Source: Podarcis pityusensis
Lineage: Eukaryota
DNA: 64,000 nt
NCBI GenBank assembly: GCA_964106645.2
Contig: OZ067043.1
Strand: one strand, 5' to 3'
Part shown: positions 1-64,000 of the stretch, piece by piece
Layout of the letters: every line of letters begins with the position of its first letter
Numbering within the stretch: the first letter of the stretch is position 1
Made by a program: the position numbers and the translations under genes
The notes under the pieces: generated by a model
What the model saw: the letters and a program-made list of their open reading frames with translations, nothing else
Database searches by the model: none
What the model was told of the DNA's origin: nothing

Positions 1-1002
1 CCACTGACAGTTATCTGCATCAAAGATAGCTAAGTTGACAGGATGTGGTGTTCTTAAGGAGGTTCTGCTAGAAATAAAGCATGTGTCCCTATGCTCTCGT
101 TGGGGCAACTTTTTTTGTTCACCTTGGCACTTGGTGGCTCATGATGACATCCGTTATTAACTCAGATCTCAGGAGAAGCTCCGTTCCATATTCTGTTGCT
201 CACACAAGTAAAATCGGAAAGTGCAAGGAGTCTAGCTTTTTCCATCAGAACCCCAATACTGTGGAATGTCCTTTTTGAGGAGATCCACCAGACTACTTCC
301 TTGATGTCATTCCACTAACAAATAATAACTTCCTTGTTACTCCTAGTGACTGAGTAGAATTCATGCTGCCGCTCAGGTTACTATTTGGGAGTATTATCAT
401 TTATAGCGGTTATCATTAATTTCAGTTGATTTTAAAATTACTCCATGAAGAGCTGTTTTTAAAACTTATCCTGTGAAAGGCTCCAGGCAGAGAGTGTGAT
501 TTATAGATAGACTTATTTTATAGTGCCAGATGCCCACCCAAAAATATGCTGTGCTTGCATTCATAAAAAGGGTGCAGGCCAATGTGCTGCAAAGTTTATT
601 TTCTTCTAGCAGCAAAGCTACTGGAAAGGGTAGCAGGAGTGTTTGCTTGGCTCTGTTCTATAGCCGTGCCCAAGATAACTCTGTTCCTTCCCAGGTGCCA
701 TAGATGGCTGCTGCCTCTGCCTGTTTTGTTGTGCCTGTGATACAACTGCCCACCAGAAATCTAGCTAGACAAGATTCTGTATGCATTAAGGATCAGGAAG
801 ATCAGGAACACATGTGAATAGGTGCTGAACGAAGGAGGAACAGTTAGTTAATGAATTCATTAATTTCATAAAATGTATATATATACCAGTTGAGGAAAAT
901 ATTCTTTGTCTTTAATAAATTATTGAAAACTGCTTTTTTTATCTCTTGCACTTCCCGTTTGATGTTAATTTTTACACACACACACACACACAAAATTGGG
1001 TA

Positions 1003-1309
1003 CAGTGGTGCCCCGCAAGACGAATGCCTCGCAAGACGAAAAACTCGCTAGACGAAAGGGTTTTGCGTTTTTTGAGTCATTCCGCAAGACGAATTTCCCT
1101 ATGGGCTTGCTTCGCAAGACGAAACGTCTTGCGAGTTCTTGCGAGTTTGTTTCCTTTTTCTTAAAGCCGCTAAGCCGTTACTAGCCGTTAATAGCCGCTA
1201 AGCCGCTAATAGCCGCTAAGCCGCTAATAGCCATGCTTCGCAAGACGAAAAAACCGCAAGACAAAGAGACTCGCGGAACGGATTAATTTCATCTTGCGAG
1301 GCACCACTG
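1003..1309. mobile_element. Tc1/mariner-superfamily (pogo/Tigger-like) MITE, 307 bp
   Basis: TIRs CAGTGGTGCCCCGCAAGACGAA ... TTCATCTTGCGAGGCACCACTG (2 mismatches); TA on both sides (1001-1002, 1310-1311); internal GCAAGACGAA repeats and (TAGCCGCTAA)-like tandem units; CpG-rich, so young. Confidence 0.9.
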
Positions 1310-3226
1310 TACTTTCATCCTTAGGTAGATTACTTCATTGATTTTTTAACTCTTTGCCCTTCTTTCTCCCTTTCCCAGTTGCAGGCAGAGGTCTGATGTT
1401 TTTATTTCTGTAGCGTGCCAAGCATATACTAGGCATTTTATAAATGAAAATAATTGCGATAAGCAATTTTGATATCACAAAGCACCATCTGAATGCTAAA
1501 TACTAAAGTTGTTTTCTGGGTACCTGCTGTCTCCTTTTTCTACATTTCTGTGTTTCACCTCAAAAGCAGGAATGATCAAGAGAAAGAACTCAAAATACGA
1601 ACTCCCCTGTTTTAGAACAAGGCAGTCCCCATTTAAGTTGGCAAATCCCCTTTCAGTCTTGTCTAACTCAAGGTCAAACTCTTTCTGTGGAGCTGTGCCC
1701 ATGAAATGACATATCCATGGCCAAAGAGAGGTTGCCCATAAATCCAAGTGGATGGGGACTTTCCTGAGCTATAAGTTCAGGTCTGCCTAAATGTAGAGAA
1801 TGTGAATTCTTTGTGCTCTGCTACCAGTTTTGACTCCATTCTACTCTTTCTATGCATCCTGATCCTAAGCAAATTTCTTAAATAGCATATATTCTGTGAC
1901 TGGTATAGTTTGCAAATTCAGGAGTTTTCCTTCCCATGGGCCTAGCCATATGCCCATGCCTGGAAGCCGATGGGATAAGCGGAAATTGCTTTTCAACAAC
2001 AATGATAGTGGCAGCATATTACCTTGCCCATAGATCTCCTCAAATTTCTTTCATAAGGATTTGGCAGCAGTAAATACCAATAAAAGGGAGCAGGGGAATT
2101 AGGATTGGGTCAAAGTTGATTCTTCACACTTCCATAAGATTTCCCCGTATCTCATGCAGAGTTTTCTTATTCCTCTTAAATGAAAGTTTTGATTTGCAGT
2201 TTTTACAGAACTATGGGATCATTACAGGGAAGAGCTGCAGAAGGAGGCTCTAGAAAATTAAATTAGACAGAGAAAAGAAGGGATGTGATATATTATTGTG
2301 GGATGGGGAGGAATGGAATATAATCTTCTCAAGTAGAAGCAAGACTATATTTCATGTTCTGTATTTCTAATTCAGACATGAGTGAGCAGGTAGTTTTAGT
2401 GTAGAAATTTGCCCTGCTGTTTCCTCCATGAATAATAACTTTGTTCTTGCTTCCTGATTAGATGTTCCAGATAAATAATAATGGCAGCTATTATACCTAT
2501 GAATATCTGACAGTATTATATTTCTCAAAATGTCAAATAAGGAGGCAAGAACAAAGTTATACTTCAGTGGAAAATTCACAGTATGAACCTGTTCAGACCT
2601 AGGAGGACTGAGTGATTCTTTTTAAACAACAAAAGAAGTGGAATTCTTAAAATGCATCTTTTTCTGCATTCCAACAGAGAATGAAATATGAGGGCAATAT
2701 TCTGCTTATGTCATGTTATGTGGGGCATTTTCATTCAACCGCATAGAATAGAAAAATATTCAATGAATGTACATAAATTGAAAATGTTATTTTGAGCTCA
2801 GATTTTTATTAGAAGCAAGCATCCACGATTCAGCTGAATGATAGAAAATAATGAAAGATAAGAGAGCTTTTAAAGAACAAGAACATACTTATGAGTAACA
2901 TAAATAGCAGTTCTATGAATGAAATCCAAATGGTGTCTTTGTGCTTATGAATGGGCTTTTGACCTGGCAGGTGTTTTTGCTAACAGAAGAATGGAGGAAT
3001 TTTATGCAAGTTTTGCCTTCAACCCCCAGCATCCTGGGCTTTAGTACCCAGCAGACAGACCGGAGTGAAGCCCACAGGCTCAGTCCGGTCTGCCCACAGG
3101 GTAACCTGCCCACGATTGGACAGTTTGTGGGCAGGCTACAATTTGTGGGCAGGCTGGGAAGAAAAGGAGGGATCGCAGGTGAGAGCTGGGAGGGACTGTT
3201 ATCCTCTGTAGGTGGTGGGGGCTGAG

Positions 3227-3271
3227 TATTATCATTATCATCATCATCATCATCACCACCACCACCACCAT
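3227..3271. repeat. Compound (TAT)/(CAT)n/(CAC)n microsatellite
   Basis: Direct reading. Confidence 0.9.
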
Positions 3272-4666
3272 CTGGGTGGGAGGCTAGGACTACTGATCAA
3301 TGTCAACTAACATGAAGTAATTTTTAGTGAATTATGAGACTAAATTCCAAATGAATATGCATAGGATTTGGCTGTGTGGCTTAGATCTTATGTTCACTAT
3401 AGCCTTACTAGGTAGTATACAAACAAGTGGCTTTTTCATAAGCTTCCATTACCTGACCAGTAACCAAAGGGGTTTGGTATACATAGGCAGGTGTATTACA
3501 TTTCTCTGTTGCACACAAAATCCAAATGGAGTGAATGTGACTCACCCATAAATGGAAGCCACTGATGTTAAACTAGCAGAGCACTGAGAATCATATGACA
3601 CCAAAAGTGGGACAGTTTTATTTTGTAGTGAGAAAGCCACCTCCAGTGCTTGCGGAGTTCTAGAGTTTCAAATATCCTAATGAATTCCAACTCATCAGTT
3701 TCTTGCTGAAGACTAAGCTAGGAGCACCTATCTATAGCGAAAGGCAGAGATTCAAATCTGACTTATATGCTGGTTTTTCTTCATTGCCAATGTTAACAAA
3801 AAGTGATTTTAGTCTTAATTTTTCTTTGGGAAGGTATGGAAAAGTGATTGGGCATCAGATACAACATTTCTACAAGGTGATTTGTTTGGTAGATGAACGA
3901 ATGAAAATTGCTTGTTCCTGGTTGATATGTGGAGTAGCTTTTAAAATGCAGAGTGACACAAAGTCTGGGGGAGGGACCCTGGAAGTAGTAAGATGTTTCA
4001 ACAGTGGGAGCTTTCCCATTGTCCATTATTGCAGAATAGCAGAAATGGGGAATGTGTTGCACTCCAGATTTTATTGGAAACCAACACTCTCTAGCTCCAA
4101 CCAGCATGGCCAGTGTTCAGGTATGGTAGGAGCTGTTGTAGTTCAGCAACACCTGGAGTTCACAGCTTCTGTGTCTCTGCAGTATAGTTTTGTCTGAACA
4201 TTTACCAACTTTACAGTCTAGGATCAATTACACCTGTCTAGGATCAATATGCCGCTTTTTAGCCTCTCTTATACTTACAGGTGTTAATGACTTTTGGTTT
4301 GCTTATTTAGTTACTTACCATATATTGTATCTTACCCTTCTTCCAAAATGGAGCACAGAGTGCAGCAACAATCATAAAAGGCCATAAAATAAAATACCAA
4401 AAACTGACAAGGCAAGATACTGCTGAGGGTGGGGTGGGCAGGCTGGTAATGTTGAAAAGCGAGTCTACTTACCATTCTATGGGATTGCATGTAGTCACAG
4501 GCCACTGTAGGCCAGCATATGGGGTAGGCAAGAGAATAAATATTGTCACCTTCACTAGCTGAAGGGAGATGCAATTCCATTTGAAGCAGAAAAAACACAA
4601 CTTGTAAACTGTGGCAGTGCATATAAACTGGAATGGAGAAAGTCCTAAAGAAGCACTTTAAAATGT

Positions 4667-4772
4667 CAGCTTTCACCAACCTGGTGCTCTCCAGATGTTT
4701 TGGACTACCATGCTGGGGGTGATGGGAGTTGTGATACAAAACATCTGGAGGGTATCAGCCTGGCAAAGGCTG
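4667..4772. mobile_element. Degenerate palindromic hAT-type MITE (same family as 26344-26479)
   Basis: CTCCAGATGTTTTG ... CAAAACATCTGGAG inverted arms; CAGC...GCTG ends. Confidence 0.7.
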
Positions 4773-5689
4773 GGAAATGTGATCTTGGTCTAAGGTACAT
4801 TTTGCTAAGGAGGTATCACAATACACGATAAACAGTTCCAGAGTTTGGATAAATGACAGCATTAATTACCTTGATAGATGCTGAGCCGGAGGGATTTGAG
4901 AGGGGAGAATACCGCAGCAGGAAATCCTAGGCTGCCTTACTTAACAGCATCCACATTACAAGCAAACAGTAGACTTGGTTCAAGCAAAGACTTTTAAGTC
5001 TCATTTCAGTGAGATACATTTAAATGCGGCCAACTTTCCCATTTAAATGACACTTGCAGCATAATCTTATACATGTGCACTCTGATGCGATTCCTATGGA
5101 ATTCGGTGTCTCTTTGCTCATTACTACAGTTTCCCCCTAAAAGCTTCACCTATGCTGTACCTTGCATGCTGTAAGGCTTACAATAACTGAATAACAGACT
5201 GCTACTAGTTATTATTATACTTGTATTTCATATGGAGGAGGTGGGTAGAGCCTGGAATATGCCCATGTTCCTTCAATGAGTTCATAGCTAACTGGAGGTT
5301 TGAACTGGAGTCTTTGCAGTTCACACCAAATGTCCTTTAATGCTTCGGCAGCTGTTACTCAGCTGCCTCGTCAAATCTATGCCTAAGTAAACCAATGTGA
5401 CATTCCCTGGTATTGTGGGAGCCCTTATAGTATATAACATGCAGACTTGAGCTGAAGTGGCATTTATTTTACATGATTTTCTGTGTCCATTTTGCAAGTG
5501 GAAAACCTCTTATTACTTGATCAGATAAAGGTACAGCTTCATTCACAGTAGAAACAGTGGCATCAAACTGTAGTGTTGCATCAATTACAGTATTTATAAC
5601 AAATGTGTATGCTTACTGGGGTAGGTATTGTGAGAATATACAGTACATTATAGTGAAATCTATAAAATAATAAAGCAAGTTGAATTTAG

Positions 5690-6090
5690 ATTATTTTTAT
5701 TTTTATTAAATTGGTATACCACCCTTCCTTCATCCGAAGATCACACGGCACCTCATAACAGAAAAATACAAAACAAGAACACAAAAAACAAAAGAAAAAA
5801 ACAAACCAATAACCCCCCTCCCAGAAACACCTTTAAAAGGTCATAGAATGTTTAATTAGCCAAAGGTCTGATTATAGAGAAACTTTTTGCTTGGTGCCTA
5901 AAGATACGTAAGGAAGCTGCCAGGCAAGCCTCCCTGGGGTGAACATTCTACAAATGGGGAGCCACTGCGGAAAAGGCCTGTTCCTGTGTTGCCACCCTCT
6001 AGGCTTCTCAAGGATGGTACATACAAAGAAGGGCCTCAGATGATGATCACAGGATCCAGGTTGGTTTAGAAACAGAGTGGTGGGCCTTGA
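5690..6090 (-). mobile_element. L2-type LINE 3' fragment
   Basis: TTTA-rich tail followed by CAGGCAAGCCTCCCTGGGG...TTCTACAAATGGGGAGCCAC, typical of a reversed squamate L2 3' end (pattern recognition). Confidence 0.6.
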
Positions 6091-7612
6091 GATCCTCAAA
6101 GAGCTAAAGCAAAATTCATTGACATGGAAGATAATACATGGTTTTATAACATACACACACCACAAAACACACACATTGCAATGCAAATTGTGATATGTAT
6201 CTTCCAATAAAATCTGGATGATGGCATTTTATAACAGAACAGGCATTGTGGATTCTTAGAACTGGATTACTTTCAAAGGTTCTCCCTAGTAATACAATAC
6301 TATTAGCAGTACAACAGTAGTACAGATACTTTTTTTCATGCTCTTTTCTTCAATAGCATGAGCTTGGCATACTTGCAGATAATAGCTAAATTGTATAGAA
6401 ACCAATAGTAGTCATGGATTTATGGCTAGAAAATGGGTGACAAGATCCATAGATTTTTAACAAGGCCTCATCAACCATGTTAAGTTCTCCCACCCCCACA
6501 AAACACAACCAACTACCAACAGAATGGAGGGACCATTTACATGGCATGGTTTTATTTAATAACTTTGCAGTAAATACCTGCTTTTGTATTATATGTTCTT
6601 GTATCTCAAAAGCCAGTGGAAAGACAAGTAGCTTTGGCCCTTAAGAGGGGATGTCTCAAATTTAATAATATAATTTATGTAGTATTTAAACAGCAAGGAT
6701 AGCACGTCCCTTAAATGTCATGTCATATTTCTTTTGATTTTTGGGGGAGGGGGAGTGCTATAAAACTTACAATACTCTTTGATTATATACAGTAATAGAG
6801 TGGGTAGGTGAACCAGAGACTACAACATTCAGGCTATCCTATCACTGAGTGTAGTAAAAATATCAATATTGTGCTATGTCAATAGCCTCACAGTGCACCA
6901 ACAAGGCTCTTTCCATCCTTATGTAGGACACAAATTACTTTGCTCTTTGCCTAACAGCTTACTAGCTTCCCCTCGTCATATCTTATTAAATTATTGTGTC
7001 TCTGGTTTCAAAATTGCTTTGTTGTTTTAGTGGATGGTGCCAGATATTTTCAAAAGAATGATCTAGTGATTTTTGTCTGAAATGCTTCTCAGTCCAGTGA
7101 TATTCCATAAACAAACTATAGACTATTCATTATGAACTTTCAAATAAGAGTTGATATTTATAAAATTGATGCCTTATGGGTGGTATATATTTGGAGTGTG
7201 GTAACCTCACAGGAACTGTCTGATGTGTCTTTGTGATGTTCTGTATGATCAGTTACATTGCATCTGTATTGCATGTAGCTATAATTCTGAGGTCTCTATA
7301 TCTGTGAGTCTTGATATCCAACCTGGTTAGCCTTCCACTGACCTCTGTTTCCAGATAACTCTGTTCTGATCTATATTTCTGAGCCATGGGTCTGTTAAAG
7401 CAGTGCGATAGCAAGGCCATTGTCTCACTCCAGCACTTCTAAGCATTTTTCCTTTCGTCCCCACTGTGTGACATCTGCAATTCTACTTGTAAATGAGTTC
7501 TATAAAATATTAATGAACATATCAGATTGTCATGCCAGACATTCAACTTCTATTTGCAGTATTCTGCAAAGCCGCTTTGTAAAAAATGAAGTAAAAAATG
7601 AAATGGGGCACC

Positions 7613-7614
<2 letters not shown>

Positions 7615-7663
<49 letters not shown>

Positions 7664-7668
7664 TCTCT
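7615..7668. repeat. (CT)n microsatellite
   Basis: Direct reading. Confidence 0.95.
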
Positions 7669-9235
7669 ATTTATACATGATAGAACTACAATTGTCTATG
7701 GGGCACATTCATTTTTTATTTTTTTTGTCCTGCTGTCATTTCTTACGAATTTTATTTCGGAAGTGTTATAGTATTCTTGGACTACATATAGTAATGGGTT
7801 GGGTTTGTGAACCAAAGACCCGGATTATGGAACTTCCTCCCAAATGACATTTGGCTATCTTCTGCGTTGTCCTCATTTAGATGCAAGGTGAAAATCCCTG
7901 TTCCTGGGTTAGAGGGAGCGGCCTCTGGGTGCACATTGCAGTTCCCTTCTCCTCCTCCAACAATTAAATATATTTAAGAGGTCAGTAAAGTATGGTCTTA
8001 CTTAACTGTATACTTAATCTAAATCGAGGCGCTTCCATGCGGTACCCTGCAGCGCCTCCTAGGTTTGACGCCCAGTGCGATGGAACTGATCACACTGTCC
8101 TAAATCCGTCTCTGAAATACGTGTCTCTATGATAGCAGCTCCTAGTAGCAAGCTTCTTTTTAATTATTTTTCTGGTTCTGTAAGGAGCAAATAGGTTGAA
8201 TGGAAAATAGTCTAAAAGAAAATCTAGCCAATAATTAATAATTAATAGAAGTATGGTAATTCTTTTCATTACGGCTAACAATATATTCTTTCCACATATT
8301 CAAAATGTTAATCCTGTTTTCTCTGCAGATTATTTATGCAAAATAGTGCTTGATTATTGCAAAAGCCAGATCCCTTTGCTTTTGACAATGCAAAGTGATA
8401 TTTTTCTTTCTGTCAAGGTTTGTTGCTAAAAATAATTAAATTACTACTTACTCCCCTTTCCTAACCTTTGGTTTAAAAAAATCAAAATTTTAAAAATGCA
8501 CTTATTTCTTTGGGCTAATGTAACAGAAGTTTCAACCACTTATTTTAAGAAATTTTGGTAACTTGATCAAATGCTAGAGGAAGCTTCTAGTATCAAGTCA
8601 AATCCTCTCCTGCTAAAACATCAATGCAACAAATTTCCCAGTTAATTAATTAATATTGCAGGAATTGCATGTCTCTCAACTAAAAGTGAATTAAAGCTAG
8701 TCAGTTTGAAAGAGAGCTGTAAGTGAACAGAGGTAGAAACACATTACTTTTGCTCTAGTCAAAAAGGTTTTGCAGGTTTTTTAAACTAAACACATGAAAG
8801 TTAGATGAGCAGAGCTCCCTCTTTTAAAATGCTCAAGCTCCTGAGAAAAACAAATTATTATTGGTCTTGGAGCCTAACTACTCTGATCTTATATTATGTG
8901 GTTAATTTCTGTTTCCTGTTTATAGTTCACTGTGGGTATTCCATCGTAATAACTATAATCAGTGTGTTTACAGAATCGTATGACTCTTTTGGTGTTTTGT
9001 TTCCAAAGGAATAGCCAGATTAGAAATAAAATGTATGAAATATAAATAGTTACAATTCAATTAGAGCCAGAATGTATGCAAAATAAGTAGTGTGATCCTT
9101 TACCATGGCAGTGATAGGTGATAAAATAATGGACTTGGAAATGCTAATTAACATCTGCAGTTGGAAAGGAAACCACTGGCTGTATTCAGGCCCAAAGGGA
9201 TAGAGTTGAACTTCTTGATGAATGGAAACTGAGCT

Positions 9236-9808
9236 AATAAACGGACATAATGGAAACTGAGCTAATAAACGGACATAAATCAGACATCAAGAATCACAAA
9301 ACAGAGAAACCAGTAGGAGAACACTTCAATCTCCCAGGACATTCTATACAAGATCTCAAAGTAGCTGTTTTGCTACAAAGGAATTTCAGAAATAGACTGG
9401 AAAGAGAAGCTGCTGAATTGCAACTCATTACCAAACTTAAAACCATGGAGAGACCTGGTTTGAACAAAGACATTGGATTCTTATCTCATTATACATGACT
9501 AAGCCATTTCTCACCTTCTCACCCCTTGCCTTTTCCTGTAAGACCCATTGCAGTCGTTAAGAGTCGTCAACAGGCTCATCCCAGCTATCTGCCAATCACC
9601 CATTCCCACCACCCTTCTGAGTAATACCCCTCCCCACCTTCTCACTATATAGAAGGATCTGGCAACTTCTGTTTCAGTGTATCTGAAGAAGTGTGCATGC
9701 ACACGAAAGCTCATACCAAGAACTAACTTAGTTGGTCTTTAAGGTGCTACTAGAAAGAATATTTTTTATTTTGACTATGGCAGACCAACACGGCTACCTA
9801 TCTGTAAC
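9236..9808 (+). mobile_element. 5'-truncated Penelope-like retroelement (C-terminal GIY-YIG region plus 3' UTR/pLTR)
   Basis: ORF 9250..9498 INGHKSDIKN...PVGEHFNLPGHS...LKVAVL...RE.AE.LI.KL.T...GLNKD, the typical end of a vertebrate Penelope GIY-YIG domain; flanked by GGAAACTGAGCT at 9224-9235 and 9809-9820. Confidence 0.9.
9679..9716 (+). ncRNA. Minimal type I hammerhead ribozyme motif in the Penelope 3' region
   Basis: GTAT-CTGAAGA-A-GTGTGCATGCACAC-GAAA-GC-TC^ATAC: CUGANGA and GAAA core, palindromic stem II, GTAT/ATAC stem I, UH cleavage site after 9712. Confidence 0.8.
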
Positions 9809-11044
9809 GGAAACTGAGCTGACAGGCTGCTGGTAGCAGACAAAAGCTTTTATTTAATATTAATGAAAGTTAATGGCATATAATCACTATTATCTTAGTG
9901 GGTTTTTTATCATCCTTAGTATGTGAGTATGGGACTTAGTTTGTATAGAACTAACGTAATTATTTTTGCAATTATTTTAATATACAAGGAAGCAACTGCT
10001 TTCCATGCAGTTGCTAGCATGTGCTTCACTGGCTTACCTTAGTGTCTGAATTCCCAAAGGTGATTATTCTCTTGAGTTAAATGTCAATTCATATTCTTGA
10101 ACAACCTCTAAAGTGTCTTTTGTATTTGGATGCAGTTGCAAGAATTCAGAGTCCAGAGACTCTGCAGCATATTAGTGGTGCTGCAAATGTTTTCAGGCAC
10201 AATTTGCCTCTCTTAGAAAATTGTATTGTCATTAGCAGTTGGGTAAAAGTGCAGTTTGACCTCTTCAAGACTGAACCTTTAATGTGAATTGCAGCATTGT
10301 CTGTTTCTAGGCTAAGAGATTTGTGTTCTTTCTGCCGTATCTTCAGAGCACGCTAGTGCAATAGGCTAGTGTGGAGACACCAGCTTGGCCAAGATCATTC
10401 AGGGACATCCAAAGCAAGTGCTTTATCGACTGTAGTATCGTGGTCTCTCTTTCATTTCTGAAAACTACTTGGGCAATTGATTAAATTGCATAGGAAAATT
10501 ATGAAATTGTCCCAGACTGAAAAACTGTTCTCTCAGTCAGTGTCCAGTCATTTCTTGGAAGCTGGTCCAAACCTATACAATCTTGTATGTTATGAAAGGA
10601 AACATCGAGTTTTATTTGAGAAATAACATAAAGAGACCATAGTACTTGCATTTGGCAGTTTATCTAGCTGTTCATTTAGTTCTTCAAACAGTGCTGTAAC
10701 TGAGGCAGACTGTGGAAAGACCATGTCTCTTCTGGAAAAAGTATCTCTTAGCTTCTTTCAGTTCCATTTATTGAAGCTCCTTGTGTTTCTTGCTGCCTAC
10801 TTGGTATTTGTAGCCGGGCATTGCTGTGTCACATATAGTTGTGTTATTTATTTAAAATATTTTAATTTTATATTTCTGTTAAAATATCCAAAGCAGTTCA
10901 TAAAGGCAATGTATCAGAAAATAACAGTGTAATACAATTTGAAACAGCAGCACCAGCAAAGGAAACAGCTGAAAATCAGAGTGCTCTGACAAACGCCCTT
11001 TAAACATTGTTCCCTGTCCCTGATATCCAGTTTCAGTTCTTCAG

Positions 11045-11263
11045 TTCTGACTCGCGACGAGAAGGTGAAGAAGTGAGGCGGAATGGCTGGCGCGGCAGTA
11101 TCTTAAACCGCAAACCACGCCCCCACCAAGCCGCCCGGTTGGGCGCTTACCTGTGGGTGTGGTGCGCCAGCCAGGTGAGTGGGGCAGGGGGCATAACGCC
11201 CCCTGCGTGACGCAGAAATCACATCCCGCCCACAACACCTCCCCTCCGGGAGGAGGAGAGACC
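11045..11263. mobile_element. GC/CpG-rich 219-bp insertion between 14-bp direct repeats; possibly a DIRS/Ngaro terminal-repeat fragment
   Basis: TTTCAGTTCTTCAG at 11031-11044 and 11264-11277; sharp compositional shift; family assignment is a guess. Confidence 0.65.
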
Positions 11264-11843
11264 TTTCAGTTCTTCAGATGAAATGCAGTGGTGGGAGGGT
11301 GGTGGCTCTACCCTACCACATGGGATGTTACTGTTCCTTCCCTAATGATCAGAGTTGCAGTCCAACAACATCTGGAGTGCTACAAAGTACCATCTTTGGC
11401 ATGCCAAAAATCTGCAAAGACTAAGCAATTCTGGGACTTGCAGTTCTTTAAAGAGCATGTTACATAGACATGTATCTTCAGACCTTTAGAAGTGGGGCAA
11501 GTGAATATGGTGTGAGGTCTTTTGTGGGGGGCGAGGCACAAGAGAAAGCACTAAAGTCTCCCGTTTTGTCCTTTGGTCCCAGTCTGCACTGAAGGATCCC
11601 GTGGCTGCTACTTTTTAACATTTTAAAAAATGAGGTGGTGGAGGAACTGTTTAAAATTGCATTATGCTTTGTATACAGCTACTACTTGGAAGATGTAAAA
11701 TGATAATATGAAATGAGAAAAAAACAAGACAAAAATACATTTTCATGGCATTTGCATATGAAATGATGTCTGAGTTTAGGAAAATGCCACCTGGGCATAA
11801 AGAAACCTTCACTGTGCATTACATTATAACTTAGCAGCACATT

Positions 11844-11882
11844 GTAAAAGGGTAAAGGGACCCCTGACCATTAGGTCCAGTC
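11844..11882 (-). mobile_element. Sauria-type SINE 3' tail remnant
   Basis: GTAAAAGGGTAAAGGGACCCCTGACCATTAGGTCCAGTC, recognised as the reversed (ACCTTT)-type tail of lacertid Sauria SINEs. Confidence 0.7.
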
Positions 11883-12358
11883 AAATAAACAGGTGGGCTC
11901 ATTTCTTCTGAGTCAAATGTTGATGGATGTGTTCTGATAATGTGGCCGGTTTGGGTAGTTTCACATGGCTCCCCAACTATGAAATACCCACCGTGATGAG
12001 GTTTACCAACATGGTTTGTTTTTAGTTACCAGACTAAAACCTTCCTGTTTGTTTTTATCTTTTTTTCCTGCAACATGTTTGCTGATGTTTTCTTTGGATG
12101 TTGCATTTTAATTTTTGTCCTGATATCCTTATACAGAACTGGATTGATGTGTTTGTATGAATGTATGTATCTCTCTATCTAAAGATATTTTTAAATATAC
12201 TACCTGACAACTTTATTTTTTATATAAAAATACTTACATAAGGGTTAGGCTAAAGCTTTATCTGTGGTTTCCTTTTTGTAAATGGTTTGGTTGGTCATTC
12301 TATGCCAGCCTTCCCCAAACTGGTGCCCTTACATTAAATATAATATTTTATTTAATAT

Positions 12359-12876
12359 TGTTGCATGCCATCCCTATCTCTGAGCAGTGCAAGATTCCAG
12401 GCACTTACCCAGGGTCCAGTTTCATCCGAATGAGGGACAGCAGAGACTGTAGTGTCTTTAGGATAAATGGTTTATTCACATATATATACAACCTGAGCCT
12501 ACGATGGGGGAGCTCATATCATTAGCACCCCAGAAGGTCTTGCTTCTCCCATAGTCACAGCCTTGGATTCAAGTAGAAATCAAGCATGTCTCCCATTCTC
12601 AGGCTTCTGCCTGCTTCTAACCCACCTCTCTCTCACACCTACCCTGGACTTTGTTCTTCTCACTACCAGCCAGCAGAGGAAGGCCCCCCCCCATTGCCTC
12701 CCCACAACTTCCTTTCTTATACTAATGACCCATACTTATACTAAAGGTCAGTTACCAAGAAGCTGGCTTGGCTAATTCAGCAATGGAGTCCTCCATTAGA
12801 TTGTAACCCTTGCTGGATTGAGGAATTAGAAGGGACTCAGACATACAGCCTAACCCTCCCCCTCCAACTCACAACA
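12359..12876 (-). mobile_element. Solo LTR (Gypsy-like), 518 bp
   Basis: TGTTG...CAACA termini; flanks ATAT/CTAT (3 of 4 match); minus-strand TATAAG (12716-12721) upstream of AATAAA (12471-12476). Confidence 0.7.
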
Positions 12877-13595
12877 CTATGTATTATATTTTTAGATATA
12901 CATATAGAATGTTTTCTTCCCCCACCTGAAAGCCAGAATAGGCTGTTGCTGCCTATGGCAAACCTGGATTTGTAATATATGAAATAGCTCATCGTCTGAT
13001 GAGGATGACTGCTCAATGTATTTTTTCCACCAATAGTCATGACTAAGCACCCTTTTTATAGGCAGTGCTTATGACATCAGATTACTTTGCTCTCCCTCAC
13101 CTCTCAATCCTCCAGAATCACTTGTGCTGATGACACGCTTTTCCCCAGCAACATGACAGAGTTTCACAGGCTCGACTCTCTCTAAAGATACTAGCAGGAA
13201 ATGTGGGAGTGTTTTTGCAGCAAGGTGATTATTAGCTTGGCCTCTGGAGCTTAAATGAGCAGGTATCACTGTAGCAACGAGTTTGGAGGTATAACAGTAG
13301 CCATTCCATTTTGACTTACATAATGCTCACATAGAAATGCTTAAGAGTTTCCTTGGTGGACATTTCTCTCTCATATCTAAGGATAGACTAGTGGTCTAGA
13401 TATTTGCAGCACAGGAATATTTTGTGGAATAGGATGCAGGCTTAAACGCTAGTGAAGAGGAAGTATTGAATGAAGCAGGGACTGGATAAGAGCAGCTACA
13501 AACCACTTTAGTTTCCAAGAGTGCTATCCCCGCCCCCCCCAGTATCGCAGACCTGGAGGATATTATTGCTTTATTAAAGTATAGAGAACAGTTGC

Positions 13596-13920
13596 AGACC
13601 CTCCAAGTGTTCCTATATTCCAGGGACATCCCTGAGTTCTGATTTGATTCTGCAATGTCCCACTTATCCTTAGGATGTCCCTATTTTCATTGGAGAAATA
13701 TTAGAGGGTATGGAGTTATCCAACTCCTGAGTCATCTGAATGCAATCCTGTATAGGGAAGGTTTTTTTAATGTTTAATGTTTAATTATGTTATTATATAT
13801 ATTGGAAGCTGCCCAGAGTGGCTGGGGCAACCCAGTAAGATTTGTGGGATATAAATAGTAAGATTATCATTGTGGAATGGAATGTCTCTATTTTCATTGG
13901 AGAAATGTTGGAGGGTATGC
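13596..13920. mobile_element. Lacertid DNA-transposon-like repeat with an embedded L2/SINE 3' tail
   Basis: ACCCTCCAAG...GTTGGAGGGTATG inverted ends, duplicated CTATTTTCATTGGAGAAAT, and tail GAAGCTGCCCAGAGTGGCTGGGGCAACCCAG. Confidence 0.55.
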
Positions 13921-14222
13921 AGTTGTAATCCAACAACTGGAGGGCTACAGGTGAAATGCGCTGAAAAAATACAATTATTTCTGCTAGAGAAATTATGTTA
14001 TTAGAACATAATTGTAATTGTGGAAGAAAATAATGTAGCTTCTCCAGAGACTGAGCTATGTATTGCTGCGACTGGGGCATAGAGCCCATTTAATAGACTT
14101 TCATATCAGCAGAAGAAAATGATTGGATATTGCTGTATAGGCAGCCAATGGTTACAAATAATGTCAATGGTCCAAAAATGCTCTTGGTTTTATGCTTTTG
14201 GGGGGGGGGTATGTTTCTAAAT

Positions 14223-14718
14223 CAGGGGAAGGAACTTCAGGCCCACCAGCTGATCCATTTTTTCCCTGAAACCACACACAGGTGTTAGTCAGGTGATGTC
14301 ACTCCAATGAGCGGGTGATGTCAGCTGTGATGGGTGGGGCAAGCAGATCCCTGCAGAAAGCAGGCTTGAGCCACCTGCTCATCAGCTAATAGCTGGTGCT
14401 TTTAATCCTACCAGGTTTGGCTGTGTGTGCTAGTTCCCTGCATTCACACAATCAAACACCTACAGACAGCAGGAGTGACCTCTATGTACAACAGCTGATG
14501 CATGGAGAAGTCAACCCTGCTCACTTTGACCACAGGAGGTTCCAAGTGCCCAACAGCCAGCTAGCTGTGGAGCATTTGGGAACCGCTATGCAATGTGTTT
14601 TCACAGGTAGGCAATACATAGTGTAAGTCATAAAGATATGTAGTTGACAAGTGATTTCCCTGCTCACCTGTCAAAGATAGCCCATGCAGTGTGGAGCCAA
14701 AAAGATTCCCCACCCCTG
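14223..14718. mobile_element. Non-autonomous hAT (Charlie-like) element, 496 bp
   Basis: CAGGGG...CCCCTG termini; 8-bp TSD TTCTAAAT / TTCTACAT (7 of 8). Confidence 0.75.
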
Positions 14719-15114
14719 TTCTACATATAAACACAACTGGAACATGCCACATGTTCCCTAAACAGCTTACAAAACGTGGCAAAAATATGCATTTCTCATG
14801 CCTTGAAATATCAGGCATTTATTTTCTTCTCTCAATTACTGTGTCACTTGTAATATTACCTTAACTTATGTTACTTGAAAGTATGTTGCACTGATTTAGG
14901 ATTGGAAAGAAATATGCTTTTATGTGTTTTTTCTAACTGCAACTTTGTAATTTATAGAGCCGTAAATAGCATTTTATTCATTATGCCATAATATTTTTTA
15001 AAAATATTTTTAAAGTTTCTGTTAAATCTTCCAGCCTAACTAACTCAGGCAGGCTTATAACAAATTTAAAGCTACCTAATTTGTTCAATTTATATTTTCC
15101 TTTTGTCTCCACAG

Positions 15115-15178
15115 GATTGAAAAAACGTACAAGGAAGGCCTTTGGAATACGGAAGAAAGAAAAGGACACTGATTCCAC
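15115..15178 (+). CDS. SGIP1: SGIP1 coding exon 2 (64 nt): (G)[20 protein letters not shown](T), basic N-terminal membrane-binding region
   Basis: ttttgtctccacag|GATTGAAA...TCCAC|gtaagt; translation matches the recalled SGIP1 N-terminus [25 protein letters not shown]; phase 1 to 2. Confidence 0.97.
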
Positions 15179-17333
15179 GTAAGTATTATTTATGTTTAAA
15201 GAAGTACCGGTATTTCTGTATTGCCATATGAAATATATCAAGGCGAAATAGACTATGGAGTATAGCACATCATGTAAAATTAAAAATAAAATATGAATTC
15301 TGTGTAAGTATTAATTTATAGAAGAATTTCTATACCACCATATCATAAAATATATCAATGCAGTGTACACTAGAAAACATCATTTAACTGATTAATATGG
15401 ATAATCAGTTCAGGTGACTGACTCATCAAAAATTAGACAACTGCAAAGGCCTGTCAGCACAAAAAATATTCAAGAGATGCATGGAAGTCAAAACCAAAGG
15501 AAACCTGCTGAATCGCAGCTGGGGGAGTGTTTCACACCATGGCTGTGGTGATTCTAAATGCCTGACCTAGTTGAAGCCAATCGGGACTGTGCAGCATGAG
15601 GGACAACTAACAGTGTTCCTCTTGATGATCTCGGTGATTGGACTGGAATAAAAAGGCTCAGGTGGTCCTTAGGTTTGTAGAGTGGAAGAGCAAGGGAGCT
15701 AATGCTGAATGGTTAACAAGATTACACCATTAACTCATGAAATCTGCATTTTGACATGCACAATGGAAAACCAGCAAAGCAGTATCAAGTAATGCATACT
15801 TTAAAATACATAGCAACCTTACACCTGCATGAGTGAGACAGCTGTCTGATATTGTGAGAATGACAGACAATTTTGTGTGTTTCAAGTCATGGACGTTTTA
15901 TAGGTGGCCTATATTTTGACCCTTTAAAAAAGTCTTAGTGGCTATGCTTCATTCCTCAGAAACATAGTTCTCTGAAAGCCTAGGAGTAGGCTGAAACTTT
16001 CTTGTTCTAATTGCATAGTATATCTATACATGAGCCTTGACAGTAGGCAAAGGACATCTCTTAGAAAGAGAAAACATTCTGACACTTTTTGTCTATGCAG
16101 AATTGTCCTGGCTTTTCAGCTATACTTCAGTGTCATGGTGATTGTTCACCAGCTGAGGTTTAGAACATAATGGGATTGGTGAATAGCTTTTGATGTTAAG
16201 CTGTTTTGTAACATGCGATGCTTAACCTTTCTGGATGATTGGGGGGGGGGGGTTGAACTATTTCAAGTGTTTTCCTGCCCTCTATTTCTATAGCACTTTT
16301 AGGGGGCGGGAGGTACAAATTTAACTATTTCCCCCTGCCCTGAAAACAGAGTGGGAAAGGGGTGTTCTGGCTCCCAGTTGCTCAAGAACTGGAAAGAGGA
16401 TTCTTTCCAAAAGCTTTAATGTTTAGATTGCTGTATACATATGCAAATCTTCAGCTTAAGCCATAATAGGCAATACACACTATTATTCCTAGGTACAGCT
16501 ACACAAAAGGTTTGGACAGTTGATCTGACACTAACACACCCCCTTGCTGTCTTTTATATAGGATTGGGACATGCTCAACTTAGTGCAGCAAAAATTTCTG
16601 CTCTTCGGCAATCAATCTCTCACTACACCCAGTAGGCAGAATAATCTGTTCCTACCCCTTTAGCTCCTCCTGGAGGACAGGGGAGGTGTCTTTGCCTCCC
16701 CCCCCCCCCCGAGAGCTGGGTGGGGCTGGCAGAGGCAAGGCTACTCTTCATGTCTGAAAGCACCAGTTTAAGTGGAGCAATAGGCACCGTGAAAGATTCA
16801 GGGAAAGGCTCTGATGGCTGTGGAGAGGAAAGCATGGCTTGTGGATCTTGTTGTGGAAATGGGTGAGGCAAAAGAGCAGGTTGAATTCCCTATCCCACTT
16901 GACTCCTTTCCTGGGTCCTTGGCAAACCTTCCATCTGTATTGTTCTGACTCAGCCAGCCCATGATGGGGGGGGGGGGTGGAGAGAGAGAGAGAGAGATTG
17001 GCCATACTGTCTTTATCCCTGTGATTATTGCAGGTCAGTTTGTCAGTTTCTTAGGTGGTTTGGGGATTTGTTTATGCCAAATTCTTTCGGTGACCTGGGT
17101 GAAAGTGAACAACAACGTTAGTTCCCAATAACCTATTTAAAATCTGCCCCAAGTGTAGGGAGAAACAGTTGTTGCTTCACCTTTAAAGGTGTGTGCCTCT
17201 ACTGCAGCCCTAGCCTGTGAATGGGTTGCTTAGCAACAGGTAAAGGAGGTTGCTGCAACTATAGATTCATTTAAGCTGACAGAGAATCCACCTTCAGTGC
17301 CTGAAGTTGATCAATGCTACAGCTCCATTTCTG

Positions 17334-17406
17334 GAACATGTGATATAATAAGGATAATGGTTCTCCTGAACATGTGATATAATAAGGATAATGGTTCTCC
17401 TGAACA
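17334..17406. repeat. Perfect 34-bp tandem duplication
   Basis: GAACATGTGATATAATAAGGATAATGGTTCTCCT x2 plus GAACA. Confidence 0.95.
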
Positions 17407-19080
17407 AGGGACAGATTCCTCACCACTAACTAAAACTAGCCTTTGTCCCATCTGAGATTAGAATCTTTGACTTTCTCAGCAAGTTTGAGTTCTGGCACTT
17501 CTCTGATTAAATATATGCCTTATTTACCTAAAAAATGTAATGCATGTGCACAACAAACCCTTTGCAAGCATGGATGATACGCAATGTTCGTCATTCTCAA
17601 ACTAGACCCACTGAAAACCAACAGGCCTAAGAAACTTGTCCATTGATTTTCAGTGGGCCTAAACCTGAGGATGATGAACATTGGATATCACTTTATAAGT
17701 TCAACTCCACCGCTGTATGTCTATGCAGTAGCAAATTATTGTTTGCTGCCATTTAATAGTGATCATGGCAAAAAAATACAGGGCAAATTGATTATTTTTT
17801 TATTTATGACATTTTGAAAATTAAATGTCTGGATTTGTATTCTTCTAAGCAGGGTTAACTTGAGCAACAATCCCTAAAACGTAAGAGACAATTATTTATA
17901 TTTCCACTATAAGACTATTAGTGGAATGTTTGTTGTTCATATGAAACATTAGGTGAAAGGGGAGCAGGACCAACTGAAGGGAGCAGGCAGAATTGTGTGT
18001 TTTAAATTATTACTCACTGATGTGTCTGTCTAACAACAAAGCTTATACCAGCTCATACCTAAGAACCGCCTCTCCCCTGCAAGCTTCAGTGTTGATAGCG
18101 TGCAACAATGGCACAGAGACAACGAAAACTGTTTTAAATATTTTTCTATTTTTCTCTAGAGGCAATTGTTGAGATAACAACTAACCTTCTACATTGCATC
18201 AAGCTGAATGCCCGACATAATCTTTAATAATTTACGTTTCCCTTTTTATGGGCACTCTGGGAGCACTAATGGTATAGCTTTATAGTATCATAAAGTGGAA
18301 GTGTGTAATTATAATGGGCTGGTCGAAAATACAATTTTGAAACACGTAAGTTAGCAGAGACATTAACTGCTGAAGACCCTTGTGCTGTTTTCCTGTTCAG
18401 GCATTATGGGTTTCTCTTTATGTTTCAATATGGATCTCCAACTATGCAGACTTACAGAAGTGAAATGAGCCTTTTCTAAACCTCTGTTGTTAAGAAACTG
18501 TAGGGGTCTTGTGTTGTCAGCTCTATTCCGGTACTACTACTCTTCATATATGTCACACAATCTTCATTGTGTTCAGCCTGACAAATAGCCTTCTGCCGGC
18601 AAGCTGTTATTTATTTCATAGATAGAAATTTGAGGAAAAGGGAGAAGCATTCTTTGGGTTGCATCTTAAGAGTATGTAGAGAGGGTTTGGTGTCGTTTAT
18701 ACCAGCCCCTATGCCTTATGTACCTGACCCTGGCTCCTCCATTTCTGACTTTTGTAAGTTTACTGTGAAGATCAGAAGGGAGGTTATAAACACATTCAGC
18801 AGAACATGCTCCTAATCTAACCCAGAACAGAAACTCTGAAGGTCAGAAGTGGAGCTGACAAGGACAGGGTTCCATGTTCAATGAGAGAAGATTCATTATT
18901 TATTAAAGTATTTTTACTCTACTCTTCAGTCGACCAGGCTTCCAAAGATAAATTAAAACCAGTGATAAAACATTTAAAAAGTAAAAATTATGCATGTGGT
19001 CTTTAAGAGAGCTGTTCAAGAAAAGTGACCATATAATAGCAGTTTGCTTCATTGACTGATACTTCTTTCCTCACAGGAAA

Positions 19081-19143
19081 CCTCAGCCAGATGGGCGGTG
19101 AATGAATGAATGAATGAATGAATGAATAAATAAATAAATAAAT
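19081..19143 (+). mobile_element. L2/SINE 3' tail with (GAAT)n(AAAT)n microsatellite
   Basis: CAGCCAGATGGGCGG followed by GAAT/AAAT repeats; the same tail is reversed at 26250-26294. Confidence 0.65.
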
Positions 19144-19792
19144 ATAATCATCATCACCATCACCACAGGGCAGTTTCTTGAGGTGATCTCTGAGAGGGGG
19201 AGAAAGGGCCTAGAACAGCTGGTGAGGCAGCAGGTAGACATGGCTGCGGTGGTAGTTTGCCTCACTGGCTGCCTCTTCTTCTGTTCAAAGTCAACTAATC
19301 TATGTCAATTTGATTAAAAAACAGGCCCGCATTGTGTCTCAACTCAAGTCGCCTTCATGTGTGAATTGCATAACTGAGCATGATAGGATGAATGGAGCAG
19401 TGGCACTGCCTCACTGCCTCAACCCTGAGGTCATGCAGCTCCTTCGCCCTTTCAGTATGTTAGGTGTGGACATATTTCCATATGTTATGGGACCCCAGTC
19501 ACGTAGGGTTTCGGAACACGTGGGAGGTTTGTGCATGAAGATGTCTAGAGGGACTGAGGCACAGAAGGCTTGAAGAGCAGCATAGCTTCAAGGTGGAGGA
19601 TAGTGGCATGACCCTACAGCACTTTCTATGCCCCTTTTATATGATTCATGTGTGAAAGAGTCAATATTGGCTGATTGTTTTGCAGTGCAGAACTCCAACC
19701 TTTAAAAATAATGAGGAGAAAGTATTTCCAAAAATTTAATGCAGGAGGTTTGATGTTTTATAGTCATGGTACATATTTTTACTTTCTTACAG

Positions 19793-19817
19793 AGGATCAC
19801 CAGACAGGGATGGAACT
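19793..19817 (+). CDS. SGIP1: SGIP1 exon 3 (25 nt): (T)GSPDRDGT
   Basis: actttcttacag|AGGATCACCAGACAGGGATGGAACT|gtaagt; phase 2 to 0; matches GSPDRDG. Confidence 0.95.
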
Positions 19818-22800
19818 GTAAGTATTTAAAGGAAATTATATATTGAATTAGTCTTAACTTTAAATTAGATGTGTCTAATGGAAAATGCTTCCCCCATCCT
19901 GTGAATCGTCATAAGCAATTTTGAACCCTTTGCCCTATTTCTATTTTAATATAGTTAATAATATTAAAATGATCAGTGTTGATACACTGTCTGATGTGCA
20001 TTGGCTTATATCCAGTATCTAAGGCCCTTCTCTCAAAACTTTTTTGGCCAAAGGATTATCAAGTGAGATAAATTTTCTAATAATAGTCATAAATACAATG
20101 AATAAAGACAAAAAATTACATGAAAGATGAAGAAACATTTAATACCTGCAAATATTTTAAATTGGTTAAAAATAACAATTCAGGAAGCCTTCCTGTAGAG
20201 AATAGAAATAGGAGAAGGGTTGCTGTTGAGTTACTGTTGCTTTTATTTATGGTTTTAGGTTTTCTGTCTCTGCTAGAACTGGACTTTAGAAGGAAATGTA
20301 CCACATCAGCTATTAGGCTTTAAGTTTGCAATGAAGAATGTTGGGCTCAGATATGGATTTTACTTCACTTTTTATTGATTCCTGACTTTAAAACTCCCAT
20401 TTAAATTTATCTTGTGAAGACTTTAAGGAAAATTGGAGCATTTGTTAGTCTTCACCAGATTTTCAGCAGTGGAATGGAAACACTACCAGCCATAAACAAT
20501 GTCATTTCTCTCCTAAAATTAAAGGAATTGGAGTAGTAAGGGCCTTTCCAGATGATCATTATTTTGCATAATAAATGAGCTGTTGTTTCATTGGTCTTGA
20601 TTCAGATGTCTTCCTTAAAGAAAATGCATCTGTGTCTGGAATAGCGCATTGTCCAAGCATGTACTATGTCAGTGGGGAAATTGGGTTCTTCCCTACTTAG
20701 CATGTCCCTTGCTATTTCGCGAGTGCTTTGCAAGGATGCATTGCATGAGTGCCACGACCACAGATAGAGAGCCATTAGTGATGAGTGCTGACTTCCCTGC
20801 CTGTGATCATGTTTCTTCATATTTCTGGTGTTTATTGTGCTGTATCTTCACAAACAGTGGCAAAACAAACGAAGGCTGCTTTTTCTTTTCTTCCTCCTGC
20901 AGCAATGCTCTATTGCAAATCCCCTTTTCCATTTATTTACGTAGTTCTTAGGAGGCTATGCCATTCCTTCTCCAATACAGGAGTGGACATCTCCTGTAGG
21001 TTTTTATTTTTATTTTTTAAGGGCTGAGCATCTGTCCCCTATACAGCTGAAATGCATAGGGGGGAAAGAATGGGGGTGAGAGAACTATACAACTTTAAAT
21101 GGGGTGAAATATCATACTAGTGGTGCTGGATAGAGGCTAGCCCAATTGTATCTTGATAAATAACTTCAAGGGGTTGGTGGGGCTTTGTCTTCTGGAAAGG
21201 CCCTACTAATTTTTTCTTTCTTTCAACTTCTGTCTATTTAAACTTCTGACCCAAGATCCTTAATCCTAAACATATTTACTTGCAAGTAAATATTAATGAT
21301 TTCAGAAGAACTGAACGTCCAAGTAGATGTGCTTAGGGTCACAGCTGTAGACTGAAAAAAGCCTGCATCCACACATCCTTCTGCATCCCCATTGTGTTTT
21401 GTCAAGCGCTTTTAGCTTAAAGATTCAAAAAGCAGACCACATTTGGAACTCTATACCGTTTTTAATGGTTCAGCCAAGGCTCTGTTCAGCAGAAGAAAAA
21501 CAACGCTGTTCACTTTCCCAACTTGCACGTTGAGTCAACCCGCAGTCCCCGTCTGTGTTGCACACTTAAAGAAGTAACTGGTGCACTGCCCCTTCAGGCA
21601 CTTCACATACCCGAGATCATGTAGAGAGTCCCCACATGCCCCCCTGTTGTCTTGAAGGAGAGAAGTCTTCCTAATGCCCCCATGAGCTGGAATTCCTGAG
21701 CATGCAGGGTTCCAGCTCATAGAAACAGCCTGCACACATTCAGCAGTCTTTCTCCTTCATTCCTGTCCCCAACAGATCAACAATGTGGGACTGGAAGAGG
21801 GATGATATGATATGGAGGGAAATACTTGGTGTAAAAAGGGAGGAAGGGAACACAGAAACCCCGTGCAAGAAACAATCTCCTCACTTGTTCACCACCACCC
21901 AGTTAAATTTAGCACCGAAGTGATGAACGAAAGGCAGAAGAGGAGACTTTTTTTTGCAGATATGGGCCATATTTGCACTATACATTTAAAGCAGTATCAT
22001 ACCACTTTAAACGGTCAAGAATCCTGTGAACTGTGGTTTGGAAAGGGTGCTGAGTTGTTAGTAGAATCCTATTCCCCTCACAGAACTACAGTTCCCAGGG
22101 AGGAATTCAGTGTAGTGCTATGGCTATCATTCCAGCTTGCCAGATGGCACAACCCCCCTCTCCCCAGCTCTGTATGCTATTCTAGGGGTTCTCCTGACAC
22201 ACACGCCTGAGCCTGTTTGGAGACACTCAGGAGGAGAAGAGGAAATCCCCATTGCACTAGTGGGAGTCCTTGTGTGGGCTTCCATTAGCAGGACTAGTTA
22301 GTTGAATCCTGCCTGTAAAGTGGCTTAACTCCCTCTTCCCATAGAACTCTGGGACTGTAGCTCTCTGAGGGATGCTGGGGTCTCCTAGTAACTCCTAGTA
22401 ACTCTCATCCTCTGTGAGGCAAGCTGAGCTGCTGAGCAACTTTTTTTCCTTGGTGTTGACCACGAATGATAAAGGGCTCTCTCTGTCCATGCTGGTTCAT
22501 GCACTGTCACCACCTCGGTGTGTTCATTGTGACACACTAGTGCTTTCCCAAGATTTTTCATTTAAGGCCTTCACTTCTACGTTTGTTGATGATGTTCCTC
22601 ATGTAGCATTTTGCTTTTCGGAGGCTATGAGAACGATGCTAACTTCATTTCTCATTTAGTACCAAAAAATTACATTCTCTTTAAAATTGTACACAATCCC
22701 TTCTCACATTAAGATTAAGAGAAGGTGCTTACTTTGTGAAACATGAACCTGAAGAATTTATTGTGCTGTATTTAGTATAATGTAGCCTTATTTTTATGCT

Positions 22801-23513
22801 GACTTTGGAATTATGCGCTTGCAATTTTTAATCAGATTAATAAAGATGAAGAAGCTAAATGACCAGAATTTTAAAGTATGCTTGAAAACTGTTCATGTTA
22901 TTGGCCTGTTTTTTAATTACTTTGTAGACTAGAGGTCATAAAAGACTGTAGGTGATGATCAATAGGAAAAGAGCTGGCACTTAGAGAACGATCATATTCC
23001 GTAGAACTCTTCAAGACTTACTTAATACCAAAACGCTGCTAACCTTTTTCTTGCACAAAACCAGGATGAAAACACTCACTGAGTCACTTCTTGTAGGTAT
23101 GTGTTCAGTTACAAAAGAAATGCTGAGTTATATTACAAGACTCTAAGGGCCCACTGCAATGGCTGCCACATTAAATAAAGCATGTTCCGCAGAATTGTAT
23201 GAGGACATAGTTCTGAAATGCATGAAAATTTTATGTCTTGTAAACATCTTACTCAAAGGAAATAAGGGGAAAACATTTAGTATTAGAGATAATTGTCCAT
23301 GCCACTCAGTTATAAGAGAACCAGTTTCTGCTGAATAGAGACCTATCATATGTTCCAAAATAGTCTGCTGACAGCAGCATTTACATTTGGCAAGTAATGC
23401 CTTTGAAAAGTGCATTCTGAGCTTGCTTACTCCATGTAGATTCATGTGTTTAAAAAAACCAAACCACCCAATACTTTAACCCTTTTTCTATAAAAAAACA
23501 AAATCCATTCCAG

Positions 23514-23591
23514 CCACCCAGCCCTCATCCTCATGATCCACCCTCCAATAACAAAGCAGAGTGTGCACAGGAAGGAGGAAAATCAGTTTCG
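23514..23591 (+). CDS. SGIP1: SGIP1 exon 4 (78 nt, probably alternative): PPSPHPHDPPSNNKAECAQEGGKSVS
   Basis: ccattccag|CCACCC...GTTTCG|gtaagg; similar to mammalian [24 protein letters not shown]; symmetric phase 0; weak A-rich acceptor. Confidence 0.92.
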
Positions 23592-24964
23592 GTAAGGACA
23601 TGAATATTGGTTTAAAGCTTCCCGGGGGTTGGTTGGAACAATGTGTAAGCCTGGCCAAAAAAAGTTTGCATGTACAAATCTATGTTTGGCATTGTTTATG
23701 CATCACTTACTTCAATGTATTTTTTTACTCCAGGTGCTCTGCATAGGATGCCCAACCACATATGTTTTTGCCCCTGTGATTCTGATGTGTTTCTGTGTGT
23801 CCATAGATGTCTAATTATGTTTAGGTACTCACAATGGTTTCCTAATATTCAGTAGTATTTGGATCATTTGTGATGGATACAGGTAACTAGAAATAGAAAT
23901 GGATTACCTTGTGTGCCAGGCTCACCTTGAAAACTACATTCATAAGATAAATAATACAGGACTGCATTCATAATATGCATTAGGAAGTAGATAATTTCAT
24001 GGATAATTTCACACGTGTCATGCAAAAATGGAATATTTTATAGGACATTCCTTGAATGTTGAAGGTAACAGCTGGTTGAAATGAAATATTTGATTGATAT
24101 CTGAACAACTATATGATTATTTTGTAGCTTTCCTCCTCCTCATTAGTCTGCTATGTATTGTATACTTCTCCAGGTTTTGTAAATGGCTCAAGACTATGGG
24201 AAGAATTCAGCATTGCTCTAAGGAGTTGATTCCATCACTACAAGCATTTCACCCTCTTCTCTCCCCACACCCCTGTACACTGTTTTGAGGGGTTCCCTGG
24301 TGCCCCCCAGCCAATTTGGGATTGCACGGAGAGGGAGGAGTGGGATCATGGAAGACCTTCTGCTCATTTCCACTAGCAGGACTCATTAGTTGAATCTGGC
24401 CCACTATTTGATCACCTGACCGCTTTGGTTTCGAAGGCTTCAGAAATGAAGTACAGCATATTAAAGTAATTGTAACATAGGAGGCTGATATATACCAGAT
24501 CATATTATTAATTTCCATTTAATCCAGTATTGTATAATCTGACTAGTAGCTGCTGTCCAGGTTCTCGGGTCTTGCTACTTGACCAATGCCAGAGGTTGAA
24601 CCTGAGACCTTCTGCATGCAAATCACATGCTTTCCCACCAAGTTGTAGCTCTATCCTCATTTGTCTTGCCCATAAGCCATAATATCTTGCAGCATGGTGG
24701 TCTTTCCTTGCAATTCCTGCTCCTGGCTTATCAGGTTTGAAAAATTCAAGAGTTCAAACACTGGAAATTACTTTCTCAAAGAAGATTGAGAGGCTGGCAT
24801 TCTCTTTCTAGAGATTGATTAGCAGGGAGCCAGAACCCACTCTAGTTAAGAGACCATCCCAAATTGAAAACTCATGACTTTGTCATATCTTCTAAGAAAC
24901 TAGTGCATGTTGCTGTTCTCCCCTTTTTAATATAAAACTTATCATTTTTAACTGTGTATTACAG

Positions 24965-25021
24965 AAGAGAACCAATGGTGCTCCAAATGGGTTTTATTCA
25001 GAGATTGACTGGGAAAGATAT
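24965..25021 (+). CDS. SGIP1: SGIP1 exon 5 (57 nt): KRTNGAPNGFYSEIDWERY
   Basis: tattacag|AAGAGAACC...AGATAT|gtaagt; matches KKSNGAPNGFYAEIDWERY. Confidence 0.97.
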
Positions 25022-26206
25022 GTAAGTAAGAGTAATCACCTGGCATTCATACCTTCCCAAGAACATTCCTTATTACAAGAATTTTCTGAGAACTTGCCTC
25101 TCTGTTTTGTGTGTGTGTGTTCACTGTGTTTCTTGATTACTTCTTTCACACTTTAGTACATCTCATAATCACAGCACAAAGCGGATAACAATATTTGAAT
25201 ATTCAGGATTTCACTGACATGTCCAGCTGCCCAGCTATCCAATTGGGATCTTAAATTTGGCCCACGTAGAAATATATTTTTCTCACAGTTTATTTATGAC
25301 CTTCAAACTGCTGAGCAAGTGAGAGCTCACCTTCCTTCTAAGCCCACCAGCACATGCATAGAATTTAGAAGAGAGGTAGAGTCTTTCCTCACTTGTGCAT
25401 AGCTTTAGATTGCCAGGAAACATTCTCACTATCTTATTCAAACTAGGCAGGCATGAAACATCAGTTTTATTACACACACACCCGTCACCTACGCCTGTCA
25501 GAAGGCTAAAGGAAGATGTGGCGCCTTTTCTTCCACAGCAGTTTGGAGAAGGTTAGAAATACCAGTCGTTCTCTTGCTGTTTCTTACCTTCTTCAAACTT
25601 GTATTCAAGTGATCTAAGACTCTGCCTCTGACAAACAGATGGAACATGAAACACTACGGAGTTTCCCCTCCATAGTGATGTAGTTTGGACAAAAGAGAAA
25701 ACTACAGCTTCTTTCTTTTTCTAGATTACCATGCAGATTGCCATCAAATTTGGAGCAAAATTGAGAGTTGTATCACACCTGTTTCAGGTTTAAATCTCTG
25801 CTGGTTTTGGGAATTGCAACTAGAGCTAGAAAAGGATATGATATTGGAGTAATTTGAATGAATTAAACCAGCAACAATTTAAATTATTTAATGAAAATAG
25901 TGCATTCATATAGATGTGGATGTGAGTTTACACTTTACTCTGGAACAGAGATACATAAAAAACCCCTCAAAGGTTTTTGCTTCCTTTTTGTACTCATACA
26001 AGCTTGAGGGCTTTTGCACATACTAAACATAAAAATGTTTGCCAGCCATTGTCTGAACTGCAGTGTCTTTCAATATACCTACTTGAAATCAGCAGAAATA
26101 CGGTCTCCATGATTTTAACCAGGCGGATGTAAAGATGTTTCATCTCTGAAAACACCATGCGTGGGGCAGAAAGCAAACCTGCTTCTGAAAGGCCCTTGGG
26201 GCATGA

Positions 26207-26207
<1 letters not shown>

Positions 26208-26249
<42 letters not shown>

Positions 26250-26294
26250 TTATTATTTATACCCCGCCCATCTGGCTGGGTTTCCCCAGCCACT
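26208..26294 (-). mobile_element. L2/SINE 3' tail with (AAT)14 microsatellite
   Basis: (AAT)n then TTTATTATTTATACCCCGCCCATCTGGCTGGGTTTCCCCAGCCACT. Confidence 0.75.
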
Positions 26295-26343
26295 GTTTGG
26301 TTTTGGTTTTTGTCCTGCAACAACCATTCTTGAAGTTCTAGGT

Positions 26344-26479
26344 CAGGCTTCCTCAACCTCGGCCCTCCAGATGTTTTGAGACTACAATTCCCATCATCCC
26401 TGACCACTGGTCCTGCTAGCTAGGGATCATGGGAGTTATAGGCCAAAAACATCTGGAGGGCCGAGGTTGAGGAAACCTG
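26344..26479. mobile_element. Young palindromic hAT (Charlie-type) MITE, 136 bp
   Basis: CAGGCTTCCTCAACCTCGGCCCTCCAGATGTTTT ... AAAACATCTGGAGGGCCGAGGTTGAGGAAACCTG; TSD TTCTAGGT / CTCTAGGT. Confidence 0.92.
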
Positions 26480-27019
26480 CTCTAGGTTTTACAGCCCCAG
26501 AACATGGTCGTTAGCAGTTCTGTCAGAACGCAAGATCTTGGGCTGCAAAAAGCAGTCAGCCCCACACAGCCTTGTGGAAAGGGGGACTAGCCTGGGCGGG
26601 GGGAGTGGAGGGTGAGCAGAACAGACCACTTTGGTTCTCCTTGCAGTCATTTGAGAAGGAGTGTTTGCATATTTGAGCACCCTTGCTTCAAAGGGATGCC
26701 CTAGCCCTACTTTGGAATATCTTCTAATTTTTTTGTGTTAATTAGATTGTGCAAAATTGCCTTGGAAGAATGGGAAAGAGCCAATAAAATGTTAAAGACC
26801 AATTATGCTAATAAGGTGGGCACCATTTCAGACAGATTTCGTGCTGTTAGTATGGAAGGTGTCCAAGTTAATTAGAAGAAATTAAAATTTCTTTTGGAAT
26901 AGTTTTTGCTTGCTTTAGCTGACAAGAATTTAAAAGTTCAAGTGTGTTCCTGTTTACAATGATCACCTTTAAAATCACACAACTTGATCTGGTAATATAA
27001 CAAAATTACTGTAGTCCCT

Positions 27020-27022
<3 letters not shown>

Positions 27023-27064
<42 letters not shown>

Positions 27065-27068
27065 TGTG
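27023..27068. repeat. (TG)n microsatellite
   Basis: Direct reading. Confidence 0.95.
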
Positions 27069-28139
27069 AAGTTCTTTCTCTTCACTTTGTATACCAAGTA
27101 TATATAATATATATATGCATTATAAGTAAAATAATCAAAATATTACTATTATTTTTAGTACAGTTACTATGCCCAGTTTGAGGAGACTGGGTGTTTGGGT
27201 TGAAGTATTATTTGGCATGATTAATATCTATAAATAGAGTGGTATGCTACAATTTTTTTTTTAACACATGTGTCATGCATTCTTTCCAGACATTGTTTTT
27301 TGGAAAATGCTTCAATAAATGAGATTTGATATAGAGACAGTATAGTTCAAATAAACTGCTCTTTCTGGTACTACCTTTTTGGCTTTATCAACCAGCTGTG
27401 TCTCACTGTAACTGCATTCCCTTGTCATGGTCAGATCCCCTCCTGTTGAGATTTAGATTGTCAATTACTTTTCTCTTCTGCAGAGACGGGGGCCTATTAG
27501 AATGGTCTGCCGTCGAAGACTGATAGAACCAATTGGCTTCCAGGAGACTCTGGGGTATTTTTTCTGCTGAGAGGTTGAGGTCCTGGTCTATCTTTGCAAT
27601 TTAGGATTTGCCCTATGTTCACCCCTAAGGGCTTTGCCTGAGCCCAAGTAGTACCATGGTATACCCTGGAGTTGAGAGCAAGAAAGCAGGTTAGAATATG
27701 ATTATAATGCAAGTAGAAGAAGAATTGGAATGAATGCAGTTGAAAGCAAGTGTGTGCTCATTGTAAAGCCTATTTTGTGCTGGTGAAGGCAGTAAAAAAT
27801 TACTTCTCTGCCTCCATCATCCTTGGTGTCTCATCCAGCAGAGCTTTATAGGATGCTTTTACATATTGGCCTGAAGGATATGCTGGAACTCTCAATGCCC
27901 TGCTGTGAATTATTTGTAAGGCATGTTGAGGATATGATTGCTTGTATCCATAGAGACCTAGATTTCACTATTATAGCAGGCCAGTTTCTAAGAGTATCCA
28001 GAACACTATTTTGTCAGATGTTCATGGATGAGTTTCAATTAATAAGGCTTGAGAATGTGGATGATGTGCTTGGAAAGGTGTAGGTGTTCTTGCTCCCGTA
28101 CATGTTATGACTGATAACATCCAGTAGGGAGGGGATGGC

Positions 28140-28510
28140 CAACTAGCCCAAGAAGATAATTAATGCCTCTCTGAGAGAGGGAGTAGTCCCACGAAAGAGC
28201 CAGCAACAAGACTACTCATTAATAAAATTCATTAGACCCAAAAGTTATGTATAACTATAGACTGGTTGCAAATGTCCCTTTGCTGAGCCCGGTTCTTGAG
28301 TCGGTGGGCACCAACCAGCTCTAGTCTCCAGGCACTCTTGGGTGAAGCTGATTTTCTAGATCTACTTCATTCTGTGTTTAGGCCTGGTTTAGGCACTGAG
28401 GCCATCTTGTATTATACCTTGTGTCAGCAGAGAGATGGGGGAATGTGTCCCCATTGATTGTCCTTGATCGCTTGACAACTTTCCATACGATGGTCCATGA
28501 TGTTTTTCTT
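28140..28510 (+). mobile_element. Decayed L2 reverse-transcriptase fragment
   Basis: Frameshifted remnants INASLREGVVP, NYRLVANVP, DFLD..SVFRPGLGTE and LD..TF.T..H, resembling L2 RT motifs NYRP / QSGFRP.TETAL / LDLSAAFDT.DH. Confidence 0.7.
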
Positions 28511-29202
28511 GGGAGCACCAGTGATAGGATGCTTGTATTCTGATTATGTTTTTATATGATTATGCATTTTATTACTGTATTTTAATTTTAGTTGTAAATC
28601 ACTCTAGAGCTTTTTGAAGAAGGAAGCAACTTGGGAATTTTGTAAACCATCAGAAAAGAAGCATCTGGTTCTGTTATGAATGTTGTCATGGCCATGTAAA
28701 CCAAGGTGGAGGCTAGATTTTATTTTATTAAATGAGAGCCAACTTGATCTCTGATACAGGGACATCACTTTTAAAGAGTAGTAACCAGAAGGCAAAGGTG
28801 CAAAAAGAAAATTCTATCAGGCACTGGAAATGAGCCTTTCTTTAGCAAAAGGCCTCATGCAAATGTTTGCATACATAATGCTTTGATGTCTTCCATATTT
28901 CCAAGCCACCATTTTCTTATATTGGACATATTCCTTATCTATTTAATATTTTCACCCCACGTTCCCCCTACTGCACAGAGATCAGAGCAGTTAGCACAAC
29001 TGTTTGACTGCCTGGCTGAGAAAACAGGTTCCTGGGTAGACTCTTCATTCTTAGTTAAGCGTAGAGAGCATTGCACATACCAATATTTTATTGAACAAGT
29101 GCTTCTTATTAATATGAAATTGGTGGTAGAGAGGGGAAAGAAAGAGTGATTACTTAATGTTTTGCAAGTACTCTAATTGCTTCACTGTGTTTGCTGCACC
29201 AG

Positions 29203-29257
29203 AATTCACCTGAGCTTGATGAAGAAGGCTACAGCATCAGACCAGACGAACCAGGCT
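29203..29257 (+). CDS. SGIP1: SGIP1 exon 6 (55 nt): [18 protein letters not shown](S), start of the AP2-activating segment
   Basis: gctgcaccag|AATTCACCT...CCAGGCT|atatcctt; DEEGYSIRP motif shared with the FCHO linker; followed by a U12 donor. Confidence 0.96.
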
Positions 29258-29712
29258 ATATCCTTCATGGTCAGTTTTACAACTGAGTTTGCAAACTCTG
29301 AAACAAGTGTGGGTTCAAGTGTGGCCACCTGCTGCCATCCTCCCTACCCCTGGATGCCCCTGAAACATCAGTATCTCAAGTTTATTTTATTTTATATATT
29401 TATCAAATGTATATCCCGCCCCTCCTCCCAAAGGAGCCTAAAATGTTCAAGAGGCTTTATGAATGAGAAGATAGTGGCCATAAGTAAAATTTAATTTTAA
29501 GCAATCATTATAAAAAGAAAAAAGGAGCCAACACTCATGCCTGGTGTTGGAGGCAGTGATGGTCTGGGTGGGGACCAAGAAACTGAAATTGATCCTGATG
29601 GAGGTATTCTCTGGAATTTGTAAATCTATTTTTATTATTGTTGGCCCATGCCGATCAGTTCCAAAAGTTATATTTTGTGATTCAACAACATTTCTCTTTA
29701 ACTGTGATCTAC
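29258..29712 (+). other. SGIP1: U12-type (minor spliceosome) AT-AC intron, 455 nt
   Basis: 5' site ATATCCTT; branch-site-like TCTTTAAC at 29695-29702, ending 10 nt before the end of the intron; terminal AC at 29711-29712; splicing gives T+CT ACC AAA GGA = STKG as in mammalian SGIP1. Confidence 0.93.
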
Positions 29713-29888
29713 CTACCAAAGGAAAGCACTTTTATTCCTCAAGTGAATCTGAAGAGGAAGAGGAGGCACACAAGAAATTCAACATTAAGATTAAGCCCTT
29801 GCAGTCTAAAGATGTTCTTAAGAGTGCGGCAACCGTTGATGAACTGAAAGCCTCTATAGGCAACATTGCACTTTCGCCATCTCTAGTG
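29713..29888 (+). CDS. SGIP1: SGIP1 exon 7 (176 nt): (S)[58 protein letters not shown]
   Basis: Within ORF 29544..29918; near identity to the recalled SGIP1 AP2-activating region; ends GTG|gtaagc. Confidence 0.97.
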
Positions 29889-32800
29889 GTAAGCAAAACT
29901 CTTTTTTTAATATGGTGATTGATTAGATTTTCAAAAGTTAATTTTGCTTAGCTTTCTTGTTATATTTGTTCCTTGTATTAGCATTTTTATTATAACAAAT
30001 CTTGGTTTTATCACACAATGGCAAGGCTTTTCAGAAACTATTTTTGGTTCAGGATGTGTTGAAAAGTGTGTTCTGCATGTTGACAGGTTGCTTTTTTAAG
30101 TATATTGCTGAACTGCACTAGCAACTTTCTGCGCATGCCAAGTACATTTCAGTAAGCCTAATGTTTCTCATATCAGTGAATGGCACAGCTATTTTGATCC
30201 ATGCCAAAAGAAAAAACATTTGCAGCACTTTAACAAAAAATAATACATTACTAATTATAGATGACTTTACTTGTTAAAAATAGGGTCACATTTTTGTAGG
30301 TACACTTTAATTATAATGCCCACAAGCCAGATAGCCATATATTGATTCTGTGAGCTCAGGAGATGTCCTTGATATTTTTTTAGGAGAAGTAGACCCCCTC
30401 CTATGCTTTATGCTGAACCACCCTTTGAGACTTGAAAGCCAATCCATTATGTATGCTTAAAGGTGTAAAGCTGTAATTTGGCAACGTAAGATTCCATGTA
30501 AAGTCAGAATCTAATTTATTGGAAATAGTCTGGATTGTTATGTCATAAAGGGCAGCAGAGAATGAGTGAAGATGCTATTGTTTTGCCCCTTGGAGAAGGA
30601 GAAGACATGGCAAGTAGTTCTGTGATACGATCTGGAGGATTCCTCCACCCCCAACGGAATACAAGGCTGCAATTTGAAAGGAAATACTGGCACAGAGGGA
30701 GAGGTACTTCTTTAGCACTTTCCCCTCATACTATTTCCATTTGAAAATTTTGCACACAAGCAGGACTTGCACTCCTGTAACACTTTCCAGGGAGAAAGCC
30801 CCACTGAACACAGGGAGACCTCATTAAGCATGCATAGGATTACCCTGTAAAATGTTTTAAATGTATGAGTGAAGATATGAAGTGTGGACACAACAAAAGT
30901 GTTTGTCATAAAGAGAACAGAGCTGGGTAAGCTACTAGTCCTTGTGTATCCAATGACAGCAAGTAAGAAAAAATGTGTTTTAAATAATTTATTGACGTGA
31001 AATAAAAAAGAGTTTGCCAGCCATGAGAGAGATCTTGGAGATAAAGGCTTTGGAGGACCTTCTCCCTTGTGGAAATTACTTGTACAGTATCCATTTCCCA
31101 CTGGATATTCCAGAACTCATAGGAAAGCAAAGGAGCAGGGATGGAGACTGAACCCCTTTCAGGGCAAGCAGCAATTTGTATATTTCAGTGTGGGCTCTAT
31201 CTCTTTAAAGTCTCATCTGACTTGTCTTTGTTAGCATGCAGTGTCTTGAAGCTTTGCAAAAAAATCTTACTCACCCCCTATAACTGTTCAGATTTGGAGG
31301 GTGGGAGTTGTAGGCTCCCTTGTTAAGGAGGTTAGGCAACAATGCCTTTTAAAAATTGTGTTATGTGTGGGGCCATAGTATTGCTTGTGAGTTTTGAGGA
31401 CTGTGGAATAAAAAAATGTGTAAGTAAAATCTCAGAAGTCACTGTTTTGTGTGCTTGTACATATGCTTGTACCATATGCTTTCTCTAAAATTTTACTCTA
31501 AATCCAAAGTAGCCCATGTGTTGTTGCACTATGATTCCCATCAGCCCCATAGCCAATGGTCAGGAATGATGGGAGCTCTATTCTAACAACATCAAGAGGA
31601 TGTCAGATTAGCTACCTCTGCTTCTATCATCTGGAAATTTTAATGTAAAGTGAGGACAAGCATATATGACAGCTGAATCAAATCTATATAATTTTGTTCA
31701 ATTTAGAGAGCATTTTGGGGGGGGGGGAAGAGGATGGATTATCTTTCCCTGCTAAAACAGGTTTTCTTATTTTGATAAATGATTTTGCATTGAGGGCCAG
31801 GGGCCTGGCATTGTTGAGTAAAACAGACTTATCACATACACAAACTGATAAATACATTGCAATACTTTCTCTCAAAGCTTTTGTATAACCTGGTCACTGG
31901 AGGTGCTGCTGAACACACAGCACCTGCGGAAGGCTGAATTTTGTAGCTTGCTAGGGAAAACCCACTTAGGTTGAGAGTGCTGCAAGGATCAACTTATTTT
32001 TGGAAAATGGGATGCTGCTTTAATGACAAGAAATGCTAGAGATAATACTCTTGGATCACTTCTAAATCCTTAGTTTTGTTTTCTATCCAGTCTACCATTG
32101 TTCTAAAAATCAAGGGTAGACTGCTGTCAGAGGGGTGCACAAACAAAACGTAAATGTAAGACTTACTTACATGCTACTAATTCATACCTACATTGCAAAT
32201 ATCCCATTTTCCCCCTTGCAAGGAACCCAGGGTTTTATAGTTATGTGAGGTGAACAGTGCTTCAGGACTTTTCAGTACCCTCACAGAAGTACTATTCCTG
32301 ACATTCTTGGGAGAAAGCCATGACAGAATATATCCTGGCAACGAAAAACTATAGAACGCCCCTAACTGATCCCTCGTCACAGCTAATACTAACTTATATC
32401 TATAATTAATTGCTGTTCTAAGTAATAGTGTTCTGTGGGTACATAACTGCTTAAAAGCTTTTCAGTTTACAATAGAACAAAATGAATTATCATTAGCTGT
32501 TTTTAATTTGTAATCAAATAAAATTTTCCAATGTTGATTGACTTTTAGCAATTGCATTTTCATCTGATACTTAAGTTTTAATAAATATTTATTTATTTGT
32601 TGATCTCTACCCTGTAAACCAAAGCAAAAGAACCCTGAAGTTGTACTAAATTAAACCTCATAACGTGTTTTAACAATACTGCTGGGATCACATTTATGTT
32701 GTTTTTAAATTTGCTGTTGCATTCTGTTTTTTGCTTATGTGCTGTGGCGGTTGGTCTTGATTCTAGCAAGTGAGCTTTGCAGTCATTATGCAGTCACCAG

Positions 32801-35049
32801 GCTGTTGCAGCTGGGCTTGGAGGCAAGACAACAGTGCATTATATTGTTGTATATGGAAGCCAGGTTCAAGAGTTGATTTGTGACACTCATTTCCTGGGCT
32901 GTGGAAGATGTGGGAGCAGTAAATCAGAATGATGGCTTTGTTGCACTGCAGAAAATGCAGCTTCCTGATCTACTGATGTTGTACGTCTTAAGGAAGCTTG
33001 GCATGTAAAGCGGTAATGCTCTTTATGGAGAGCAGGATGCTAATAAGAATAACTGAACTAAATTGCTCTATAACTACACTCTTTTAATAAGGACAGAATA
33101 TATACCAAGCAAACTGCATTGCTTTACATTCTTTTCTAAGACAGCAGCACTTCATGCTGTTATATTTAAAAGCAGTAAATTAAGTAAGATATTTGGGGTG
33201 TTTAATTCAAAAGACTGTACTCTGATCAATAGAAGTGATGCCTAACACGACACTTGGTTCACAATAGTTGGATTCCATCTAGTGTGTGAAAGCATTGTAT
33301 ATTTGTTTTCCACATCCTATTATTGGCTAAAGGGTAAATGCCAGCACCCTCATAAAATCTTTATATTTCATCCATAAGGCACCTAGGGTGGTATATAGAG
33401 GACATGGCTGACTACTCTGCTCCTTTAAGCTTTTATAAGAGGCAGAGGACTGTGTGCTTGAGGATTTCCATTAGCTAAGAAGAGATGAGGTAGGAGCAAA
33501 GACGATGGTGGGGGGCAGTTACTTTAGTTACTCAGTTATTGTTTCTGCTGTACCTGATAAGCATGAAGGTGGTCAAGAAACCAACAGGATAGGCGATTGC
33601 AGCTTCATTTTTAACTTTTATTGTCAAGGGGTCTTTCTTTAAATTTCAAAACACTAACAAAAGTCAAGCAGGGTGGAAACTCCAGATATGATTGGCAATT
33701 CTTTCAAAAATTACATTTATTTATTATCGTGTCTATAGGGCTCCAAGGAGCTCTGGCATACATTTTCCAGGCCTGCAGGACCTGCTGTTGCCCTTTTGTG
33801 TAGGGTTTCACTGTCCCTCTTGCACCCTCTTTTGGGTTCCTTTCTTCCAATCTGTCCTGTCATCCTGTTCTATAGGCCTAGAATACCTTCTGTTTGACAT
33901 TTTTATTCAGCGAAGCCAAGTTAGCCAGACCTTACATTCATTCCACCTGATTCTCCTTAGCCTAGATCCTCAGAGGTATTCTAACAAGGCAGAACAAGCA
34001 TGGTGGGGGCAGCATCATAGCAGACTCTACCCCAACTTTCACAAGTTCATTTAGAGTTACTAAAGTGAGCCTGATGCACATGGCATTTGTGCATGTGTAC
34101 GGACCTCTTTATATGACCGGGAATCCTTCAAAGGCCGGGTTTTGAATTGTGTAGAGACATCACTAAGCACATACACTTACTTCAGATGTTGAAACATGCT
34201 AGAGGTAGAGACTTCCAGCACATAGTTGGTATCCCCCACCCCCAGATAAATTGCATTATTCAATTATATGTGACAGTAGCACCTATGTTATTTTCATGTG
34301 CCTGCCCCTGTTCGCAGAATAAAGCTAGGGGTGGGATGGTCTTTCCCTGTGACACAGTTAATTTCTCTTGGCACTTTTGTCTGCTCCTGAATCAGCACTG
34401 GAGCCAGGAAAGAAGAAAAGTGGATGGAGTAGTGAGGCACAAGACAAGCAGCAGGGAGGGTTCACATTCACCGATAGGACTTTTTCTCTTCTTTTTTAGT
34501 GTGTTTCTTTTTTCTTTTTTTTCTTTTTTTTGATATATAGTTACTTCTTCCTCCATGTCAATTAAGCTAATAGACTTAGCAGTGCTTTGCTCTGCCCTGT
34601 AACCTGCTTTAGCCAATGGCCATCTGCTCAAACACCAAAGCATAAAACAGGATTGAGGCACTTGGAGGCGAGTAGCATTTGCTGGATATTGCAGTGTCTC
34701 AAAATAAATAGAATAAGGAGGACAACCAGGAGTCCAGATAAGAGACAAATGAGAAGTTGTTATCAGAAATAAACCAAACCTCTTTTGGAATATGAATTGC
34801 ATATTCTTTAGAGGATCCCATAAGGTGTTAAGTACCTTCAAGGAGTAACCTGCTGTAGAGCTGGAAAGCAGAACCAAATTTTTTTCCTTATATAGGAGGG
34901 ATTTCTATGCACTTATCAGACTGGCTTTACCTGCCAAGCTTCCAGGTGGTGCTTGGTTGGAGCTCCTAAGAGCCGAAATGGTTCCTGCTTCCTTTGTGGT
35001 GGGAGGTGGTAGAAATCCCTTTATTCCTTTGGTTGCTGCCTACAGGTAT

Positions 35050-36330
35050 CCCCTCACCCTTCCTACCAACACATCCTAGGCTTGGCAGTCAGGTTGTGGC
35101 TCCAAGAGTGAGGATAGCGATCTGAGTTGGGTAGGTGTGTACCAGAATCTCTTGATGCTGATGGATGACGGGCAGAAGGAGGCTGGGTGTTCCACATGAT
35201 CTACCATGGGGCACTGCGTTTGCATCCCTGACCCACAGGGTATGTGGCTGTGTGTGGAACCCATCACAGAACTCTTTCTCATAGAACTTTCTTGCATGCC
35301 CATAGCAAGCATGCATGCTTAATGGAGCAGCACATTGGAGGATTGAGGTAGCAAAGACAATACTTCCTGAGGTCTACAGCAGGGGATGGAAGGGCAGGTC
35401 CCAGGGCCAGTCTTAGGACAAGAGGAAATAGGAGCTTCAGGGACCACTCTGGTTCCTCCTCTAGAAGCTCCTCCAGAGCTCTTGTACTTCCCACAAGCGT
35501 GCAGCCCATGGGTTCCAAAGAGGCACCCCCTCCCCTTGGTGGGGAGAGGCAACGCCCAAAGAAACAAGCGAACACATTCCCCTCACTGGCTACGATACTG
35601 CCACTGCGCAAAGCTAAGCCAGCATGTTCCCATTGACCCTGGGGTTCATTCCTAGCCAGGCCATGCAGGGTCTGAATCCCCAAATACAGGAAGTGGCAGA
35701 CGGGGAAAGACTTACCCTGCTGGTTCCTTTGGAAGTTTTCCTGGTGCTTTTGGTGAATGCCGCAGAAGCCACCCAGAAGGAAGCAAGAATCGCCTTCCCA
35801 CAGGGTCCTCCATGGGCGTAGCCAGGATTTATGTTAGCAGGGGCAGGGCGCAGAACCTCAGTTAAGTATTTTTGTTGATTTACTTGATCTTATCAGACTT
35901 AGCCACACCCATGGGGTCCTCCTTAGGCATTGCACCTGCCTAAGGCTTTGAAGACAGAGTGGGTAAGCCCAACTAAGGGCAAGCTTGTCCATAGGCTGGC
36001 AAACAAGCTGCATTGCCTCCCCAAGAAAGCAGTGGAGCTGTTGTATGTGCCTGTTCATTTATTATGTCAGCTCCTAAACTGGGGAACGCCCAGACAAGGA
36101 GGCTTTTCTTATGTGACCTTTTCCCAGGTCAGGATGGTCCAGGTAAAGGAGGTTTTTGAGGAATATTTCTTTCTTTATTCAGCTCCCCAATCACTTCCAG
36201 TCTTGTTATGGGGAGTATGGAAAGGCCATAATTTTGCTCTGCTTTCTGGCTGCAGAGGAGGTGCCCAGCCTCCCAAATAACCTTCAGCATCCTCTGAGAA
36301 CAGCAGTCCACAGTAGGAATTTGTTTTTTC
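35050..36330. mobile_element. Degraded GC-rich retroelement remnant, possibly DIRS-like
   Basis: GC-rich block with many overlapping short ORFs and no intact domain; family assigned only from faint resemblance. Confidence 0.3.
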
Positions 36331-37479
36331 ACGACAAGAACCTGTCTTGTGAATCTTGCTTTATTCCGTGCCTTAAGTAGATGGCAAACAAACAGTTTTT
36401 GATTGAAACTGGTGAGAGGTGTCTTCTGTAGTATTTGATGGAGGAACTACTCAGAGCCTTCTGTTGAGTTGTAATAGGTCTCTTATTAGATTACAAAAGG
36501 AAGCTCATTATTCTAAATGTATAACCCACAAGTTTTCTACTCATTTAAATAGGGTGGGGGTGATAGTACTAGCCCACTTAGGCAGAAGAGAATGCATGTA
36601 TCTTCAGTTACTTAGAGGATCACATCGATCATCCCTATTTTCTGGAAATGGTTTATTTTATTATCCTTATTAGCAAAGTAAATCTGATAATGGAAGCCAG
36701 GATAATGATTGGCATTTTCCTGACTACTTCTGTTCCCAAGATAGCTACCAGAATGATGTCTCAAGATAACTGCCAGAAGAATGTTGCAGTATTTGGCTGT
36801 ATACAAAGCACCTGTAACATCACCATCATAATAGTAATATAACATTGAAAGTTTGTTTTCAAGTCAAATAGCTTTTCACGAAAGTAAGAAGCCAAAATTG
36901 TTGCAAATGCCTGTTGTGGAGAGAATAAAAACAAGTCCACACTTTTTGGAAGGGTACAGCTTTTAAAGTCCATCAGGATACTCAGTTTACTGCAGTATAA
37001 TATTTTAATGGAAAATTGATTGTGGGGTTTGAAAATATAGTTTCTCTTTATTTGGTGTACCAGCAATGTGTAACTGGGCATTTACAATGTAAGACTGCAA
37101 CTGTATGCACTCTTATTTAGGGGGTATGTGTCATTTATCTCAATGGAACATATTTCTGAGTGAGTATGCATAAGCTGGGATCAGACTGCACTTACATTAT
37201 TGGTTTACACTTCTGTATGAGTATTTACTCTATTTTGTATATGATAACCTTTTAGGCATTTCAGAATTTGTTAGTTTGCTTGTAATCCAATCCTAAGCAT
37301 ACTTTCCTATAAGTAAGTTTCATGGAAATAAATCCCATTTTACTACTGAGCAGACCTGCTTGGACAGGAGACTGGGATATGCCATTTCATGGAGAATGAT
37401 ATTCTATGCATAAATGCTGATGTTTTTAGAAAATGCTTATTCTCCCTCCCTTTTCTCCATTTGTTAATGCATTCTATAG

Positions 37480-37491
37480 AGGAAAAGTCCG
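37480..37491 (+). CDS. SGIP1: SGIP1 12-nt microexon RKSP
   Basis: ttttctccatttgttaatgcattctatag|AGGAAAAGTCCG|gtaaga; matches RKSP of SPSPV-RKSP-RRSP-GAIK. Confidence 0.92.
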
Positions 37492-40327
37492 GTAAGAAAT
37501 TATCTATCCCGTTTTCTTTCTTTGTATCTATCATTTTAATGGATTATTTGCATTAGAAAGTATTCACTTTATTTATCTTTTTTAAAAAACAGTCTATAAA
37601 ACCAAGAATATAAAATGCAAAATCTTATTATTTACAGGTACTGGTAATTTTCCATTTGGCTTTCTTTATGAGTGGTGGCTAATCCCATTCAATTCATATT
37701 GCACATAAATATATGTAATGGTATGAAGCTTTAAACCATAACAATGCTGGAATAAATGGGGACATTGCAAATTTCCACAAGTAAAGTATGAACCTCTGTA
37801 ACTCTACTTTTCTTGACTGTTCATAAAATCGTTCAGCCATAGTATTTTGTGGCCTATTATCATCATCATTATTATTATTTACTAAATTTGTATACTACTC
37901 ATCAGCTGAAGATCCAGGGCTGGTTTTTGTTTCATTTCACTGCATTAATTTCTCCAAGTTTTTTAGACAACATGAAGACTGCTATACAGTCTGGTTCAAC
38001 CAGACATCCAGGACTTTGCTATATTGATATGCTAATTTGACCCCTTCCCTAAATTATGGAGACATAAAAGGGGGTTAGCACCTCCACCACTAAATTCATG
38101 TGTAAGCTTTTACATCCACAGTAGTTTTCTTTCGCCTTCACTGGGCTTATGACATCTGTACCCATCCTTCCAAGGAATACATGCTGTGTACTTATGAGAA
38201 TTAGACCTATTTGGTTTACTCTGCTTTGTGGTGGAAGTTAGAGCAAAAGCACAATTGCAGCAACAACCTGTACTGGCGTGGAGAGCATAGCATGACAGGC
38301 ACTTTCATCTTGTTATCTGTAGACTCATCATGACAGAACTATTTCCTGCAATAATGTGCCCACTTTCCGCACTTTCTGCAGTTCAACTAGCTACTATATG
38401 TGTGTGTAAACAGGCATCCACTCAGCTACCCCTTCCTGATACAACAGTTGCAGCTGAGGGCATGTAGCCCTCTAAACAAAGCTGAAATCTGCTGATAGGC
38501 TGTTTGGCAGTAAGAACAGGATTCAGTCCCCTTGGCCAGGAGCTAATCAGTGAATCTTAGCTTTGTTTAAAAGGCTATATATGTGCACGGTCTCAGCTGC
38601 TTCATATGATGTTCTGTAGGATCGGATCAGAGCTGGCCCACCCATGAGGAGACTCCCCCATGGGCACCCCACCCACACTAGCAGAGAAGGAGCAGTGGCA
38701 GTTTCTGGCTAGATCTCATGTGCTTTGCAAGATCCTGCCAGAGCTTGCCACTGCTTCTCAGGTGCTGCCACACAACCCAGGTAAGGGAGGATTTTGTGGG
38801 GTGGCAGGAGGGTGGCATGGCATGACACGTTCCTATTTTGTCTCAGGCAGTGAGGTGGGGCTACTCTGCCCCTGGATCAGATCCATGGTCTGCTTTTGTA
38901 CAAATATAAAGTAGCCAGGAAAATTGTGTCCTCTTGGTGGGCTGAGACCAAAACTTTGAAAAAGAAATGTTGATGAAATCTGAGGCTAAATTAGTGGCAT
39001 ACTAGATATTTGCAGATTCCTTTCCCCAGCCTTAAATGTCACAGATAAGTAGAAGTGGCAAGCAGTTGCTTACTGGAAAGAATGAAAGGAAAATATGTAT
39101 TGACAAATTCTTGGCTAGTGTGTATTGGCATTGTTCCACTGAAGTTACTGAAACTGTGTGAGATCATGAGCACAGTAGTATCCAAGCTATAGCCAAAAAT
39201 AGCCCAACTCTCTCCAGAGAGCACTGCTGCTTCAGTTATATTTATTTATTTTAGAGGTTTACATACCACCAGTAAACAAAGTATCTAAGTGCTGAAGACA
39301 ACACACCCATAAAAGAGCATAAGTGCTATAAATTACTTGGCATTTCCTGGTTAGTTTGATTTGCATTGCAATATGATTCCAAACTGATCCTTGTGCATCT
39401 TCAGCTCTGTTGTTTTTATAATCTCATCTAAATCAATAGCCAAGAACATTTTTGAACATTTATGCACTCATGTTCAACAAGTGTCTCACCTATATTCCTT
39501 TATTTTGGCAGTCATAAATACATTATTACCAATTTTGGTATGGGGGAACTAAGAAGGATGGCTTGCCTAATCTCTCTTTGCATCCTGTGTACTTTTGTAT
39601 GCCACAGCATTTCCTGTATTTATAAGAATTAATGTGATCATTCTTCGGAAAACTCGTGACGTGTGTGCCTGTTTGTCTGTATTTCTCTACTAATTTCTTG
39701 CTGCAAATAAGCCAACACAGTCGAACTCTAATTTGCCAATTTATTTTTTAACAAGGATTTACTAGAGAGATATGAGAAGGGGACCTTGAGGGCAGATTAA
39801 AATTTGCTAGGTTTCTTAACAATCGATGTCTCACCCTTCCATACCTATGGCATATCTTCCTTTAGTTAGGTTTATGGGGTATCAAGGGGTCAAACTACAA
39901 ACTACGACAAGGTAGATCTGTGATTGGATAATCTTTTTTGTCAGCAGCTCTGAGTTGAGGGAGTATTTAACCCTTTCCCCCCTGGTCAGTTCCAGAATTT
40001 GGAGTGCTATGTGTAGGCTGCCATTCTAGGTTCCATCCTACCAGAGTATCTAAGCTGGGCAGCCCCTTTGGTATTGCTGCAATAGGCCTCAAGGAGCCTC
40101 AAAGTTAACCATTTGTTTCCAAAATTTCTGCAGACATCTATATAGCTTACTCATTAAAAGGACATCAGATAGGGTCGGGGTCTTCATGAGACAGGGGGAA
40201 TCTGGGGAAATTGTTTACTTAATTTGTGAAGCTAGAGGAAGATCTCATCATCCAAAGTCCTTTTTTTATTATTGATCTGTCACTCTCTGACTAGGTACCT
40301 TTCTCTCTTCCTTTTTGCTGATAACAG

Positions 40328-40339
40328 AGGCGCAGCCCG
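40328..40339 (+). CDS. SGIP1: SGIP1 12-nt microexon RRSP
   Basis: ctttttgctgataacag|AGGCGCAGCCCG|gtaaga; matches RRSP; TGCATG at 40349-40354. Confidence 0.93.
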
Positions 40340-40614
40340 GTAAGACGTTGCATGACTTTTCGCGTTAAATCAGTAGCAGGAATGACTGGGAGTGTTTGTC
40401 ATCTGGGTTTAATTTAAATTAGTTTTGTGAACTGCAAGTACAGCAAATTGATCTAACTTAAAAGTAATTGGGTGAAAATTACTGTTCTTTCAGGGGTGTG
40501 TGGCTATCTGTAGCAGCCTTTTTCTGTTATAGAAATACTGAATGGAACCATACTGGCACTGCTACAGATTCCACATAATACCTGTTCCACATTTGTAAAA
40601 AAATCCATTGTTTT

Positions 40615-40725
40615 GTGTGGCAGCACATCCTCTTTGGAACTCCCTGCCTATTGCAATCAAGCAAGTGCCTTCACTGTACTCTTTTCAGTGCCTGCTAAAA
40701 ACATTCCTGTTTAGACAAACCTACT
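40615..40725 (+). mobile_element. L2 3' end fragment
   Basis: GTGGCAGCAC...TTTGGAACTCCCTGCC...GCTAAAAACATTCCTGTTTAGACAA (VAAP.LWNSLP...LKTFLF-type ending). Confidence 0.7.
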
Positions 40726-41979
40726 CCTAGATACTTAGAAAGCTGAGGTAATTTTAATCTGTTTTAGTATTTAAACTTGTGTATATTTTAAAGTAGGGTT
40801 GTGAATTTTCTTGATTTTATTGTTTATCTTTTAAAAAAAAACCACAGTCAAGCAGTTTCTAAATTTTATTAAATAAATCAAATATTGCTTAGGAATTCTT
40901 TAATGTCTTTAAAGAGTAGTGCCACTCTTGAAACTGTCCTACACAGAAACTGTCCTCCTTGGAGAAACTGATAATTTTTGGATTACTTCATTTTGAATAA
41001 AGCAGTCTGCCAACTCTCATGATTGTTCAGAAAATTTTCAAACCAATTTCTGCATAGAACAAGGAAGCAACTATGCTAACTGAATTGAGCTATTGCCAAG
41101 ATGAACTTCCCTGGTTGATTTTCTTTTTCTTTTGTTTTTGAGGTTCTGACCAGAATTTTTTCACACTTGCTATTCCAGAATAAGAATACATCCATATACT
41201 TCCTGCAATGTATTCTCTTGATGTGATAAGGCACCTGTTTAACAAAACTGTGCAAAAAATAGCTTGGTCTTACAGCTTACTATTGGCTTCAAAAGAGAGA
41301 ATTTGATGGAATATTATTTGTTTAATTGGCACATGTTAACATCAGATATATCATAGGCCGATAATATGCCTAGCATATCCATTAGAATATGTTTCTGAGG
41401 ATTGACTACAGAATGGATATCTTGGCAAGAATCAGCTAGTGACATGTTTGGCTATGAACCAATTCTCTTTCACCAGACTTCTGCCTACAGTGCTAACAAT
41501 AATTTTGTTGTCCTTAATAACTCTCTTCCTTGAACTTTGGTGTTACTGTCTCTTCCTGTAGCATATAAGTATTCTTAGTGGAGATATTATTGCACAAAGA
41601 GTGATTTGAAAGGAGAAGTTTTTGCAAGAATTTGCCTAGAAAAAAATTTCTTTGAAAATACATGCATTTTGCAGGAACATTGTGTGAATGAAGGATGGAT
41701 GTTATGATGGTGGCAGAGATATGAGGATTAGTGGCTGACAGTAAATTTGCCATATCTTCCCTGTTGCTATGGCAAATACTGTTGACAGCTGTTCTGATAC
41801 CTTTTGCATATTCAGACATTGTTTCCCACCTGCCTCCTACTTTCAGAAGTTTTATCTCCTTCCCCCTGTCCCCACCAATTGTTTCTTTATATCTTCTGGA
41901 ATATTAAAGCCTGCTTGGAAACATGTTTGATTTCAGTCCAAAGCCGGTGATCAAGTGTGTGAGACTATGTATGAGTGCA

Positions 41980-42815
41980 TTGCGTGGACAGGCGGAGTCC
42001 CCAGGTCCCGAGCACCCCCCCCCCCGTCATGTGGAATAACGACTCAAGACAACGTGCTATGGGATTAAATTGGCCACAACTTTATTAAATTTCAAATGTG
42101 GGTAGACCTTGGCTCAGGCATTGGGCGTTCTCCCTCCCCAGTCACCAGCCAGGGACCTAGGGAGCATCAGGGTTATCCAGTGTTTGTGTGGGGGATGGGC
42201 CGGCTCTGGAGAACATATGTTCAAGCAGAGATAGCCGCCGCCGCAGGGGAGAGCAATGACGACCTTTCGGCGTACGGTCAAAGCCTCCCTTCAGAAACCC
42301 CTTTAACGGCGAACCCTGGTATCGCCGCTGCAAGAGGAAGATGGACAAAAGGATTCCGCCCAAGGCCTGATACTGCCAAAGTTGTGACGTTTTGCTACGG
42401 GAAAGGCGAAACCTGCCAATGCAGGGAAATTCCTTTCCGGCCCTTTGACAGTGACCTTAACGTAGCAGCGCCCGCATACCTGTAAGAAAAGTTAACCTGC
42501 AAAACCTGTGAAGAAAAGTTAACCTGCAAAATAAGGCATTAACTGAGGGTGGGTAGGGTGGGAGAAGCTCTGGAGCCAAGTGAGGATTCCCAGGTAAGAT
42601 CCTCCCTCTATTGTGTGGGCAGGTAATCCCTCCCCCACCTGGCCTGATCTCCTTGGCAACGCTTCCCCCAGGTGGGATTGGACAACTGACTGGGGTAGGC
42701 GGAGACCTCCAGGTATCCCACCTGAGGGAAGGCAAAGCCAAGCCTATGCTGAATGGAGCCGCTCCAGATCCAGGGGCTGTGCGCGTCCACGCAAAGGTCG
42801 CCCCCCCGTTTTATG
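41980..42815 (-). mobile_element. Young CpG-rich retroelement terminal repeat, probably DIRS/Ngaro-like
   Basis: Minus-strand AATAAAGTTGTGGCC (plus GGCCACAACTTTATT at 42073-42087); CpG-rich; 10-bp inverted TTGCGTGGAC/GTCCACGCAA near the ends; internal duplication near 42478-42531. Confidence 0.6.
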
Positions 42816-43186
42816 TGGGGAGTGGTCATTCAGAAGTTCTAGAACAGGAAATAAATGACTTGTCAAGCTCTCTGGATTTGTTTGGCACATCATTGCAATT
42901 CCAAAATGTATGATCACTTTTTGTTTGTTTGTCTTGATTCAAAAACCTGAAATTCTCAGGCAGTGCATTTGCCTATATATGGTATATGTGTGTGAATGAA
43001 TCTGCACTGGGGTACAAACGTCCAAAATGAAGAATGTGAATCCAAGTTAATGTATATTTTATTTTAGCAGTGTTAATGCCTAATTCTGTTTTCTTTCTTT
43101 TCAACTAAGGCAAGCTGCCATTTATTGTACATGTCTAAAAGTATAATCCTATAGTCCTAAACTGTAGTTTTTGCTTTTAATTGTAG

Positions 43187-43211
43187 GGTTCAATTAAAAG
43201 GAATTTATCTA
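43187..43211 (+). CDS. SGIP1: SGIP1 exon 10 (25 nt): GSIKRNLS(S)
   Basis: ttttaattgtag|GGTTCAATTAAAAGGAATTTATCTA|gtaagt; matches GAIKRNLSS. Confidence 0.94.
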
Positions 43212-44058
43212 GTAAGTATATCTATTTACTGAATTTTGTTGGGACACAATATATCTCAGGAAGTTGGATATATTTAGAATCATCAAGATTACATAATTTT
43301 ATTTTTATTTTTTTTTACATAATTTTACATCTTAATTTTCAAACTCTAGAATCATCAGAACAACTAATTTTTAAGAGACTAAAGTCTATATATTGTTGAT
43401 GGGATAGTCCTCAAAATGCTATGAGGACATTATTCCATGCACTAGTATTAAATTATGCATGAATCTATAATGTAAAATTAACAGACTCTGACAGTCTCAA
43501 AATGAGATGACGCATTTTAAATGAAAAGGCATATGGAGTATTTGCAATTGGCTGAATGCACAAACCAGTTCAACAGGGCCTAAAATTACAAGATGTTCGT
43601 AATCTGGAACGATGAAGGGTATGGCTGAAATGGGATTTTCTAAAGCTTTTCCATAAAATTGGGCCACATGAAAATAGGTTAATGGCAAGTCATGGAGTCA
43701 GTTTATTATCTCACAACAAATGCATTATATGTTTTTAAGGTAGCAAATGAATAATATTTTTAGCAAGTTATGTTCTGTTAAGAGACACCCACCATGGGTA
43801 ATGTGAGAGGAGCAATTTGAAGCTGGAAGGGCATGCAGGGTTACGTTGACATGAATTATGAAAACTGGTTCAAATTATTCTGGAAAGGGACAACATAGTT
43901 AAGCTTGGACCTAGGACTATATAAGTACTAAAACTAGTAAGAAATGGACTTGCGGAAGGAACGCTGTGGTGGCGCTGACATTATCAAATAGTTATGTGAA
44001 CAAGTTTTCTAGAAGACACTATGAGAAAATTACCTTAAAATGGTGTCTTATGTGCCAG

Positions 44059-44110
44059 GTGAAGAAATAGCAAGGCCCAGGCGTTCAACACCTACTCCAG
44101 AGCTTCTAAG
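44059..44110 (+). CDS. SGIP1: SGIP1 exon 11 (52 nt): (S)EEIARPRRSTPTPELL(S)
   Basis: tgtgccag|GTGAAGAA...CTAAG|gtgagt; matches EEVARPRRSTPTPELIS. Confidence 0.96.
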
Positions 44111-44521
44111 GTGAGTATAAATGTTAAATTATATTTTTAAAAAACCTCATTCAAGTCATGGATGGTGTGGAATCCTTGTACCCAAATGATGTACGTGCTC
44201 TTGTTCTGGCTTACCAAGTCCTATCTGTCAAGCCTGTGCACACCTCATTATAGGAAAAGGCAGACCCTTATCCTTCTGTATGGAATGTAGCCTACTGAAC
44301 AAAGATAAGTCACATAATTGCTCCACCCACTTTTTGCCTCTGGCCCTGCCCACCGCTGCAATGCGGCCCTCAATTGCTTTCCTTTGAGGAAACGCTGCCT
44401 TGAACTGAAAATGGTTCCCCACCCCTACTGTAAAAAATAAAAAATCAACTCTGCCTGTCACCTCTGCTGAATAAAAGATCCTTGCGCGTAATTATCATTC
44501 AGCATCTGTGTTGTGCTGCAG

Positions 44522-44607
44522 CAAAAAAGCCCCGGAAGATCCTGCAGTACTAGCGCCACTATTTGGTCCACCTCTGGAGTCTGCATTTGAAGAAGAGAAG
44601 TTAGAAG
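44522..44607 (+). CDS. SGIP1: SGIP1 exon 12 (86 nt): (S)KKAPEDPAVLAPLFGPPLESAFEEEKLE
   Basis: gtgctgcag|CAAAAAAGCC...TTAGAAG|gtaggt; LAPLFGPPLESAF motif. Confidence 0.96.
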
Positions 44608-45340
44608 GTAGGTGTTGCCAGTTAACTTTATCAGTGTACCTTTCTATATCTGACATGACGTTTTGTTTAATTTGTTTTACATCTTTATTTCAAATGCCCG
44701 AGTTCTCTGAAGAGGTGTGGGCTACAAACTCAGTGAATCACCTAAATATAAACTGTTTGTGAATGCAAATGAGTCTGTGAGTATGTATCTGTGCACTTGG
44801 TGAAATGTGCCACAAGTTAAAAAGGAAGAAAGAAGTGTTTAGCAATTTCTAGGCAACCACATGATGTTAATTCCCAGACAAGAAGGAACTAATATTTGTC
44901 CAGTGTTTGCTTTTCTGCCCTGTGGGGTAGTTGGTGCTAAGGGTATCTTGTCCCAAGCCTAAGTGTAGGGTTCAGCTAACACCCCTTACAGTCCACTTTC
45001 CACCAGTGCTTCCTAGCCTTTCCCAGTCCTGGCCTTGGTCAAGAGCAAGCTGGGTTGCTGATTCCTATTATATGTGACCCAGAAAAAACATGGGATCAGG
45101 CCATCCGAGGTGAGAATGTGGCCGAATACTTCCTTTCCTCACTCATTAATCTAAATGGACAGACCTGCATGAAAATCTCTTGTGTTGATTCTAACTCAGC
45201 ACTGAATTAGGGGAATGCTTGTGGTAATTTAGGTGTCACTGTAAAGCTTTTGTGTTTTGCATATGACAGCTCCAACCATGTTACTTTTATTGGCAGAAAT
45301 CCTGATACCAGAAAAGCAGTTAACTTCCTCATTGGCTAGA

Positions 45341-45491
45341 NNNNNNNNNNNNNNNNNNNNNNNNNNNNNNNNNNNNNNNNNNNNNNNNNNNNNNNNNNNN
45401 NNNNNNNNNNNNNNNNNNNNNNNNNNNNNNNNNNNNNNNNNNNNNNNNNNNNNNNNNNNNNNNNNNNNNNNNNNNNNNNNNNNNNNNNNNN
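45341..45491. other. Assembly gap (151 N)
   Basis: N run; intronic, and the flanking exons join in frame. Confidence 0.99.
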
Positions 45492-45770
45492 ACTTTCAGA
45501 ATGGTATTCACAGATTTGGTGGTATATGCATTTCCCAGCACTGAAATTCATTTGTGGGTTTTGAAAAATGGTTATTAACAATTTATTTCCAAAAAATTCA
45601 TATTCTCCATACATTCTCTTCTCATTTTCCTCCTGCCATAATCTATCAAGTAGCTCCTACAGTTCAGTGTTCGATTCAACTGATGCTGCTAAAGAGAAGC
45701 TCTGTTTGGAATTAAGTTCTCATGTTACTTCTAGATTTGTATGCATCATGTTATATATCTGTGACTTCAG

Positions 45771-45863
45771 CTCCCATAGATCACTCTGAGGTCTGGGGTT
45801 CTGTGCAGCCAGCAAGTCCAAGTGTAGAATCACCGAATTCATCACGACCTTTTCCATCTGGAA
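45771..45863 (+). CDS. SGIP1: SGIP1 exon 13 (93 nt): (A)PIDHSEVWGSVQPASPSVESPNSSRPFPSG(T)
   Basis: gtgacttcag|CTCCC...GGAA|gtaagt; similar to VLLDQPEIWGSGQP...RPFPTGT. Confidence 0.93.
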
Positions 45864-46894
45864 GTAAGTTGAGGCATCTCCTATTTGAAAAATTGTTGGG
45901 GTTTTTCATTTTGTTTTTCACTACAAAACACTGAAACGTGAGATGGAAGTGGCAATGTTGAGGGTTATTGCTCATTATACTGTCATGGAAGCAAAGAGAT
46001 ATTAGTTGAATTATGCATTGGAAACGCAGCTTTCAGAAAAGGCAAAGAGACGATTCGGAGTCCCTGGGGAGAAAAGCCTCTGTGATCTCAATTTGCAAAG
46101 CTAAACCTGACTCCTTCCTATCCAAAAGACAAGTCACCTAGCAACCAGTGCAGCATGCCATAAATACACAAGCTCCTAATAAGAACCAAAAATTGGATTC
46201 GTGGATGTGGAAAAGCAGAATAAAACTTCACAACATTTATATTAAAACATATAGTTCACACTGGAGAATGGAAACAAAAAAGTTGTCATCTCATAAAATA
46301 TCAACCACAACAAAAGGCAGGTGATTCCTGGTGCTTAGACTCTGCGGCATGTGCTGCCATATCGTAATGGTGATGGGGGGAGAAGAGGGATTTATTTTTT
46401 TTACCTATCTTCTCCTTAGGGATGACAAACCCTTTTTGCCCTCAAGAGCCACCTGCACCAATAGGTAGAAGCTGGGGATGGGGAACTACACATGCACCCT
46501 TACACACAGTCGTGTGAAGTTTACTTGACTTTACCTCCCCAACACAGTTGTGCTTCCCAACCCTGTGACTGTAGCAGATACAGAGAAACGCAAACAGAAT
46601 TCCACTCACACAACAGGTCTTTGTCCTTCCATTGCAGTCAGACCAGAGGGCTGCTTCTGAGGGTTCAGGGACCCTCCTGGACAGCATGGAATGAAATGTG
46701 GTGGCTGCAGCTAGAGGAGGGAATTGGCAAAAATTAGGGGACTTGCCCAAGCAGAAGTGGCTTCCACTTGTGGAACAGACTTTGGATCTCAGCCATCATT
46801 TGGTTGAATCTCTAGATACGACTGTGAGTTTATATTTATTTATTTGACGAATGTTGTCCATTCTTAACTTAAAATTCTTCCATTTGGCTCACAG

Positions 46895-46969
46895 CACCTC
46901 CACCTCTTCCACCTAAGAATATTCCAGCTACACCTCCCCGCACTGGTTCTCCTTTAACAGTTGGAGTAG
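46895..46969 (+). CDS. SGIP1: SGIP1 exon 14 (75 nt): (T)[24 protein letters not shown](G)
   Basis: ggctcacag|CACCTCCA...GGAGTAG|gtaagt; proline-rich region match. Confidence 0.96.
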
Positions 46970-48689
46970 GTAAGTATGTTTAGCATAAATGACTTTTAGA
47001 TGTGTAAGATCTCTGCTTTACTGCAAAGTAACTGTGTTTCTATTCAGTGCAAATTATAATTTGTAATGTGAACAGAATATGAAACCTTGTAATCATTTCT
47101 TAAAAACGACCATCTAATTAGATGCATTTTATGCATATATGATATCTAAGCATTTAATATTTTCATCTGCCTTCAGATACCATGGCAGATTTTCTTTATT
47201 CAGCAAAAAAATAACTACAAGCCTAAGTAGTGCATAATCTTTTTTTCTAAACCCCTTGAGATTTTTAAATGATTTCTGATGTCTGTGTTGTATTCAGATT
47301 TTGAACACGTTTCCCACTAAAGTATAGCTATGGTAGTAATATTTTGTATGAACAATTTGGCAATAACCCTGTCAGCAAACTAATAGTTTGTGTTATACCT
47401 GGTTTGGGTAAGAAGAAAAGTCGGAGGAACTTTAGTGAGCCCGTCATGAATCTCAGCACATTTAGGCCTAGATGTAATTCAGAATAATAAAGGTTATATC
47501 TTGGCAGTATGGTCTTCATACAGAACTATGAGTTAATGTAGTTAAAATGATATAGGAATGTTTTGAAGCCATGTTTCTTCATGACTTGGGTCCTAAGTTG
47601 TTTCTCTGTTCGTGCAAGGTGAGATAAATCCACTCCTACCTTTGCACAAACAGAGAAACAACTTAGGATCTAAGTCATGCAAGGGCAGGAATGGTTTATC
47701 TCACCTCCCCCCTCCGTCAGCAGCCCACATGGTTCTCATACCTCTTCCATTCTCCAGGATTATATTTTTGGGACACAGGAGACTCAGAGGGAAGTGAGAG
47801 GTGGAAAACCCTGTTCTCTGAATGTGAACTCTTGAAAGGATCCTCAGGATCCAAGTGATTGTGGTACTCAGAGACAAGAAATAAGGAGCTTACCAGCATA
47901 TAATTCATGTTGCAAGTGAACATCATTAGCTGTATGAACCGACTTGTAAATTTGAGCATGAATTGCTTTGCTTAAATGAGAAAACACAAAGATGGCTTCT
48001 AAAAAGATTAGCATACTATGCAACATAAATGTTACCTTGTACAACAATACTTGCAGACTTGATGTTTTAAGGGTATTTCTCTTCAACTGTCTATAACTTT
48101 TGAATTACAAATTGTGTCCTCTATTCATTCCTGTTTTATTCATACAAACACTGCAATTCCCAACTTCCAACTCTGTATCTATGCTGGGTGAATATAACGC
48201 AAATGAAATGCACATCCATGTGTGATCATTTATTCCCCAGGTGGTACTGTGCATTTTATGTGAATCACGAACAGAGCCAAAAAAAAAAATAGGATTTTTT
48301 TCCCTACCAACAAACCTTACATTAATTGGTAAAATAAAATTTTCTACATGACAATATGACATGAAATGTAATTTTCCCATACCTTTTAGATTGAATTTAC
48401 AGATAAAGGTTCAACATACAGTTTTGCAGAGTCAAAGCAGCATGCAGCATTTGTGGACCAAAGAGATAATTGGACAGTCATATGCATAGACAGGACAACC
48501 TGCTCATTCGGTGGTTCTAGGACAATGGAAAGATTGGATATTCTATGGAAAAAATGCATCTCTGTTCACACAAGCATTCTCATTATGTGTGCATAGTATG
48601 GGGTTAGAATGGCAAAACTGTAACATTGGATGCAATCCAGGGGAAAAAAGCATTCTGAAATGCCTGCTGACTTCAGCGGGACATCAGTT

Positions 48690-48778
48690 CTTTTTTTAAT
48701 AGGATCCAGTGAGCACCTAATCACAAGACAGGACTTTTTTTTAATAGGATCCAGTGAGCACCTAATCACAAGACAGGA
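48690..48778. repeat. 44/45-bp tandem duplication
   Basis: C(T7/T8)AATAGGATCCAGTGAGCACCTAATCACAAGACAGGA x2. Confidence 0.95.
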
Positions 48779-49546
48779 TGCGTACTTTAAGCATAGAAGA
48801 GAAGTGGAAGTTTTGAGATCATACCTAGTGCTTTTAGAACAAGAGTGGTAATTTTCAGATGCTCCAAAATGCAACAGAGCTTATAATACACTCTTTATAT
48901 ATCCTTCATATAGCTTTTTTTTTTTTGTCTACAAATTGCCTTCCAGCCATGGAGGAGAGGGGAAAATGCCAAATCGGTTTCCTTTCCATTAAGAAGACGC
49001 TCCATTTGCCCAGAATTTACAGATAATAATGATTGTTCAACTCAAGAATAGAGCCCTTTGATCATCTATATTCTCATTGGTCATGCTAAAATAATCCCAC
49101 AGTGTATACTGCACAGCACAAAAATACTTATCTACATGCACGTCATCATGCTTGAATTTCAAATTATGTACTTTACCATTTTGTTACTAATAAAGGCACT
49201 CTGTTGTCTTTTCCCTAGCAAGCAGTTTTCCTAGATAGCAATAGCTCCATTTGGGTATATTAGTATGAACGAGATACATAGTAGACAGCATATTTACATG
49301 CAGGTCAACATGGAACACACTTTAATATTTGTGTGTGTGTGTTTGTGTATTTATATATCACACCCTATTATGTAGATATTTGTGCACATGAATTATGTTC
49401 CTAGTAGCACCTTAAAATGCGTTATGAAAATGTCTGTGCTAGAATGTAGCTGATTTTAAAAGCCCCATACTTACGTAGAACATTAGTACGACTTAGCTGC
49501 TGTACAAGTTGATGTTAAAGTTTAAAATCAACTACTTTGACCACAG

Positions 49547-50002
49547 GAAATGACCAGACAGCAACAGAGGTCAAAAGTGACAAACTACCATCAATCAATG
49601 ACTTGGATACCATTTTTGGCCCAGTATTATCCCCCAAGTCTGTTGCTGCTGACGCGGAGGATAAGTGGATCAGTTTTTCTGATCAGTCCCCGGAAAACGT
49701 AACTCCAGAGGTGACTTCACGGGAGAAGGTGGTGTCCCCACCTGTGGCATCAGAAACCCCAGATGAGCCTCCAGAGGCTGAAACCTCTCGCAGTGTTCCA
49801 TCTCCACTCAATTTAGAAGAGGTTCAGAAGAAAGTTTCTGAGCAGACCCACGTTAAAGATGATAACTTAGCACCAGCAGCATCTCCTAAAGATTTTGGGG
49901 TGGGACAGAGAGCAACACCACCTCCCCCTCCACCGCCTACCTACAGAACAGTGGTGTCATCACCCGGACCCAGCTCTGGCGGTGGCACAGGAAGCACCAG
50001 TG
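49547..50002 (+). CDS. SGIP1: SGIP1 large proline-rich exon 15 (456 nt): (G)[30 protein letters not shown]...[28 protein letters not shown](G)
   Basis: ORF 49537..50022; gaccacag|GAAATGAC...ACCAGTG|gtatgt; symmetric phase 1. Confidence 0.97.
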
Positions 50003-53000
50003 GTATGTCTAAACAGCTTTGAGTGTGCTTCAATGTGGCCATGAATGCTGCCGTGTGAACACAAAACCTTTTTAGCTACTCTTAGTTGGTTGGCTTTTAA
50101 GCATCAGTCATTGTTTGATTGTACTGTGCCCCGTGGCTTCTTTATTTTCTTTTTATTCTGTGCTCTCGTGGTCCAATTTAACCTTGAACCCTTGATACTG
50201 TGTGTTCTTTCCCTGCCATTGCTGAATGTCTGGTGTTTACAGGAGAGCGTTATGTCTTTAATACCAGACATAGTTGGAAAAGCTATTACCTTAAGAGTTT
50301 AAGGTGAATTTATAAAACTTCCTGAGCTACAAAGCAACTAGTTAAAACTCTGTCTTCTCCCATTGTACAACCATGCTTAGCTTCTGCCCCTCAAGGAAAG
50401 GGCAGCTCCTCGTTTTTCTCCAAGAGGAAGTGATGATCAAAGATACTCCTTTTGCTAAGGAACTTCAGAATCTTCTTGACCTTCCTCAGAAAACCAGTGA
50501 AGCTTTTAATAGGCTTTCTTCTTACCCTTCCAATTTAGAGCTGGGTGCAATCTATGAACAATATGATGGAAATACTGTACCACAACTAGGAAAGATCTTG
50601 TGCTTGCCTAGCAAACATTTATTCTGCCAATTCATGGAGCTATCTACAGCTACTGGCCATGATATCTATATTCGGCCTCCACTGTTGGAGGCAGGATGCA
50701 TCTGAAAACTAGTTTAGGAACACAAGTCAAAAGAGTGCTGCTGCGCTCAGGTCCTGGGTTTAGGACAGGACTAGGTGGGCCATTGGCCTGATCCACCAGG
50801 CTCTTCTCCTGTTCTTCGCTACAGATTAAAAACCATAAAGTCAATCTGGAATTTTCCATCAAAGAAATATTAAAGCATCTCAACAGCAAATTCAATGTTT
50901 TGTAAAGGTCGTATCCACACAATACAATTAATGCAGATTCAAGGCACATGGATTCCTCCAAAGAATCCTGGGAACTATAGTTTGTTATGGGTGTTATGTC
51001 TTCCCCCATTGCAGGTAGGAAAACAGATTTCATAGTGACAGGAAGAAGTAGAGGTTAAGGGTTCTATTTTCCCCCTTCCTACCACAATGGTTTAATAGAT
51101 ATGACATCATGGAATCCCCTGTCTGTGACTATCTAGCAAACATGCTGCACATCCTCCCACACACCTTAGGGCTGCAGTCCTATATGAACTTACCTCAAAG
51201 TAAATGCCATTGTACTTGAGATGATTTACTTCTGGGGAGATATGAATAGGATTGCATAGTAAGTAACTCAGCTTTAAATGTGAGTGTGGGTGATGAATTA
51301 GCAGGAAAAAATGCAGGAGTAATTGTTTCAGGACAACCTTGGGTTGCAAGATATGCAAGTGTGAAAGAGAGTCTTTGCATTGTCTACTGTGCATGCAGCT
51401 CTCTGAGAGCCACTGGGGGCAAGAGAGGTCATTTGGTAGCCCTTAGGCAGAGAACTTTTCATAAATCCAGTTAAGGAGAAAAGGATACCTAGAATGATCT
51501 AGGCATGCATGCATACATGTACCATTTCTTTCCCAGGACTCAATCCCTACCTAACTTAAAAACCTACATGATGTAGTTCTGGTTTGGAGGAGTTTCAGTG
51601 AGTGCATTCTTCTTAAGATAGGTACTCAAACAAGTTGCTGAAAGTGGGAGAGCTTTCTCTGTGTGCGCTCTCACTAGAGCTGGTCTGTATATGGAAGATT
51701 ATTTCCAAGTGTGGACAGCTGTCTTTAATATTCTGCATATTTTAGGCAGATGCAAGGCCCGCTCAGAATAATGAGTCCCAATACTGGGCAAGTATGAAGA
51801 TTCATGCAACTTGTTTTCTTAACTCTTTAGTAGAGCTCAAACAGGAAGCTGATCAGATTCAATTAATAACTCATAAGAAAGGTTTTAATTATCACCAAAA
51901 CTACAACTTGATTAGACTTTAGTCTAATCAAGCTAAGAGATTCAAGATTAGCAAACTACCGGTAAATGAATTTTAATTGAATTTATTCTTGCTGTGAAAT
52001 GCCATCGATGTAGAAAACATTGAAACCTACCTAGGTCTGATGCTGAAATGGAAGATTACTTTTAGCGTAGCTGCAATTGCAGCAATACAATGAAACCATA
52101 TTTGTTTTAACTATAGTGATTTCTATCTGTGAATATATATATCTTCATATATATATATCTGCTTTACAAGGTGTTGTAAAGGTTTCATTTTTTAACATCT
52201 AAATGTAAAACTCTAATGTTGTTCCTGTAGTAAGAGGTCCTCTTTTAGTTGATCACTGAGGTGACAGATGGGTTCTTACAAAACTTCCATCTGTTTCACT
52301 GAAGTTTCATCGGACACAAATCTGGTAGCTCTATGAGACCTGGGTCACACATGCTGCCATAATTTGTTTTTCAGTAATCTGGGATTAATATTTGTGTAGT
52401 GCATGTTTTGCATAATTGGGGTTTTATGTTGTTTTAATGAGGAGGGGAAATAGTGGTTTGAGTGCACAGAACTTGGTACTTGGCACTATGGAGTTTTACA
52501 TGCACCAATAAATACAAAATATTTTAAACGACCAAGGCTTTTCCAAGAATTTACCTTAAGCAAGGAAGCATTTAGGGCATGCTTAGCAAATGCAGCATCA
52601 TTACATAATCATCTAGCCTTATATTTTTAAAACTCCATCAATCATCTTCTGATAGCTGTGTGTTTTGTGTGCGTGTTCCATTGACTGCATGAAGCATGTA
52701 ATGCAGTCAGTGCTTACGATCAACACTGTAATGCTGATATGATAAAACCAACCCATACACAACTTGGATGTAAAATATCTTGTTTCACTTTTAAAGGACT
52801 GACTGACTTAGGAATTGGTGGTCTGTTGAATGTGGAATATATTCCCCTTCCTTTTTCTATTTGGAATACGGCTTTGCCTTTTACCATTCACAAATACCTG
52901 CCATTTTAACCTTGGGAGGAAGGAGGGACAGGTACAAAATGTCACACACCAGAATGGCTCAATAAAGAGGGGAGGGGGTTTGCTACCTTTAGCAGCATGA

Positions 53001-54162
53001 GAGCCACTGCAGCATAGCTCCTTCCTGCGTCACTCAGTAACATCTGTCATATGTTCACAGTATGTACAAGGAGCCCGTGCTGTGAGTCCTTCCCATGCTA
53101 CTATTATTCCAACTTCCAGGAAGAATAATGCTAGAATGGGAAGAAGACACAGCAGGAATTCCTCCTGTGACAGCAGACTTTTGATGTTTCCAAGCAGGTG
53201 CAAAGGAGCAGCACTGTTGTAGCTTAGATGCCACTGAAGGTAACCTGGACTCTAATTCAGTCATTTTCTATTGTTATCTCCTACTCTTAAGTTTAGAAAA
53301 CGTTTATCCTATTTTGGCATAGGAAATTATATAAGTTGCTATGGAATTGCTGAACTGTGTTTTGATACGTATCAATAACTATTAAACTGCCATAATCTTC
53401 CCTTTTGTAGTTTAACCTCCTTTTTTGTTCAATAGTCATCAGTGAGATGAGAGAGATTATTTTTCAATTTCTAAATATCTGCATTTTATTCCAAGTCGTT
53501 GTAACATCAGTCTTTTCACCATTCTAGTGTTCTTAGCTATTCTCTTATTTGCTAGCATCTTACAGTTACAATCACATGAAAATAATTGTGCCAGGCTTGC
53601 TCTCTGTACACCATTGTTCCCTAAGAATAAATGGGTGTTCCATTGTTACATCATTGCGTTCTGTTGCAGCACCACTTACGTTTGCATAACAAGAACACAT
53701 TATGCTTTTATTGCAAGAGCATAATATGGAATGGGTAAGTTTCAGGAATACCCCCCAAAAACTTCAATATTTTGGTATTTTTAGACATCACTTTTTCATC
53801 TAAAGTGGGTTCACTTCAAGTGCTGCTTCCTCATTTAAGTTAAAGAAGTTTATGTAGGAGCAGTGTGTTAACTGTAGTCACAATATCGTCATTGCCAAGA
53901 GCATGTGAAACTTCCATTGGCATAAAAGCAGGAAAATAAGCTTTTCTGTTTTTATTGTGACTTAGCAACTTTCTGATCTTATCCAATTCCCATCTACACA
54001 TATGAATTGTCTTGTTATGCAACAGCTGCCAGCCTAAGTCAAAAACTGTTTGGGCAACTGTTTGCTTGATGGTCTGCTATGTGTTGGGGTTTTTGATAAA
54101 GGTGGGTAAGAACTGCAGTAAGGACAGCTCAACACCTTGTTTATAGTGTACGTTTATTTCAG

Positions 54163-54287
54163 GTTCATCATCTCCTGCTCGACCTGCAACCCCGTTGGCA
54201 TCCTGCAGCAGCCCTACTCCCCCTCCTCCTCCACCTAGACCCCCATCTCGTCCAAAATTGCCTCCAGGGAAGCCTGGAGTTGATGTG
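54163..54287 (+). CDS. SGIP1: SGIP1 exon 16 (125 nt): (G)[41 protein letters not shown]
   Basis: tttatttcag|GTTCATCA...GATGTG|gtaggt; matches [10 protein letters not shown]...[14 protein letters not shown]. Confidence 0.96.
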
Positions 54288-55353
54288 GTAGGTTTAGCTT
54301 CTTCAAAATTACTAATTAAATTGAGACAACATAACTTCAGCTCACCGTGGTACAGACAAATAGAGAATTCTTAATAAACAAATGGCTTCTGCCATGTCCC
54401 TAACTAGTGTCTGATTTCCTTCATTATTTGAAACCATACAGAGAATAATCTCTGTTGATGACGGTAAATAGGCAGATTGTTATGGAAAGTCCGCATTTGA
54501 AATTGCAGGCTAGTTTTGTTGGTCATGCCAGAAACAAGTCAGAATTATTACACCTGTGTAGGAGGTCAAGAAAGGTCAAGAAAGCTGCTATGCCCCAGTT
54601 AAATTGAAATTGTCTGACACTAGTGATGACATGTATCTTTTCACATTTTCTGAAACACTTGAACTTGTACATATATAAGCACACCAAAGGGATGCTTCAA
54701 TTTTTACTATTCTGACATGAAAAGCACTGTTTTGTCAGAAAAAGTGTACATATTTGTTCCTGTCATGTGACAGATGTGCATATACTTTCCACTATGTATA
54801 AACACAATCTTGGGAAGTCACAGCCAACCATGGATTCCAAGTACACATTCACAAAGTGAAAGAAACTCATTTACCATTACCATCCTTGACCATCCACATG
54901 CTCTTTTCATATCTGTTCCTATGTAGCCATCCCTGCTATATATGAAAAGTAATCCATCATTGTGGATTCCAGTAGTGAAACAACCCAGTGATTTTATTTT
55001 GGACCATTGCTTAATTTTGCACCTGTCAGCTGTTTTTTGTGCACCATAGTTTGCAGTTTCAGATGCATCCCCCAAAAGTTACATTCTGCAGCATGTTTCT
55101 CATCTGCACTACAAATATAGATCACGTGCATTAGAGAACTCAGTAAAACCTTTGGCTACACAATTGGGCTAGTAATCAATAAATAGCAGCTGAGAAATCA
55201 ATGGATCTGTAAATCCACTCAGTGTAAAAGGACTAATTCTGGGTGTTCTAGGGGCCTTAGAAGATAGTGTGTGCAGTTATGAGTATTCTTGCTTGAGTTC
55301 ATGTTCAGAAATGCACTGTGTGTATCTTTAATCTTGTTTGTGTTTGTCTACAG

Positions 55354-55480
55354 TCCAGACCTTTTAGCCCTCCGGTTCACTCTTCCAGCCCTCCTCCGAT
55401 AGCACCTTTAGCACGTGCTGAAAGCACCTCTTCCATATCGTCCACCAATTCCTTGAGTGCAGCTACTACTCCAACAATTG
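55354..55480 (+). CDS. SGIP1: SGIP1 exon 17 (127 nt): [42 protein letters not shown]
   Basis: gtctacag|TCCAGA...ACAATTG|gtaacg; ORF 55318..55506; near identity to the recalled sequence. Confidence 0.97.
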
Positions 55481-58400
55481 GTAACGAAAAGCTTTTCTTT
55501 GTTTGAAGAATAGGTTCCATGAGTGGAATGGCTTGAATATTTTAATTTCTGAAACCCTTTATTTGGTTTATATTTTCCTTTGTTTTCATTGTCATGGTCA
55601 TGTTATGTTAAAGCACTTTTTAATGTAAACGAGAATTGCACTCTTGATTAACTGTAGACTGCTGTAACTGCAATGTATATTTGTGTATAAAATAGCAGGG
55701 ACCTGAAGGGATGCATAGGCTCCCTTTATTCCCTAAACTGTGCCTTCCCCCAATAATTTCCTAAATTCCGCTAAGATCACGAAGCTGTTTTCATTGGGTA
55801 TCGGAGACTTTCCAAGGGGAGATCAGGAAAGTGGAAAGAATGGAGCTCATCTGCTGGCAGGTTTTCTATGCTGAAAAGTTATTCTACCTACAAACCAAAC
55901 TGCTTTTTGAATTGGAGGAGGGAAATTCTAAACAGTATTTTAGTTTAGTAGTATTCAATGCAGCAACAGTTTAGTATTCAATGCAGCATTTCCTGGAAGT
56001 CTCTTAGAAGCCATTGGAGATGTGGAACAGTCATGTTTCCCTTTGAATTCTGACCACTATAGATAGAAAATGTTTTACAGTACTGTGTCACTCCTGTGGC
56101 TGCAAAGCAGGACGAATAGTCTCACAATTGGGCAATAATATAAATCATTGTTAGATTAGTTAGCTGTAGCAAAACTAGATAAATGCAATAAAAATGAATA
56201 ATGTTTAACACAAAGTTAATCTTAGTAAGGAGAAATAGGAAAGGATAGCAGGAGCAGAAAGTATACTCTAGAACCAGATATTATTAAAAAGCAATGTTAC
56301 AAACCAATTGTATTTGCTTCTTGGATTGCAGAAACGGTACACATGAAAAATTTCAAAAAGTTCTAAACTTTTTCAAATCCAGTTTCTTAGAAATTTGAAA
56401 ATATGGAAAGTTGTACTGAAAACATGTTTTTTTCTTCTTAAGCTGAGGTTAGATTACACTTGTCAAAAGTGATAAATGTTTTGTGGCTGGCAATGCCTGG
56501 ATGTTGATGCTTTTCATTTTTTGCTTCATTCTCTGGTCTTCCTTTCTGCTCCCTGCTCCACTTCCTTCTCAGACAAACATATATTTGAATTCTCTTTGTC
56601 ATTCTTTATTTCATTTACAATACTCTTCATCTTCTTTACACCTTAAAACCACCTTCTTCTCTCTGATATAGTTCTTTTGTGCTGCAGACTCCTGGTTTTC
56701 CTTTTTGACCTGCGTCTCTTTTCATCAACACTTCTGCTCTTCTACAGACCATCTCTGTCACCTTCAGTTCTCACTGTATGCCAGGTTGTTTTCTTTTATT
56801 GGTTTTCCCTTCTTTTACATCCCTTTGGACCCGTTCTGCTATTAGTCTAAACTTTCTTTCTGTAGTGTTCCTGCTGTGTGCCTCTTAACCTCAATTTTTT
56901 TATCAAGCATTTTCTAATCTGTGTAGACGAGAACGGGCACTTGATCTGCTGTTCAAATTGTCTTTCTGACTATTCTGAATGAACTCAGAATGGCAACAAA
57001 TTGGATATTCCAAGAAAGGGGAAAAAATCAAAAATCTGAATGAGCTGAAATGGATATGTTTTGTCTTCATTTGAGTAATAGACATTGAGCATACTACTGA
57101 CTTCCCATACTAGTGGTGTTTAGTCTTCACTCAGTCATAGTAATTCATAGATACTTGTTTTGCTTATTAGAAAATGAAGATGCTGTCAACTGGGGCATAT
57201 ATTCAAGCCTCCAGTGATAATTTGTTAAATGCTGAACCTGGTTTGAAGTGCTTTCAGCTTTAGTTTGTCTTTTTGAAAAACCCGTTCACTCTTGTTTCTT
57301 TCTGCCTATTGTGTGTGAAATGGAAGTGTGTGGGGAAGAGTGCTTAATGCAATTTTCAGACTTCATGTTTCCCTTTTTGTACCTATGTCCTTTGGTCAAT
57401 GCAATGACCAGGGTGATATAAATGCATATCAGTCAAAGTACTGAATAGCATTTCAAATACTTAACTAACAATATCGTATTATCAACTAAGAGGCTGTGTC
57501 ATCAGTGGCTCAACTCCTTGTATGTGAAGTATTATGTTCCATGGGGTGGTGTAAATTGTCTGAAACTGATGTCGATCAGTAGTTTTTATGACACACTGTT
57601 GTGTGTTCTTATCAGTAACTGTGTTTCAGAACATAAGGTTCCAATGGAATCAAGCCCAACTGATTTGTGAAAAGGGCTACTTTTAAGTTGAAACGTTAGC
57701 CTAGGTTTTGTGCAGGTAAAATAGGTGATGGGGAGGAAAACACAATTTTCTGTTGAAATAATAATTTTCCCCCTATATAAGCATGAACATGATGACTCTG
57801 TCACTATGGACATTTTCATTAATGGATGTAAAGTTCCTCTAGATAAATTTTGTTGCTTTTAAAAGAAATAACCAATGATCCATAGAGACCATTGCTGGTT
57901 TCTGTTTGGTTTTAGGATAACAATTGTGAAAGTCAAGGTGAATTAGAGTCAGGATTATTCTGTTGTTATTCAACATGATTCCACAAATCTAGATAGCCTT
58001 CAAATTGATATTCATAGATGTGGTAACTACAAAAAATGTCAAACCATTTATTTATTTTAAAACATAATATTTATATTATGCCTATTGTAAAGTTACATGT
58101 CTTTTCTAAAGCTACCAGTACATCCAACTTGTAAATACAATATTGGAAAAATCGGATGGCAGTTCAAATATAAACAACCATTAAAATATCCATCAAATCA
58201 GTATCAAACAAGGGTTGCCTGAAAAGAAAGGCTTTATATAATCTTTCTAAAAGCCTGTGCTTATGAGCTCCAGCAGATACTCTTTAAGGTTTTTTTTTCA
58301 GTGGATGGAAGTAACCAGTTACTCAATAGCCAAGGACACTCTTTCAAACACAACCTTTTAAAAGTGCTATAGATTACCCCAAAGCCTAATATTTAACCTA

Positions 58401-58914
58401 AACTTTAGAAGCAATGTGAATGTGCAGTTGTGATAGGGTAGTACATAATCCAAGTTTTAGGTGGCAGCACACTTAAAACATTACAAGCTTTGAAGGCCAC
58501 ATGCTTTTGACTAACCATTCAAGAACACGAGTAGGCCTTTGATTCATAGTCTTGACATGAACATGATTCATTCGCCATATATGATTTTTAGAGAAATTGC
58601 TCTTACGTTGAAGTTGATTGAGTAATCAGGCATTTTATTAAAATTATCTAAGTGGCCTTTTTTACAGATGGCCTTGGAGATTTCACCACCCTTGTTGGGG
58701 TGTATTAAAGAGAAGCTTTAATACAAAACGATTGAGAAAACAGCTGAAATAGCTAATAAGGAGTTTCTGGTTTGTATTTGTACATCCCAGCTATTTTTAG
58801 TTATTGTGTATTTGTTCATAGTGACTAGCCTGAGCATTCTTTATGCTGGCAATATGAAGGTCTTGTCATGAGCACTATAGTTGGACTTCCCACTGACTGG
58901 CCTGATTTGCTTGT

Positions 58915-59275
58915 CACGCTAAGCTAAACCAAGGCTTAGTGTGAGTACATGGGTTCCCAGAGAGGAGCTTGCAGCTGCTTTGCTGTTCCTGAGTTCTTCT
59001 TGCTGCCACGTAACCCTGATTAGCACATTGCTCAAACCTAGGCATCATGGTTATGGTCCCTAGACTAACCACATCTAACCCTTGGTTACAGCTCATAGCT
59101 AGTCTGGAGACAGTCTGGTCTTAAGTCCGGGTGCAGAAGACATGCTAAGCTTAAACTTGGTTTAGCTCAGCATGGCACATTAGCAAAAAAGACCAGGGAG
59201 CAGCAAAGCAGCTGCAAGCTCCTTTCTGGGAGCTCACACAGTCATGCTAAGCCATGGTTTGGTTTAATGCTATGT
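58915..59275. mobile_element. Large palindromic MITE-like element with about 80-bp inverted arms
   Basis: 58926-59003 (AAACCAAGGCTTAG...GGAGCTTGCAGCTGCTTTGCTG...) is the approximate reverse complement of 59182-59260. Confidence 0.75.
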
Positions 59276-60423
59276 GCAAGCCTGTTCACTTTCACAGCTT
59301 ATAAAAAGAGGCTGCTTGGTTTATGCATCCTTTTTTAAAAAAAATCTGAAATTAGGATTCGCTTCTAGAGATAGCCAAGGAAATAGTCACACTCTTAGAC
59401 AAGATGAACTATTTCTGGAGTGTTTTCTTGAATGTGTTAAACACAGGCACAATTTTACATTAATATTAGATCAACTTGTTTTGTCCTTTGATATTGTTGG
59501 GTGTCTGTGTCTCTGTGGGGAGAATTGTATTCACTGTAGTAAAATAAAAGGAAATCTTTGTTAAATGCTCAAATTCTGTGTTCTCCTCAATGCTCTCCCT
59601 GAGTAGGGACGGAGGGAAGGACCGTATTCCCCACAGGTACCTTAATTTTTAAAATCTCCCTTTAGTTTTCCATATTGTGAGAATATATAGGTAGCTTCCA
59701 GAATTTATTGGCTTCTGGAACAAAATAATGAGAATTTTTTCATCTACTCCTTGAAAATAGGAATGCATGTTTATTGGCAACAGAGAAAGCTCCACCTGTC
59801 CCAAATAGGCAAGTGGTATTGTCAGATCATGTGTTGGATGAGACTGGATTGTGCCAATCTGCTCTTGTGGCCCATAACAACTAATGCAGTAAATTATGCT
59901 TAATATGCTGAATGGCTTGGCATGTAAAAAGCTTCCAGCTCAAGGCAAAAGCATGGCAGGCGTTTACCATGGAGAGGGAACAGCAATTCCTGTGGGACAT
60001 GCAGAGCTCAGGTGCTAATGCAATTTCAGACCGATTAAGCCAGGGCTAGTTTGAGTCCTTGGTTTGTATCCTAAACCATAGGATTCAAAAAATTGTGCTA
60101 AAGATCTGGCCTTTGTATTTTTCCCTGTTTCAGAGAACAATGATTAATGGGTTACAGGGATACTATTAGGCTTGAACAGGTTAGCAGAGTAAAAAAAAAT
60201 GGGAGGCCATTAGCAAGAAGCAATGGGTCCCAGTTATAGCAAACTCAGTTTGAGTTCAGCATTGGGAAATACCTCTTGATTGTAGGAATGATTGGACAGT
60301 GGAACACGATTGGTTTTTTAAGAGGATTTTAGCAAGAGTAAATGACCCTTTGCCAGGTATGCTTAGAGTGTAGGGAACTTTTCCTTGTTGCAGTAGCCCC
60401 TTTTAAATTCTATGGATCTAAGA

Positions 60424-60560
60424 CAAGAGTAGTCAACATGGTGCCCTCCAGATGTTGCTGGACTCCAGCTCCCATCAGCCCTAGCCAGCATGGTCAACAG
60501 TCAGAAATGGTGGAAGTTGTAGTCCAGCAACATCCAGAGAACACAGGTCCTCCATCCCTG
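60424..60560. mobile_element. Degenerate palindromic hAT-type MITE
   Basis: GATGTTGCTGGACT...AGTCCAGCAACATC arms; same family as 26344-26479. Confidence 0.75.
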
Positions 60561-61086
60561 GGCTACAGTCACACTTCAGCAGGTAGAGTTTCTTCAGCAC
60601 TCCTAAACTGACTACCCCTGATTTAAGACATGGAAGGGTTTGGATACTCATTATAAAATTCTTCATGAAGAGTAAGATTATGATAAGCCTTATTGAGTTC
60701 AATATGACTTACTCCCAGTAAGTGTCCCTACAATTATGGCCTAAGTAGCTCATAAGAAGCACAATTTCTGAGCCTTTGTGACTTCCCTGTGTGCAACTCT
60801 TCCAGTCTCTAAAGGTTATCCCATATATGGAGAGTTTGTCTGAGGAAATATGACACAAAATTATTTCATTTACTGTTTGTCTTTTTTGTATTTGTTTTTG
60901 GGTTCTTGTGGTGGTTGTTGCATATGATTTTGATAATAAAAAGAGATGTGTCCACCATTTCTATGTCTATGATCTTTTTTTCATTGTAATGTTTGTGGTT
61001 TAGTTGATAAACAGCTACTTGATTTTCATTTGGAATTTGTGTTTTCATTGTTTTTCTTTTACATTTCTTTTGCTCATGGGTTTCAG

Positions 61087-61146
61087 AAGATGATGCTTAT
61101 GTTGACAAACTGCTCACGTTTGAAAGGCATTGTGAAACTCCTGCAG
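61087..61146 (+). CDS. SGIP1: SGIP1 alternative 60-nt exon: (E)DDAYVDKLLTFERHCETPA
   Basis: Long U-rich tract then tttcag|AAGATGAT...CCTGCAG|gtactg; symmetric phase 1; resembles a recalled alternative SGIP1 segment EDDVFYDKLPSFERRCETPA. Confidence 0.8.
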
Positions 61147-62351
61147 GTACTGTACTAGCAGAGTGGTTTCAAGAAATCTGGATTTAAAATCCTAGCCATT
61201 GTCATCTGAATGCTTCCTTCACTGCCACCCTCACCACCATGAGTGTCAAGTGCATACAAATATATACTTATATGTAAAAGAGAGGAACTCATGCCAAACT
61301 CAGAAATGCAGCATATAGCATGCCAGTTTCCCAATGGCAAGAGTTTTGGAGAGGTGATAATTTTTTGACTTGTGGTTCTTTTTTATGTAAGGGATAATGC
61401 TACTACTCAAGAGCAGGTCTTTCCCATATGTATATTCTGTCTACCCAGCTCGACCTTTATTTTACAAGACTAGGCTTCCAAGGAAGCTTACAAGGCCACA
61501 TGTTCTTAGCTTCAGCAGTAGTATTTCCTTAGGTGTTTTTAGTTTGTTTTACATGTACCCTGGACTCTTTAAACTATTGTGAGTCAAAGTAACTGGTAAT
61601 TTTTGACTAGGAGAGAGAGAAGGGTAGCTTTAAATATTAATTTATTGGTTCAGTTTGGAATTTTATCAAATAATATGGTTCAATAAAATCATGCACTTAA
61701 CCAACATTCCAGAAATCCTGCCCAGTAGTTAGTTAAACCAAATTTAGCACCTTTAGGGGAAACTGTCAAACCAGAGATAAATGCCGCCTTTGGAAGCCCA
61801 CCCATACGGGAGATCCATGCAACATACTTTCAGAATTATAATGCATGCTTATCTCAAGAGCATGTGAGTGCCAGAATCATTGCCATGTTTTCCCCTTACC
61901 AGCCTTTTTCTTCAAGACAGGTTCATGTAATAAAGTTTAGTGCTACATTTTCAGATGTTGTTTTCATACCCAGAGGCATCTTCCAACATTACAGCAGCAT
62001 CTTTAAAATGGAGACAAGGCCTTGTGTGACAAATTCCGCCCAAAGCTAGTACAGCAAAAAAACAAACATACTAATAGTCTGTTGCAGCAACAGAACACTT
62101 CTCACACCCTCCACGCACAAACACGTAGGCAGCAATCCAGTGGGCAAAAATTATCTCCATTTAGGATTCCATAGCTTGCCATTTTTTTACTTTTTTTTTT
62201 TGCTTTCTGTTTCCCAAAATAAAACAAGAAAATTGTTTTAAACTCCCTTCTACTCCCCCTTGCACGTTAACAGCTCACAGCGCCTCTTCCTCCCCTGTAG
62301 TGAGATTAATAACCTGCTTTTGTGACTTACACTTATGTCCTTCTCTCTCCC

Positions 62352-62483
62352 NNNNNNNNNNNNNNNNNNNNNNNNNNNNNNNNNNNNNNNNNNNNNNNNN
62401 NNNNNNNNNNNNNNNNNNNNNNNNNNNNNNNNNNNNNNNNNNNNNNNNNNNNNNNNNNNNNNNNNNNNNNNNNNNNNNNNNNN
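62352..62483. other. Assembly gap (132 N)
   Basis: N run directly after a pyrimidine tract. Confidence 0.99.
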
Positions 62484-63559
62484 GAACTTTAAGCCCCCAT
62501 TTTGCTCTTATTATTTAATAGAAGCCCTTTGGTTTCCTACAAACAAACAAACAAACCCATTCTACCTTTCTGTATGGTAATGCTATGGCTACTTAGATGA
62601 CATGACGAGTTCAATCAGAATCATTTTAAAATTTGATTTGTACAACTGTGTCCCTTCAATTGTTATAATTTAAAGGGGGAATGGGGAAATAATTGTTGTT
62701 GATTTTTTTGGAAAAAAAAAATCTTCTGGAGTTACTGATTATCAAAGAACTTGACTCTGTCAACCAGGGCTTCTTTGTATACACTTTGCAAGCAGTTTTT
62801 ACACCTCATAGCAGCTACACATTATAAATATAGGTAGAATGTTCTATTATCCTGTTATCCATTTCTAGAGTTTTCCTTGCCATAATATTCTTAACCATGA
62901 CAATCTCCCATACCCTTAATAAATAGAGTATTTCAGAAAAATATGAAAAATACATTCGTATTTAGTGCTTGGATCATGTATCAAGACCGTTTGACGGGGG
63001 GTGGGGTGGATAAAAATAGTATTACAATCTGAATATTGGTCAATTAATAAAAGTCCATTATCCCTTTGGTACTTCAGTGGTGTCATTTTAATGTTTATGT
63101 AACCTTTTTCCAGCTTGGCTATATAGGAGAGTTAAAGCTTTCCTATATTAAATGTTTGATTTCATGAACCTGTTTTATTCTGTGGCAAATATCCCCTGGA
63201 GTAAGAATTGGTTGGCACAACTCAAGTTGTTTTTAGTACACCAAAAAAGTGTTCCAGAGCATTGTTGAACCTCCTGAACCATGTACTGCAGAGAAGTGGC
63301 GCAGAATCAGCACAATCACCTCCCTCTACCTTCCCTTTGCAGAAACTACACTACAGGTTATCAATCCCTTTCCTCACAGAAGGGGCTCTGCCCTGAATGG
63401 AAGGATAGCTTCTTAACCTTTTTCTGTGGAATTGCTCCACATATCTTGTTACCTCTAATTCACCTCTGGGGATAAATTTATAAGAAAAAGAAAGTGTACT
63501 AGAATGACTGAGTTTCATATGAGCATGAAATGTTGTGGTCTGAAATGGAACTTGTAAGT

Positions 63560-63690
63560 CAGTTAGCCAACAAGGTGCCCTACAGATGTTCTGGACTACA
63601 ACTCCCATTATCCCCAGTCATTGGCCATGCTGACTGGGGCTGATAAAGTTATAGTTCAAAATGTTTGAAGGGCACCTGATGAAGATTGAG
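63560..63690. mobile_element. Degenerate palindromic hAT-type MITE
   Basis: GGTGCCCTACAGATGTTCTGGACTACAACTCCCA...GGGCACC. Confidence 0.65.
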
Positions 63691-64000
63691 AAAGCTAAGT
63701 TTGATGGCTCTGGAAATATTTTTCTGTTATAAACTAGGTAAAGCGAATGCATCTTTCCTTCCCGTTAAGTCAGCCTCTGCCTAATCTTAACCAGTTACTG
63801 ATAGGTCTTTATGATTTGCAAATACTGACACGATCCTTTTAGTTTTCTAAGTTAAAGAAATACCCCCTAATGGTTTATGTACCTTAAATGTACTTCACAG
63901 AACTAACATCATAGTACAACTATTATGCTATCTGTAAAAGTTGTTGCCCATCTGCAAACAGTTGTTTTTTTAATCAGTCTTGGGAAATTGTCCATATTTG

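Follow-up and report, generated by a model that had tools for sequence, protein, structure and literature searches.

An ancient AT-AC minor intron in lizard SGIP1, with an in-frame GT-AG pair, probably dormant, that enters public gene models

Twintrons are introns of the U12 and the U2 type that are spliced alternatively and lie at one place in a gene, and in the available part of the human survey one third of the 18 cases described are shifted, SGIP1 not being among the 18 (PMC3564746). Cryptic U2-type sites near U12-type sites are also used in normal human cells in some genes, with 21 switching events in 16 genes of control cells, four of which used both U2 sites (PMC6800510, available part). 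A review distinguishes, in the sections accessible, competition between U2 and U12 splicing from cryptic sites visible only when minor splicing fails (PMC8329584). U12-type introns often escape gene predictors according to U12DB (PMC1635337, accessible text), and SpliceAI is described as often calling wrong GT or AG sites beside true U12 sites (TOGA2 preprint, accessible text). SGIP1, FCHO1 and FCHO2 are minor-intron genes in human and mouse according to the supplements of PMC6717393, as far as these are available, and the available part of the PMC6800510 catalogue names the same three genes. The former source places the human SGIP1 minor intron at chr1:66642865-66643543 (679 nt) and its mouse counterpart at chr4:102869809-102870548 (740 nt), within the supplementary tables accessible. 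Our literature search, covering main text, returned no paper linking SGIP1 or FCHO2 to the minor-intron or twintron question, and the supplement of PMC11347168 contains no SGIP1 or Podarcis row.

The stretch analysed here, 64,000 nucleotides of Podarcis pityusensis DNA (the window), carries the endocytosis gene SGIP1 on its + strand. In a protein search the peptide of 29715-29888 was 100% identical to Podarcis and Lacerta SGIP1, and by tblastn against the window the Podarcis RefSeq SGIP1 isoforms were placed exon by exon from 14498 to 61145. The original prediction had placed the locus in the AP2-activating region of this gene, an assignment upheld by the identity to lacertid SGIP1 and by the alignment to the FCHO2 linker, whose N1 region (chains in PDB 7og1 and 7oi5) aligns to the exon at 29203..29257. 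The AP2-activator segment is mouse SGIP1 97-184 (PMC4215536, available part). Elsewhere in the gene, the exons at 23514-23591, which has a weak pyrimidine tract (6/16), and 24965-25021 are both skipped in some lacertid RefSeq isoforms, and 14498-14606, ending CAG/GTAGGC, corresponds to an alternative N-terminus present in one RefSeq isoform of Podarcis raffonei (P0022). The features around the junction are as follows, a slash marking a splice boundary.

29203..29257, + strand: SGIP1 coding exon, number six of those mapped in the window; tblastn identity of 100% with a Podarcis RefSeq isoform
29258..29712, + strand: U12-type AT-AC intron, 455 nt, phase 1; motifs as in the catalogued human/mouse SGIP1 minor intron
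29258..29266, + strand: U12 5' splice site ATATCCTTC, directly at the exon end; human/mouse GCT/ATATCCTTT
29267..29277, + strand: latent U2-type donor ATG/GTCAGTTT (GT at 29270-29271); 7/11 U1 matches
29695..29702, + strand: U12 branch-point sequence TCTTTAAC; human/mouse SGIP1 branch point TCTTTAACT
29711..29712, + strand: AC 3' splice site; restores STKGKHFY, junction without shift ambiguity
29719..29721, + strand: latent acceptor AAG/GA in exon 7, formed by the codons AAA GGA (Lys-Gly); the AC is followed by no earlier AG
29713..29888, + strand: SGIP1 exon 7, ending LSPSLV, with the rest of the AP2-activator segment; 100% to lacertid SGIP1, PDB alignment

The consensus of the U12 branch point is TCCTTAAC, from which TCTTTAAC differs by one mismatch, its core being the same as in human and mouse SGIP1. 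Measured from the last A of this motif, the AC ends after 11 nt and the latent AG after 20 nt. At the other end, ATATCCTTC at 29258 agrees with the U12 AT-AC 5' splice site ATATCCTT. The intron ends in TCTTTAACTGTGATCTAC (TCTAC at 29712), and the AT-AC join gives EPG-STK-GKHFY, restoring the conserved STKGKHFY found in all 32 lacertid RefSeq isoforms. The human and mouse introns share the gene, the donor GCT/ATATCCTT and the branch point TCTTTAACT, and mammalian proteins have the same STK join, whereas the lizard intron is shorter (455 nt, against 679 and 740 nt). Judged by its gene and its motifs, 29258..29712 is the lizard ortholog of the catalogued human/mouse SGIP1 minor intron. The earlier reading of a U12-type AT-AC intron is borne out by the SGIP1, FCHO1 and FCHO2 entries of the two catalogues, and the same intron occurs in both paralogs. 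Five further RTATCCT matches were present on the + strand of the window, none of them at a mapped exon end. Two short high-copy repeat fragments lie within the intron, at 29397-29440 and at about 29538-29600; the first matches many other genomic places, and unrelated contigs pile up there.

A second pair of splice sites overlaps this intron, and every coordinate predicted for it checks. The GT (29270-29271) lies 12 nt into the intron and the AG (29720-29721) 9 nt into the exon, both offsets being multiples of three, and their join is in frame with a net gain of 3 nt, yielding a YILHG-type product instead of STK. U12 and U2 sites thus lie at one location, the U2 sites 12 and 9 nt downstream, and as in Drosophila prospero and the 18 human twintrons, U2-type sites sit near AT-AC U12 sites; the geometry here is shifted, or interlocked, whereas the prospero twintron is nested and enhancer-regulated. 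Both isoforms of the prospero and human twintrons are known as transcripts and are accompanied by conservation, whereas here no use of the join was found among the RefSeq 'isoform X' models retrieved, nor any wide conservation.

This arrangement could be a lineage-restricted shifted twintron, in which lacertid U1 would act on the GT at +12, U2 would reuse the U12 branch point and the AAG would be used in a steady minority (at least 5%) of transcripts, a reading that we consider unlikely; its product, held equally unlikely, would be a YILHG isoform one residue longer. The strength of the sites bears on it from both sides. By a plain count of matches to the U1 complement, the donor was equalled or bettered by 5.9% of the 3506 GTs in the window and matched U1 at least as well as 7 of the 15 real SGIP1 donors, which makes it a fair donor and counts against dormancy of the pair; its C at +3 was seen in none of those 15. 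The stretch before the AG, described earlier as AG-free and fairly pyrimidine-rich, indeed runs for 52 nt with 63% pyrimidine, longer than before 97% of AGs, which again counts against dormancy, although its length is largely explained by 43 of the 52 bases being the end of the real intron. Two further points count in the same direction, namely 11/16 pyrimidines at the latent acceptor (median of real acceptors, 10.5) and a branch point 20 nt from the AG. Against use stands the AAG itself, since the 14 real SGIP1 acceptors were all CAG (13) or TAG (1), as identified by a picker that preferred YAG among the AGs beside each mapped exon start.

Joining the AT donor to the AG at +9 (29257/29722) makes a TGA stop from T and GA, and a transcript that kept the intron would meet a stop 9 codons past EPG. 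A join of the GT donor with the AC (YILH-A-TK) keeps the frame; this candidate was rejected, being present in 0 of the 270 retrieved proteins among the matches listed. Two stops beside an open GT-AG join would suit a selected conditional bypass, silent normally and taking over in frame when minor splicing is impaired, thereby averting retention or decay, and activation of cryptic U2 sites close by is the usual result of minor-spliceosome defects (PMC6800510 and PMC8329584, available parts). We give such a safety valve very little chance: it should be conserved and is absent in mammals and in the paralogs, and Sgip1 is missing from the alternative-splicing tables accessible for a U11-knockout, morpholino and patient study (PMC8034651), a result confined to mammals without this GT and to patient cells that barely express SGIP1.

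The expectation by chance was simulated with a fixed U12 donor, random intron DNA and the coding exons of the window, with 20,000 trials per setting. In 10-16% of trials an open in-frame GT/AG pair fell no more than 15 nt from both ends, and in 36-37% no more than 30 nt, which makes such a pair commonplace in itself and favours the dormant-pair reading; with a donor of at least 7/11 U1 matches these fractions fell to 0.5-1.2% and 2.5-3.0%, respectively. A donor this good (0.5-1.2%) is therefore above chance for one intron, which counts against the dormant-pair reading. Among roughly 700 minor introns per genome, however, about 4-8 comparable pairs would be expected, so that the pair appears usable in principle and unremarkable across the genome.

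RefSeq isoform models draw on RNA-seq. Protein models were separated by source. In total, 270 proteins were gathered from searches (the best 120 of 2693, the best 120 of 2188 and 36 of 36 matches) and from cluster listings, the search giving the best 120 of 2188 being ranked by YILHG likeness and hence biased toward that register, and they were sorted by hand into 120 RefSeq 'isoform X' models, 60 contig ORFs and 90 other annotations. Among the matches listed, 119 of the 120 RefSeq 'isoform X' models read xT[KR]GK and none YIL, the last one having no upstream-exon join; STK was the reading in every one of the 32 lacertid RefSeq isoforms, which come from three species. The latter sets hold many cassette-exon variants, and the absence of the YILHG form from them (0/32) weighs against a shifted twintron. 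The contig ORFs spanning the junction all showed the AT-AC join (31 xTK and 1 SSK of 32 among the matches listed); since they cluster with mammalian proteins, they are no test of the lizard site. Of the 60 contig ORFs among the matches listed, 27 others entered from the end of the intron and one read through to a stop. At the level of these predicted proteins, the U2 join was thus present in 0/32 lacertid RefSeq isoforms and 0/32 mammal-clustering contig ORFs, and STK was nearly invariant among the retrieved SGIP1 proteins. Eight short records (five bats, a pangolin, a pigeon and one contig ORF; P0216, P0219, P0220, P0222, P0238, P0239, P0240 and P0248) read into the SGIP1 intron and stop, and are either retained-intron transcripts or truncated models.

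The other annotations were of a different composition, with 33 AT-AC joins, 44 YIL joins, 6 models without the upstream join and 7 without exon 7 (90 among the matches listed). The 44 YIL models had 22 different endings in 32 species, and the +12/+9 register accounted for 11 models from 6 of these 32 species, again among the matches listed. Six were Podarcis models with YILHG, five of P. muralis and one of P. lilfordi, from two annotations other than RefSeq; the same register, as YILYG, appeared in models of budgerigar, Amazona, kakapo and Turnix, which counts against dormancy. The six Podarcis models, together with the GT retained in two relatives, speak for a used site, as do the share of human twintrons that are shifted and the human switching events with both U2 sites. 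Set against this is the way in which the joins are distributed. All five UniRef-only P. muralis models read YILHG and none STK among the matches listed, an all-or-none pattern; P. muralis, budgerigar, egret and swift have STK from one source and a YIL join from another; Eudromia models contain two different YIL joins; and no annotation source gave both the STK and YIL forms for one species among the matches listed. RefSeq is not immune, as a tinamou model without an isoform label (XP_025892955.1) has a YIL join.

The pattern of 22 joins fits software that fails at the AT-AC intron and takes whichever open pair the species offers. In this the locus resembles cryptic U2 sites beside U12 introns elsewhere, where a nearby GT or AG that is idle under normal conditions is picked by predictors, and differs from typical cryptic sites in that the pair keeps the frame with a net change of one residue, for which reason the wrong SGIP1 model looks intact. 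The UniProt P. muralis proteome went into the P. lilfordi annotation together with ab initio predictors, EvidenceModeler and, as a point against dormancy, short- and long-read RNA, brain being one of the organs collected (PMC10214862, accessible text). With that proteome as evidence, its YILHG model is likely not independent and may be inherited. The original prediction had foreseen that a GT-AG-only predictor would wrongly pick this join, and the six public Podarcis models carry exactly that product; its proposal of a used spliceosome-choice isoform found no support, given 32/32 STK among lacertid RefSeq isoforms, a register that is one of 22 predictor joins, a GT missing from mammal read-throughs and no near in-frame pair in either paralog.

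Conservation of the GT at +12 had been put forward as a check in sauropsids. Contigs from DNA-like runs of two related organisms showed no difference before 29344 (the first 94 intron-start bases compared) and kept the GT; as both relatives are close, one with 9 differences in 359 bases, this retention says little about selection, a point against the shifted twintron. Four sequencing runs compared with the intron yielded no splice joints over a stretch with too little exon to show either junction; the two presumed RNA runs started beyond the first 95 intron bases and none reached 29618-29710, so these runs have no bearing on use. Further afield, bases +9 to +14 were deduced by proxy from the read-through peptides of predicted proteins. 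The lizard has GGTCAGT at +12 to +18, whereas a GT at +13/+14 was possible in 0/7 mammal-type read-through records (six mammals and one ORF), where positions +12 to +14 encode Leu, Phe or a stop and so leave no room for a GT at +13. Read-through peptides of many birds give Tyr-Cys at this place, with which a GT is possible, though with T at +12 a stop would result, provided that the exon runs on with GA like that of the lizard; passerine models have Trp-Phe, Trp-Gly or Cys-Thr there, and skink, tegu and anole models took other joins. The strongest point in favour of a twintron is that the register recurs, as YILYG, in Turnix and parrots; a single T-to-G change from the common bird sequence could explain it.

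The paralogs in this genome, an FCHO2-like and an FCHO1-like gene, are interrupted at the corresponding position by AT-AC introns of 636 and 712 nt, respectively, and a same-place AT-AC intron in all three muniscin genes suggests that the intron likely predates their split. The FCHO2-like exon has an AG at +9 like that of SGIP1 exon 7; unlike in SGIP1, the nearest GTs of the paralogs (+13 and +16 nt kept) share no frame with an AG nearer than 31 nt, and every in-frame pair within 40 nt costs 31 nt of exon, so that neither has a near in-frame GT/AG pair. In the FCHO2-like intron (L005, 942-1577, - strand) a GTAATG donor sits 13 nt inside the intron, out of frame with the AG that lies 9 nt into the exon. 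The AT-AC junction of this intron can slide by 3 nt and leave the product unchanged, a possible source of error for aligners; the FCHO1-like junction here, unlike the FCHO2-like one, has no such ambiguity. Table S7 of PMC6717393, as available, gives for mouse Fcho1 and Fcho2 cryptic 5' and 3' sites in pairs, used at 100% wherever a tissue has data. We rejected these entries as support for a twintron, as 100% use looks like a coordinate shift, a reading that for mouse Fcho2 would follow from the 3-nt slide of the FCHO2-like junction. SGIP1 itself is absent from the accessible part of the alternative-splicing table of that study, although expressed in cerebrum, in mammals that lack this GT. With 7/7 mammal-type read-throughs without the GT and 2/2 paralogs without a near pair, the arrangement is not conserved across vertebrates: the likeness to twintrons is in geometry only, and membership of that class fails on conservation and is unproven on use.

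Taken together, the evidence makes it likely, in our judgement, that an ancient SGIP1 AT-AC minor intron is accompanied here by a dormant, lineage-restricted cryptic GT-AG pair, and that YILHG is mainly a gene-model error. Minor-intron removal involves U11 at the 5' splice site and U12 at the branch point. On this established biology, U11 would bind ATATCCTTC and U12 would bind TCTTTAAC, the AC 11 nt downstream would be used, and the STK join would result, the minor spliceosome thus likely removing the SGIP1 AT-AC intron. The latent AG would be present because the protein has Lys-Gly codons, and the latent GT may have arisen where intron sequence drifts freely, immediately after the fixed U11 site. 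Use of the pair by the major spliceosome would be confined to trace amounts or to failure of minor splicing; an unselected leak of this kind under stress belongs to the dormant-pair explanation, the conditional bypass being distinguished by its claim of a selected function. A point against dormancy is that, for some genes, normal human cells do use cryptic U2 sites next to U12 sites.

The position of the junction raises a functional question. It falls in the AP2-activator segment, just after the stretch aligned to FCHO2 N1 and between the N1 and N2 blocks, and the N1-N2 linker has been modelled against the beta2 400-410 loop of closed AP2 (PMC9054013, available part). An altered linker may affect AP2 activation. 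A regulated switch tuning AP2 activation, by analogy with the prospero twintron that changes its homeodomain, would draw on this location and on the near invariance of STK, and seems to us highly improbable. It requires use of the GT-AG join, and none was found among the RefSeq 'isoform X' models retrieved; the alignment shows the FCHO2 linker to be already one residue longer at this junction, and density after N1 is weak and variable in crystals (PMC9054013, available part).

The dormant-pair explanation carries a warning, namely that for many birds and lizards the AP2-activator segment of the public SGIP1 protein is probably incorrect, and there a wrong join that keeps the frame escapes notice and may be copied between annotations. 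A more speculative reading, which we regard as quite improbable, is that lacertids and, separately, parrots and a buttonquail gained a usable U2 donor 12 nt inside the ancient intron, which with the shared branch point and the coding AG would form a young shifted twintron, a bypass that keeps the frame and rewrites the N1-N2 linker of the AP2 activator. In the same quite improbable scenario, this twintron would represent U12-to-U2 conversion by sliding, caught early. A join in actual use would mean a young twintron that some lineages possess and others lack; if true, this would offer a direct test of twintrons as steps in the conversion of minor to major introns, located in a linker for which models of its part in AP2 opening exist.
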